From: Gracilinanus agilis | Taxonomy: Eukaryota | Direction of reading: 5' to 3' | Assembly (NCBI RefSeq): GCF_016433145.1 | Contig: NC_058131.1 | Span: forward strand, 487,165,942 to 487,229,941 | DNA: 64,000 bases | Shown: positions 1 to 64,000 of the stretch, piece by piece | Layout: each line of letters begins with the position of its first letter | Position numbering within the stretch: position 1 is the first letter of the stretch | Notes under the pieces: model-generated | Databases searched by the model: none | Told to the model about the DNA's origin: nothing | What the model saw: the letters and a program-made list of their open reading frames with translations, nothing else | Position numbers and translations under genes: made by a program

Positions 1-109
1 TAATATTTTATAATTACACATTTCATATTACATGTATGCATACACATATATGTGGGTACACATGTAGATGTGTATATATACAGATAAACACACATATATA
101 TGGTTTGTA

Positions 110-240
110 CATTGCTATTTTCATGTCATCTCCTCCATTAGACTGGGAGTTCCTGGAGATCATTTTTTGCCTTTTTTTGAATTCTCATTACTTAGCATAA
201 TGTCTGGCATTAAGAAGATGCCCAATAAATGTCTCTTAAC
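110..240 (+). mobile_element. L2 LINE 3' end fragment (approximate bounds)
   Basis: ctccattagactgggagttcctggag...cttagcataatgtctggcat...aataaatgt resembles the L2 3' terminus. Confidence 0.7.
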
Positions 241-560
241 TTGAAATGAGACAAGGGAATGTAATAACAGGTTTCCCATGATTTTGTTTTCCATTGTTTT
301 TAATTTCTTATCTTACCACAGTGACTTTAACATTAATAGTGTTTTTGTGTCAAAGAATCCCAGCTATATACTGACCTTCAAGTTACTAAATGAGTAATTG
401 TGTGTCTGCAGTTTTATCATTTTTACTAATGTGTGGCAGAATTCAGAATTATTCATGAGACAGTGGGTAATTTAAAAATGGTGAGTGTAGAAGGTTTCTC
501 TATATAAATATATAACCTTCATACTGTTTTTTCTTTGTACAAATCTCTCTTATATATATG

Positions 561-625
<65 letters not shown>
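561..625. repeat. (TAGA)16 tetranucleotide microsatellite; a second, imperfect GATA run lies at ~712-755
   Basis: Read directly: uninterrupted tagatagataga... from 561 to 625. Confidence 0.97.
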
Positions 626-1208
626 GGATATGTGGATGTGTAGATTTGTGTCTGTACATACACTTCTTACCTGTGTAATCGAGGGTTGATTACTTAAGGC
701 TCTCTAAACCAATAGATAGATAGATAGATGATAGATAGATGAAAGATAGATAGATATAAATTAATACAAAGCAAAAACGATACTCCAGTGATTCAAACTG
801 AAATCTATGATTGCCTGCCCCACTATCTGTGATTCTTGTCCATGTGCTCCCAAAAATTCATCATAAAGGGTCCACCCAACATATGGATGTACTGAAGACC
901 TTTTTCATATTATTTTAATGTTATATGATTTTTGGGAGAGCAGGACAGACAGCCAATTTTTTTATCCTCTATTCTCAATATATGATGAGCCTGTTTCGTT
1001 TTCTGGTCATGCAGTTCCCAAATTTGTTTTCTGTTACTTTCTTAGCACAATTCTTTGTTTGTAATATGCCATAGCCAAATTTCTTTTTTCATAGACCTCT
1101 TCATTGTCCTTTGGGCAAATCTCAGCTTCAGTTTTTGGAAATTGGCTTCTTAGCTTTGTATCTCTTGATTATGTCAAATCCAAATTCATACACTAAATGT
1201 TTGGTTAA

Positions 1209-1440
1209 TTAGCTAGGTGGTACATAATGTGCATAGAGATCTGAGCCTGGAATCAGAAAGACTTGGTTTCAATTCTAGTCCTAGATCCTTACTAGATGTG
1301 TGACCCTGAGCAAATCACTTAACTTATTTGCCAGTTTCCTCAACTATAAAATGAGGATAATAATATCTACTTTTCAGAGTTGTGAGGATCAAATGAAATA
1401 ATATTTGTAAAATGCTAAGCACGGTTCCTGGGACATAGTG
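1209..1440 (+). mobile_element. MIR/Mar1-type CORE-SINE
   Basis: tRNA-like head (agctaggtgg...ggaatcagaaagacttggtttcaa) plus CORE (tgtgtgaccctgagcaaatcacttaac...tttcctcaactataaaatgagg). Confidence 0.88.
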
Positions 1441-1612
1441 TGGGGAACAATGGGTTACAGAGTCAACATAATTTTCAATAAGTTTATAAGGAAGTGTTGA
1501 TAAATTTGTTCTGATCCATTCCTCTATCCTATCACTAAGCAGTTTAATATAATTGTGAACATAGGGAATGCAATTCTAGTTTACACTGGTAGAAGTTTAA
1601 TGTCTAACTAGA

Positions 1613-1788
1613 GTCAAGGTTCTTAACGTCATTTGTGTCATGGACCTTTTAGGCAATCTAATGAAGTCTCATGGAAACCTTTTGAGAATCATGTTTTACT
1701 TGCTAAAAATTATTTAGGATTTCAAAGGACTTATTAACATATTAAAAATAAATAAACAAGTTCAAGTTCTCTAAACTAAGAACCATTG
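1613..1788 (-). mobile_element. Old non-autonomous hAT element (Charlie4-like), degraded
   Basis: Decayed termini aggttcttaac...ctaagaaccattg and internal catggaccttttaggcaatctaatgaagtc; same family as 51006-51241. Family name from recall. Confidence 0.6.
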
Positions 1789-1944
1789 GCTCAAAACTAG
1801 GGAGGAAATATGTTTTGTATCAGAACTAATTATATTTTATATTTTATTTGAAACAAACTAATTCCAACTCTTATTGTTATCCAGAAGATTGTGTTCAGGG
1901 GATCAAAGGAAGTTGATTGCAGTTGACAAAAGTTTGAATTCCAG

Positions 1945-2180
1945 ACTCTCTGAGGAATGGTTAAAGAAATTAGTGGTTTAGCTTAGAAGGGAGATTTAAA
2001 GAGACAACAATAGCTATATTTTCAGGCTTGAAGGACGCTTCTGTGGAAGGAAGATTTGACTTATTTTGTGAATTTCCATGGCCTTGAGCTAGGATCAATG
2101 CATAGAAGACATAGAACAGCAGATTTGGACTCTAATACCTTTCTAAAAATAAGAGCTGTCCCTAAAATAGAATGGAGTAA
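1945..2180 (+). mobile_element. L3/CR1 LINE 3' fragment
   Basis: Resembles the CR1 ORF2 C-terminal region (ttagcttagaagggagatttaaagaga...ttttcaggcttgaagg...aataagagctgtccctaaaatagaatgg). Confidence 0.7.
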
Positions 2181-4009
2181 TTCGTGACATAATGCAGTTG
2201 GGATATGGAAAGCTAGCCTTGAAGATAGGATGACCTGGATTCTAGTCTTCCCTCTGAGATAGTGGCTTCAGTGTCTGAGATTTGAGACACTATAGGCAAA
2301 TCATTTAAGTCTCATAGTAACTCTCCCCTCAATATACCTCCTCCATAATTCTCAGAGGCAATAATTTGCATAGCAGTTATAGGCTTGGATTACTAAAAAG
2401 GATTTATTCACCAAGGGTTCCTTATATTAATGACTTCTCAAGTCTGTTTCCTACAACCTCCTCAAAAAAAATGCCTTCCCCTTTACTATTTATTTTGAAG
2501 TTGATCCTAGGTAATCATTGCGAGGGATATTATACAGGAAATTCCTAAAATTAAACTGGATTACCTGTAAGATGTCTTCAAACTTAGAGATTTTATAATT
2601 ATAACAAGAAACGGGTTATATGATGACTAAGGAAAAGCAGTGTGATATATTGGGAATAGGACTGCATTTGGAATCAGAGGACTTGAGTGAATACTCACAA
2701 TATGGTCAGGGGTAAGAAAAGTGCTGGACTTGGACTTGAAGGCAGGGCTATGTGAATGGGAATCCTTCCTCAGACACGTGCTATAAAATGTTGGGCAAGT
2801 CACTTAAACTCTTATAACTTCAGTTTCCTCATGTGTAAACTGGGAAAATTATAACCCCCATCTCCCAGGTTTCTTGTGAGAGTCAGATGAGATAGCAGAT
2901 AGCAAATGTTGCAAATCTCAAAGCATTATATAAATGTTTACAATTGGTGCTCTTATTAAATCATTTAACCTCTGTGAGCCTCAGTTTCCTCCTCTGTTGA
3001 AAAAAAACAAGTGACCTTTGAAATACCTAAATCTCTGATCCTATATAATTATAAAAATGCTAAGGCCAGGTAAGTAGGTTATAATTAAAATGAAAGGAAA
3101 GAGAACAAAGAAATCTTCTCTCATCTGTGAGGAAATATCTGTCAGGCTTTTGATCTTTATGATGGTAAAAAATCATATCCTGGATAGTATTATTGGAAAC
3201 TACTGTGAATTGATCCATGTAATGGAATCAACGAAACACTTAGGATATGATGTAATGGGATTTTACAGATTACTGCTAAGGCTTACGCTTTGATTTGCTT
3301 TGCTGTTTTCTCCCCACTTTTGAATTAATCTAGCCCAGTGCATCAATCATTTAGTGCCATAGAAATAAAGAATTAAAAGAGTGGTGATGATGGCTTTTGT
3401 AGTTAATCTACTTAAAGCAAATTGTTCAAATTCTCTATATATGGACAGATGCCATGGATAATTCATGATCCTCACATCTCTAATTAACATGAAGAGGTTT
3501 GGAGTAGGCTTGTCAACAGAGAGTGGTAAACATTGTTGTGTACACAAAATTAGTCACAAACTCACCATTAGATTCTGAAAGGTAAATGGAGGAGGCATGG
3601 TGAATTACTTTAACCTTAGAGTGTCCCCTAAAGATTTAGAAACTCGGAGGAGAAAAAAATGAAGGAATGATAACACAAAAAAATGAATGCTGAGCACACG
3701 ATAGTATCGAAGATAGGAGATAAATTAGGAATGGACAGAATGGAGTCTATCTCTTACCAAACTTGAATTTAGTTCAATGCTTGGTGATTGGGTGAGTTTG
3801 ATATACGCTTCTAAACTCAAACATCCTCACTGTTTGCCTTAGAAGTTTTGGATAAGCGATTTTGTTGTTGTTGTTGCTGTTCAGTCAGTAGCATCATACC
3901 CAACCTTCTGGTAGGCACGGATGTGTATTAACTCTGAGAGCAAATGTGGCCAAGATATATTAGGATCCTCAGTAGATATTCTCTCTGTCTCTTTAAAAAC
4001 AGAACAAAA

Positions 4010-4190
4010 CAACTCTCACTTTCTGTCCTAGAATCAAAATTCTGTATTGATTCTAAGACAGAAGAGTAGTAAGGGCTAGGTAATGGGGTTAAGTTACTTG
4101 CCTAGAGTCACACAGCTAAAAAAGTGTCTAAGGTTATTTTGAACCCAGAACCTTCTCCCTCTTGGCCCAGTTCTCAGTCCCCTGAGCAAT
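4010..4190 (-). mobile_element. SINE1_Mdo-type opossum SINE
   Basis: Diagnostic tail ctttctgtcctagaatc...tgtattgattctaagacagaagagtagtaagggctagg followed by the reverse-complement CORE. Confidence 0.85.
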
Positions 4191-4379
4191 CTTTCTTCTC
4201 CCATTCCTTTCTCTCTTTTTTTAAAGTATTAACAATATAGGGTATAAGCCAGTATAATATTAATAACAACTCGTTGACTATTTTTTCAATGTTCTATTGT
4301 GTTTTTTATTTATTTTGTTAAACTACAAGTTTGAAATACTTTTTACATTTGAATGAAATACAATTACATTTTGAAATAC

Positions 4380-4590
4380 TTTTATTTTTTTGGAAATTGC
4401 ATGTAAAAATAACTTTAACATATATTTTTTAAAGATTCTGAGTTCTAAATTCTTTCTCTTCTTCCTATATCCCCTCCCTCCCTCATTTCTACTCTTCTCC
4501 CTTCCCTGCAATGATTACCAATCTGTTAAAGATTTTACATATGCCGTCTGTAAAACACTTTTCCATATAAGTCATTTTGTGGAAGAGGTA
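4380..4590 (-). mobile_element. L1 3' end fragment (marsupial)
   Basis: T-rich start, pyrimidine block, acatatgccgtctgtaaaacacttttccatataagtcattttgtg typical of the reverse L1 3' UTR. Confidence 0.75.
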
Positions 4591-5446
4591 CAACCCATTG
4601 ACTATTAGTGTTTTAAAATATAATTTTTGTATAAATTTCATAATATTGGGACTTTGATTCAGTTGGATGCAGCCTAATCCTCTTTCTTTGGCATGTGGCT
4701 AGGAAAAGGTTTTGTTTTTGTTGTTTATTTGTTTTTTAAATTTGTTTTAAAGACCAGAGAACATTAAAAGGATTTTGGAATGCCCATGATTACCACAATT
4801 AGAAAATAGATTCTTTTTTATTTAAAGGTTCTAATACATCTAAGTACCTACCTAGTGGGCCAGAACTTCAAAGCATAGAAATAACATTTGTCACAATGGG
4901 TATGTTTCTTGTCAACATTTTTATTTTCTGGATGATGCTCCAAGCATTCAGCAGAGGATGTAAAAAAGATGTCTTTGGGCTTCCATATTCCTTTAACTTA
5001 TATAAGACACTTCTAGAAATGGAACGGGTAGCAACAGCTTCACTGAACACAATATACTTAGAGCTAAGAGGGATCAAAGGCTAGTCTTCCATATTGGACA
5101 TATACTAGATGGGATGTGAGATTAATTCCACTATAGAGGAAAGGAGGACTGGGAAAAGGGTTTTGTCACAATGCATAGAGATCTCAACTACAAAGAAATT
5201 GTCTGTCCTGACCTGTTTCCCAGAAGCAAAGGGAAATGTGAAGAGTGTGTCTTTTTAGCATCTGCTTTGCTATTAATTCATTTTGCCTGCATCTTTAATT
5301 TAGGGTGACAGCAGTCTCTTAGGCCCTGGACACCATCACTCTCAGTAACAAAACGCTCTTGTGTGAGGGACGTTGTTCTCCTCCACAGCTGTTTGGAGGC
5401 AAGTCTCAGCAGCATTGCTGCAGCTGGTGAAACTAAAGGAATTAGG

Positions 5447-5478
5447 CTGACATCTCCCTCTTTCCTTGTCTTTTGCAG
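5447..5478 (+). promoter_or_regulatory. Branch point (CTGAC, A at 5450), polypyrimidine tract and 3' splice acceptor (CAG) of the NRXN3 exon
   Basis: ggctgacatctccctctttccttgtcttttgcag lies immediately before the coding sequence. Confidence 0.85.
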
Positions 5479-5660
5479 CCGGTGCTACATATATCTTTGG
5501 GAAAAGTGGAGGACTCATACTCTACACCTGGCCCGCGAATGACAGACCCAGCACACGCTCAGACCGCCTCGCCGTGGGCTTCAGCACGACCGTGAAAGAT
5601 GGCATCCTGGTTCGAATTGACAGTGCTCCAGGGCTTGGCGATTTCCTCCAGCTTCACATA
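5479..5660 (+). CDS. NRXN3: Neurexin-3 internal coding exon (182 bp, phase 1 in, phase 0 out), first part of the LNS6 domain common to alpha- and beta-neurexin-3
   Basis: Translates to (A/P)[60 protein letters not shown], which matches NRXN3 as I recall it and differs from NRXN1 (GTTYIFSKGGGQITYKWPP) and NRXN2 (GTTYIFGKGGALITYTWPP). AG at 5477-5478, donor GTGAGT at 5661-5666, CpGs retained. Confidence 0.97.
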
Positions 5661-8489
5661 GTGAGTACTGGACCTCAAGCTGGATGTATTTGTTTTGCAA
5701 ACTTTCTCTCTTTCTGTAGTCTAGATTGACTAGATGGAGTGTCCAAGACATGTGCAACAAGTGTGCTCTTAGAAAAAGAGGTGCTGGGCTCATGTGGGTG
5801 AATTCAGTCTAATTCTCCCCACGACAGAAGTCCTAGGATTTGACTTTGGTGGGAGTTGGTGAGAGGAGGAAGTCCACCTCTGATTCCACTTGTGCAAGTG
5901 TCAAAGAGGCCGATCCTCTGTATTCCCTCGTCTCATCTCTGATAATAATTCAGCCACTGTTCACCCACCAGCAATCTAGTTTTCACGTTGTATGAATAAA
6001 GGAAAATTGTTCATGGATTTCTTAATAGTGCCAGGTGCAAAATGAATAGCAGATTTAAATATAAAAGATCTTTCAGTCTATTGTCTTTTTGGAGATTTTT
6101 TTTAGAATGAAAGGTATGGTGAAGAATGGTAACCAAAAGGAAGGGAAAACACCAAGTGTTTTCTAAGCCTTGTGTCTATAAGCCAAATGAGCATTTACAT
6201 TTAGCTATTTGATGCTATGTGGACTCAGTGCAGTTCTAGGAAATTTAAATGATTTGGGGTGGAAAATTGCCATGCTATGATGATAGAAAGTATTTTTATA
6301 GCAACAATTAACCCATTTTATAGTATATGCAGTCTGGAAAAAAAATGTAGGCTAAGAAAGGATATGATTCTCATCTATAAGTACCTAAGTGCAGTTACCA
6401 AGAGTGAAGAGAGGAATTGTTCTCATTAGTTAGCAATGACAAGGCTAGAAAGAATGGATTTAATTTGGAACAATAAAAGTTCAGTTTTAAATAGCAGGAA
6501 AAAGGAAAGCAGTTAAGAGAAAAGATCAGCTGGGGAATGTAGTCAACCTCTGAAAGAAGGAAAATAATCAGATTTACCTAGGAAAAATCTGAGTCAGAAA
6601 CATGATCTTCAGAAAAAACCAAGAGTTATGATGAGGCCATTGCTTGCCAGCCTTTAGAAGCAGCTCTCTGGTTTGGAAGGCTACAACTTCAACTGTGGTG
6701 ACTAAAATTTCTCCTGAGCCCTTTTCAGTTCAGGCTAACTGGGAAAGTTGAACAGGTTGCCATCTTGATTCCCTGGCTGGTGGCATTCTCCCTTCACTCA
6801 GAGCCAGATCCCAAGCAGTATTCCAGGCAGCCCTGGGCAGGAGAGGAGAAATGGTTAGAGATGAGAATTAAAAAACAAAACAAAACATGGAGGCAATGCT
6901 TAGAGTCTAATCATAAAAGCTTTGGTTTCTAGTCTGCTTCTTCCTTCTTTTGTCCAGTTATTATAGTAATGCTGTCTGCTGACTCTTAGGAGCTCTAAAA
7001 ATGAAGTTAAAATGATAAAGAGAAATTAAGTTACTGTTACATGGTGTTTGCCCCAGGGTTTTGCACACAGTAGAAACTTTCTAAGCCTTTGTTGTATTGT
7101 ACTTTTCTAGCATTACTTAATATAGGGTTTGCCCTGGCATTTAGCAATCTAGCAGAGTTGTGGAAATGGAAGGCATTTACTAAGCCTTGGATGTCTTGTA
7201 TTTTAGACCTTTATGAATAAAACCACATTTTGCCAATCTAAATCCTGATATTTTAAAACTAATGTAAGTTGGAAGACTACACAACACGTATTGATTTGTT
7301 TATGGTCATTGCAAACTATATACTGGCAATAGTTTTTTGACATTCTTGTGATTTATTATCTTTTAGAGTGACTAACTAAAAATAATGTGACTTAGGGCTG
7401 CCATATAACAAGTAATTAGTCCATGACCTAAAACCTTTTAATGATGGGGTACTGGTAACTAACTTCATCCATTTCTGCAGCCATAGATATTGGATAGATA
7501 ATTTCCATTCAGATACACGTTTAAGAGAGAGGCTTTGTTGCCCTTTGTGGCACCGAAAGGCTCACTTACCATTTTAGCTTAAATTTTCAGCTGACAATGT
7601 TGGTCCTAAAGTGACATTGGATAGGCATCAGAGCTCAAAGGAAACTTGCAGGCCTTCTAATCCAAACCCCTCATTTTACAGATGAGGGCATTATAAAATG
7701 GGGAGGTTGGACTAAGTGACCTGAAAGGTCTCTTCCAACTCTAAATTCAATGATCTTATGACATGAAAGTATGAGGAACTGTTAGAAGAAGCAAGAACAT
7801 TGCTCAAAATTGTAGCCTTGCTGTAATTGTCATTGGTGTAATTGATGGGTAGATGTTTTCAAATATTTTTTTGAACACAAGAACTGAACTTGTGATTTCA
7901 TCAGTAGAAGAACTCTTGGATTCAGAAATTTCCTCTGCCAGTCAGCATTTTATTTGCAACTTATCTAGTCATAGATAGTTGTCTAATAGGATAAGAGACT
8001 TGTCCAAGGTAGCTTCCATTGTCTTGAACTTAATCTTTGTAAATAAAACTACAATTTTCAAACCTAAATCATGATATTTAAAAAGTCATATGAGTTGGAA
8101 TACTGTGTGTGACATATCAATTGGTTTATGGGCATTTCAACAACAAAAATAGGTAGCAATTGGCAGCTGTTATGTGTCAGAGGCAGGACATGTACACAGA
8201 TCATCCTGGTTCTCAGAGACCATACCATATGCCATCAGACCTTTTCACATAACATATGGAAGTGAATATATTGAATGCATGTTATTAAACATATATATGT
8301 GGGAATATGAGATCCGGATATAAAGTCCAATGATCTCTTCAGCATAGCACATCCAAATGAGTGAGTGCTGTTATATTAAAGTAGGCATCTTGAAAGGGAT
8401 CCCAATAGTAGCTTAGAATAATAATAAAGCCAACAGTTGAGTGTACTTTACAGATGGCAAAGGATTTTTTTTTGGGGGGGTACATTTGT

Positions 8490-9130
8490 TTCTTTTTTAA
8501 TTTTTAAAATATTTTCCATGTTTACATAATTCATTTTCTTTCCCTCCCCTCTTCCCTCTCTACTCCCAGATCCAATAAGCACTTCCACTGTGTTATACAA
8601 TTGTTATCATTTATACCTATTTCCATACTATTCATTTTTGCAATAGAGCACTCTTTTAAAACCAAAATCCCCAATCACATATTCATATAGACAAATGATA
8701 AATCATTTGTTTTTTTCTTATGTGTTTCTACTCTCACATTACTTTCTCTCGATGTGGATAACATTTTTTCTCCTAAGGTCCTTGGGATTGTCTTGTAGTG
8801 TCAAAGTTCATTGCCTAGGATAGTTCCACAACGTTTCCCTTTCAGTGTACAATGTTCTCTTGGTTCTGCTCCTTTCACTCTGCATCAATTCCTGGAAGTC
8901 TTTCCTGTTTATGTAGAAATCTTCCAGTTCATCATTCCTTATAGCACCATCATATACACCACAATTTGTTCAGCCATTCCCCAATCAAAGGACACTCCCT
9001 CACTTTCCAAATTTTTGCCACCACAAAGAGCACAGTTATGTACAAACATTTTTCATTATCTCTTTAGGGTTCGAAACAAGTAGTGGTATTACTGGATCAA
9101 AGGGTGTGCATTCTTTTAAAGCCTTTTGGG
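8490..9130 (-). mobile_element. L1_Mdo-type 3' UTR/3' end, 5'-truncated
   Basis: attttccatgtttacat...ccctcccctcttccc...ttttgccaccacaaagagcacag...agtggtattactggatcaaaggg is reverse L1 3' UTR into the end of ORF2. Confidence 0.88.
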
Positions 9131-9454
9131 TAGCAAATAATTTTTACATGCCTTTTCTCAAGCCTACCTAAAATAACATGGTTTAATTGCATTCCATCCT
9201 CTCAGCAACTTTGTAAGGTAGGCAATAAAACAGGGACATCTGGATGGCATAAGGGATTGAATGTTTCACTGGGAGTCAAGAAGACTTGGGTTAGAATCTT
9301 ACATCTCACACTTAAAAGCTATATAACCTTATGCAAATCATTTAACTTTTCTTAGCCTCAGTTTTTTTCCATCTACAAAAATGGAATGATCAGATTTATA
9401 GCACTTACATTGTAGGGTTGTTGTGAAGATCAAATGATATATGTTATGTATTTT

Positions 9455-9645
9455 ATTTTTTCCCTTTAAAATTTTTTTATTATCATAAACTTTATTTTAA
9501 AATTTTTTCCATGGTTACATGATTCATATAGTCTCCCTCCCCTCTTCTTCCTTCCCCCCATAGTTGACAATTAATTCCACTGGATTATATACATATATTA
9601 TCACTCAGAACCTAATTCTACATTATTCATTTTTGTATGTATTAT
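9455..9645 (-). mobile_element. Short L1_Mdo-type 3' end
   Basis: aattttttccatggttacatgattcat...ccctcccctcttc... is the L1 3' terminal motif in reverse. Confidence 0.82.
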
Positions 9646-9724
9646 GTAATTTAACACAAAGAAACCTAATGAGGTAGATTCTACTTTCTATAAAAGATAG
9701 GCAACAATTATCATGACTACCCCC

Positions 9725-9746
9725 ACTACTACTACTACTACTACTA
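9725..9746. repeat. (CTA)7 microsatellite
   Basis: actactactactactactacta read directly. Confidence 0.9.
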
Positions 9747-10964
9747 AGCATCTGACATATAATTGCTAGCTGTCATTCACAATTTTTTTTCTGAAATGTC
9801 TATAAATTAATCACTATGTTATACACAATATTCTTATATAGTGTATGGGATAGATTTTATAAACATAAAGCACTATAGATAAATCAAGTAATGGTTATAT
9901 TAAGAAGTACTAATACTTAGTATTAGTAGGAGAGAAAGAAGAGGAAGCAATTGGATGGTCCAATTTATCAAACATTGGAGTTGGAGTCAAGAAAACCTGG
10001 GTTCACGTCTAGACTTGAACACTTGCTAGTTGTGTGACATGAGCTAAGTAACTTGACTTCAATATGCTTCTGCTTTCTCATCTGTAAAATGGGGATGGCA
10101 ATAATACTACCTACCTCCCAGGGTTGGTGTAAGGATAAAATGAGAAATTTGTAAAGTATTTTGCAAGACTTAAAACAATATATAAATGCTAGCTGCTAGT
10201 TGTAGTAGTTCTGATATTTAATTTAAGCATAATATTTAAAAATCCAAATGAGTCAGCATGTTAGGTATAATATATTGATTAATTTATAGACATTTCAGAA
10301 ACAAAATAGCAAACAATAACTAGCTAATATGAATCAGATGCATAGTGATAGTAGTAGTAATGGTGGTGGTGGTAGTCATGATAATTGTTGCCTCTCTTGT
10401 ACAGAAAGTAGTATCTACCTCATTAGGTTTCTCTGAGTGCTAAATGACATAATGTACTTAAAATTCATAAACCTTAAAGCATTGTTATTGTTATTACAAT
10501 AAAGAAACAGAGTTTCAAAAATGTTTGGTAATTTGCTCTAGAACATTCCGTTATCAAATGGCAGAGTTGGGACTCAAACCCAGGTCTTCTAAATAGAAAT
10601 CCAGTGGTTCAATCCTTGCGATGCCCCCCTCCACCTCCCTATTGACTATATCTAAACATTTCTTGAAGAAGCAACAAGTTTCAAGCAACATCCAAAAGTT
10701 ATCTAGCATTAACTCTTATAGCTTATTATTTTTTAAAATCAAAAATGAAGTGCTTCTGTTTACTGACATTGGTTCTCCTGTTTGCTGGACTTGCTCTAAA
10801 GACACTTCTGAAAAAGGGGGATCCTGAAATATTTCGTTGGTGGCAAAGGTGCATAGCCCTATGGAAGTCATAGAACAACATAGAAGTTTTTGTATGTAAG
10901 TTTTGGTGTAAGCATAGTAGAATTGAGAGGGAAAAATGGTCTTAAATTAGTAACAAACATTTTG

Positions 10965-11222
10965 TTGTTGTTGTGACCGAGTTATTTCAGTTGTATCCAA
11001 TACTTCATGACCCCATTTGAAGTTTTCATGGCAAAGGTACTGGAGCAGTTTACTATTTCCTTCTCCAATTCATTTTACAGATGAGGAAACTGAGGCAAAC
11101 AGGGTTAAGTGACTTGCACAGGGTCACATAACCTGTGTCTGAAGCTGGATTTGAATTCATGAAGATGAGTCTTCCTGATTCCAAGCCCAGTGCTCTATCC
11201 CCTGGGCCACCTAATTGCCCCA
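10965..11222 (-). mobile_element. Mar1-type SINE with RTE-like tail
   Basis: gttgttg...catgaccccatttgaagttttcatggcaaaggtactggag tail followed by the reverse CORE and head. Confidence 0.88.
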
Positions 11223-11499
11223 AATATTGTCTAAATGCCTCTTACTTGTGAGGTGATGTTCTAGATAATGGCAATAACAAAATCCCTGTCCTAAGTAGAA
11301 TTTATATTTTAACATCGTACATGGGAGTCAGTTGACCCGTGTGTAAATGCCTTTCTCATTTCCTTTCTGTGAGTCCCTGGTCGAGTCATTCTTCCACTTT
11401 TGACTTCATTTTCTTCATCTTTAACATGAGTGGTTTGGAATAGATCTTTTCTATGGCTCCTTTCAGAACCAACATTATAATTCTATGATTTGGGGCTTC

Positions 11500-12600
11500 G
11501 CCGCTTGGTATTTTTCTCTCTACTTTCTCTCCCTTGACAACTTTATCCACCCCTTGGCTTCAAAGATTATTTCCACTCGGGTGCTTCCCAAATCTATCTC
11601 TTCGTTCCTGACCTCTCCTCTGGAGCTCCAGTCCTGCATTTAAACTACCTTTTGAATATATCCACCTCCAAGTCCTGCTTTGACCTCAATCTCAATATAT
11701 TCCCATACTGAACTCATCATGTTCTCTTTCAAACTAGTCATTTTTTTTAAAAAATCCCTATTTTTTGATTGATGTCATGATCCCTTAATCTAGTCACTCA
11801 GACACAAAACCTATATATAAGCCATTTTTTAATCTTCCCTCTCTATTACTAGCCATATCTAATCAATTGCCAAGCCTAGCTGATTCTGATTCTAAGCTAC
11901 CTTTTATTTCTCTGTCCTTCTTTGGGCAGCTAGATGACTCAGTGGATAGACCACTAGGCCTAGAGTCAGGAAGGCCTGCGTTTAATGGCAGCCCCAGACA
12001 CTTTTACCAGTTTCCGTGACCCTGGGCAAGTCACTTAAACTGTTTGCCTCATTTCCCTTCATTGAAAAATGGGGATAATAATAGCACCTGTCTCACAGGA
12101 ATGCAAGGATCAAATGAGATAATATTTGTGAAATGCTTAGTATACTGCCTGGTACAACGTAGGTACAATATAAATGATTATTTCTTTACTTTCCACTTCC
12201 ATCACACCCATTAAGATCCTCATTAATTCTTGGTAGCTACTGTAGTTAATCCCTAAATACTTCTCTCCTAATCTCTTTCCTTCCCCAATTCATCCTTCAC
12301 AGTGATGGCAGAGTGGTTTTCCTAAACTACATATCTGACCGCATCTCGCCCATTCTTCTAAGTTAGAGGTGGAACCAAGATGGCGGCTTAGTAGCAGCAA
12401 AAGCTGAAACCTCTCTGAAAATTCTTTCAAACCAATCTGTAAAAAGCACCTCAAAATGACAAGAATAAAAAAAAAAAAAAGATTCTTCTAAGTTAGAGAT
12501 TTAATACCTACCCTATACAATCTGGCACCAACTTGCCATTCCAGTCTTATTTTATGTTATTCCCCATAAATTGCTAATTGGACTCCTTGCCAAATAATTT
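11500..12600 (+). mobile_element. L2 LINE remnant, interrupted by a Mar1/MIR SINE (~11925-12180) and an L1 5'-end insertion (12369-12481)
   Basis: Pyrimidine-rich L2 ORF2-like sequence (ggcttcaaagattatttccac...tcccaaatctat is a decayed GFxYHLYADDSQIY region) and L2 3' motifs. Confidence 0.7.
12369..12481 (+). mobile_element. Isolated L1 5'-UTR start (~95 nt) plus poly(A), flanked by a 17-bp target-site duplication
   Basis: gtggaaccAAGATGGCGGCttag... is an L1 5' start with a YY1 motif (12376-12387); ends aataaa plus A-run; attcttctaagttagag occurs at 12352-12368 and 12482-12498. Confidence 0.8.
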
Positions 12601-13094
12601 TCTTATCCTATGTTATATGATAACCCCAAAAGCTGATTTAACTTTAATTTGCATTTATGGAGGCATGATTTCCTGAAGAAAGAATGCTATAGCCCCTTAG
12701 CTTCTGTTACAAATAGACAACATCTACAGTATAATAATATCTGGCGTTCATATAGGGCCTACTATGAGCCAGGCACTGTACTAATATTTATAGATTTTAT
12801 CTCATTTGATCCCCACAATAACTCTGTGAGATAGGTATTATTATCACCTCCATTTTACAGTTGAGAAAAATAAGGGAAACAAAGGTTTGTGACTTGCCAA
12901 GGGTCACACCGCTACTAAGAATCTGAAGTTGGATTTGAACCCAGGTCTTCCTGATTCCAGTCCCAGCATATTGTGTACTTCACCACATAGTATTTGGTAT
13001 GGGGTACCAGGTTTGAGGAAGAACATTGGGGAAAACACACAGGATGCTGGTCAAAATGATAAGGAGATGCAAAATCCCTATATAGAAGGGTCTG

Positions 13095-13445
13095 TTTGAC
13101 AAATCAGAGAAAAGTTAGGAAAGACATGATAACTGTTTTCCAATATACAAAAGGTCAAAATGTGGAAAGGGTATTGGATATTTTTCGGTTAGTTTTAGAA
13201 GAAGGAGCAAGGAGGAATGGAGAAAAGTTGACTTGGATTTTAGTTTCTACCTCAGAAAATAGTTTTCTACATCTTAGAACTGTCCTAAAGGAGAATAGGC
13301 TGTGTCAGAAGTCAATGAATTTCCTATAAAATAGTCCTTTCAGGAGTAGGTTGGATAATAATTCAGACATTTTATAGAATGGTGCCCTGTTTAGATGTGG
13401 CTAAATTTGGTTGAACTAGGGCTTTTCAACCTCAGAGATTCTCTG
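13095..13445 (+). mobile_element. L3/CR1 LINE 3' fragment
   Basis: ORF-track peptide RKVRKDMITVFQYTKG...GARRNGEKL resembles the CR1 ORF2 C-terminus (RRLRGDMITVFKYLKG...RTRxNGxKL). Confidence 0.82.
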
Positions 13446-15034
13446 TTTCTTTGATTTTCTTCTTCCTTCAATAATTTAGTAGGATTATCTGAGCTTAAAG
13501 TTATGTTATGTATACCATTAAAATGACACTTTCTCTGTGAAGACTTCCTTGATCTTCAAAATTTAAAGGGCATTTTGTGTTAAAAAAAAAAAACAAAAAA
13601 ACCAAAAAGTGTGGCCATGAGCAAGTCCCCTAATCTTTCAATAATCAAGGCAATTCTCTAAGTGGCATAGAGTCTGCTGATTTACATTGGAAAGAGGAGG
13701 TTGTTTTTTTTTTTTTTCACTTGAGGGTTCTCTATTCCAGAAAAATCAACCAGGCATTCAGTAAACATTTATTAAGCTCCTACTTTCTATTAAACACAAA
13801 TCCAGTCCCCATTCATATCACCCTATTAGACTATAACCTCCAAGTAGGTGCAGGGACTGGGTCTTTCATCTATTCCAGCGTAAAGTAGGACATAGAAAGT
13901 GCTTTAAGTATTTATTCAATTGAAAAGAAAGACAGACTGTATGTTATTATTCATCCCTATCACTCCACCAGATATTTATATTTTTGTCAATAATTTCCCT
14001 TAAAAATATGATTTTTTAAAAAAATCGAAAGCCAAATGATTGAAAGGTTATTCACTAAAAATGGTCTTTGATGAAATATTCCTTATTTAGAGAATCCAGA
14101 GCTATATTAATGAGATAACAAATGACCTGTGTTGGGTGGGTATAAGTGGATCTTGCCAGCTTAATAACATGTGTTCCCTATAGAGCGAATGCCTATGTCT
14201 TTTTGCATCCAAGTCTCCCTGCTTCATTGAAATCCACTGTTCAGCCATGTGCCTGCCCTGAGCACGTGGTCAGTCTATTATTCTTTTACCCAGGACAGCT
14301 GTCCCTTAGCCCTGGTATCTGGGCACTGAGGCGTTCGGGCACGTCATTCGAACCCTTCTTTACACAGCAGTGCCTGGGAAATGGCTGAACTGTACCAATG
14401 AGAAGATTACCATCAAGTGCCTCCTATTACTATAATAAAACTCTTGATGATCTCCTTTTCACCCCCTATAAGGAGAGGGTAGGGAAGAATAGGGCAGCAA
14501 TTAGTTTCTCTTTATGTAGCTAATACTAGGTGGGGAAAAAAAAAAAGATGACGTCCTATTAGTTTCTCGGTGTTTGTAATTTACAGTAAATCCTTTTGGA
14601 TTCATTTTTTAATTATGAGCCTTTCAGGCACAGTGGAAATTTATGTGCCAAGGCATCTGTTTTGTATCACAAGAATCCGCAGCTTTTACCAGTCATATTC
14701 TCTCCAGTTACTTGCCCGGGGAAGGAGAGGGTTCACCAGGTCAGGATGACCCTGAATCAGAAGTTTAGAGCTGCCCCCATTTCAGCAGTTTATACCCCGG
14801 AAGGAAGATGTTCTGGAAGTGGTTGTTTTGGAATTGTTCTGGAGGTTCACCTTTGCAGATGATGAGAAAAGAGGGTTTTAAATGAAGGAATGAAGTGAGG
14901 ATGGGGCAATATTCTTTCGGGTTTCAGATTTGGATAAGCAAAACAAGATAAAGGACCCAAGTTTGTGTGTTGTGATTATCTTGTATCTTATACAAGAAGA
15001 AACTAGGTAGATAATGATCCCCCTATCTTTGTTC

Positions 15035-16445
15035 TTCAGAAATCTTTTAGAATGCTATAAATCGTTCAGTAGTCTATGTGACTATGTATGTATGTGTACA
15101 TATATGATGTAAAAATTATATATATAATTATAAAATGTTTTATAATGTAATCCATTAAGAATCTTTTTGAACTTTATAAAATTTTCAGAGGTCTAAGTGA
15201 TTATATATAACTATCTAATATAAGATATATATGATAGTAAAATATATCTTAGAATATATTACATTCAGTCTTTTTGAATGTTATAAATTGTTCAATAATC
15301 TACCTGACTATATATGTATCGATATATAATATAAAGCTTAAGTTATAAAATATATTTTATAATTATTTATGTATTACATTCAGAATCTTTTTGAGTGTTA
15401 TAAATTGTTCAGTAGTCTATGTGACTATATATGTAAATATATCTGTGTAATATAAAACATTTATAATAGTAAACTATATTTTGTAACGTATTACATTCAG
15501 AATCTCTTTGAGTGTTATAAATTGTTCAATAGTCTATGTGACCATATATGTAAATATATCTGTGTAATATAAAACATATATAATTGTAAACTATATTTTG
15601 TAATGTATTACATTTAGAATCTCTTTTAGTGTTATAAATTGTTCGGTAGTCTATGTGACTATATATATATATAAATATATCCATATAATACAGAACATAT
15701 ATAATTATAAACTATATTTTGTAATGTATTACATTCAGAATCTCTTTGAATGTTATAAATTGTTCAGTAGTCTATATATCCATATAATACAAAACATATA
15801 TAATTGTAAACTATATTTTGTAATGTATTTCATTCAGAATCTTTTTGCATGCTATAAATTGTTCAATAGTCTATGTGACTATATATGTACATATGCATAT
15901 ATAAAACTTACATATATAGTTATAAAATATGTTTTATGATATAGTCCATTCAGAATCTTTTTGAATTTTAGAAAATTTTCAGAAGTCTGTGATTGTATAT
16001 GTATATATAACTATATAATACAAGACATATATGATTATAAAATATATCTCAGAATATATATTACATTCAGTCTTTTTGAATGTCATAAATTTTTCAATAG
16101 TCTACCTGACTGTATATATACATATATAATATAAGACTTACATTATAAAATATATTTTATAAGTATATATGTATTACATTCAGAATCTCTTTGAGTGCTG
16201 TAAATTGTTCAGTAGTCTATGTGACTATATACATAAATATGCCTATATAATATAAAACATATAATTGTAAAATATATTTTATAATATATTGCATTCAGAG
16301 TCTTTTTAAATGTTATCAATTGTTTAGTAGCCTAAATGACTATATATATATATGTACAAATATGATATAAAACTTACATATGTAATTTTAAATGTCATAT
16401 ATAATGTATTCCATTCAAATGCAAATGTTATGTATAATGTATTGC
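15035..16445. repeat. AT-rich tandem array, about 12 units of 99-121 bp, with higher-order structure
   Basis: Core cattcagaatct(c/t)tttga(g/a)tgttataaattgttca(g/a)tagtctatgtgac recurs at 15035, 15153, 15262, 15377, 15494, 15611, 15732, 15831, 15947, 16064, 16177 and 16292; a partial unit starts at 16412. Confidence 0.95.
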
Positions 16446-17829
16446 AGTCAAAAAAACCCCAGAAGACTAAAAGGTAGAGGATAAGGGACTCACTTTCCTT
16501 TTGTATAAAATATCACAGCATACAAACTGCCAACTAGGGCCCTTTATCAGGGATGCTTATCATTTTGGTTTTGACAACCAGCCACTCTCCACCAGGTAAT
16601 TCTGTGGTGGGTTTAGGTAACGACTTGTTTTGATTCATCTCCATCATGAATTGAGAGCTAGAATGGGTTCCTCTAGTTCATCCGCACACTGATAGGAATA
16701 CAAAGCATAAAAAAATGGAATTAACTTGCCCAAGACCAAAGAGAAGATGACAAATGACTGAGGCAGGATTTGAAATGAAGGCTTTTGGCTCCATGTCCAG
16801 TACTCTTCCTTCTTCTAAACCATATTGACTTCACTTGTGATCCTTTTTGATCTCTGACACATAAACAACCCATTCCTTAGGAGTATCTATGAATGCAGAA
16901 ATCACCACCCTGGACACGTTATCTTGGCTGTCTCTGACTTGGATATTTACAGCAGAACAACATCTTCCAGTTTGTTCCTCAGTGGGACTAGGTGGCAACT
17001 CTTAGATGATTATTCTGTGGATTTGGCCAGCGGCTGCATTGGATTTCATTCAGGAACTGTGTTTGGGGGGAATCTCAAAAGATGAACAGAGGAATGTTGG
17101 AACTCCCGAGTGTGGTGCCTGGGCCCACGTGGGGTATGAGAACAATAAAATGACAATGGTGTCCGCCAGGTCTAATTCCATTTCCCACAGATGACTGTGC
17201 ACTGCAGGCCAGTTATAATTCCTTCCATTGCTGTTTCTTCTTAGTGACAAAGTCCTCTTTGAGTTTCCTAGGCTTAGGAGCTTTTCCAGCTCATTAGACA
17301 CTTGTGTGGAGAGAGCCTGCTGGGGATTCTCTCAGCAGCTTCCAAGCTTAGATGTGCCATCTCGGCAGAGACAGAGGAGAACATGGTGGGAGGGAGTTGG
17401 AGCAGGGATTTGATGAATTGGAAGGCTTATGTAAGCCATGCTGCGGTTAGAGTATTGGCCAGGGCATTTGTGAGTGGTATATATGCTTTGGCCTCTGTGT
17501 ATCATTCCCAAGTTACTGCTATTGGAACCTATTAGCCCATTTTCCCCATCTACATGATATTTGTGATTTCTTGATATTAAATTTACACTTCCCTTTTGTG
17601 TTTCTTAAACTGGATACCCAGATATTGATTAATCTATCAGAGAAAAGGGATGCATAGAAAAGAGAAATAGTTCAATTTGAAAAGCCAATTTTTTTGGCAT
17701 GCCTACTGTGTGTCCAACATGGCTTTGGAAGCAATCCTAGACATTGTAAAAGTTTCTGATTATGGTATTTAAGGCTTTCCACAAACGGGCTCCAACCAGT
17801 CATCCACTCTTATCTCAATCAACACCGCT

Positions 17830-18250
17830 ATATCTTTTCTATTTCCTAGTCAAACTGAACTCTTTTTCTCTCATTCCTTTGTTTTTCATCTTCTTTCATC
17901 TCCATGCTTTTTTCCTTATATTCTTCCCCCCTGCTTAGAATGTCTTTTCTGCCCAACATCTCTCTTATTTTTAGTTTTTGAATGCTCTTCCTGCCTTCTA
18001 TGTCTAACTGTGAAATGTCCTCCTCCATGAAGTCTTCCATGACACCTTTGTTTCTCTCAGAAAGTAATCTACTTCTCTTCACTTTTATTGTAATGTTATG
18101 CCTTTCTCTTGATCTCTCCTTGACATCCACATTATTTCTGTCTTTATATATCCCTCAATTAGATTATAATCTCATTAGGATTGGTGTTATATATGTTTCT
18201 TTTCTTAGAATCTTATTAAGTGACTTACACATAGTGTCACTTAATAAATA
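17830..18250 (+). mobile_element. L2 3' fragment
   Basis: Pyrimidine-rich tract, cctcctccatgaagtcttccatga..., ttagattataatctcattagga..., cacatagtgtcacttaataaatatt. Confidence 0.7.
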
Positions 18251-18294
18251 TTTTCACCCACGTTATTCCAACCAACTCTCTAAGACTTTAAGTT

Positions 18295-18510
18295 TTGTTG
18301 TTGTTGTTCAGTCGTTTCTGTTGTGTCTGACTCTTCTCGACCCCATTTGAAGTTTTCTTGGAAAAGATATTGGAATAGATGACCATTTCATTCTGCAGCT
18401 CATTTTACAGATGAGGAAGCTGAGACAAACACAGTTAAGTGACTTGCCCAGAACAACATAGCTAGTAAGACCAGATTTGAATTCAGATCTTCCTGACTCT
18501 AGGTCCAAGT
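18295..18510 (-). mobile_element. Mar1-type SINE with RTE-like tail
   Basis: gttgttgttcagtcgtttc...gaccccatttgaagttttcttggaaaagat...cattttacagatgaggaagctgag. Confidence 0.85.
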
Positions 18511-19554
18511 CTCTATATGGAAAAATTTGGGGTTTTAGCCATTATTTTTATTCCCAGAATTTAATACAGTTCCTGACATATACAAAACACTAAATAAATG
18601 CCTGTTGACTGACTGCCTGCATCTCTTATGGTCCCTTCCAACTATCCACATTTATGAACCTATCTCTATTGGTAGAGAGAATTCCCACACTGGGACTATT
18701 TTATACTGGTAAAATCACAGATATAAATGATAAATATATGAATGGATAAATAAACAATGTTAGACAAATTTGAAGGATCATTTTTCACATTCAAAAGTAG
18801 TTGCGGTCATAAGGACTACAGTATGATGCTAGATGACTACTTTATCATGTCTTAGAGGACTTGGTTTATCTATGGAAAGCAGAACAATTATTTTCTGAAG
18901 ATAAGCAAATCTCCTTAATTTTCCCGATTGCCACATTGCCATGCATTAGTTCTCTACACAGTATTATAACAATATAATCTGTGTCTTTATAACTCTTTTA
19001 CGGTTAACTTCCAAAGTAAATAAAATGCCCTTCTAAGTCCAAAGCAGATTAACTATAGAAAATAGATTTGATAATTTCACATTGTGATATACATATATAA
19101 GATATGTATATATACATGCACATATGTTGCAAGGGGTCAGGGAATGAAACTTTCCTAGTTAGAATATTAGGAAAATATTTCAGAGACTTGATAAGACAAA
19201 ATCTTGGACCAGAGGGCTTAGGTTCCACATAAGTATTTATTGATCTGTGGTCAATCAAAGCACAGGTGAGTTTGTCTGGCATAATTTCAGTCTTGTCATG
19301 TACAACCTTATTTTATAAAAATCAGTGTCTATTACTTGAGGGATAGTTTACAAATTTTATGGAAAATGAAGTCATTTTGGAGATTTCTTATGCCACCAAT
19401 TGCCAAAGAATTTCAGAGAGATTGGTTATAATTGGGACATATGAAACTCAAAGAAATTTTGGATGATGGAATAATGGAAATTAAAAAGATGAAGAATGGT
19501 CCAGGTGAAAGATATTTATCATTGTTGGCCAAGAAAGTAAAAATCATTGTCACT

Positions 19555-20250
19555 AAAATCCTTTTTATTACTTAAAAATTTTAAATTACATGTAGAAACA
19601 TTTTTTGACAATTGCTTCCTGACATTTGGTGTTTCAGATTCTCTTCCTTCCTGCCTCTCACAACTCCTCAAGGAGGCAAATAGTCTTGATATTGGTTATA
19701 CAGTGCTTAAATGCAATATATATTTCCATATTCTTTTTGCCATAACATATGTATGATTACACATACAATAAAAACCTCATGAAGGAAATAAAATGAAAGA
19801 TGGCATGCTTTGATGTGCAATCAGATTCTGCCAGTTTCTTCTTTGGCTATGGATATAATTTTTTTTTTTTATCGTGTGTCCCCTGGACTTATTCTGATGC
19901 TTTGTTTAGCTAATAATGGTTTAGTCCTTTACATTTGCATACAGTAATTCTGTTACTGTACATACTGTTCTTTAAGTTTTGCTCACTTCACTTTGCATCA
20001 GTTCATACAAGTCTTTCCAGGTTTTTCTCAACTCATCCTATTCATAATTTTTTAAGGTGCAATAATATTCCATTTCAACCATTTACCACAACTTATTTAG
20101 CCATTCCCTGATCGATGAAAACACCTTCAATTTCCAATTCTTTGCCACTACAAAAACACCTGCTAAAAAGATTTTTTTCTAAAATAGGTCTTTTCCCTCT
20201 ATTTCTGATCTCTTTGGGATACAGACCACGTAGTGGTTTTGCTGACTGGC
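19555..20250 (-). mobile_element. L1 3' UTR fragment
   Basis: Reverse L1 3' UTR motifs (ggcatgctttgatgtgcaatcagattct..., ttctttgccactacaaaaaacacctgcta..., gtagtggttttgctg). Confidence 0.85.
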
Positions 20251-20319
20251 ATAGTACTTTTCACTCAGTGGGAACTCAATAAATATTTATATCTAATTCA
20301 TCAAGAATACTAGTAATTT

Positions 20320-20516
20320 TTTAAATACCTTTGCCATCCATCTTAGAATCAATACCATAAATTGGTTCTAAGGCAGAATTGTGGAAAGGACTAGGCAATG
20401 GCATTAAATAACTTGTCTAGGGCCACACATCTAGGGAGTGTCTGAGGCCAGCTATGAACCCAGGACTTCCCATCTCCAGGGTTGGCTCTCTGTCCACTCA
20501 GCCAACTAGTTGCCCC
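20320..20516 (-). mobile_element. SINE1_Mdo-type SINE
   Basis: ccatccatcttagaatcaatac...ttggttctaaggcagaa tail; ends ...ccaactagttgcccc. Confidence 0.85.
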
Positions 20517-20654
20517 TTACCAGTGACTCTTAAAAAAGCATATTAGTGTCTTGTTGGGAAATTCTTAGAATATTCAAACATACAGATTTGATGGATTTTG
20601 AAAAATTTGAATTATGACCACAACTCTGGCTTCTGGCCATTCTTTAAAAAGTAT

Positions 20655-20870
20655 TGTGGTCAGTTAAATGACACAATGGATAGAATTCTGGGCCTTGAGT
20701 CCAGAAGACTGAAGTTAAAATTTGGCCTTAGATATTTACTAGCTGAGTGACCCTGGGAAAGTCACTTAACCCTGTTTGCCTCACTTCATCTGTAAAATGA
20801 GATGGAGAAGGAAGTGGCAAACCACTCCAATATCTTTGACAAGAAAAGCCCAAATGGAATCACAAAAAGC
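20655..20870 (+). mobile_element. Mar1-type SINE with RTE-like tail
   Basis: Head and CORE followed by gagaaggaagtggcaaaccactccaatatctttgacaagaaaagcccaaatgg. Confidence 0.85.
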
Positions 20871-21009
20871 CATTGTTTATATTATATATAATGTAATATG
20901 TTATAATAATATACACATATTAAAAAATAAAGAGCATTGTATTCTTCTTGTTTATTTTATCATGTTTTGTTGATACTTTAAAAAAAACATTATTCTTATC
21001 TCCAAATAA

Positions 21010-21670
21010 CCCCTATCCTTGGGACTTTGCCTTTTAAGAAGAAAGAAAAATCTGATATTTTAACCATGATCTATAGTATATTTAGGATGCATGTCACATA
21101 TGTACTTCACTACCTCTCTATACAGAGGAAGAATATATATTTCATCATTACTCCTTTCGCATCAAAATTTGCCATTATTTTCGTCTGAGTTCTGATGTCT
21201 TTTACTGATAATTTTCTTTATATTTTTGCAATTACTTTGTGCAATATTCTCTTTGCTATTTTCTCCATTTTGTGTCACTACAATTATTCCAAAATTTCTT
21301 TGAATTATTCATATCTATCATTTCTCATGACACAATTATATTGCATTAACTATGTAGACCACAATTTGACTAATAATTTTTCAGCCAATTTGTATATATT
21401 TTGTTTACAGTTTTTTCCTATCATGAAAAATCCCATTACAAATATTTTGGTACATATGTATGATTTGGGTCTTTTTATGGTAGATGCTCAGTAATAGTAA
21501 AGCTGGGTCTTAGTCAACCTCATAATTTTTTTCTCAAATAATTCCATGTTACTTTTCCAAAAGGTTAAACCAATTTGCTACTCTACTAAGAGTATATTAG
21601 TGTGCCTGTCTTTCCACAGTCCTTCCAGCATCAACTAATTTAATCTTTTATCAGTTTTGCCAATTTTCTG
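21010..21670 (-). mobile_element. Old marsupial L1-like fragment
   Basis: T-rich reverse L1-like motifs (tttctcatgacacaattatattgcatt..., acaaatattttggtacatatg..., tgtgcctgtctttccacagtccttccagca). Confidence 0.65.
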
Positions 21671-22749
21671 TAATAAAAGGTCTTCTGTGAAAAAATTTTT
21701 AAAAGAAAAAAACATGAAGATACTTTATCAGTTCTCTTTACTCAAATGGGGGTCTTCTAAAGTTTCAAGCATGGACTTTACTGATATAAAAGAAGCCCAT
21801 TACTAGAGTGTCTAGCTTTGGTACTTTTGTATAAAGAGAGTGGCATAAGATTCCAATATTTTGTTGTTAAGGTATTTCAGTCAGTGCAACAGGAAACAGG
21901 GTAAATCCCAGATACTTTGAAGTGAATTCTATCCCTGATACAACTTAATGGTGAATAGGACGTGGCATCATTGGTTCAATGTAGTATATTATTGACCTAT
22001 GCCCTACGCTGTTGCCAGTTGTTACTCCAGGGGTAGTGTTCAGTGAAACCATGCAAGAAATAGCACATTGGCTCCCTGTAGCTAAAGATGATGGATTTTG
22101 TATGCCTGGCTGTATTTAGAGTGCACGAAGACTCAGGATATTGATATGGGAATTCATTAGCCACCCACTCGGTGGAATCATAAGCTTAGATCCTAGTGCT
22201 GCCACTACTCCTGCTAAGGTGAGTTACTGCATCTCTGAGAGATGGCAAAGGAAAGTGTAAGACTATATTAGCCTCAAAGATGAACTTGACAGCTAGTCCA
22301 GTAACTTCCCAGCCCGAGGATGACATTTTTGGAACCAAGAGTCACTTAAAGTCGTTTAGGTAAGCTTACCTTAATCCAACAGAGAGAGCTGTCCCTCACA
22401 CCAGTCAACCCATACTCATAATTATAGGAAATGGCTGTTATTAAAATTGCATTCTATTCCTAGATCTGTCATCTATGACCATAATTCCTTTTTTAGTCAA
22501 TTTATTTTTGTCTTCACCCTGTGAGAAATGAAATAAGGGGCTATAAGTTGTTCTCTGACAAAGAATGGGGATGTCTTTTAAGTAATTGTAAATATAACAA
22601 AGTGGTATGATGATCTCTTCTTTATTATCTGTTACCATCACAGTGTGTGGTCTTTTTTCCATGCTGAATAATGCCCCATAGCACCTAGTGTTTTGTTCCT
22701 TTTATAGTTTCTGACAAATGCAACCTTAAGTTTTGGGGGACCTTAGCAA

Positions 22750-23355
22750 GGGATAGTGATGTGAGTGACATTGCTTCCAGGAAAAGGGAGGTGATAATCC
22801 TGTTATATTCAGACCTCATTTGAAATACTGTATTTAGTTCTGGGAAATACAGTTTTAGAATGGTATTGATAAGCTCGAGCATGTCCCAGAGTAGGGCAAA
22901 CAGGATGATAAAGGGCAATGATGTCATGGGAAGATCAGTTGGAGGGTCTGGGAATGTGTCTCCTGGAGAAGAGAATATTCATGGGGGGGGGGGGGTTCAC
23001 AGGGGAAGGTGGAAATCCTAGTTGTCTTCAAGTATGTGATAAACTGCAACGTAGAAGAAGGATTCAATTAATTCTATTTGACTTGAGAAAAGAGATCCAG
23101 GAATAAGAGAGAGAAACTTGGGAAAGGAAAATTGAGACTTTAGGTCTGGAAAAATTCTTAACAATTAGAGCCATCCAAAAGTATAATGAACTAATCCAGC
23201 CATTGGTGAATTCCTGCTCCTTGTAGTTCTTCAAGGAGAGGTTGAATGAACAGTTGTTGAGTATGTTGTAAGGGGAATTCATTCTGTTTAAGTTAGGCTA
23301 GATTTTCACTGAGGTGCTTTCTAACTCTAAATCTTTGGGATTTTATGATTCTGTG
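22750..23355 (+). mobile_element. L3/CR1 LINE 3' ~600 bp, including the terminal ATTCTRTG-type motif
   Basis: REVIILLYS...RANRMIKG remnant resembles CR1 REVIVPLYSALVRPHLEY...RATRMVKG; ends ...tatgattctgtg. Confidence 0.88.
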
Positions 23356-23513
23356 CAACTTGGTGAGAGATCAAAAAGTTGTAGGAATATCCCGTGAATT
23401 TGGTGGATGACTGTTGAGAAATCAAAGCAGATCCCCAGAGAGAGTAGCATTTGTCAGACTGTGTGCTACCTAAAATCTTCTCATCACTTTCTCCATCAGG
23501 CATATATAAAAAA

Positions 23514-23544
<31 letters not shown>

Positions 23545-23549
23545 TATAT
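23514..23549. repeat. (AT)n microsatellite with one interruption
   Basis: Read directly. Confidence 0.92.
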
Positions 23550-25129
23550 GTTGGGATATAATCTCTTTCCTTCTCCTTCTTATCCTAATTCCCAAATATG
23601 AGAAACTTGGGAGAGTGGACAGTTCATAATTTGAAGTGATACTGCCATTTAAAGGAGAATAAAACATCAATAAGATATGATAGAAAAAGTATGAAACTAG
23701 AAGTCAAAAAATTTGGCCTCTAATGTCCTTTTTAATTTTATGTCTAGCATGATACGATAATCATATATCCTAGTATTTAGTGCCAGCTGTACTATTAACT
23801 TGCTATATGATCTCAAGTAGGTCCCTTAACATTTCTATGCTTCAGTTTCATTGACTCATAAACTCTTAATAGACAGCCCTCATTTTTACAGCTCTGCTTC
23901 ATTGGTTAGATTAAGAAACTGAGATGCAGAGAAATAAAGTAATTTGCCCCAGGTTATATAAATTATGAAAAGAAAAAAAGAGCATTTATTAAGTACCTAC
24001 TATGTGCCAGGCATTATGCTATATTTTTTCCTATTTGTTTTGGTTTTTTAATAATATTTCATTTGATCCTTATAACATCCCTGGGAGGTAGGTGCTAACA
24101 TGATCCCTATTTTACAGTAGAGGAAACTGAGGCAAATAGAGGTTAAGTGACTTGCTCAGGATCACATAGCTAGTAAGTATCTGAGGCTGGATTTGAGCTC
24201 GAACCTTCCTGACTTGAGGCCCATACTCTATCCACTGCTGGTTCCTAGATCATTCATGGGCTATCCCTTTATCTTTAATATGTAGGGGGTTGTCCATTTT
24301 TTCTGCTATAAAATTCCATGATCCTACCTCCTCTGGTGCCTGGATTACATCCTAGTGCTATACTTAGTTGAGCAGGGCTCTTTTTAGCTCTTTGCCAGTG
24401 ATCACAGTTCCATGAAGCATGAGATTTGATTACCCTTATCATTATCTTAGCTTGGATAGCTGTGTATGTTATTAGTGGTCATAAAATTATCCAGCCCTTT
24501 CATAAATGCACACCACAGTACTTATATCAGTGACCTCTTTTGGTAATGAACTCTACAGGTTGGCTGTACACAGCACAGAGAAGCGTTTCTTTAATGGCTG
24601 CTATAATTTGTCTTACAGCTCGGTCCATCTTGTTTTTTTCTTTGGTGGAAGCATTTATCTGAGGAAGTGAACCCTTCCTCACCCCCCCCCCCCCACTGTC
24701 AAGATAATGACTAATACTGCACTACCCATGTTGCTTTGGATCATTCCCTACTTTTGTGATCTTCTTAACTAGGGAGAGCTTATAATACTGGTGATACCAA
24801 CTTTCTAGGAACAGAGTAGGCTTGATATGCCTAAATGGACTATGGAAGCAGGTTTAAAGGAGATTGAAGCTAAAATTGTACTCAACTAAATTTCTATTGA
24901 GTCATAGAAATCTTTACAGGCTTACACATTCCTGTTTGTTTTCTAAGAACAGCACTGTGTATCCCTGGAAGACTGTTAAGCCTGTTTTTGTTTTTGTTTT
25001 TTTCATTTCAAACAGTTATCACAAAAGAGATCTCAAATTCCTTATTTGGTGTTGAAGTTCCAGAGATAGGGATTATGTTCTCACTTCAGTGGAAGTCTTT
25101 CAGGTTGGTCTCTAAATGGAGACTCAAAT

Positions 25130-25500
25130 ATAGTCTCACATTAAAATGACATCAACTTGCTTACCTCACCATCTAAAGGACACATCTCCTTGCCCCCTGC
25201 ATTTATACTGATTATTCCCCATTCCTGGAATGGTCTCTCTTCTTCTCTCACTTCTTAGCTTCCCTGGATTCCTTTAAGATAAGTCAAAAAATTTCTTCTT
25301 CTATTGGAGAACATTCATGTTCACTCCATACTTCTATCCCACCTTTTGATATCACTTTCTATTGTGTTTGTATATACATGTAATTTACTTGTCTCTTCTT
25401 TAGCACGTGAGCTTGAGGGCAAAAAGCAGTATTTTGTTTCTCTTATTTAAATCCCTGATGTTTTATATTGTAGCAAGCACTTAATAGATGTTGGTCGACT
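25130..25500 (+). mobile_element. L2 3' fragment
   Basis: cccattcctggaatggtctctct...ttagcacgtgagcttgagggc...agcaagcacttaatagatg. Confidence 0.7.
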
Positions 25501-25789
25501 CACTTAGAGGATCACCTTCCATCCATTCCAGGAATTGTTAGCCTTTTTTGTGTATCACCTTACTTTGACAGTATAGTGAAACATATAGTCTCCTCATAAT
25601 TAATTTATTATCATTTTAATACTACGTGGCAGAGTAGATAAAGTGCCAGATATGAGTCAGGAAGATTCATTTTCCTGAGTTCAAATCTGACCTCACACAC
25701 TCACCAGCTGTGTGACCCTGTGCAAGTCATTTAATCCTACTTGCCTCAGTTTCCTCCTCTGTCAAACATCAAACAGCAATAGCAAAATT

Positions 25790-25936
25790 GTTTTAAAACT
25801 TATAATTGAGGTAAATGCTTAGTTTCATTTAAAGGTTAGTAAAAACGGATTTTTTTCCTTATCCAAGTGTATAGGCTCCTTGAAATATATGCATGAACCC
25901 CTTGGGGATCCATGAGCCCCAAGTTAAGAAACCTTT
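25790..25936 (-). mobile_element. Charlie4-like hAT terminal fragment
   Basis: aatgcttagtttcatttaaaggttagt...ggggatccatgagccccaagttaagaaacc; the terminus matches that of 51006-51241. Confidence 0.6.
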
Positions 25937-26049
25937 TCTATTCCCTACAAGATATGTACTGATTTATACCTAGGTGGTCTCCCCTATGTGTATATTCCCT
26001 GAGGTCAGTACCAGTTTTTGTATTCCCAAGGAACTTAGATGACTCTGGG

Positions 26050-26220
26050 GATGGCCATGTCTGGAGATGAGTGGTTTGGGGTTCAAATCTGCCCTCAGAT
26101 ACTTTCTGGCAGTGTGACCCTAGGCAAGTCATTTAATCTCTCTTGCCTAAGCCCTCACCACTCTTCTGCCTTGAAATTAATACTTAATGTCAATTCTTAG
26201 ACAGAAGATAAAGGTTTAAT
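26050..26220 (+). mobile_element. SINE1_Mdo-type SINE, 5'-degraded
   Basis: ggttcaaatctgccctcagatac...gcctaagccctcaccactcttctgccttg...cttagacagaagataaaggttt. Confidence 0.8.
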
Positions 26221-26982
26221 TTTTTAAATTGTATTTCCAATCATTAATATGATGTCTGACACATAATAAACTCCCAGTCAATGCTTGTTGATTGATGGAC
26301 TGTTTTTGATGGTCTGGAGCCATCCCTTTACTAATAAAGACCTTAAATTTCAATGAGTTGCTCTTATTAAAAAAAAATCAGCACTTGGTGTCTTCTTCTG
26401 ATGATTGGTCTAGCTAAATGTAACCATTTGTTCTCAAATAAATTATGCACAGCATATGGATAGGCTTTTTTGAAACCTTTCTGACTTAGTTAAGACCTGA
26501 AAGACCATGTGCTTCACTGCCAATAGAGCTTTTGCAAAAAGCAGGTTTACTTCCTAGTTAACTACATTGAAGTAAGATAAAAATTTAGTAGAGAAGGTGC
26601 CAGGTGAAAAACCTGCCAAGATGAGTGCTAGAGAACACAAAGTGATCCCCCAAAAGACAAATTAAAATTGATGCTGAGTGTAATGAGCATCTCATTTTTA
26701 AAATTTCTAATATAAACCAGAATATTATTTTGTGCACTGCACCACCTGAAATCTGTCTTTCTTGGCTAGAATTAACAGTAGTACCAGATTACAAGAAAAA
26801 TTCAAGCATTCTTTCAATCTCCAAATCCCATCATTTATTAGTGAAGGGGTTCTTGCTTCTGTCACTTTCCCCAACTTGAAATCTGAATCTTTATCATAAA
26901 AGGGGATTAATGTTTCATCAGAGGATATAGGTTTAGAGCTAGGAGAGACCTTAGAGGTCACTGACTTCAACATCCTTATTTT

Positions 26983-27164
26983 TTTTTAAACCCTTAACTT
27001 CTGTGTATTAGTTCCTTGGTGGAAGATTGGTAAGGGTAGGCAATGGGGGTCAAGTGACTTGTCCAGGGTCACACAGCTGGAAAGTGTCTGAGGCCAGATT
27101 TGAACCTAGGACCTCCGGTCTCTAGGCCTGACTCTCAATCCACTGAGCTACCCAGCTGCCCCCT
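26983..27164 (-). mobile_element. Young full-length SINE1_Mdo-type SINE with TSD, nested in an older MIR-like element
   Basis: Reverse strand reads ggggcagctgggtagctcagtggattgagagtcaggcctagagaccggaggtcctaggttcaaatc...; TSD aa(c/t)atccttatttt at 26969-26982 and 27165-27178. Confidence 0.92.
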
Positions 27165-27721
27165 AATATCCTTATTTTATAGGAGAGGAAACAAGTTCAA
27201 AGAAGACAAGCAACTTGCCCAAGAATGCAATTTGAACTCAGACCTTATGTCCTCAGAAAGCATCCTTTGCTCCATATTACTTCTGTGTCATCTTGGCAAC
27301 CTTTCATTTTGCAAATGAGGAAACTGAGACCCAGAGAACTTATATGACTTTGCTAATGTCCCCATAAGTATATTGAATGCTAGTGGCAAGATTTGAACTT
27401 TTGTCTTCTGACCCCAGCTTTCTTTCCACTGAATCACATAGCCTTCTTATCAGTATACCAGAGATCATTTTGTTCCTGCTGAAGCAGCGAAGCTTAGATT
27501 TAATAGCAGAGCTCATGGAGTCCAGTCTGTTAACATTTATTAGGTGCTAGTGTCAGACACTGTGCTAAATGCTGGGGATAACAAGAGGAAGGAAGCAAGA
27601 AAGGAAGAAAAGAAAGAAGGAAGTCCTTCCCCTCAAGGAGCATACAATCTAGTTTTGTTGTTCAGTCATTTTTCACTCATGTCTGACTCTCTGTGATCCC
27701 ATTTGGGATTTTCTTGGAAAA

Positions 27722-28158
27722 TGAAGTGGGGGGAAAAGTCACGAATATGCTACTCTGTGTCTGCTGTTGATGTCACTGATGAAGCAGATGATAAGAGAGG
27801 CATAGTTTCCCATGAAATCAAGAACCAGGCAAATGCTTTGGAAGCCTGTAATGATGATATTAGTAGTATGTAATTAGAATTTTGTACCCTTGAACTTGAT
27901 TCTGAGCACCCCACTCTCCTCTTGTCATTACATGCTAATGTAGGCAGGATATAAATTGCGTAGTTCCGCCTCTTGCTCTCTTCTCTTCCTGACAGGGCTT
28001 TGGTGGAGTGGTTCTTTTAAATAGGCAAGAAGATCTTGGGCATATGATTTTATTTTGTTAGCTAATTATTCTTTTTATTCCTTTACTTCAAGTGATTATT
28101 AATAAATCTTATAAAAATATAATAGTTGGAGTATTGGATATTAATTTTTAATCTTACA
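27722..28158 (+). mobile_element. ERV LTR-like element, possibly 5'-incomplete
   Basis: TG start, TATA-like gatataaattg, downstream aataaa, ends ...ttttaatcttaCA; no TSD found. Confidence 0.6.
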
Positions 28159-28224
28159 ATAGCTCTCCTTCCCCCAACCCCATAATCATTTTAGGTAGGT
28201 AGGAGAAATGATATTATTCCCATT

Positions 28225-28450
28225 TTTGTTGTTTAGTCATTTAGTCATGTCTGATTCCTCATGACCCCATTTGGGGTTTTATTGGCAAAGATCCTAGGAT
28301 GGTTTCCTCCTCTAGCTTATTTACAGATGAGGAAACTGAGGCAAACAGGGTTAAGCGACTTGCCCCGAGTCACATAACTAGTAAGAATTTGAGATCCAAT
28401 TTGTCCTCAGAAAGATGAATAGTCTTCCTAAGTCCAGGCCCAGCACTCTA
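28225..28450 (-). mobile_element. Mar1-type SINE with RTE-like tail
   Basis: catgaccccatttggggttttattggcaaagat...tttacagatgaggaaactgaggcaaacagggttaag. Confidence 0.88.
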
Positions 28451-28639
28451 TCCACTGAGCCACCTTGCTATCTAAGAGGGGAAGACAAAACATAAAAGAC
28501 AGCTGAATGGAATGGAGGTACAGAATTAAAGAAATTTTATACACACACACAAATCACTTCAACTACTACTTTTTAAATGTAGTTGATTTTCTGATGAAAG
28601 ATAAAATCTCTCCAAAGGTCTAATAGCTAAATTAGACTG

Positions 28640-28832
28640 CAGCATATGGCAGGAAGTGTAAAATGCCACCCTTAACTGCAGGTAGGATGTGGGTGGGTGG
28701 AATGCAATTATCCAATTTAGAATTAGCTGGGGATAGCAGGGTTTAATACCTTACCTTTGTGCAAAGCAGCACGAAATCCATAATGAATACAAGCACTCAG
28801 GACCTCTGGTCTTTCGGTCATTATTAAAAGGT
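28640..28832 (-). mobile_element. AmnSINE1-like (DeuSINE) ancient SINE, Deu domain and 3' part; weak similarity may extend to ~29020
   Basis: Collinear blocks match the reverse complement of the AmnSINE1 consensus as I recall it: caggaagtg, aactgcagg, gaatgcaattatcc, aatttagaattagc, gggtttaatacc-tacc-ttg, taatga, acaag...tcaggacctc. Not database-verified. Confidence 0.72.
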
Positions 28833-29959
28833 AACAGGACTATGCTTTTAGCTGCCTGCTGCTGCGGTCACAGTGTTGACTCACCTGTTGGCCAGTGACT
28901 TCACTGGAAGCCATGTGGTTAGAAGGAACACCTTGCTCAACCCCCTCATTCTTAGGAATATGAGCGACTGCTGCCTCCCTTTCAGCAGCATCCAGTTATC
29001 CTTCCCAGTATCCATTCATGTTTCACAAACCCTTAAATAACAGATGACAGCAATATAATAAAATCAGCACTCTCTGAGAAAGGCAAATGCCATTTACAGA
29101 ACTCCTTGCCCCATTTCTGACGGACCTTCCAAATCCGCTTTTGTTCCCCTATCCATATACTGACCTTGCTTTCCTTTGTATCTATTTTCATTTTTTAATT
29201 AAATATGTTACAATACTAGAACATTATAAAATGTTATGTAATAATACATGAAATTAACATGTATATATTAAGGAGGACTTTTTATAGCATTGACCAATCC
29301 AGATGTCCTTAGTAATGGAGAATGAACAAATAAAGAGGAAGGAAAAAGCAGTTCAGCAAAAGTAAGCGTTATATCACCTAAGTCTGACCATACGTGCAAT
29401 GATCTATACCCACAGCTGCCCCTGTTCCCACCTTGGTAAAGAGAGGGAGGTTTGCATCTTTTTTCAAGATCATTTATTTAATGGGTAGTCTTCTCTTTTT
29501 AGTTAACTGAATGCTGAGAAGAAACAGAATGGAACATCATGCTTTCCCTTGATTAATATCCAAATGTACTGAAACACAGAGGATGTGCCTCCTTCTTCAA
29601 ACTGTATGTGTGTGTTAAATATTCACCAATATTAGGCTTAAATGACAAGCAAAATATGTCCTCTGTGGAGGGGGAAAAGTGGAAATCTTTCATTTTTCCA
29701 ATTGAGGTACTTTATTTAAGTTAGATTTTTACGAATGTGCAAGGGGAGCTCTTTTTACATAGCAATTTTTTTAATTATAAAAACAACTCTCAGCCAAATG
29801 TGTCAGTTCTGTCAACTTCAAAAGAGAGTTAGAATGAGGCAACATGATTAGATGGAAAGAGTGCTGGTCCTAGAGTCAACAACCTTGGATTTGAGTCCCA
29901 GCTTTGACAATTATTAGCTATGCAAATCCTTTATCTTTTGATCCTCAGTTTCTCCATCT

Positions 29960-30195
29960 TTAAAATGTTAGATGATTCAGTGGAGAGAGTGCTGAGCTTG
30001 AAGTCTGGGAGACTCATTCCTGAGTTTAAATCCAGCCTCACACACTTACCATCTTGGACAAATCCCTTGACCCTGTTTACCTTAGTTTCCTACATCTATC
30101 AAATGATAGGGGAAAGGAAGTATCAAATCACCGAAGTATCTTTGACAAGAAAACCCTAAATGGGATCACAAAGAGTTGGACAAGAATGAAACAAA
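29960..30195 (+). mobile_element. Mar1-type SINE with RTE-like tail
   Basis: Head and CORE followed by agtatctttgacaagaaaaccctaaatgggatcacaaagagttggaca. Confidence 0.85.
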
Positions 30196-32359
30196 AAACC
30201 CCAACAGATATGAGAATAATCCTTATTTCTCTTACTTGCCTAAAATGCTTGTTGTGGAGACGGAAATGTGTTATTAATATCTTCATTCCAGGCCTCTGCA
30301 TCATTTGCCTAGTTCTTGACTTCAAGGATAATCTTATTCCTTTTATCTTCTACTTCAGCAGTGACACTGACAGAAGACTTGAAGTATCCTATTCTTGACT
30401 TTTTTCAACCTGGTATGTAGGCTAAAGTTTGATTGTCCCTCCCTCTGAGGTAGCTACCTCTTTAAGATATCAATGTCATTAGATTGTTTTAATCTTGTTT
30501 TCTATTGTTTTAATCTTGTTTCTATATGTCTGGATTAGAATGTTTCAGTCCCTTTCTTAGGGAACCTGTTCTCCCGTTCTATTCTTTGGACATTAAAGAA
30601 CATTTTTTTCCTCTGAAAATTTTGCTTTAATATTCTTCCATTGCTCCAGGCCATTGCTTCCAGTCATATCATCTGAAATGGAGAATTTTTCTTTTCCTTT
30701 AATAATATTATTACTTTGAAGATATTTATAAGTACTAGGATCATATGCCATGCTCATCTAAAATGCTTTTCGAAATTCAGCTAAAAAATGCTTTTTGAAA
30801 TTATATAAATTTAGCACCTACTATCTTTCTTTAAATGATTTCATGTTTATCTCTTACATCACTACTATTCTTCATTGTAGTTTTTTTTTCTTTCTGATTT
30901 TTCACCATCTTTCCTAAACAGAGGAGTTCAAATACCTGATAGTTCAGGCATCTCAGTGAGTCTTTCTAATTGTGAAAAATGAAATCTGGCAAGAGGTTTA
31001 CTTTAAAAATATCAGGTTAATCTGTTTTGCTTTTCCAGAACAAATAGATAAAATATCAAAATAGGAAACTGTCAAGATACTTTCTTGTAATTTGTATAGA
31101 TTTTTTCTCAGTACCTTGCTTAAAATAATCCTTTTGAAAGCTGAAGTAATAAAACTACTGTATTTCTGAGAATTAAAAAAAAAATCCCAATTGGCTTCCT
31201 GGCTACTACTTAAAGTAAGATCGCCTATGCATTCTGGTTTTGAATGAAGATACAGCAAGGGGACTTCTGTAGGGGTTGAGTCCAAGAGATTTCAGTTGTT
31301 GATTGATAATCTCTGTTTCTATAATATCTTTTTAAAATATCAAGGACTTGAAGGGTTTGGGGTTCAGGAGGAGAAATCAGCATTATATATTTATTTAAGA
31401 AAAATAAAACCCAACACGAACCCAAACTGAAACAAAATCTTTTAATTATGCTATTGGGGCAAGCATGAAAGTCAGATGCAAAGCTTCCAATGCTAGCAGT
31501 ATCCCACTGATATAGCAAAAGACCTGCCCAGAAGTGTCTTTTACATGAGGTTTTGGTTGCAAGCTTCAGTGAGTGTTATAAAGAACAAAGACTAAGACCA
31601 ACCTGCAGTGGGGAAGGGGCAAAGATCTGCTCTTCCACAAAAGATGCCTTTGCTCATCAGAATTGTCTCGTAGGAATCATAGATAGGTGGAACTAGAATG
31701 CAACATGGAGACCACTGAGCCCCACTCCCTAATTTTATAGATGAGAAAATAGCACCAGACAGATTATGTGATTTGGTTTCATGGCTAATAATCAGAGCCA
31801 TTTCTAAGATATTTCTTTTGACACAGTCCCATGTGATGTTTAGAATTAAAGATGAAAGTCATCTAATACAACTTTATTATTTTATTGATAAGGAAACTGA
31901 CTCCCACAGAGGTTATGTAATGGGTGGTGCTTCTTTGTATCCCTACATTTAGCACACTGCCTGGTACATAATGAGTGCTTAATAAATGTATATATATGTG
32001 GCTTCTAGCTAACACAGTAGATAAACAGATCACTGGACCTAGAAACAAGAGAAGACCTGAGTTCAAAAATGACCCCAGTTATTTACTAGCTTTGTGACCC
32101 AGAGCAAATCTCTTAACCCCTGCCTCAGTTTCTTCATCTGTGAAATGGGAGTAATAATAGACCCTGCCACCCAGGATTTCTATTAGGATCAAATAAGTTA
32201 ACATTTGTAAAGAACTTTTCCAATCTGAATATACTGTATGCTACCTATTAATACTTATCATCATATAAAATATAATCTAAAATCCTAATTTACAGTAAAA
32301 GAACCTTGATATATGGGCAAAATACCAACATAGCTTCTAATTTCCCTCTCTTCATTTCC

Positions 32360-32780
32360 TTTTTTACATGTCAATACATTTTTTAATAATCATTTTCTTA
32401 CATCTTGCAATTCTTGCTCTTTTTTCCCTTCCAATCCCCTGCTCCCCAAAATGGCAGATATTATGATATATGTTGTCCATGTGTTATCATACAATACATA
32501 TTTCTACATTCATCAGCATGAGAGAAAAATTAATGGAGGAAATAAAATGAAGAATGGCATGCTTTAATCTGCATTCAGACTCTATCAGTTCTTTTTAAAT
32601 CGTGAGTCCCTTGGAACTGTTCTGAATACTTATCTTGTTGATAATAGTTGTCCTTCACAGTTGATCATCATATATTATTGTTGTTACTATGTACAACATT
32701 CTCCTGGTTCTGCTGACTTCACCTTGCATTACTTCACATCAGTCTTTCCAGTTTTTTTGTGATTGTCCCTCTCTCCAGTT
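32360..32780 (-). mobile_element. L1 3' UTR fragment
   Basis: gaatggcatgctttaatctgcattcagactc..., actatgtacaacattctcctggttctgct. Confidence 0.82.
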
Positions 32781-32934
32781 CTTAATTCCATACTTCCCAT
32801 AACATTTGAGGCTTGTAGAAACAGAGAGGAACTATGATGAAAATATCAAGGTCAGACACTGTGTTAAACAGTGAGGATTCAAAGAAAGGCAAAAAAAAAC
32901 TTGTTCCTGTCCTCAAGGAGTTCCCACTCTAGTA

Positions 32935-33278
32935 CAGTGATGGCAAACCTTTGACACGCATGTCAGCACTGACACATGTAGCCATTTTCGATGACACGTA
33001 GCTGCATACAGAGAAGTATAGGGCCGCATGCCGAGGATGAAACATTTGCTATAGTATAGTGTAGACACTCTGTGCACTATAGATGACAATTCTACCTATA
33101 TTAATATACCTATTTTGGTTTATTAAATACGGTTATATATTACAATTATACATTTTTGTTATTTAAACTATAAATATAGCGAAATTATGTTTTTTTTTTT
33201 CTCCAACTGACACACCACCCGAGTTATGCTCAGTGTTTTGGCGAATTTTGACACACCAAAGCAGGTTGCCCATCACTG
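32935..33278. mobile_element. Non-autonomous hAT MITE (344 bp), OposCharlie1/OC1-like
   Basis: 16-bp TIRs cagtgatggcaaacct (32935-32950) and aggttgcccatcactg (33263-33278) match at 14/16; 8-bp TSD ctctagta/ctctagtg; repeated subterminal GACAC motifs; interrupts an L2 remnant. Confidence 0.9.
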
Positions 33279-35798
33279 CTCTAGTGGGACAGACAGTGTG
33301 CAAAAAGTTGGGTGTATGAGATCTACAGTGAAAATGGCAGATAATCCCAGGCAGAAGTAGGAATGTGGGACTTGGAGGTGAGGGGAATTAAGGAATTGCC
33401 TACAGCAAAAGGTGAGGCTGGAGCTGAGTTTCAAGAGAAGTCAGGAGGCAGAGTGGAAAGAAGCACTTCATTTAAAGAATGATCATCTACCCTATCTTAA
33501 TTCTTGGCTGTGGAAGAATCTGTGTCACCACCTTAATTCTAGACAGAGTTCCCTTCCCCCAGTCCCCTGGAGTGCTCATATTTTTCTCTAGCTTTCAGGA
33601 GCAAGGAGTGTTATTAAATGATAAGGGGGCTTGCTTTCTGGTTTCATATTGTGAGAGCCTGGGAAACAATACATGTTTTGACATATTAGACAGCATGTTA
33701 GCTCTGATTATGAGAACTCCATATCAGAAAGGAAATCATATGACAGGACTGCTGTGTCTGGGAAGCTGCAGTTCTTTCCAGGGGGGTTATTAATGGATCT
33801 TCATACCTTTGAGGACAGATTGCCAAGTCTGGACGATGAGATAATTGGAGATAAGCCATTTATCATAAACAGAGTGTCCACACCTAAGGGCTGGTGCTTA
33901 TGTCTGTGGCCCTAAGCAGGTTTCAGACTCTTTGAACACAAGAAACCTGCAATAGTGATAGGAGATGATTTGCTGCAGGTCACTGTGAATCATCACCCAT
34001 TGGCAATCGTTGGCATTGTGGCATGGTGGAAAGAACCTGTATTCAGGGAGGGAGATAGCAGTGAGAAGATTTATAACTTGAGTCCTAGCTTAGCCACTGG
34101 CTAGCTGTATAACCCTGGGCAAGTCATTTACATTCTCAAAACCTAAATTCCTTCATCTATGAAATGGGGATCATCATATTTGTCCTGGTCTACTTCACAG
34201 AAGTTCTTTGATGATCTATTTTTTTTTAAGGTGAAAACATTTTGAAAAGCTAAATAACAAAAAGGTAAGATTGCATTGTTGTTTGGTATGTTTTTAAATA
34301 ACTCATTGTCCAAGTGGCATAATAGAAAGAATATGGAATTTGGGGTCTGAGCACATAGTTTCAAATCCTCACTGTCCTATTTATTGACTGAGTGACCCTA
34401 GACATGACACTTCTCTAGATGTGTTTCCTCATCTATAAAGGGAAGAGGTTGGACTAGATGCTCCCTAAGGGTTGCTCCAATTTCAAATCTTATGATATTG
34501 ACAGTATAGTCAACCCTGATTTCAAAAACACTGGGATTCAAGTCTCTCCTCTGTGTTATTCTAGGTAAGTCACTTAACCTCTCATTGCCTCCAAGAACAC
34601 TTTAAAATAAGTTATAGAGCAGGTAGGAATCTGCTTTGATACAAGGATCTTCCTGTGTATTTGTGCATATGTGTGTAGGGGGATTAAAAGGGACTTGTTA
34701 CTCCCTAGAACACATCTTATTATAGCTAATATAGTTAATATACTTTCTGAGTTTCTTCTTTCCTTTAAAATATAATTTAGAATTCAGCTCTTTCAGGGTA
34801 TCTTCCTTGATTCATTCTATATAGAGAGTTCTTTCACTTTGTTGCCATCTGCTCCTCTTTGCACTATTCAGTCATCATCTGAGTTATTTTTAAAAGTACT
34901 TTTAAAGTTTTTTTTTTTTCAAATTTCTTTTCTGTATCTTTAACTATACTAGAAGCTGCATGAAGAAACAGTATATTCTTGTTTTCTCATTCTCTATCCT
35001 TTCTACTCTATCTTATTATAATTTAGTTACCCAGTATACTGTTTTTGCCTTTTTAAATCTAACCTTAGATACTTACTAGCTATGTGACTCACGACCATGA
35101 TCTCTGATCTTTTGAGTCTTAATTTACTCATCTATAAAATGGAAATTTTACACTAATAGTATCTACTATGGAACATAGAATGAGAAAGGATTTCAGAGGC
35201 AGTGACCAACATTCTCATTTTACATGTCAATTTGGAAAAACACAGAACCACTAAAGTATTCAGCAAAATGAAATCTTTTATCAGGAAAGAGACAAGTCCT
35301 TAAATATTGGCCACCACATAGAGTCCAGTACTAAATACCACACAAGTCAAAAGGCTGGGGCCTCTGAGGACAGTCTTTGAGAAAAGCACCATGCTAGATG
35401 ATTCTCCAAAGAACAATAAAATTTAGGGACTTAAATACCTTTTGGGGAGCCAAGGATTTGGAAGTATGATTGATTGGCTTTACAATGGCTACAAGGAAAT
35501 TAACTGCCAAAGACAGGATTATCAGGGAGAGGCTGTTACTTTACAATGGATACTAAAGAAAGAGTCCAATCAAGGGCTTGGCTTTCATGTAGAAGTCTTT
35601 GCTACTATGGGAGAAACTACTAAAACAAAAAGGGTATTTAATATTTGATTATATCTACTACTCTCACCTAAACTGGGATGTTAAGTACTTTAAGGTCTAT
35701 TGTTCAGTCTGAAATTAGGTCAGTCTCAGACTTTCCTGAAGGTATTTTTCCAAGTGTAAGAAATAAAATTTAGTTATTATAGTTATATCTTTAAAATA

Positions 35799-36365
35799 TG
35801 TGGCCGCCAGGAATCAACAATTCAGGTTGATTCCGTAATTAAATCAGACCCAAGTCAGCATCGGGTTGAGGAGTTTATTTACAATCAGGAAAGTGAGTAG
35901 GGATAAAGAGAAGAGGGAGGTAGAAGACTAAATAAATGAAGCTGTAAGCCGCAAGGCCCAACAGCCGGATAGGCAGAGTTTAGAATTGGCCAACTAGGCC
36001 AAGGAAGCCAGCCTAACTTACCCACGTGACAATACAGAGTGTAATCTGTCTGTGGTCTCAGGAGATGCTTCTTCTTCCAGTTCCACACGGCAACTCCTCC
36101 CACAGGAAGTTCACTCACTTACTTAAAGAGAATGTGTCTTTCATCACTTCCTGTGGTCCACCTCTAATTCAAATGGACAAATGGCAGTTTCTACATTGAT
36201 TTGGACTGCCCAAAGGGCAGTCCCTTATTCTTGATTTGTTACTTATTGTCACGTGTGGGTAACTCTCTCCCCTCCCCACTAAGGGAGGTGGGAGTGACAT
36301 CATTAGCACGCCTGTGTTGAGTAGATTCTTGACTATTAAATGGGATCTGGCTAATTCTATTTACA
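35799..36365 (-). mobile_element. Solo ERV LTR (approximate right end)
   Basis: TG...CA termini, minus-strand AATAAA (tttatt ~35874-35879), abrupt CpG-richer composition; TSD not identified. Confidence 0.72.
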
Positions 36366-36469
36366 CACAAGAAACAGGGGCAAACTTGGGGTTCCTAATA
36401 ACCCATTTGACACAGATGAAGAAACTGAGGCTTAGAGATGTTGTCACTTGATCTTTCAGGAACTCACTA

Positions 36470-37592
36470 ATTCTTTTTTTCTAAACTCTTACTTTCCATC
36501 TTAGAATCTTTGCCAGGTATTGGTTCTAAGGTAGGAAAGAATAAGGGCTAGACAATGGGGGTGAAATCACTTGCCCAGGGTCTGTTATGAGCAAGGAGGG
36601 GGCTTAGGTAGATGTTAATGATGGAATATAAATAGGGTGAGAGACTCTAACTGCAGCTAAATATGAGATTAGATTTGTACCCCACCAGCTGGGATATGTC
36701 TCCTTTAAAAGCCCAAGATTCTCTGCCAAAAACCCTGGGCCTTAGAACCAATCCAGCCAGGCAGTTGGAAATGTTTCCAGGAAGTAGAGTGAGACTTCCT
36801 GAAACCTTAAGTTGATGATGGATCACACTGGCTTGGAAAGGCTAAGCTAGCTAATGATGTTAACCAGATCTGACTGCTAAAGACTAATTGTTGTTGGTAA
36901 GGTAAGCAATTGGCTTCAAAATGGTTTAGGCTTTAAGGTTAAACAGGGTTTATTTGTAACCAAACTGAGGGTAGGTAAAAGGAGTAGGAAGGTGGGTGAA
37001 GGGAACCCTAAAGATCTTGCCTAAATATTTAACGCTAAATAAATCTTGAAAGCCAAGTTGTTGTTCCTAGGTGCAGAGTAAGAGAAGGCCTTGAGGGCAC
37101 TTCCCAACTGTTGCTTTGTAACTGAGCCCAGAGGCTATCAGGCCCCTGCGTCAGATGCTCTTGTTCTTGATAGTAGCTGTTGACACTAGCTTGAAATATA
37201 AGGTTATTGGTATGCCAATGGGGTATTGAATTTGGCTAGCAATGAAGGTTGTCCCTGCCTGCCAAACCAAATCTTCCCAAACCCCGAAGGGCTCAGAACC
37301 ATCACCTCCTCCCTAACTCTTGAGTGAGAAAGAGAAAGAAGTGAAGACACCCCCCCTGTTTGTGGACCCCCTTTTATACCCTGTCCTTAACTGTCACCCT
37401 GGCACATGCCCTGGGTGCTCTGCCAAGTTCTGTGTTCCAAAGTGGCATACTGCTAACTTGTACCCACAGAAAATGGCTACCCATTTCTGCATATCACAGG
37501 TCACATAGCTAGGAAATGTCTGAGGCCAGATTTGAACCCAGTTCTTCCCATCTAGTCTTGACTCTAAATCCACTGAGCTACCTAGTTGCCCC
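36470..37592 (-). mobile_element. SINE1_Mdo-type SINE split by an LTR (halves ~36470-36582 and 37499-37592)
   Basis: ...cacttgcccagggtc | ggtcacatagctaggaaatgtctgaggcc... rejoins into a contiguous SINE. Confidence 0.9.
36583..37498 (-). mobile_element. Solo ERV LTR, 916 bp, with a 4-bp TSD (ERV1-like)
   Basis: tgttatga...atatcaca termini; TSD ggtc at 36579-36582 and 37499-37502; minus-strand TATAAAA (37372-37378) and AATAAA (36949-36954). Confidence 0.92.
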
Positions 37593-37622
37593 CTGAATAA
37601 GAATGACAGAGCCAATAACCAA

Positions 37623-38533
37623 TGTTATGATAGAGGGGAGAGAGAGAGAATCTATGAGGTGAGACAGTCTTATGGTTCTCCCTTTCCTCCAAATATCCCT
37701 GGGAGACTTTGAGGGGGTATCAGCCCCAAACTGGGTGATCTGGATGGTAGTGCCGCCCCACAGGAGTTAGGGATGAGGCTTCCCTAAAAGATGAAGTATT
37801 GGGTACCCCAATCAGATTCTGAATGAAGGCGGGGTTCATGCAAGACTCCCCCAAGGTCAGTCAACTTCACAGCGGATGGTCAGCTTCAAGATGGAGGTAA
37901 CTAGACCAGCTATGGTTCCCCTCCCCCTCATTGTCTCTCAGGTACTCTGGAATGCTATCTGACTAATGAGTGACTTTTATTCATCGCAATTCAGGGATTT
38001 GGGAAAGGGGTAAAGGGCAGAGGGATTTTGGAGGGCCCTCTTCTCTTTTTCTATGGGGTCTCTCTCGGGTGGGAACCTTTGGGGTTCTCACTCCTAAGCA
38101 TCTCCCCCAGCTTCTTCTCCTTTTATTTCTATTTCTATTTTCTATTTCTATCCTTTCCTATAATTGTAAGTTAGACCGGAAAGGATCTCTCAGCAAGGTT
38201 GGGTAATGGGAGAAGGAACCTAAGAGATCACTCCCAAAATGGAGTCCCAAAACTTAGCTCACTCCTTGGTTGAAGTCTTGCTAGGTGAGAAGGGATGGAA
38301 TCTTTGACCAGGGAATCAGAGTTTCAGTGTCCAAAGAAAGATCCTCAGGAAGCCCTTAGGGCTGGATCCAAGCTGAGATGTTCTCCTCCTCTCTCTCTCA
38401 CTCCTCCACTGGAAGTTCCTCCTTCTCCTCCCTCCTCCCAAGAATTTCCCTCAATTCCCTCTGGTCTTAACTGTCAGTAACTGTCACCCATGGCCTTTTT
38501 CTGGCTCTTTTTGTCCCATCCCCCATCCTTACA
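37623..38533 (-). mobile_element. Solo ERV LTR, 911 bp
   Basis: tgttatga...ccttaca termini; minus-strand AATAAA (37976-37981); shares cttaactgtca with the 36583 LTR; TSD not evident. Confidence 0.8.
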
Positions 38534-38917
38534 ATACTTTGCAACTGTACAAATATCAATTGCTATCATTATTAATGTTAATAACTAGTTAATACCAAGA
38601 TAAAATTAAAATAATATCTGACTTTTAATTTCTTTTGTAAATTTTTGTGGTGGGGTAAAAGGAAATAAGTGGATGATGGGAGAAGTATCCAAGATAAAAG
38701 TTTTCTACATTAAAAAAAGTCAACTTTAGCAATAGGGAAAGGAATGTTAAAAAACTGATTCTAAAGAGAAGTAGTTTCTAGAACCATATTTGTATAGAGA
38801 GATTAATTTACACTTCCCAGTAATGGTGAAATGAAATAGAAGAAAAAATGAACCCATGTCTCAGCTTCATGTTTGAGACAACCTTTATGAGTAGATCTAT
38901 AACTTAAAAGCTGTGTA

Positions 38918-39585
38918 CAGACAATTCTCACTTTATGTAAATTCACATTATACAAATTTGATTTTATGTAAAGAATTCTGAAAGAAATCCAAATGAAGAT
39001 TATGAATGAGGATCTGATTGAGTTGCTAGCTGCAAAAATTGCAGATGAAGAAAGGGAAGACTTGGAACCCAAGGTCAAACAAAAAAGGTTTACAATGAAA
39101 CATTTAGTGGAAATGTTTCATCAGTTTTTTTTTTCTTGGATTGAAAAGATGGGTCCAAATACTTCAGGAGTTTTTAAAGTTCAAAGACTAGTTGAGGATA
39201 ATATTGCTTGCTAGCTAGATATAGGAGGAAAAAAAGAGCCACTATCCAAATATATTTTGAATGCTTTATAAAAAAGGTTTCTTAGCCAATGATAAAGATG
39301 AGATTCAGTGGTTAGGGAAAGGGCAACATACTGCATATCTATGTTAACTTTACTGTGCCCTGCTATGCAGGGTTCATCACTAATTTTACAATTCTGTTTA
39401 TCATGGTACAGTATTCAATATATCTGTATTGTAATACATTTTTTCAGTTGTGTAAAGGTATTTTTTTTAGCCTTTGTTATAAAGGCTAAGTGAAGTGGGT
39501 GTTAAGGGTAAATTTGCATTACACAAAAATCCCTTCATGTAAAGGTCTCTCAAACAGTTCACTTCCTTAAAGTAAGAACTCTCAG
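38918..39585 (+). mobile_element. Internally deleted Tigger (pogo-like Tc1/mariner) DNA transposon with a transposase C-terminal remnant
   Basis: TA|cagacaattctcactttatg and cttaaagtaagaactctcag|TA form a 15/20 inverted match with TA TSDs; ORF 38993-39214 (NEDLIEL...KRFTMKHLVE...EKMGPNT) and downstream KKRATIQ resemble the Tigger transposase C-terminus. Confidence 0.82.
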
Positions 39586-39894
39586 TATTTCTCATACCTT
39601 TACTTTCATTTCTTACTCTTTCTTCCAAACAATTAAATGGTGTATACTTTCCTAGATAAAGTAAATGGCTTCTTGTTAGGGAGGTAAAGCTGTAGTGTCT
39701 TTTAGCTGGAAAAGAAGTCTTGAGTTGAATAGCAAAAGACTGACCTTAACCCTATTTGTTTCTGTTCTAGTTATCAATGGCTTTTATGAAGGCATGCATG
39801 CATGCGTGAATGAAGGAATGAATGAATAAGCATTTATTTAGCATTTACCCTGTGTACAAAGCATTCTTCCAAGTCTTGGGGATATAAATAGAAT

Positions 39895-40370
39895 GAGAGG
39901 CAATGGTTTTATCAGATTTGTAGATGATACAAAACTGAATGGAAAACAGATCCATTGGATTTTTTTTAAGTATATAAAATAAATTTTTTTTTAAATTTTT
40001 TATAATATCAAATTTTAACAAACAGAAATTTAATGGTTCATACATTTATTCAGTAATGGTTGTCACCTGTTGAAGGAACAATGGCAGACTGGAATATATC
40101 AGAGTCTTATTAGATGGGAAGAGGATTTGAAATCATATCATGGGAAAATAAGTTGGGAACAAGGTTTTTTAGACTGAAGAAGGGAAGATTCGGGGGGACA
40201 TAGCCACTGTCTCCAAATATTTGAAGGGTTCTCATATAAGAGAGGCCCGTTTATATCCTACTTGGCTTGTTCCCTAGTTGATGGGAAAAGGAGGTCTAGG
40301 AGTTTCAGGAAAATAGATTTGGTTTTGAGAGAAGGGAAAACTACCTAACCATAAGAGCTCTTTAGAATTC
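39895..40370 (+). mobile_element. L3/CR1 fragments, discontinuous
   Basis: atcagatttgtagatgatacaaaactg encodes IRFVDDTKL (CR1 RT FADDTKL); later gccactgtctccaaatatttgaaggg resembles the CR1 C-terminus. Confidence 0.7.
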
Positions 40371-40575
40371 ATTTGTTCTTTAGTTGTTCAAATCACATCT
40401 AGCTCTTTATGACCCATTTGGGGTTCTTAGCAAAGATACTGAAGTGGCTTGTGTTATATTAAAAAGGAGGTACTACTATCTATTAGATGTATATGTAGAT
40501 GGAGTACAGAGAGAGGATGGGATGATACTTCTCCTTTATAACAGTTGCCCAGGCAGGATCCTTTAGGTCAATGTA

Positions 40576-41317
40576 TGTTATCCCTTCAGGACCCACCTGG
40601 GGTTAATTGATATTAATTATTGGGCTCTTCAGCTGGGTAACGTTGATAATCTGACTGCGTGACTCCCTTCCCAAATAAACTTTAAATAATCAATTCAGGA
40701 AGGTACTTTAAACTTTGAATATATTTGGCACAGAAGGATAATGGTATGGGATAGAGGTATTGGGAGATCCTACTTTAAATTGATACTAATAAATCTCTAA
40801 CTGCAGGCAAATGAAGGAATCAAGATGATAGCTTCTCTCTGGTACAGCCTGGCCAGGCTACACCAGAGCAGGCAAACTTCTCTATAGTTTCAGCTTCTTC
40901 TTCAGTAGATCTTAAGCCTAATCAGTTGAGATATACACTCTTTTATCCACCCTCTTCTTCTTCTCCTGCCCACTTCTCGGATCCCTCCTGGGCCCTGGGA
41001 AACCTAGATGACTAAGATGGTGAACTTCCTAATATCTAGGGGCAGTAGAAACAGAGATGGTGGTATGATACAGGTTGATGACAGTACAGGAAACACAGGA
41101 GGAGCTTGCAAGGTTGAGTTTGCAAGTCTCAATTTCCCAAAGACCAGGATCCACTGATCTCCAGCCTCAGGGACAGGTAAAGACCCCAGAACCTCTCCCA
41201 GGGTTCCTAACTGCCCTCTCCTGTGTCCGCATGCCTCTCTGGGAACATTCCGACATCCAACCAATCCATCTGTCAATCACCGAGTGAACTCCAAGCTCCC
41301 AGAGATTCAATATAACA
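40576..41317. mobile_element. LTR-like element, 742 bp, inserted in a MIR-like repeat
   Basis: Perfect terminal inverted hexamer TGTTAT...ATAACA; internal hairpin at 40837-40868; TSD and orientation unresolved. Confidence 0.6.
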
Positions 41318-41645
41318 CTTGTCATTTTCTTCTCCATCTCATTTACAGATGAGGAAATTGAGGCGAACAGGGTTACATGACTTGCCTAGTGCCACACAGC
41401 TAATGTTTGAGGCCAAATTTGAACCTAGGAAGATAGTCTTCCTAAAACCAGATCTAGTACTTTACATATTTTGCTCCAAAAATAAGATGCTTCAAAAATT
41501 GACATAGTGAGTTCCTTATTCTGGCACTTTTCAAGCAGAGTCTTAAATAATAACTCTTTGTTAGAGATGTTGACTTGGCTCTGTCTTTCTCACTACTTTA
41601 GGAAAGACTGTTATCCAGGAATAAAAGGAGTCAGCATCCTTCTTG

Positions 41646-41840
41646 CTCATGCAATGATCTGGGACAATCCTGAAAAACTTATGGTTGGGAATGCTATCTA
41701 CTTCCAGAGAAAGAACTGTTGGAGTCAGATCAAAACATCTTATCTTTCAAATCAGTGTATTTATGGTTTTATTTTGGGTTTTGGTAAGAGTGTGCTCTTA
41801 CAACAATAACCAATATGGAAGTGTGTTTTGCATGATAATA
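41646..41840 (+). mobile_element. L1_Mdo-type 3' UTR internal fragment
   Basis: caatgatctgggacaatcctgaa...ccagagaaagaactgttggagtc...caatatggaagtgtgttttgcatgataata. Confidence 0.8.
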
Positions 41841-42434
41841 TTTTTTTTAAATCCTTCTTGTTCTTCTGTGCTAATTTTAGATGTTTGTGCTACTGATATT
41901 ACTTAAGCTATTCTCTTCAAAGTTTAAGGCATCTGATTATATAAGTCTTTCTTGGTTCTAGCCATTATTATTTTCTTGCCTTCATAATATTCTTTTTTCT
42001 GATTATTTATGCACAAAAATGATTCCACCACTCTTCCATTCCAAGCCTTCCTTAAATCTCATTTTAGTTTCAATATTGATTCAATATCCCTTAGACATTT
42101 ATTAACTACCCATTAAGGTGATCACTTATTGTCACTCAATTATTCTATCACAAGAACTCAAATTCTAAATTCTTTCCGACCTCAGTCTGTGGCATTTCTA
42201 CTTTTGCTACTTTTTTCCTAAATTTATTTTTTTCCCCAAAATCTGTTTTTCAATCTTTTGTAACCGTTGGTCACTCATTTATTCTCTATTTCCTTAATTC
42301 ATCAATCCTATTCTTGTCTCATTTCACTCCCTACTACTCATTCTTTGCCCAATCATTTCATCTATATTACCTACTAGATTTCTCTCTGTATGTCTTCCTA
42401 GGACTTTAAACTTATTCTACCCTGAAGGTAGTAT

Positions 42435-42828
42435 TGTTATAGGGGTGCAAATGGTGACCCCTGGGTTCGGGAAGGAAACCTTTCTCAAAAATAAGAGGAC
42501 TCCAAACTTAGCTTAAAAGTAAAAAGAAAGATTTATTAGCAAGATAGGATTAATGGCCAGCAAGAAAGCATGAGTGGAGTAACTATTGGGGGTTGCTCCC
42601 CAGATGCCCGAGTTCAGGGGTTTTTGTATCCTTTACAAGAGTGTGGACATGACTTCTTGCACTTAGGTATTCTGTGGAGTGAGGAGTCTGTCTGGGATCC
42701 TCAGGGCTTAGGCTATCACAAGGACAGGTAGGGGGAAGGGAATTTCCCTGTTAAGTTATTTACCCTATAAATAACCCCTGAGTTAAGGGGTATAGGGTCC
42801 CTGCCATCTCTGCACAATGCCCATGTCA
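42435..42828 (-). mobile_element. Solo ERV LTR, 394 bp, with a 4-bp TSD, inserted in a MIR head
   Basis: tgttat...atgtca termini; TSD gtat at 42431-42434 and 42829-42832; minus-strand AATAAA at 42532-42537. Confidence 0.88.
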
Positions 42829-44119
42829 GTATAGTAGATGTGTTCTGGGTTTAGAATCAGGATAATCTGAGTTTAAATACTTTTTCTGGCACAAACTAGC
42901 TCTATGGCCCTAAAATGGGCATGCTACTGAATTTGTTTTTATTTTTTAAAATAAAAACTCTTACCTTCCATCTTAGAATCAATGCTGTGTATAAGTTCTA
43001 AGGCAGAAGAATGGTAAGGGTTAGGCGAATCTGAGGTCAAATTCAAACTCAGGGCCTCCCATTTCTAGGCCTGCTTCTCAATCCACTGAACAATCTAGTT
43101 GACCTCTGAATTTATTCCTCACCTCAATATCATCATCTAAAATATTAGGGAAGTGTACCCAATGGCCTCAAAGATCCCTTCTAGCTCTGTATTTATGATT
43201 CTACTATATAAATTAAATTATTTCTCCCTAAAATCTGCCTTTTTATCACCATCTTCATTGGCAATGAAACTTAAACCTGATTAACTTTGACTCTTCCCTT
43301 TCCCTCTTATCTTCATCCAGTCAGTTGCCAAGTTGAGTTAATTCTGTCACTGTAACGGGGCTTATACCCATTCCTTCTAACTCCCTTTGCAACCATCCTG
43401 TTTCAGGTCCCCATCACCAGGACCATTATAATATCCTGGTTTCCACGATTCTCATTTATTCCATCTTTTATTTATCTTCCAGTCTGGCTAGAGTTTTCTT
43501 TGTAATATACCATTCTGACACTAGACCATCCTCATTAAATATAATCAGCAAACATTTATTAAGGCCTTACTACATCCAGGAACTGAATTAAGTGATGATG
43601 ATGATAATAATTATTATTATTGTTAATTATTATTATTATTATTATTAGATGATGATGATAGTTATGTTTATATAGAACCTACTCTGTGCTAGGGCACTAA
43701 ATGCTTTACAAAATATCACATTTGATCCTCACAACAACCCAGTGAGGTAGGATACTATTATTATTCTCATTTTATAGTTGAGGAAACTGAGACAAAAGAA
43801 AAGTTAATAAGTGTATATGGCTTGATTTGAATTTAGGTCATCCTGATTCTAAGCCCAGCACTCTATCTACTGCTATAAGTAAAAAGAAAAATAATTTTGG
43901 CCTCTAAGGAGCTAATACTCTAATAGGAGAAGACAACACTTAAACTAAAACTGTTAAAAAAAAAGGGGGGGGAGAAGAAAATGGAAGGACTTTGCTTTGG
44001 GCAATGCTAGAGAAAGAAGGCTAGAAAGTCAGGAACAGAATGTAGAGAAGAATAAAGGAGTGAACATGACTATCTTGGGAGCTTTCCTTAAAAATGAAGG
44101 TTCTCCCCAGTTGAATTGC

Positions 44120-44220
44120 TCATTGGCTATGAGAGTGAGAGGGAGGAGGAGAGGGAAAGAACATAAATCATGTAACCATGGGAAAAAATTCTTAATTAAT
44201 TAATTAAAAACTTAAAAAAA
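44120..44220 (+). mobile_element. Short L1_Mdo-type 3' end
   Basis: ggctatgagagtgagagggaggaggagagggaaagaacataaatcatgtaaccatgggaaaaaattc...A-rich tail. Confidence 0.8.
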
Positions 44221-46739
44221 ATGTTCTCCAAGGAACTAGCCAGCCAGAAGATGGAATTGTAGGGGAACAGTGATCTTTCAGCATGAGAAAGCTGCTGGAT
44301 ACAGTGATCTTCCAGAGTAAGAAGGCTCGTTGGTCACAAAATGATTCTAAATTCTGGAGCAAGTTAATAGATGGACACACTGGCAAAAAATACTGTTAAT
44401 GGTTTATATAAAAGTTATCACTGATGATCATAGTGTTTGTGATGTTAATGACACTGTGTTTGTAAGGGAAAAGATATCTCCAGGGTTCCTAAGACTGATG
44501 GTTTAGACTTTCCCAGCTGAAAGGACCCTTAGGTAAGTGTTCCCACACTGTTACTTATTCTATTAGCCTTTCCTGGAAACTAACACACTTTCAGCACAGC
44601 ACTGTTACTTATGCAGTAAAGGTTAAACTCTTTATCACTAACATTTGAGGGCTTCCAGAATTTGGTTTCAGCATTACCTTTCTAAACTTATCTCATTCTA
44701 CTTCCATTCATGTACTCTATGGCCCAGTCAAGCTGGACTGTTAACTGTCTTCCATTTTCCTCCTATTTTATCCAGCTCCTACGCATCCTACATTACCTGC
44801 AATCCCCTTAAATGGAATCCATCCCTATTTCCAATTCAGGTGCCCCTTTTTCAATAAAAGCAAGGATTTGCTGATTCTCCTCAACTGAAAGTAGCCCTTG
44901 TTTTCCTTTGGTTTCTCATAACATTTTACCTTGACCTCTTCTTTGTCTTTACCACATTCTGCTTTCCATCTAAGTTATTTGCATATATGTCTTATCTTCT
45001 CAACTAGGTTGAAAACACTTTAGGGTCAGAATGTGTGATTCATTTTATTTAGGTATTTCCATCAACCTAGCAAGGTGTCTTACTCTTAGCATGATGCCTG
45101 ATGAATGAATGAACAAATCATGTATTTTAACAGTTCTGCCACAGATTGACTGGGTCCTTTTGTTTCAAATATCTTCTTGTGTCTCAGTTTCCTTAGCTGA
45201 AGACCACAGAACAACAGAGATTTAGACTGGGAAGAATTGTTATACCGAGCAATGAAATTATCCCCATAGCATCCCTGATAAATTGGTGATCATAGCTTAA
45301 TCCAATGCTTAATAATGGGGAGTGGATGGACTTTTAACACAATCTCTTCAATTTTTAGAAAATTACCTATTAAGACATACTTATGTTGAGCCAAAATCTT
45401 CCTTCCTATAAAATCCATCCACTGGTTCCAGTGCTTCTGAAGTCACACGTAGTAAGTCTAACTTCTGTGCATATGCCATCCTTTTGGATATTTGAAGGTA
45501 ATTGTAACGTTCCCTTAGTCTTCCATTATTCAAGCTAGGTATTCCTAGTTCCATCAACTACTCTTCACTCACCATGACTTGTGGTTCTTCACCAGTGAAA
45601 ATTAAAGAAAGCAATTGTGACTCACGGTGCAAATGCCAAATCTTATATAGGGGATCTCTGAACCACATTTTCTTTTTTCAGTAGGGATATGTGGCAGCTG
45701 CTGGATCATTGGTAGCTTGACCTTATCCTGATGTGTGAGTGTGTGTGACATGCTGGCATATGGTTAGTGAAGCAAGAAGGGGAGGTGATTTGTGCAATCT
45801 TGACAGGCAAAACAGGTATTTTTAGCTTTTTCTCTGGCATTCACTCACCATAGAAATGTGGGTCAGTTATTTTCTAAAGCTAGCTGCCCATATTGATAAT
45901 AGTAGAGCAAAGCCGAAAGGAGCTTTTCTTTCCTCCTCCACATAAGTTCATGTTTTCCCCCTTCCAAATGTCTTTTTGTTCATTTTTCCTTTTCACTACA
46001 ATCACCATAATTAAAGCAAGTATTCAGAAATATGGGCAGCTTATTCCAAACAGATGGCATGTGGGTGAGTAGTCTGGGTAAGAAGGAAGAAGGCACTCCT
46101 TCAGAAAAGGGGAAGTAGGAAATCTACCCAAATTCAGCCTCCACTGCATGGGAAACCACCAGTGAAGTGGTAGACTTTCCCGATGGTTAAAAGACCCTGC
46201 TAAGGGAGAGTGCTGTACTTTTAAAGTCTATTAGGTTTAATTAACAATGATAAGCTCTATTGATTAGTGCTACAACATATGGAATATGAATTTGTAAAGG
46301 AAGAAAAGGGAAGCTTTTTTTTTTTAATCAATGTTACTTTTCTTTTCACTCTGAGCAAAGGCATCCAAGATATACTGATAGAAAAGATGATAGATAGATA
46401 AAGGAAGGTTGATATAGATCTAGAGGTCAAAGGAAACTCAAAGGATTTCTAGTCTAACTCCTTTATTTTCCATTTTAGGAAACTGGAGCTCAGAATGTGA
46501 GATTTGATGGAGGTTCTGTAACTCCATAAGCCAGTGTTCCCTTCCTTATACCACACTATCTCTCCACTTTCCACATCAGTACCCAGATATTTCCAACTTA
46601 TATCCAAAAGCAAATAGCTATATATTTTCAGTAATTTAAGTAAGATGTTAAAAACATTGGAAAAAATTTCAGCATTGTTTTATTTACCAGAATACTCAAA
46701 GAACTCTATAGATTAAAAATAAATATTTAAAAATTTTAT

Positions 46740-47190
46740 ATTTTAAACTGTATTTTATTTTTGCCTAACTACATGTAAAAATAATGTTTAATGGCCATTT
46801 TTTTTCTCCTTCCCTCCTCCCCAAGAAGGCTGGTTATATTATTTAGGTTGTACATATATTATCATATAAATACATATTTCTCTTTTTGTCATGTTGTGAA
46901 ACAAGACACATACTGATTATACTAGAGAATAATTCATAGAAGAAATTAAGGGGAAAATTGTATATTTCAATTTGCATTCACACTCTTTTCCTTTCCCATC
47001 ATGAGTTCCTTGGAATTGTTCGAGATCCTTGCCTTATTGATAATAATCAATTCATTCACAGTTGGTCATTATATATTGTTATTGTTATTGCCTACATTTT
47101 CCTGGTTCTGCTCACTTCACTTTTATCACTTCATATAAGTCTTTCCAGGTTTTTTTTGTGATTATCCTTTTTGTCATTTCTTATGGCATA
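46740..47190 (-). mobile_element. L1 3' fragment whose truncation point abuts a perfect palindrome
   Basis: Reverse L1 3' UTR motifs ending ...ttgtcatttcttatggcata. Confidence 0.82.
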
Positions 47191-47252
47191 ATCTAAAGGG
47201 AAATATAATTCTAATGGTTCTAACCATTAGAATTATATTTCCCTTTAGATTA
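47189..47252. repeat. Perfect inverted repeat: 31-bp arms with a 2-nt spacer (CT)
   Basis: taatctaaagggaaatataattctaatggtt-ct-aaccattagaattatatttccctttagatta checked base by base. Confidence 0.97.
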
Positions 47253-50200
47253 ATGCATTTATTTAAAAAAATTACATACAAGTCACTGTTCTAGGCTGTT
47301 TGGGAATCTCTCAATGAAGAGATAGAAACTTTTCCTTCCCAAATATCTAATTCCCCTTCACTAGATGATTCAAATGAGTGTTAGATAAGGAAGAAATCAG
47401 ATCAGTGGTTCCTTTGCTGAATAGAAAAGGTTGAATTAGCAGATAAGAAGAGTATGATTATAATGGGAAAACCCCTGTCAGAGATCCCCTAGAAATCATT
47501 TGCCTTGTGAAGATTGCTTTGATTTGAGAGGGTTGAATAGTGTCATATCCTTTTAGGATCTGCCTAGCCCTAAATTGAATAATTGGGGGCGCTAAATATT
47601 CTGCTGATGTCTTGGTCACAAAAGAGATGTTTATTGAATAGATAATATTCATTCAACCATGTTAAGATGACAATAAATAGGCTTTAAAAGAAGAATTTAA
47701 AAGGAACAGATAATTTTATAGTTATTAAAATGCATTACTTTATTCAACAATTATATATCAAGCATCTATTTATTCCTTGAATTATTCTAGACTCTTTCTG
47801 GGCCTTTCGTATTCTTTTTCTTGACTGGGTCTAGTCAACATTAAAAAAACAGGGACATGTAAAATGAAAAAAGGAAACAGTTGACCACTGAAAAATCCTA
47901 CAGCTTTGTTTTCTTTTAAAGCAGTAATTCAAATGTGAACTGTAATATCTAGGTCAGTATAATATTGTTCCTTTGCACATGTCCCTTGGGATATCCCTCC
48001 TCTATTTAGACTGTTATTTTATTTGCGTAAGAAAAACTGCTTATGATCCAGAGGAGCAGTATATGTATTAAGTGCAGCCTAAATAACTCCTGACTCTTGA
48101 ATATTGTTTTGTTTAGGAATGAATAAAGTCATGATGTAGATGATTAAAGGTTAAAAAAAGAAAACAAACAAAGCAAAAAAAAAAAACAAAATAGTTGAGG
48201 TATCCTACCTATGCGTCATTAAATCAAATATGGCTTTCAGAACCAAGGGCATCTACAATACCTAGTAACTCCTATTCTTTCTAATTCTTCAGCTATTAGT
48301 TCACTAATCAGTAATTCAAGATAAATTGATAAGAAATTACATTTATTAAGTGCTAAATCAAGTTCAGAAGTTGTTGAATTAGCTACAGATGGTTCCATGA
48401 CCTTCCAGGGGCAATAGTTAAAACTCTACAAGTTGAACACCAGCCCCATGGATGCCCATACTTAATGATTTTGCCCTTAACTTTCTATAGAACAAGTATA
48501 TTTGGGATAGGACAACCAATATTTATTGCCCTTATCAGGGAACTATGTTTAGAATGCCTAGGAACTGCCAAGCTATCTCTTTCAAAAAAGACTATGCTGC
48601 AACACAATGGGATGCAGATGTCTCTCCTCTCTGTAACCAATTATATCATGCCTTTCAGGTAGAAAGTTTTACTTCTTGTCCAGAATGTATTTATTTGTGT
48701 GTTTGTTTAATTTGATATATTTTATTTGATAGGTATTGCTGGGCAATGATAAAACACTAAGAGTCAGACTCCTTATCATTGGTAAATTACAAGAATTCTT
48801 CAATCTGTGTACTCCTTGTAAGAAAACAAATAGGACCTAATATATACCTTTCCAAGTGAGTTGTGCTGACCACCTTAGAATGTGCTCCCCAGATGCCATA
48901 GTCTTACAGTGAACAATACCTCTTTTTGCCCCAGCAATTTATGCTTCATAGATATTTAAATTTTGGAGGAGGAAATAAACAAATGGCCAGCTCTATGGTC
49001 ATCCTAACATAATCCACTGGAGCTGTGGGTTAAAGAAAAAAATTGAACTAGTCAATATAGCCACTGCTATTTCTCTTTAGTGTATTTTAGAAGAACATTC
49101 ATTTTTAATGTTAATGTACCTTTTGACTGGAGTATTTATGATTAGACAAAGAACCTCATGGCTGTTGTAAAGGGTTTTTGGCTATTAACAGTGTATTGAG
49201 ACATCTTCAGAGGAAACTTCACTAACAAATATCATAGTTTCATAGCTAAAAGAGAGATCTCAGAGAGGATCTACTCCAGTGACCTCACAGGTGAGAAAAC
49301 AGAGGTCTAGGAGAGATTAAATGACTTGCCATATGCATGTTATCTCCCTCAATAGCATGTAAACTCCTTGAAGGCAGGAACTGCTACACTTTGGTCTTTG
49401 TATTTTCAGAACCTATAGTGGATACCTAATTAATGCTGCTTCTTGATTGCCAAAAGTCATGTAGGTACTATGAATATAGCATTATAGATTTAGAGGTAGA
49501 TGGAGGTTAGAGTCCATCTATTCTGTATTACAGAAGAGGAATTTGAGGTTCAGAGATATTAAATGATCTGTCTAAAGTTATGCAGATGATATATATCAGA
49601 GTCAATATTTTGACTCCAGTACTTTGGACCTAGAGTTAATATTTTACCCCTGTACGATGACCCCTTTCATGGTCTCCTACTGTCAATTACTGGAAATTCT
49701 ATTTTTAAAATAACTATACACATGCAAACAGATGTGTGTTATATAGCTATTATATGTATGTATATTATATATCTAATATATATGTACATATATACAAATG
49801 CCCAAAGCTAGAACATATTAAATTTTATGAGATTTCACTACATAGTCTCATTTACATCGTATTTAAAGAGCTTGGTGCCTATATCAGAGGATTACTGGCT
49901 GGTGCTCATTTTGGATCTTAATGTAGTTCTGAATGAAAACAATCCAACGCATCACTTGAATTTCCATTATGAACAACAAAGGATTTTCCCTCACAACTGA
50001 CATGCTAGCACAAAACAGCTCAATGAGATAGTGAACTGAATCAATGTTTGGGTGCCGGAGTGAAAAGAATGGACATTAATTCAGATGGTGACAAAGGGGT
50101 TTTCATGGGCAAGATTTTTGAATTCCAGAACTAAATGGATGATCCACTGGGAGGCAATGTCCAGACAGATCAATATTGCACAAAAAGATAATTGCTTTCC

Positions 50201-51005
50201 TTAGTGAATCCTAAGAAAGGGCTAGGACTTTAGGGAAATGAAGATTTCTTCCTTTCTTTTTTTTCCCCCTTCACAAAAGGTAATTAATGTGTACAATAGG
50301 TGACTCAAGGCAAGAGACTATAAGCTGAAAGCATAAATGCAATGCTTTCATAAAGGATTTAAGGTCTTTAAAAAGTTCACTGCCTATAGTTCTTGATCTT
50401 TCTTTGCCCAAAGTGGTACACCATCCGTAGCTAGATCTGACTTTCTGGAATGCCTGGGTATGAGGACACGTCTATCATTAGCCTCAGCATTCTTGTAACA
50501 TGCCCACCCAAGCCAAATGCATTTGCCACAGGAAGACAAGAATTCCTTATTTTAGTCTTAGAAACAGGCATAGCATAATGAAGTCAACATAGTTCAGGTA
50601 TTAAAGTTATAATGCAGATATTTTAAACAAATGATAATTATAATAATTTAGTGCTTTAAGGTTTACAGAGCACTCCATAAATATTATAAAGTTTTGTCCT
50701 CACTACAAGAAGTTAGGTGCTATTATTAGCTCCATTTTTAAGATGAAGAAAGTGAGGAAGATAGAGTTTTAGTAAATTGCTCAAAGTCACACAGGTAGTA
50801 TCTAAAGTCAGATGTGAGTTCAAGTCTGCCTGACTCCATACTTAACACTTTATCTGCTTCATCATAATAGCTAATATTCTATAATTTTAAAGATGAAAGG
50901 AACAAATAAACTCCTCAAGGGATTAAAAAAAGGCCAAAGACATTTTGTATTTTCCTCTGGTCTATAGTTTTTAGTAACCAATGACACTAAAAAAACAAAC
51001 TAAGT

Positions 51006-51241
51006 CACAGGTTCTTAGCCTGGAGCCCAGGAACCCCAAGGAGTCTGTGGAATGATCTCAAGGGATCTGTGAATTTGGAGCTTTTAATATTTTGATAGCT
51101 CTATTTCAAAATAATTGATTTCCTTCATAATTCTATGGATCTTATGTCATGCCTTTTAAAGCATTATCCTAAGACAAGATCTATAGTTTTCATCAGACTC
51201 CCAAAGGAACCCAAGACAAACAGAAAAGTTAAGAAACTCTG
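51006..51241 (+). mobile_element. Charlie4-like hAT MITE with both decayed TIRs
   Basis: cacaggttcttagcc ... agttaagaaactctg termini; internal ttttgatagctctatttcaaaataattg. Confidence 0.68.
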
Positions 51242-52479
51242 GTCTGAGATAAAAAAGGCTATTAAGCCCAACTCTTGAGGAATTTCCAAAGGGAATGTGG
51301 GTAGGCATAAAATGTATAATCAGTTGGCAAATACTTATTAATTTTTTGTTACAATCCAAATGAAAGGAAGCCAAAATATAGTCTAACAATGTCCAGTTGT
51401 GTCATTTATCTTAGGGACTTTATTATTTTGAAAATAAATTGCTAGTTTGCATCATATTTACAAAGGAAATAAACCATCGCTCCCACATTCCATACTAGTT
51501 AATTCTCAGTAAGAGATATACTGATTGACTATTTACCCTTTGATTAAAATTACTCCTGCATGGCTGTTTTCAGTTGGGTAACAAATACCAAGGACAAGCT
51601 AAGTGTCAACATTTTACGCATTTTGTGAGTTTGAAGAGGATCTCAGCCTTGAAGTGATTGCAGAAATGAACTATTTTTTTTTCAAGTCATCGCAAACTCC
51701 AGAAATCAAGGTCTTAACGAATAAGATAAAATTAATAATTGCTATCTTCCACTAACGGATTCAGCATTCTTCATTAACCTCGCATTTTATCTGAGGAATG
51801 TCTGTAGTTTTCAGGTCAGGAGCTGCCCAAGGAGGCTATTGCTACACTGTCAAAATATAAAATGACTTCCCAGAAACTCACAAACAGGTTATATACATAG
51901 AGCAGCAGAAGTGAAAGACTCATTTACTATCCATGGATAGATGGTGATTTCGTTTCACATGGGCTCTCTACCGAGCCATCTGGCTTTAATGTCCTAATGG
52001 AAGTGTAGCATAAGAGGAAAGAGAGAGTGTCAATGGAAGAGAGCTTATGTAAGAGAAAAAGAAGCCAAATGGGAAAGTGAGAATGGCGTCATTACATACA
52101 AGCATTTTAATTAAATGATTTCCTAAAAGGACACTTTTTCACTACTATCACCTTCTTCCACCTATCATTCTCCCCATAATCACCCTACTCCTGATATACT
52201 TGGATTCCCTAGAATTGAACTTATCTTTTGGCTATTAGACCCTTTTTTCTTTTTTCTTTTCTTTTTTTTATTTCAACAGAGTCTTACTTCCATTGCTGGT
52301 GGCTGTAGGTATAATTAACTAATATAGAAGTAGGTTTTTTTTTAAAATATATTTTGTTTTAGCTATATCAACATCCCTCTATTCCCATCCAAATAAGTAA
52401 AACAAAACAAAACAAAACAAAAAAGACTAGCTGTGACTGATTTTATAATTTTTGTTGTTGTTGTATTGTTTATTTAAAT

Positions 52480-53900
52480 AGTTTTTCTTAAACTTTATTT
52501 CGGCATTGTTTGTTGTATTGAGTATAGTTTTTTTAAGTCATTTAATGTTGTCTTTTCTACATAGTCATTATTGGTGTATGTGTTATACTCTTAGGAAGCA
52601 TATTCATTTTGCTTTATTTCATAAGTCTTCCCATGGTCTCAGAATTAATTTGAGATTACAAGGTCATAGACTTAGAATTGTAAAGGATCTCAGATAATTC
52701 TCCATATTCTTTATTCCTTATGGTATAATAATATTCCATTATATTCCTATTGCCCAATTTGTTCAACCATTGGACACATGGCTTGTCTCAGTTTTATTCC
52801 TCAGATAGTGCTGCTATGAATATTTTTAAAATGAATGTGCTTTTTTTCTTCCAGTCTCCAAGTTAAAGGGTATCTTCTCGGTTATTCCTTCTTGGTTTCT
52901 AAAATGGTAAGAGCAATTTAGAGTACCACCAGCAGTGAATTAGTATGCCTCTTTTCCCAAAAGCCCCACTAAAATTTAATTTTTCTCTCTTTTACTATCT
53001 TTGCCAATTTGATGAGTATGAAGTGATACCCAAACTACTTTAATATAATGTAAGGTATATTTTTTAATGGCAAAAAATAAAATGAAGCAAGCTAAAGGTC
53101 TAATAGCAGGGGAATGGTTAAGCAAATTATTGTTATTAATGTAATAGATTACCATAATGAAATTATACTATGATGAATACAAAGAAAATTTGGATAAAGG
53201 TTTATTAAAAACACCAAAGAAAAACACCCAGAATAATATGTCATACTATGAATATATAGGAGAAAAACTGAATGAGAAGTAATATACAGCTATTAAGGAT
53301 ATAGATAAAGTATTTTAAATGCCTGCCTTATACTAGAATATTCTTTACCTTCCATTCAAACCCTATTCCCCCAAAAAGATCAAAGTCACAGGAAAAAGAT
53401 CTATCTGTACAAAAATTTTTTTTTGCTGTTGTAATGATATCATGGGCGTGGGGGGAGGAATTGGGTGACCATCAACTGGGCAATGGCTAAACAAATTTGG
53501 CATATTAATGTAATGAGAGATTATTGTACTATAAGAAATACCAATTATGACATAAGCACAGAACCTGGGAAGCCTGGTATGGCTACTTAGAAAGAGAAGC
53601 AAGTATAATCAAGAGAATAATTTCTACAATAACTAATATAAATGTAAGAAAAACATTATTGAAAAATTTTATAACTGAGCAATGCAATTGCAATCAGGAT
53701 TTAAGACTGCCTCCTGCTTTCTGGCAAAGACATGCCAGACATTTCCAGATACCCACAGCATTTGTTTTGCTTTGCTTGACTAAACTTTTTTGTTGTTGTT
53801 ACAAAGAGAGCTTCTCTTTGGCTGGATGTATCAAGTAGAATAAAGATGCAAAAAGAAATAACAAAAGAAGGAAAAGAGCATCTATGACATATGTAAAATA
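52480..53900. mobile_element. Cluster of old marsupial L1-like fragments in both orientations
   Basis: Reverse L1-like sequence at ~52500-53040; forward L1 ORF2-end motifs (ggggaatggtta...aatgtaat; gatctatctgtacaaaaatt...caactgggcaatggctaaacaaat) at ~53100-53600. Confidence 0.6.
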
Positions 53901-54744
53901 TAGAGAAGTTCAAATGAGGGCACAAGCAAGTAGGTTATTGATTTTACCATTGCATTAAATTTAATATACACTTAAAAGTCCAAACTATATGTTACAAAAG
54001 CTGTTTTTATATATTAAAATGTTTGTGCTTTTTGATGTATAGTATTTTCATGATGAAAGGAAAACTAAAAAAAAGAATGGATAAAGAATCCTGACAGAAA
54101 TTTAAAGTCATTGAAAAGTTACAATAGTGTATGCTTTGAAATTAATTTAAATGTAAATAGTTAATAAGCAAGTTTAATTAGTTGTATTGATATTCAATGT
54201 TAAGTTTATAATAAATCATTTAATTAAAAAATCAGATGCAACAGGAATCACTAATGAGAAAGATAGGAGTAACAAAATGAAGAGAACTTCAGGTCATTGC
54301 CAAAGACATATTAAAAAGAGAATGAGTGTGCGAAGAACAGAAACAGAAAATGATGGAGAGATTCTGTGAAGGCAGACACAATTTGTTAGTGGAGCTGTGA
54401 AGGAGTTCTATCAATATGGATAACAATATTGAATTATGCAAGAAAATGACTAACCTCTTTGTACCTTTTGAATCAATCACCCCATTACTTGGGATGTATG
54501 TGTACCTTCATGAAAGTCATGGGAGGTTTTGGGGGATTTTTTTTTTTGCAATAATAAAGAACTAGATGAAAAGTGGGTTCTAATTAATTAGGATTTTTAC
54601 AAAAGATGGCATATAAATAAAATGGAATAGTATGCTAAGAGAAATAATGAATTCAAAGAAACAGAGGTGTAATTAAAGTTGTTTATATAATGAAATAAGG
54701 AAGAAAAATATAACAGTTTACCCAAAGACCTTGTGTGTGTGTGT

Positions 54745-54970
54745 GTGGTCTAGTCATTTCAAACGAGTTAGACTCTTCCTGATCCCATTTGGGGTTTTCT
54801 TGGCAAGTATATTGGAGTGATTCTCCATTTCCCTCTCTAACTTATTTTAGAGAGGAGAGAACTGAGGCAAACTGGGTTAAGTGATTTCTGAAGTCACATA
54901 AGTAAGTTTCTGGGGCTGAATTTTAACTCAGGTCTTCCTGGTTCTAGGCTTACACTCTAATCACTATTCT
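54745..54970 (-). mobile_element. Mar1-type SINE with RTE-like tail
   Basis: gatcccatttggggttttcttggcaagtatattggagtg...gaactgaggcaaactgggttaagtga. Confidence 0.82.
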
Positions 54971-57804
54971 AACCAGCTGCTGAACAAACAAACAACAATA
55001 TATAAAGGAAAAGATTATGAGAAGAAAGCTAAATCCTGAATATCAAAATAATCTGGAAAACCAGTAATGGTCCTGGGGAACAGACAATGAAACATGCATT
55101 GAGAAGTAATGACTACAAAGTCTAAATGTCACGTACTGCTTGGCTCTAGTCACTCTCTGTTTTTTTTTTTCTTTGTTACAAAGGGAGGGTCAATGCAAAG
55201 GATGGAAAAGAGTATATTCAGAACAGACTATGATGAAAAAATGAGACTTATTTTTTAAAAGCTAAAACATAACGTGCGAAAGAAAAATCTAAGCAGCAAA
55301 CTTTGAGAACTAAACAGAGAAATTTGGAAGCCAAAACAACTGATTTAATCTGCTTTGCTGAGAGGCAGAGTGTCTCAAATGCAGGTGGTAATGGGTTCAT
55401 TTTACTCTGCCAAGGTCAGATCTTCTCTTGTGGACTGTGTTCTCTTCATGGTCTACTTTAGATTTACAATAATTAGTTTTCAATAGATTATAAGTCAATA
55501 TAGAATTTTATGATCAGAGATTTAGAAATTTTGGAGTCTATCCCCTTTATTTTATATTTTAAGTAACTAATGCTAAGGGAAGTAAATAACTTGCCTGTTT
55601 TGTATCTAATATTTTATAGTAGGGAAATGGTTAAATAAATTGTGTTTCCTTAACGTAATAGAATAGAGATTTGCTACATATCTGGTACATAGACAACCAC
55701 TATTCAAAGAATTAGAATATGATAAAATCTATTTAATCCTCCAATACTAATAAAAATAATCTTTTTCTTTATTTGAAACAGAAGATTTTGCAAGACCTCA
55801 CGGTAATCAGAATGAATAGGCATCAAGTCACTGGCATTGTCACTATTAAAGAGAAAGAGCTCCCTCCTTCAATTTAGAGAAAAATCTCTTGTAAAGGAAC
55901 AAAAAATAAAGTATTTATCTTCCTGAATCTCTTAAGAACAATTGTAGATATTACTGGTCACATACTGTGTATATGAGGCCTGAATTTCCAAAGATGAGAT
56001 GGGACAGTTGCAGAGATAATATTCCCCTGGAGAAAATGAGAGCTCAAATAGCTGGGGGTCGAATCTAGCACTCTCTGAACAGCAACACATTGTTGGTGGA
56101 GTTGTGAATTGGTCCAGTTGTTATAGATAACAATTTTGAAATATGTAAGAAAATGACTAAACTGTTGGTACCTTTTTGATTGAATTATTCCACTACTACC
56201 AATGAATGTATCTCTCTGAAAGGCATAGAAGGATTACTAATATTTTTTTTTGGCCATAATAAAGACCTGGTTGAAAAGTAAGTTCTAACCAATTAGGATT
56301 TTCACATGATCCTTAAAAGATTCTGAGAGACCTTGTCTGAAATATTTCACTCTTTATGTATACAAGGGTACAAGTAATTAAAGAATCTTATTAGAAGTCA
56401 TCTAATAAGATTTCTATTGCTATTGTTTTCATATGATTGGGACTTGAGTTTTCTATTATGTTCACAAAACCCTTCCTTGAAGTCAAAGGGTAAAGTCATT
56501 CGTGAGATGAGAACCATAAAGGTATTAATTCAATTTAACATTGGTTAAGCTTATTTCATCTTTAAAGAGCTTCACCATTGTCAATTAGTCTATCACAAAA
56601 ACAAAAATAATAAATACTAAACTAAATTAAGTGGCCCTAAAGTAAGCATGATATCTGAGATATTCAATTTTAAAAAATCTCCAGTTTGTGTTTCCTTCCC
56701 TCTTGGTAAAGGCAAATATTTACTTATCTTCTTATTTCCTAGGAATATAATATAAATTCTCCAAAGTCAAGGACTATTTCCTTTTTGACTCATTCCCTCT
56801 GCACACAGTCCCTGCCACATAATAAGCATTTAACAAATCTTTATTGAATTAAACTTAATGTTCCAAAGAATTGTTATTGGGCATTTAACTTGAATATTAT
56901 AAAATTTTAATAATGATGTTTAAAGTGTGTTTCCACAGTTACTCAGTAAGGTAGTATGGTTAGCTCCATCCTATCAAGATACAAAAATATCTGTGACATA
57001 CCAAATAAGTCACACAAAAAATGGCAGTGGGGTTTGATTTGATTCTTCTGGTTTACATTTAAGAGAAACTTTTATCTTGTAAGGTCAAGAAGCAGGGTCT
57101 TTTGAGCAATCACATAATCTCATAAATAGAGATTTATCACATATCAATCAACAAACATTTAGGAAGTGCCTACTATATGCCAGGTTTCATGCTAACTTCT
57201 GGGGATAAAAAAGAGGGAAAAGACAGTTCAAGGAACTAATGATTTAATTAGGGAGACCACATGAAAAATAAATATATATAAATCAAGTTATTTTCAAGTT
57301 AAATAGGAAATAATTAACAGAGAGGAAGGCACTAGAATTGGGGGAAGGGTTTTGGGAAGGCTTCCTGCAGAAGGCAAGATTTTTGGTTGGGATGTAAAGG
57401 AAACCAGAGAGATCATGTATAGTACCTAGATTATGACTTCAAAGAATTAGAAAATGATAAAATCTGTTTAATGCTGAACAAAATTTTTCTTTTTATGAAA
57501 AGAAGAATTTTGTAAGGCCTCAGGGTAACCAGAATGAAAAATCAATTATTATTATAGTGATGATATGTGGATGTGCTGATAAACACAAAGTTCTAGTGAA
57601 GAGAATGCTGGATAAGCCAGTTTTTGCTATAACCATACTATTCCTAGTTTAGACTTACTGGCATTTGTTAAACAAAATGCTGATTTTTTACAAGGGAGAT
57701 AAAATCTGGGGTGAAATTTTGTTAAGATGCTTTGCATCTTGGGTCTCTGTACACCTCCTTTCTTTCTATTACTCCTTGAGGATGAGGGGTGTTTTGTTTC
57801 TGGA

Positions 57805-58042
57805 GGCAGCTAGTTGGCACAGTGGTCAAAGCATGGAGCCTGGTGTCAGGAAGACTTGAGTTCACATGTGGCCTCAGAACTTACTAGCTGTGTGAGCCTG
57901 GGCAAGTCACTTATGTTTACCTTCTCCATCATAAAAGGAAATGGCAAACCATTCTAGTATCTTTGCCAGGAAAACCCCATGGATGGTATTGGCACACTGC
58001 GGTCCACGGGGCTGCAAAGACTCATAGACAACTGAACAAAAA
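57805..58042 (+). mobile_element. Mar1-type SINE with RTE-like tail
   Basis: ggcagctagttggcacagtgg...aaggaaatggcaaaccattctagtatctttgccaggaaaacccc. Confidence 0.88.
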
Positions 58043-58506
58043 ATGTTTTGTTTCTTTCTTTGTATCCTCAGTACTGAAAACAGTGCTTATCATAGATGCT
58101 TAATAAAAACTTGCTGATTTATAGGTTAATTGAGGGACTGACATACCATAGAAATTTTCACCAGATTGGTATTTGAACTACATATGGAATTTAGAATTAA
58201 AATGATCACTTTGGTTGAGTCTGAGATAATAGGAATAGACATTAGAAAGGAACACATGGAAGACTGACTGAATGAAATCATAAATTTGCAGCAGTTTATA
58301 AGGAGGATATGTCAAAAAGCAAAGAGGTAACCTAATAAAGAATATATAAGGAATGAATAAAACTAACAATAAAATAAATAAATATAATGATAAATATAAA
58401 TAAAATAAAATAAATAAACCAAACACCAATGTCTAGGGAAAGCAATCTATTATAACCCCTTTCAGGAACCTATCCCCTGTTAAATTCTCAGTGTAGCCCC
58501 TACTTA

Positions 58507-58755
58507 GGGGCAGCTGGGTGCCTCAGTGGATAGAATGCCATGCCTGGAGTCAGAAAGATTCATCTACCTGAGTTCAAATACAGCCTCAGACACTTACTAG
58601 CTGTGTCACATTGGCTAAGTCATTTAACCCTATTTGCCTTAGTTTCCTCATCTGTAAAATGAGGAAAAAGAAATGGAAAAGCCCTCTTATATTTTTGCTT
58701 AGAAAATCCTAGATGGGGACATAAAGAATCAGATGTGACTAAAACAACCGAACAA
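58507..58755 (+). mobile_element. Mar1-type SINE with RTE-like tail
   Basis: ggggcagctgggtgcctcagtggatagaatgcc...tttcctcatctgtaaaatgagg...gaaatggaaaagccctc. Confidence 0.88.
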
Positions 58756-60434
58756 GCCCCTTGTTGCTCCTATTTTACACTCAGACCTCCTACCAAGTGG
58801 TATAAATACTTAGCATATTGTTTTGTGAATATTCTAGAGATGGGCTTCAGATAAGGTGGTTAGCCTTTTATTTTCCTTACCATTTTTACCCCCTTTCCCA
58901 TTCCCCAGGGAAAATATCCCATTCAAACCTATACCAATATATCTGTTAAAGTATTTTCATAGTAGCATCATTTATATATTTTTTAATCTAACATTTTATA
59001 GTAGGGAAATGGTTAAATTGTGGTTCCTTAATGTAATAGAATATGATAATGCGTAAGGAGCATAAATAAAACCAATTTAAAGGAAGCTAGAGGATTTAAC
59101 TAAGAAGATTGATGGAGATATGAAGGGAATGACTAAAAATTTTGTGATATTTTTATGTTTTGGAATTAATGTTAGTGTGAAGATTTTCAAACTAATTTTA
59201 ATTAGTTGTATCGATGTTCAATAACACATTTATAATAACTCATTTAATAAAAAGAAAAACTAACTAGAAAGACAAGTTCTTTGGATCTTAATTTTCTGAC
59301 AGTCACTTCCTTGAGTAGTTCCCTGAAGCTGGAGACTAAATGGAGAAAGATGTTGGGGAAGGGAAAAGACAAAAACCCTTAGCAATAGAAAGAAATTGAT
59401 AAACACTCTCCCAAACAAAACAGACTCCACCAAAAGCTGACACAGGCCTCAAGTAATTAGTAGTCTTGATCTTCAATCAGCCATAAAGGGTGCTGAAATG
59501 AGCTGACCTGGGTACTGTTTAATGGAGAATAATCAGCACTCCACTAGACCAGGGGATAGAATACAAATGCAGGTTCTGTTCACCCTCAAAGTGGGAAGGG
59601 GGGTAGCACAACTAAAATTATTGACTTTATGCATCACTCAACAATTATAGGAAACATTATCTCAACCTCTTAGTAGACAATTAAAATAATTGCCATCCTT
59701 TCATCCTTCCCCTTTAACAGCACTCTCTTGGTACCTAATTCCCTTTGTGTCTTGACATGCTACATGTATCTACTTTGCTAGGAAAGAAGCAAGGCTCAGC
59801 ATAATTGGGCCATTTCCCTGTCACACTAGTTTGCTTCTGAATTTTGCTCCTCTCCATGGGTTGTAGTAAGGTCAATCATATGCAGTCAAATGGCTGAGCA
59901 GATATAAGATATGCATATACACCAGAACTAAGTGCATGTTGTCTGGGCAGCTCAAGAGACAGAGGGAGCTCTTAAGACTTAAAAAAAATAGTTTTAGATA
60001 AAGCATTTGGGAATTCTCATATTCTTATTGACTGTCAGCTTGGATTAAAGCTACTGCTGACACTCTATTTCTATTGCCTTTTCAGGGAGAAATAGTAGAT
60101 GATGATGCATAATCTGATGAATTTGGGTTGAATTAAGTACAGCAACTTAATGTCTTCTTAAGTAAAAGAAATTTTTTGTTTGCACCATGTCTCTCTGTTA
60201 GAAAAATGAATGACTACCTTACCTCAAATACCTAGAAATGTCCCATATACTATTCCTGGGCTCTGATTCTATCCTAAATTCTGTCCATCCGCCTCTAAAA
60301 TTGGAGTTCAGTTTGAGGAAACACAGAGCAAAAATTTTTCCCCCTTTGAGTAATGCTAGGATTCCTTCTTGCCTGTGCTGTATGTCTTACAAAAGATGGT
60401 TAATGTATCTGAGGTATCCTGGTATATTTTATTG

Positions 60435-60471
<37 letters not shown>
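60435..60471. repeat. (TCA)12 trinucleotide microsatellite
   Basis: Read directly; it produces the poly-His run in ORF 60238-60585. Confidence 0.96.
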
Positions 60472-60473
<2 letters not shown>

Positions 60474-60959
60474 CTGCCAAGCAAGAAGAGATCTGGGGAG
60501 GGATCAACAATTTATTATGAGTCTGGAACTATGCCTACCCCTTTGTAAATATTATATTTGTAAACATAAAATATTTGAAAATTGATAATATATGATTTTC
60601 TAGTTAACATATGAGTTCCTGGAACCACCAACATTGTCCTCTCTGGACATTTGTGACACTCTTCAATCATGATTATATTCTCAACTGTCAGACTGTTCTC
60701 TGTTTACAGTGTGTGACCATACTCCCTTCAAGGAATCATATATTATTATGTGAGATGGGGTGTATATATAAGATATATATCTATATAAGATACATAGGGT
60801 CTATATAAGATATATACAAAACAGACATTAGGTAACCTTAGATGAGAAAGGACTAGCAGCTAGTCAAACCCAGAAAATTACTCCTGCGGAAGGTAGCACT
60901 TGATCAGTCTTGAAAAGAGCCAAAATTCCTTCTCCCTCTCTCCCTCTCCCTCTTCTTTT

Positions 60960-62080
60960 CTCTCTCTGTCTCTCTCTGACTTTCTCCTTTCATTTTCTTT
61001 CTTAATGTTCTCATCAGCTCCTGTGGTTTCAGTTATCATATCTATGCACACGACTCATGGATCTACATAACTAGCCCTTATTTCTCCTTTGAGCTACATT
61101 CCAACATGCCCCACTGCTATTTGGATATCACCCTCCTGGATATTCTATAGGAATTTCAGACTAGACCTATCTAACTCATTATCTTTTCCTTTTATCCCAC
61201 CTTCTTTTCTGAACTTCCTCATTTCTGTTGAGGGAACCTCCTTTCTTCCAATCACTGGAGTTGAAACCTTAAAGAGATCTTTAATTCTTCCCTCTCCCTC
61301 GCATCCATATCCATTCAGTTGACTAGTCTTGTCAGTCCTTCCTCCTTACCATCTGTTGTCTTCTCTCCAACCACCATCTTTCTTCTTCCAGCTCACATAA
61401 CAACAAACCTCAGTGAGAACCTTTTTTTATCTCTTACCTAGATCATTGTGATAGCCTCATAATCGGAATTCTGGCATCCATGCTCTCCCCTTTTCAGTCC
61501 ATGCCCTACTCATCTGCCAAATTGATATTTATTAAGGACAGATCTGAACATTTCACTCTTACTCAAGATGTTTCCATGAATCTCTTCCATTGCCTCTAAG
61601 ATGTGATGAAAATCACTCTGTTGGATACTCAAATCCCTCTACAATCTAGTCTCTGTCTTTAGAGAGTGATTACATGTGCCTTTCCTCATATACTTAAAGC
61701 TATATCCAAATAAACCTACTTATTCTTCCATATATATAACCTTCCATCTCTAGCCTTTGTGCTTTGTATAAATTGTCCTCCATTCTTGAACTTGACTCTT
61801 TTTCCACCTCTTCCTCTAATATCCTCAGCCACCTTCACAATTCAGTTCAAGTGCTGATTCTTTTGAGAAATTTCTTTTGAGTCCCCCAGTTATTAATAGT
61901 CCTACTCAATTGCCTTATATTTATTTTGTATATTCTTTGCATTTACTCATCTATGAACATATTTTTTGTTTGCCCCACCTTAGAGGACATGAATTTTTAT
62001 CACTGTCTTTATATCTCCATCAGCTACAAGAATGTCTGATACATAGTAGGTTCATAAATGCTTAATAAATGCTTCCTGAT
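60960..62080 (+). mobile_element. L2 LINE remnant (~1.1 kb, RT end through 3' end)
   Basis: ggtttcagttatcatatctatgcacacgactca encodes GFSYHIYAHDS (decayed YHLYADDS RT motif); ends with the L2 tail ...gatacatagtaggttcataaatgcttaataaatgctt. Confidence 0.82.
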
Positions 62081-64000
62081 TGATCATCCTTTCTAGTTTC
62101 TTTTTCATTGCAGAACAGAGTACAGAGGATACTGCAGAATCAAATGTCTCCTATATTGTATAAACTTGTGCTGTACGTAGGGAAGAAACTGTTTATAAGT
62201 TGTGCAGTGTTTATAGTCCTAATACAAGAATTATTGTTCCTTTTTTTAATTTGGTAGAGAAATAATTGACTATCAAGAGTTGTTCATATTTTCCTTCCTC
62301 TTGGCTTTGTGACCATCCTAACATTTTGTTTTAACTAAACCATGGCCTCATTTGATGTCTTCTTCATTGCCTTAAGTGTCTAGTCTCTAAATTGCCTTCT
62401 CCTATGCCCAGGACTTGAGTATTAATTACCTTAGCATTAAAAGAGCTTCTTCTGCTTTCTCCTCCATTTGGTTTCAGTCCTTTCTTTTCTAAAGAGGACC
62501 AGTTTTCACCCCAACCCCCTTTCTCAGTGAAACTAACCACGGTTATCACCATTCCCAACCCTCGTCTTGCCATTCTTCACTTAGTCATCAATTCTCCCTC
62601 CATCTAGTGTTTTCACATCATCATTTATCACTAGAAGGTCTGTGATATCAGGTTGCCCAGATTGTGGCATCTCTGAATGAATTAAGCAAGAACAGCTAAG
62701 TAAGTTGGATAGAAACACTTCCTTTCTCTGCGCCCATCAGGCAGTGATAAAAGAGCCAGCCAAGAAAAGCAACATGACAGTTTGGAGCTCTGGCAAGATA
62801 GTCTATTTGTTTAAATTTTCTTATTTGCAACAGCAGCTCTTTAAAGTTTAAGTGATTGGGTTATCATGTGACAGTGCCTAAAATTCCTCCCATAGTATTT
62901 GACAGTCATTTAGCTTTTCCCTGTTTTTTAAAAATAATATTGCATTGTGTACTTTTTATTTTTTTTAGTTTACCCTTTGTTTTAAGTTGTTTCTGTATAT
63001 GCAAGGAAGAAAATGAATTTCAAAGAGTAACAGATCCCAGTTTATCTATAAATACCCAGATAATACCATTTTGACACAAATCATAAAATGCTACTAGCAA
63101 TACATAAATAGGATTGACAGACTGTGATCTCTTTGTTCCCTTCTTATCTATATATTCTGCTCTGCCCTCTTTTCTAGCTCCTCTCTATTCTCCTCATCCT
63201 CCAGTTAACTATTAGTGTTCTTTGCTTTTTTTTCCTTCTAAGATGTCTCTTTGAGGAAATTTATCCACACACTTAAATAGCATTTTCTGTCCCTGTACAG
63301 CTCTCTGTTCTACAGTATTTTCTACATTCTCTACAGTCCCCATCCTCCAAAACATGCAAAAATAGCTTGTCTCAAGGAGAAACATATTTTCTAATTTCAT
63401 CTTTGCATCCCCAGTACATAGCACTTGTGCTTAGTAGGTGGTTAATATATGTTTACTAAACTGAACCTTTTTCCCTTTTAGAAAAATTAAAAAATGAAAC
63501 AACCATGAATTTAGAATTCCAGCAACATCAAATGGGAGATAGGAAACTTGTGTCAAAATCTTGAAGACTTAGTTAAATCCTAACTTTGACATGTGTTGGG
63601 TCCAGGACACTGGGCAAGTCATTTAGCCTTCTATGGCTTCAGACAAATTTCTAAGATTATTGGAGACAAGGTACTGACCTGCATTGGCAGAGAGATTTTC
63701 CTTAAATAGAAAATCCTTCTACCAATGACATCATAGGTCCAGTTTCTATCTCTGTTACTAGCTTAATGATCATCAGTAGACACCATTTCAAATTCTCAGT
63801 AGACACAACCACTAATGGAAGAAGAACAAAAAAGAGGACTACATTAGGAAACTGAATTTCTATTAGAGTAAGTATTTTAAGTGTATACTAAAATTAATAG
63901 AGAAGAAGCAAAACTACCCTGTTATTGATGTTCTCTTCTAAAACTCTTTGCTTTTCTTATATGCATTTCAGTATTTTACTGATGCTCTTTTCTTTCTTCT

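What the first reader, a model, noticed from the sequence alone, without database searches (positions are those of the whole stretch)
28640..28900. AmnSINE1-like ancient SINE in a neurexin intron, with AP-1 and E-box motifs beside it
Seen: ~190 bp of collinear similarity to the reverse complement of the AmnSINE1 Deu domain and 3' region as I recall it, followed by TGACTCA (28877-28883) overlapping CACCTG (28882-28887), within a repeat-poor stretch running to ~29150. Known: AmnSINE1 predates the mammal-reptile split, surviving copies are often conserved non-coding elements, and some act as forebrain enhancers (the Fgf8- and Satb2-linked copies). Inference: a still-recognisable copy in NRXN3 is the best candidate in this window for an exapted neuronal enhancer. 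I cannot tell whether this copy has been described.
Basis: partly seen in the sequence, partly recalled or inferred. Interest (0 to 1): 0.7.

Follow-up and report, generated by a model that had tools for sequence, protein, structure and literature searches.

The report
Small conserved element in NRXN3 intron
About 170 bases inside a long intron of the opossum neurexin-3 gene are conserved between marsupials and a whale, so they are probably an ordinary regulatory element, but the claimed ancient-SINE origin could not be tested and the AP-1/E-box motifs beside it look incidental.

Summary
The site lies 23 kb downstream of a neurexin-3 LNS6 exon (5479-5660, + strand), so it is in an NRXN3 intron.

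I fetched the orthologous gray-whale intron. It shows one significant conserved block under the finding, 28597-28768 (116/173 identical, 75 bits against at most 27 for 200 shuffles). It is collinear with eight other conserved blocks. A eutherian orthologue therefore exists for the left part.

The right part (28769-29487) holds the AP-1/E-box pair and has no significant whale counterpart. Both motifs occur at chance frequency in the window. The same 11-mer is also a perfect minus-strand splice donor, CAG|GTGAGT.

No 5S or tRNA head was found nearby.

This block is the shortest and among the least similar of the nine conserved blocks. Two others reach a bird. It is not the best enhancer candidate in the window.

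Verdict: an ordinary therian conserved non-coding element, probably cis-regulatory, of unproven SINE origin. The scan had not noted it before.

The parts
28597..28768 (.). Therian-conserved non-coding block; the real feature under the finding
   Evidence: Opossum against gray whale L002:31006-31175: 116/173 identical (67%), 4 single-base gaps, 75.4 bits. 200 dinucleotide shuffles gave mean 19.8, sd 2.0, max 26.8. nhmmer E 6e-12. It is collinear between anchors 24400-24574 and 29488-29759.
28691..28703 (+). Best-conserved core, GGGTGGGTGGAAT (a CACCC-box-like run followed by GGAAT)
   Evidence: 12/13 identical in whale (GGGTGGGAGGAAT) in the alignment. Reading it as a KLF/SP plus TEAD/ETS-type site is inference only.
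28640..28900 (-).
   Evidence: Only 28640-28768 falls in the conserved block. AmnSINE1 similarity was not testable. There is no 5S, tRNA or L2-type RNA family hit at E<=10 in 27500-30000, and ARAGORN finds no tRNA.
28877..28887 (+). TGACTCACCTG: an AP-1 heptamer overlapping an E-box. Its reverse complement is CAG|GTGAGTCA, a consensus 5' splice donor on the minus strand (exon side 28887-28885, GT at 28884-28883)
   Evidence: Motif counts are at chance. CAGGTRAGT occurs 3 times in the window against 1.1 expected. There is no significant whale counterpart for 28769-29487.
28169..28504 (.). Old multi-copy marsupial SINE forming the left boundary of the unique stretch
   Evidence: Self-BLAST gives 10 or more copies in the window at 62-83% identity.
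29844..30403 (.). SINE-family repeats forming the right boundary; 29934-30403 is an inverted copy of the left-flank elements
   Evidence: 28169-28499 matches 30265-29934, and 27734-27865 matches 30403-30272.
5479..5660 (+). NRXN3 coding exon (first exon of LNS6); it fixes the gene, the strand and the intron
   Evidence: Acceptor ...ttttgcag|, donor |gtgagt. 59/59 residues identical to 3mw4_A, E 4e-36. Conserved in camel, whale, goat, bird and Xenopus loci.

Best explanation
28597-28768 is a short non-coding element that has been conserved since before marsupials and placental mammals split. It sits in the very long NRXN3 intron that follows the first LNS6 exon. It is one of a collinear series of at least nine such blocks in the part of this locus that could be compared. 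The most likely function is ordinary cis-regulatory DNA (an enhancer or silencer) bound by transcription factors; the best-kept core is GGGTGGG(T/A)GGAAT. Shown: the position in NRXN3, the orthology and conservation, and the non-coding character. Inferred: that it acts as a regulatory element, and on which gene. The neighbouring TGACTCACCTG (AP-1/E-box, or a minus-strand splice donor) is not part of the conserved element and is most likely a chance or opossum-lineage feature. Whether the element began as an AmnSINE1 copy is open.
For: Gene and strand. Orthologous whale locus with eight other collinear blocks. Block 28597-28768 matches L002:31006-31175 at 67% over 173 bp, 75.4 bits against a shuffle maximum of 26.8, and it is the only significant hit between the flanking anchors. 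It is non-coding: four 1-base gaps, stops in all frames, and no ORF on record. There is no significant RNA structure: single-sequence z = -1.8, and the consensus fold is only -14.6 kcal/mol over 172 nt. Runs of four other coded organisms from about nine studies hold 0.35-0.40 of the sampled 31-mers of 28600-29150. CpGs are retained: 6 in 28751-29150 against 1.55 expected. NRXN3 is among the non-transcription-factor genes richest in ultraconserved elements (PMC13513235).
Against: Only one eutherian, the gray whale, could be compared at this position. The camel and goat loci stop about 2 kb short and the bird locus about 1.5 kb short. 67% identity over 173 bp is modest, and this is the shortest of the collinear blocks and among the least similar. 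No motif class is enriched. No chromatin, reporter or RNA data could be consulted, because read laying was lost to a filter trip. The 31-mer sharing has no neutral control, and the organisms are coded.
Confidence: 0.55

Rival explanations
1. One reading: the conserved block is a surviving AmnSINE1 copy (Deu domain plus 3' tail, minus strand) that was exapted as a neuronal NRXN3 enhancer, as at the Satb2 (AS021) and Fgf8 (AS071) loci.
For: The phyletic pattern fits: an orthologous copy is present in a marsupial and a eutherian, so the element predates the therian split. AmnSINE1-derived conserved elements are typically 40-250 bp fragments conserved among mammals, usually without the 5S head (PMC3234267; PMC5065162 S3 Table).
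Against: No tool result supports it. No 5S or tRNA-derived part, or any related RNA family, was found within 1 kb. No paper holds both AmnSINE1 and NRXN3, and no chr14:78-80 Mb locus appears in the S3 Table part read (loci 1-45; part 2 was not read), which covers only AmnSINE1 elements that sit next to another conserved repeat, so it is a subset of all AmnSINE1 elements. By my own rough estimate, not measured here, AmnSINE1 accounts for well under 1% of therian conserved elements.
Confidence: 0.1
2. The interval is a transcribed or exonic feature. One version is a first exon of an antisense transcript: a TATTTAAG box near 29033, an ATG at 28914, ten codons, then the consensus donor at 28885|28884. 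Another version is a sense-strand cryptic or recursive exon using AG|GT at 28681|28682.
For: CAGGTGAGT is a perfect donor. A 37-codon open frame ends exactly at it. Seven small runs guessed to be RNA, from two other organisms, hold the same share of words as the DNA runs.
Against: The donor region has no whale counterpart. Perfect donors occur 3 times in 64 kb against 1.1 expected, so one by chance is unremarkable. The sense-strand AG|GT is AG|AT in whale. No ORF longer than 24 codons starts at the ATG. The 'RNA' label of the runs is a guess, and intronic pre-mRNA could explain their presence.
Confidence: 0.1
3. There is no function. The block is slowly decaying unique intronic DNA in a locally cold region, and the 31-mer sharing only reflects close relatives.
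For: No motif enrichment. Modest identity. Unique stretches and similar CpG densities are common in the window.
Against: After roughly 160 million years neutral DNA is unalignable, as the flanks here are. The block scores 24 sd above the shuffles and lies in exact collinear order with the other blocks.
Confidence: 0.2

Closest known systems
AmnSINE1-derived enhancers AS021 (Satb2) and AS071 (Fgf8), and AS3_9 (Wnt5a)
   Same: A short non-coding block, conserved between marsupial and eutherian, close to or inside a neural gene, of a size typical of surviving AmnSINE1 fragments (PMC3234267, PMC3427154, PMC5065162).
   Different: Those loci align significantly to the 570-bp AmnSINE1 consensus and have reporter data. 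Here neither is shown, and no 5S or tRNA part was found.
Intronic conserved and ultraconserved non-coding elements of NRXN3/NRXN1
   Same: The same gene family, intronic, and collinear with a series of other conserved blocks. NRXN3 is listed among the genes richest in such elements (PMC13513235), and NRXN1/NRXN3 share paralogous conserved sequences (PMC3595034).
   Different: At 67% identity over 173 bp this block is far below ultraconserved level. It was not masked as human-like in the window, and no run outside a handful of organisms shares its 31-mers.
Consensus U1-type 5' splice sites and recursive splice sites in long neuronal introns
   Same: CAG|GTGAGT on the minus strand, and an AG|GT junction on the sense strand at 28681|28682.
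   Different: Neither is conserved in the whale orthologue. No RNA evidence is available.

Membership tests
AmnSINE1 (SINE/5S-Deu-L2) | Significant alignment to the 570-bp consensus (Deu domain and 3' tail) | not testable with these tools
   There is no Dfam/Repbase model and no AmnSINE1 sequence available by reference. The papers hold it only as images.
AmnSINE1 (SINE/5S-Deu-L2) | 5S rRNA-derived head | tested here: not met
   cmscan against Rfam found no 5S_rRNA hit at E<=10 in 27500-30000 or at E<=1 in 27100-64000. Truncated copies usually lack the head, so this does not exclude a fragment.
AmnSINE1 (SINE/5S-Deu-L2) | tRNA-derived region | tested here: not met
   ARAGORN finds no tRNA in 27100-30500, and there is no tRNA hit.
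AmnSINE1 (SINE/5S-Deu-L2) | L2-type 3' tail with stem-loop | tested here: inconclusive
   No LINE 3'-element family hit. No significant fold in 28500-29300. No similarity to other repeats in the window.
AmnSINE1 (SINE/5S-Deu-L2) | Insertion older than the therian split (orthologous copy in marsupial and eutherian) | tested here: met
   28597-28768 matches whale L002:31006-31175 in collinear order. The bird locus ends before the site, and there is nothing within 10 kb of the exon in Xenopus.
Conserved non-coding element / enhancer | Orthologous conservation well above unalignable flanks | tested here: met
   75.4 bits against a shuffle maximum of 26.8. It is the only significant hit in 24575-29487 against whale 29790-32238.
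Conserved non-coding element / enhancer | Non-coding | tested here: met
   Four single-base gaps in 173 columns. Stops in all frames. A pseudo-peptide search found no relative.
Conserved non-coding element / enhancer | Cluster of transcription-factor motifs beyond chance | tested here: not met
   Seventeen motif classes were counted, and none is in the top 5% of 551-bp windows. AP-1 and E-box are at chance.
Conserved non-coding element / enhancer | Open chromatin, H3K27ac or reporter activity | not testable with these tools
   No such data are reachable.
Exon / splice site | Splice signal conserved in the orthologue, and junction reads | tested here: not met
   The minus-strand donor region is unalignable in whale. 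The sense-strand AG|GT is AG|AT in whale. Junction reads could not be examined.

The most novel reading that the evidence does not exclude
The 170-bp block is a previously undescribed AmnSINE1-derived enhancer of NRXN3 shared by marsupials and placentals. In opossums it has been extended by a lineage-specific module carrying an activity-responsive AP-1/E-box site.
Probability: 0.07. Interest if true: 0.4.

Novelty: new member of a known kind. Interest (0 to 1): 0.2.

Why it matters
NRXN3 is a synaptic organiser gene with a huge and poorly mapped regulatory landscape, so a catalogue of its conserved intronic elements is useful. On present evidence this block is one modest entry among several stronger ones in the same intron. 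It would gain interest only if a SINE origin or enhancer activity were shown. Even then it would add one more case to a class already known from the Satb2, Fgf8 and Wnt5a loci.

Tried and rejected
No read-level conservation or RNA evidence was obtained. Afterwards no letters of 27048-27086 were sent to any search tool, and they were replaced by N in every later cross-species BLAST. One later self-comparison of the whole window, run in the closed sandbox, did include them.

(2) Orthologue hunting that failed: exact look-ups of 12 window ORFs; two metagenome scans; a pseudo-peptide search of the block.

(3) A 20-mer recalled from memory as a fish SINE core was scanned in viral and prokaryote contigs to fetch Deu-type copies by reference. 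It gave zero hits. On reflection the motif probably belongs to V-SINEs and not to the Deu domain, so I dropped this lead.

(4) Loci that stop short of the site: camel, goat and bird. Hamster and alligator gene ranges were too long for DNA to be returned. Logan contig L005 ends 4 kb after the exon and was not used.

(5) Cluster P0007 (358 contigs from many sources) may be human, so it was not fetched or compared.

(6) Structured RNA was rejected. A recursive splice site was rejected because it is not conserved.

(7) Repeat-poverty and CpG retention do not distinguish this region from others in the window.

Full report
Where it is. The window is CpG-depleted vertebrate DNA with 248 CpG against 2043 expected and no N runs. 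Earlier notes of this scan name the genome as the agile gracile opossum. They also place neurexin SS1 microexons 1.46 Mb upstream on the same piece.

The window holds one neurexin coding exon, at 5479-5660 on the + strand, with a clean acceptor and a GTGAGT donor. Its 59 comparable residues are identical to PDB chain 3mw4_A and only about 75% identical to neurexin-1 and neurexin-2 chains. That chain is labelled neurexin-2-beta in the PDB copy. From memory it is the neurexin-3-beta LNS domain. NCBI names for close database hits say neurexin-3. The finding therefore lies 23 kb into the NRXN3 intron that follows the first LNS6 exon. The next exon is beyond the end of the window.

The observation. 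TGACTCA (28877-28883) and CACCTG (28882-28887) are exactly where stated. They are not more than chance: 11 against 10.7 expected, 14 against 22.3 expected, and the 11-mer with up to one mismatch once against 0.97 expected. Read on the other strand, the same 11 bases are CAG|GTGAGTCA, a perfect 5' splice donor antisense to NRXN3, preceded by a 37-codon open frame. Such donors occur three times in the window against 1.1 expected.

None of 17 transcription-factor motif classes is enriched in 28600-29150. The stretch 28505-29843 has no paralogue in the window and is flanked by old SINE copies. Unique stretches of this size and comparable CpG density are common here.

The AmnSINE1 claim. Papers confirm the background. 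The consensus is 570 bp and consists of a 5S head, a tRNA-derived part, the Deu domain and an L2-type tail. Conserved copies act as enhancers at Satb2 and Fgf8 (PMC3234267, PMC3427154, PMC4824008). The consensus itself exists only as images in those papers, and there is no repeat library among the tools. The decisive alignment therefore had no reference and I left it out.

The indirect tests are negative but weak. No 5S, tRNA or LINE-tail family appears at E<=10, and ARAGORN finds no tRNA. No paper links AmnSINE1 with NRXN3. The part of the published list that I read (loci 1-45 of AmnSINE1 elements that sit next to another conserved repeat) has none in the NRXN3 region.

Conservation. Runs of four other coded organisms, from about nine studies, hold 0.35-0.40 of the sampled 31-mers of 28600-29150. 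The read-laying run was lost to a filter trip at 27048-27086. Several ways of fetching orthologues failed.

The route that worked used the stop-to-stop ORF around the NRXN3 exon as a protein query. It returned small partial gene models on long NCBI contigs, and their DNA could be fetched. The gray-whale locus L002 covers the orthologue of window 3.2-31 kb.

Opossum and whale share nine collinear non-coding blocks in addition to the exon:
- 3206-3661
- 6169-6584 (77%)
- 14228-14708
- 16890-17436
- 21883-22509
- 24400-24574
- 28597-28768
- 29488-29759
- 30527-31054

Most of these are confirmed in camel and goat as far as those loci reach. The blocks at 14536-14705 and 22044-22200 are also found in a bird.

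Between the anchors on either side, the only significant match is 28597-28768 to L002:31006-31175. It has 116/173 identical positions and scores 75.4 bits, against a mean of 19.8 and a maximum of 26.8 for 200 shuffles. nhmmer gives E 6e-12.

The remainder of the region, 28769-29487, which includes the AP-1/E-box pair, has no significant counterpart. The orthologous whale interval there carries sequences that look like lineage-specific L1 and MIR elements. That identification is by eye and was not tested.

The conserved block has frameshifting gaps and no open frame. It has no convincing RNA structure. The sense-strand AG|GT at 28681|28682 is AG|AT in whale. The best-kept core is GGGTGGG(T/A)GGAAT at 28691-28703. 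Nothing but the exon aligns to Xenopus within 10 kb.

Interpretation. The real feature is a 170-bp therian conserved non-coding element that overlaps the left half of the reported interval. The most likely mechanism is transcription-factor-bound regulatory DNA acting on NRXN3. This is an inference from position and conservation. It is the shortest of the nine collinear blocks and among the least similar, so the claim that it is the window's best enhancer candidate fails. The AP-1/E-box/donor 11-mer is best read as incidental or opossum-specific. A SINE origin is compatible with the age of the element but rests on recall alone, and I put it at about 0.1.

They were replaced by N in all cross-species BLAST queries. 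They were present only in one later self-comparison of the window inside the closed sandbox. Protein cluster P0007 may be human, so I did not fetch or compare it. Locus L005, of unknown organism, was fetched but not used.

Noticed in passing
window 6169-6594, 14228-14708, 16885-17436, 21883-22509, 24400-24574, 29488-29759, 30527-31054, 3206-3814: Eight further collinear non-coding blocks are conserved between opossum and eutherians (60-82% identity, 175-630 bp). 14536-14705 and 22044-22200 are also conserved in a bird. These are stronger enhancer candidates than the reported one.
   Followed up: partly
window 5152-5478: About 330 bp of intron directly upstream of the NRXN3 exon is conserved in camel, whale and goat together with the exon. 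This may be splicing control or beta-neurexin promoter-proximal sequence.
   Followed up: no
window 27734-28504 and 29934-30403: The unique 1.4-kb stretch is bracketed by inverted copies of the same two-part old SINE (66-75% identical). The left copy is split by about 300 bp. This is probably two independent insertions.
   Followed up: no
L002 31180-31980 (gray whale): The whale interval orthologous to opossum 28769-29000 is filled by sequences that look like a cetartiodactyl L1 fragment and a MIR-like element. They may have replaced or pushed apart ancestral sequence there.
   Followed up: no
window 32897-34052 and 11236-11894: These unique stretches have the highest CpG density outside the exon (9.5 and 10.6 per kb). 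No eutherian locus at hand reaches 32897-34052 (whale L002 ends near window 31054); 11236-11894 lies within the compared range but gave no hit.
   Followed up: no
window 60436-60471: A (CAY)12 run reads as twelve histidines in a 115-123-codon ORF. It looks like a microsatellite and not a gene.
   Followed up: no
By the tool's own words the filter also trips by chance. The place lies in a marsupial SINE.
   Followed up: no
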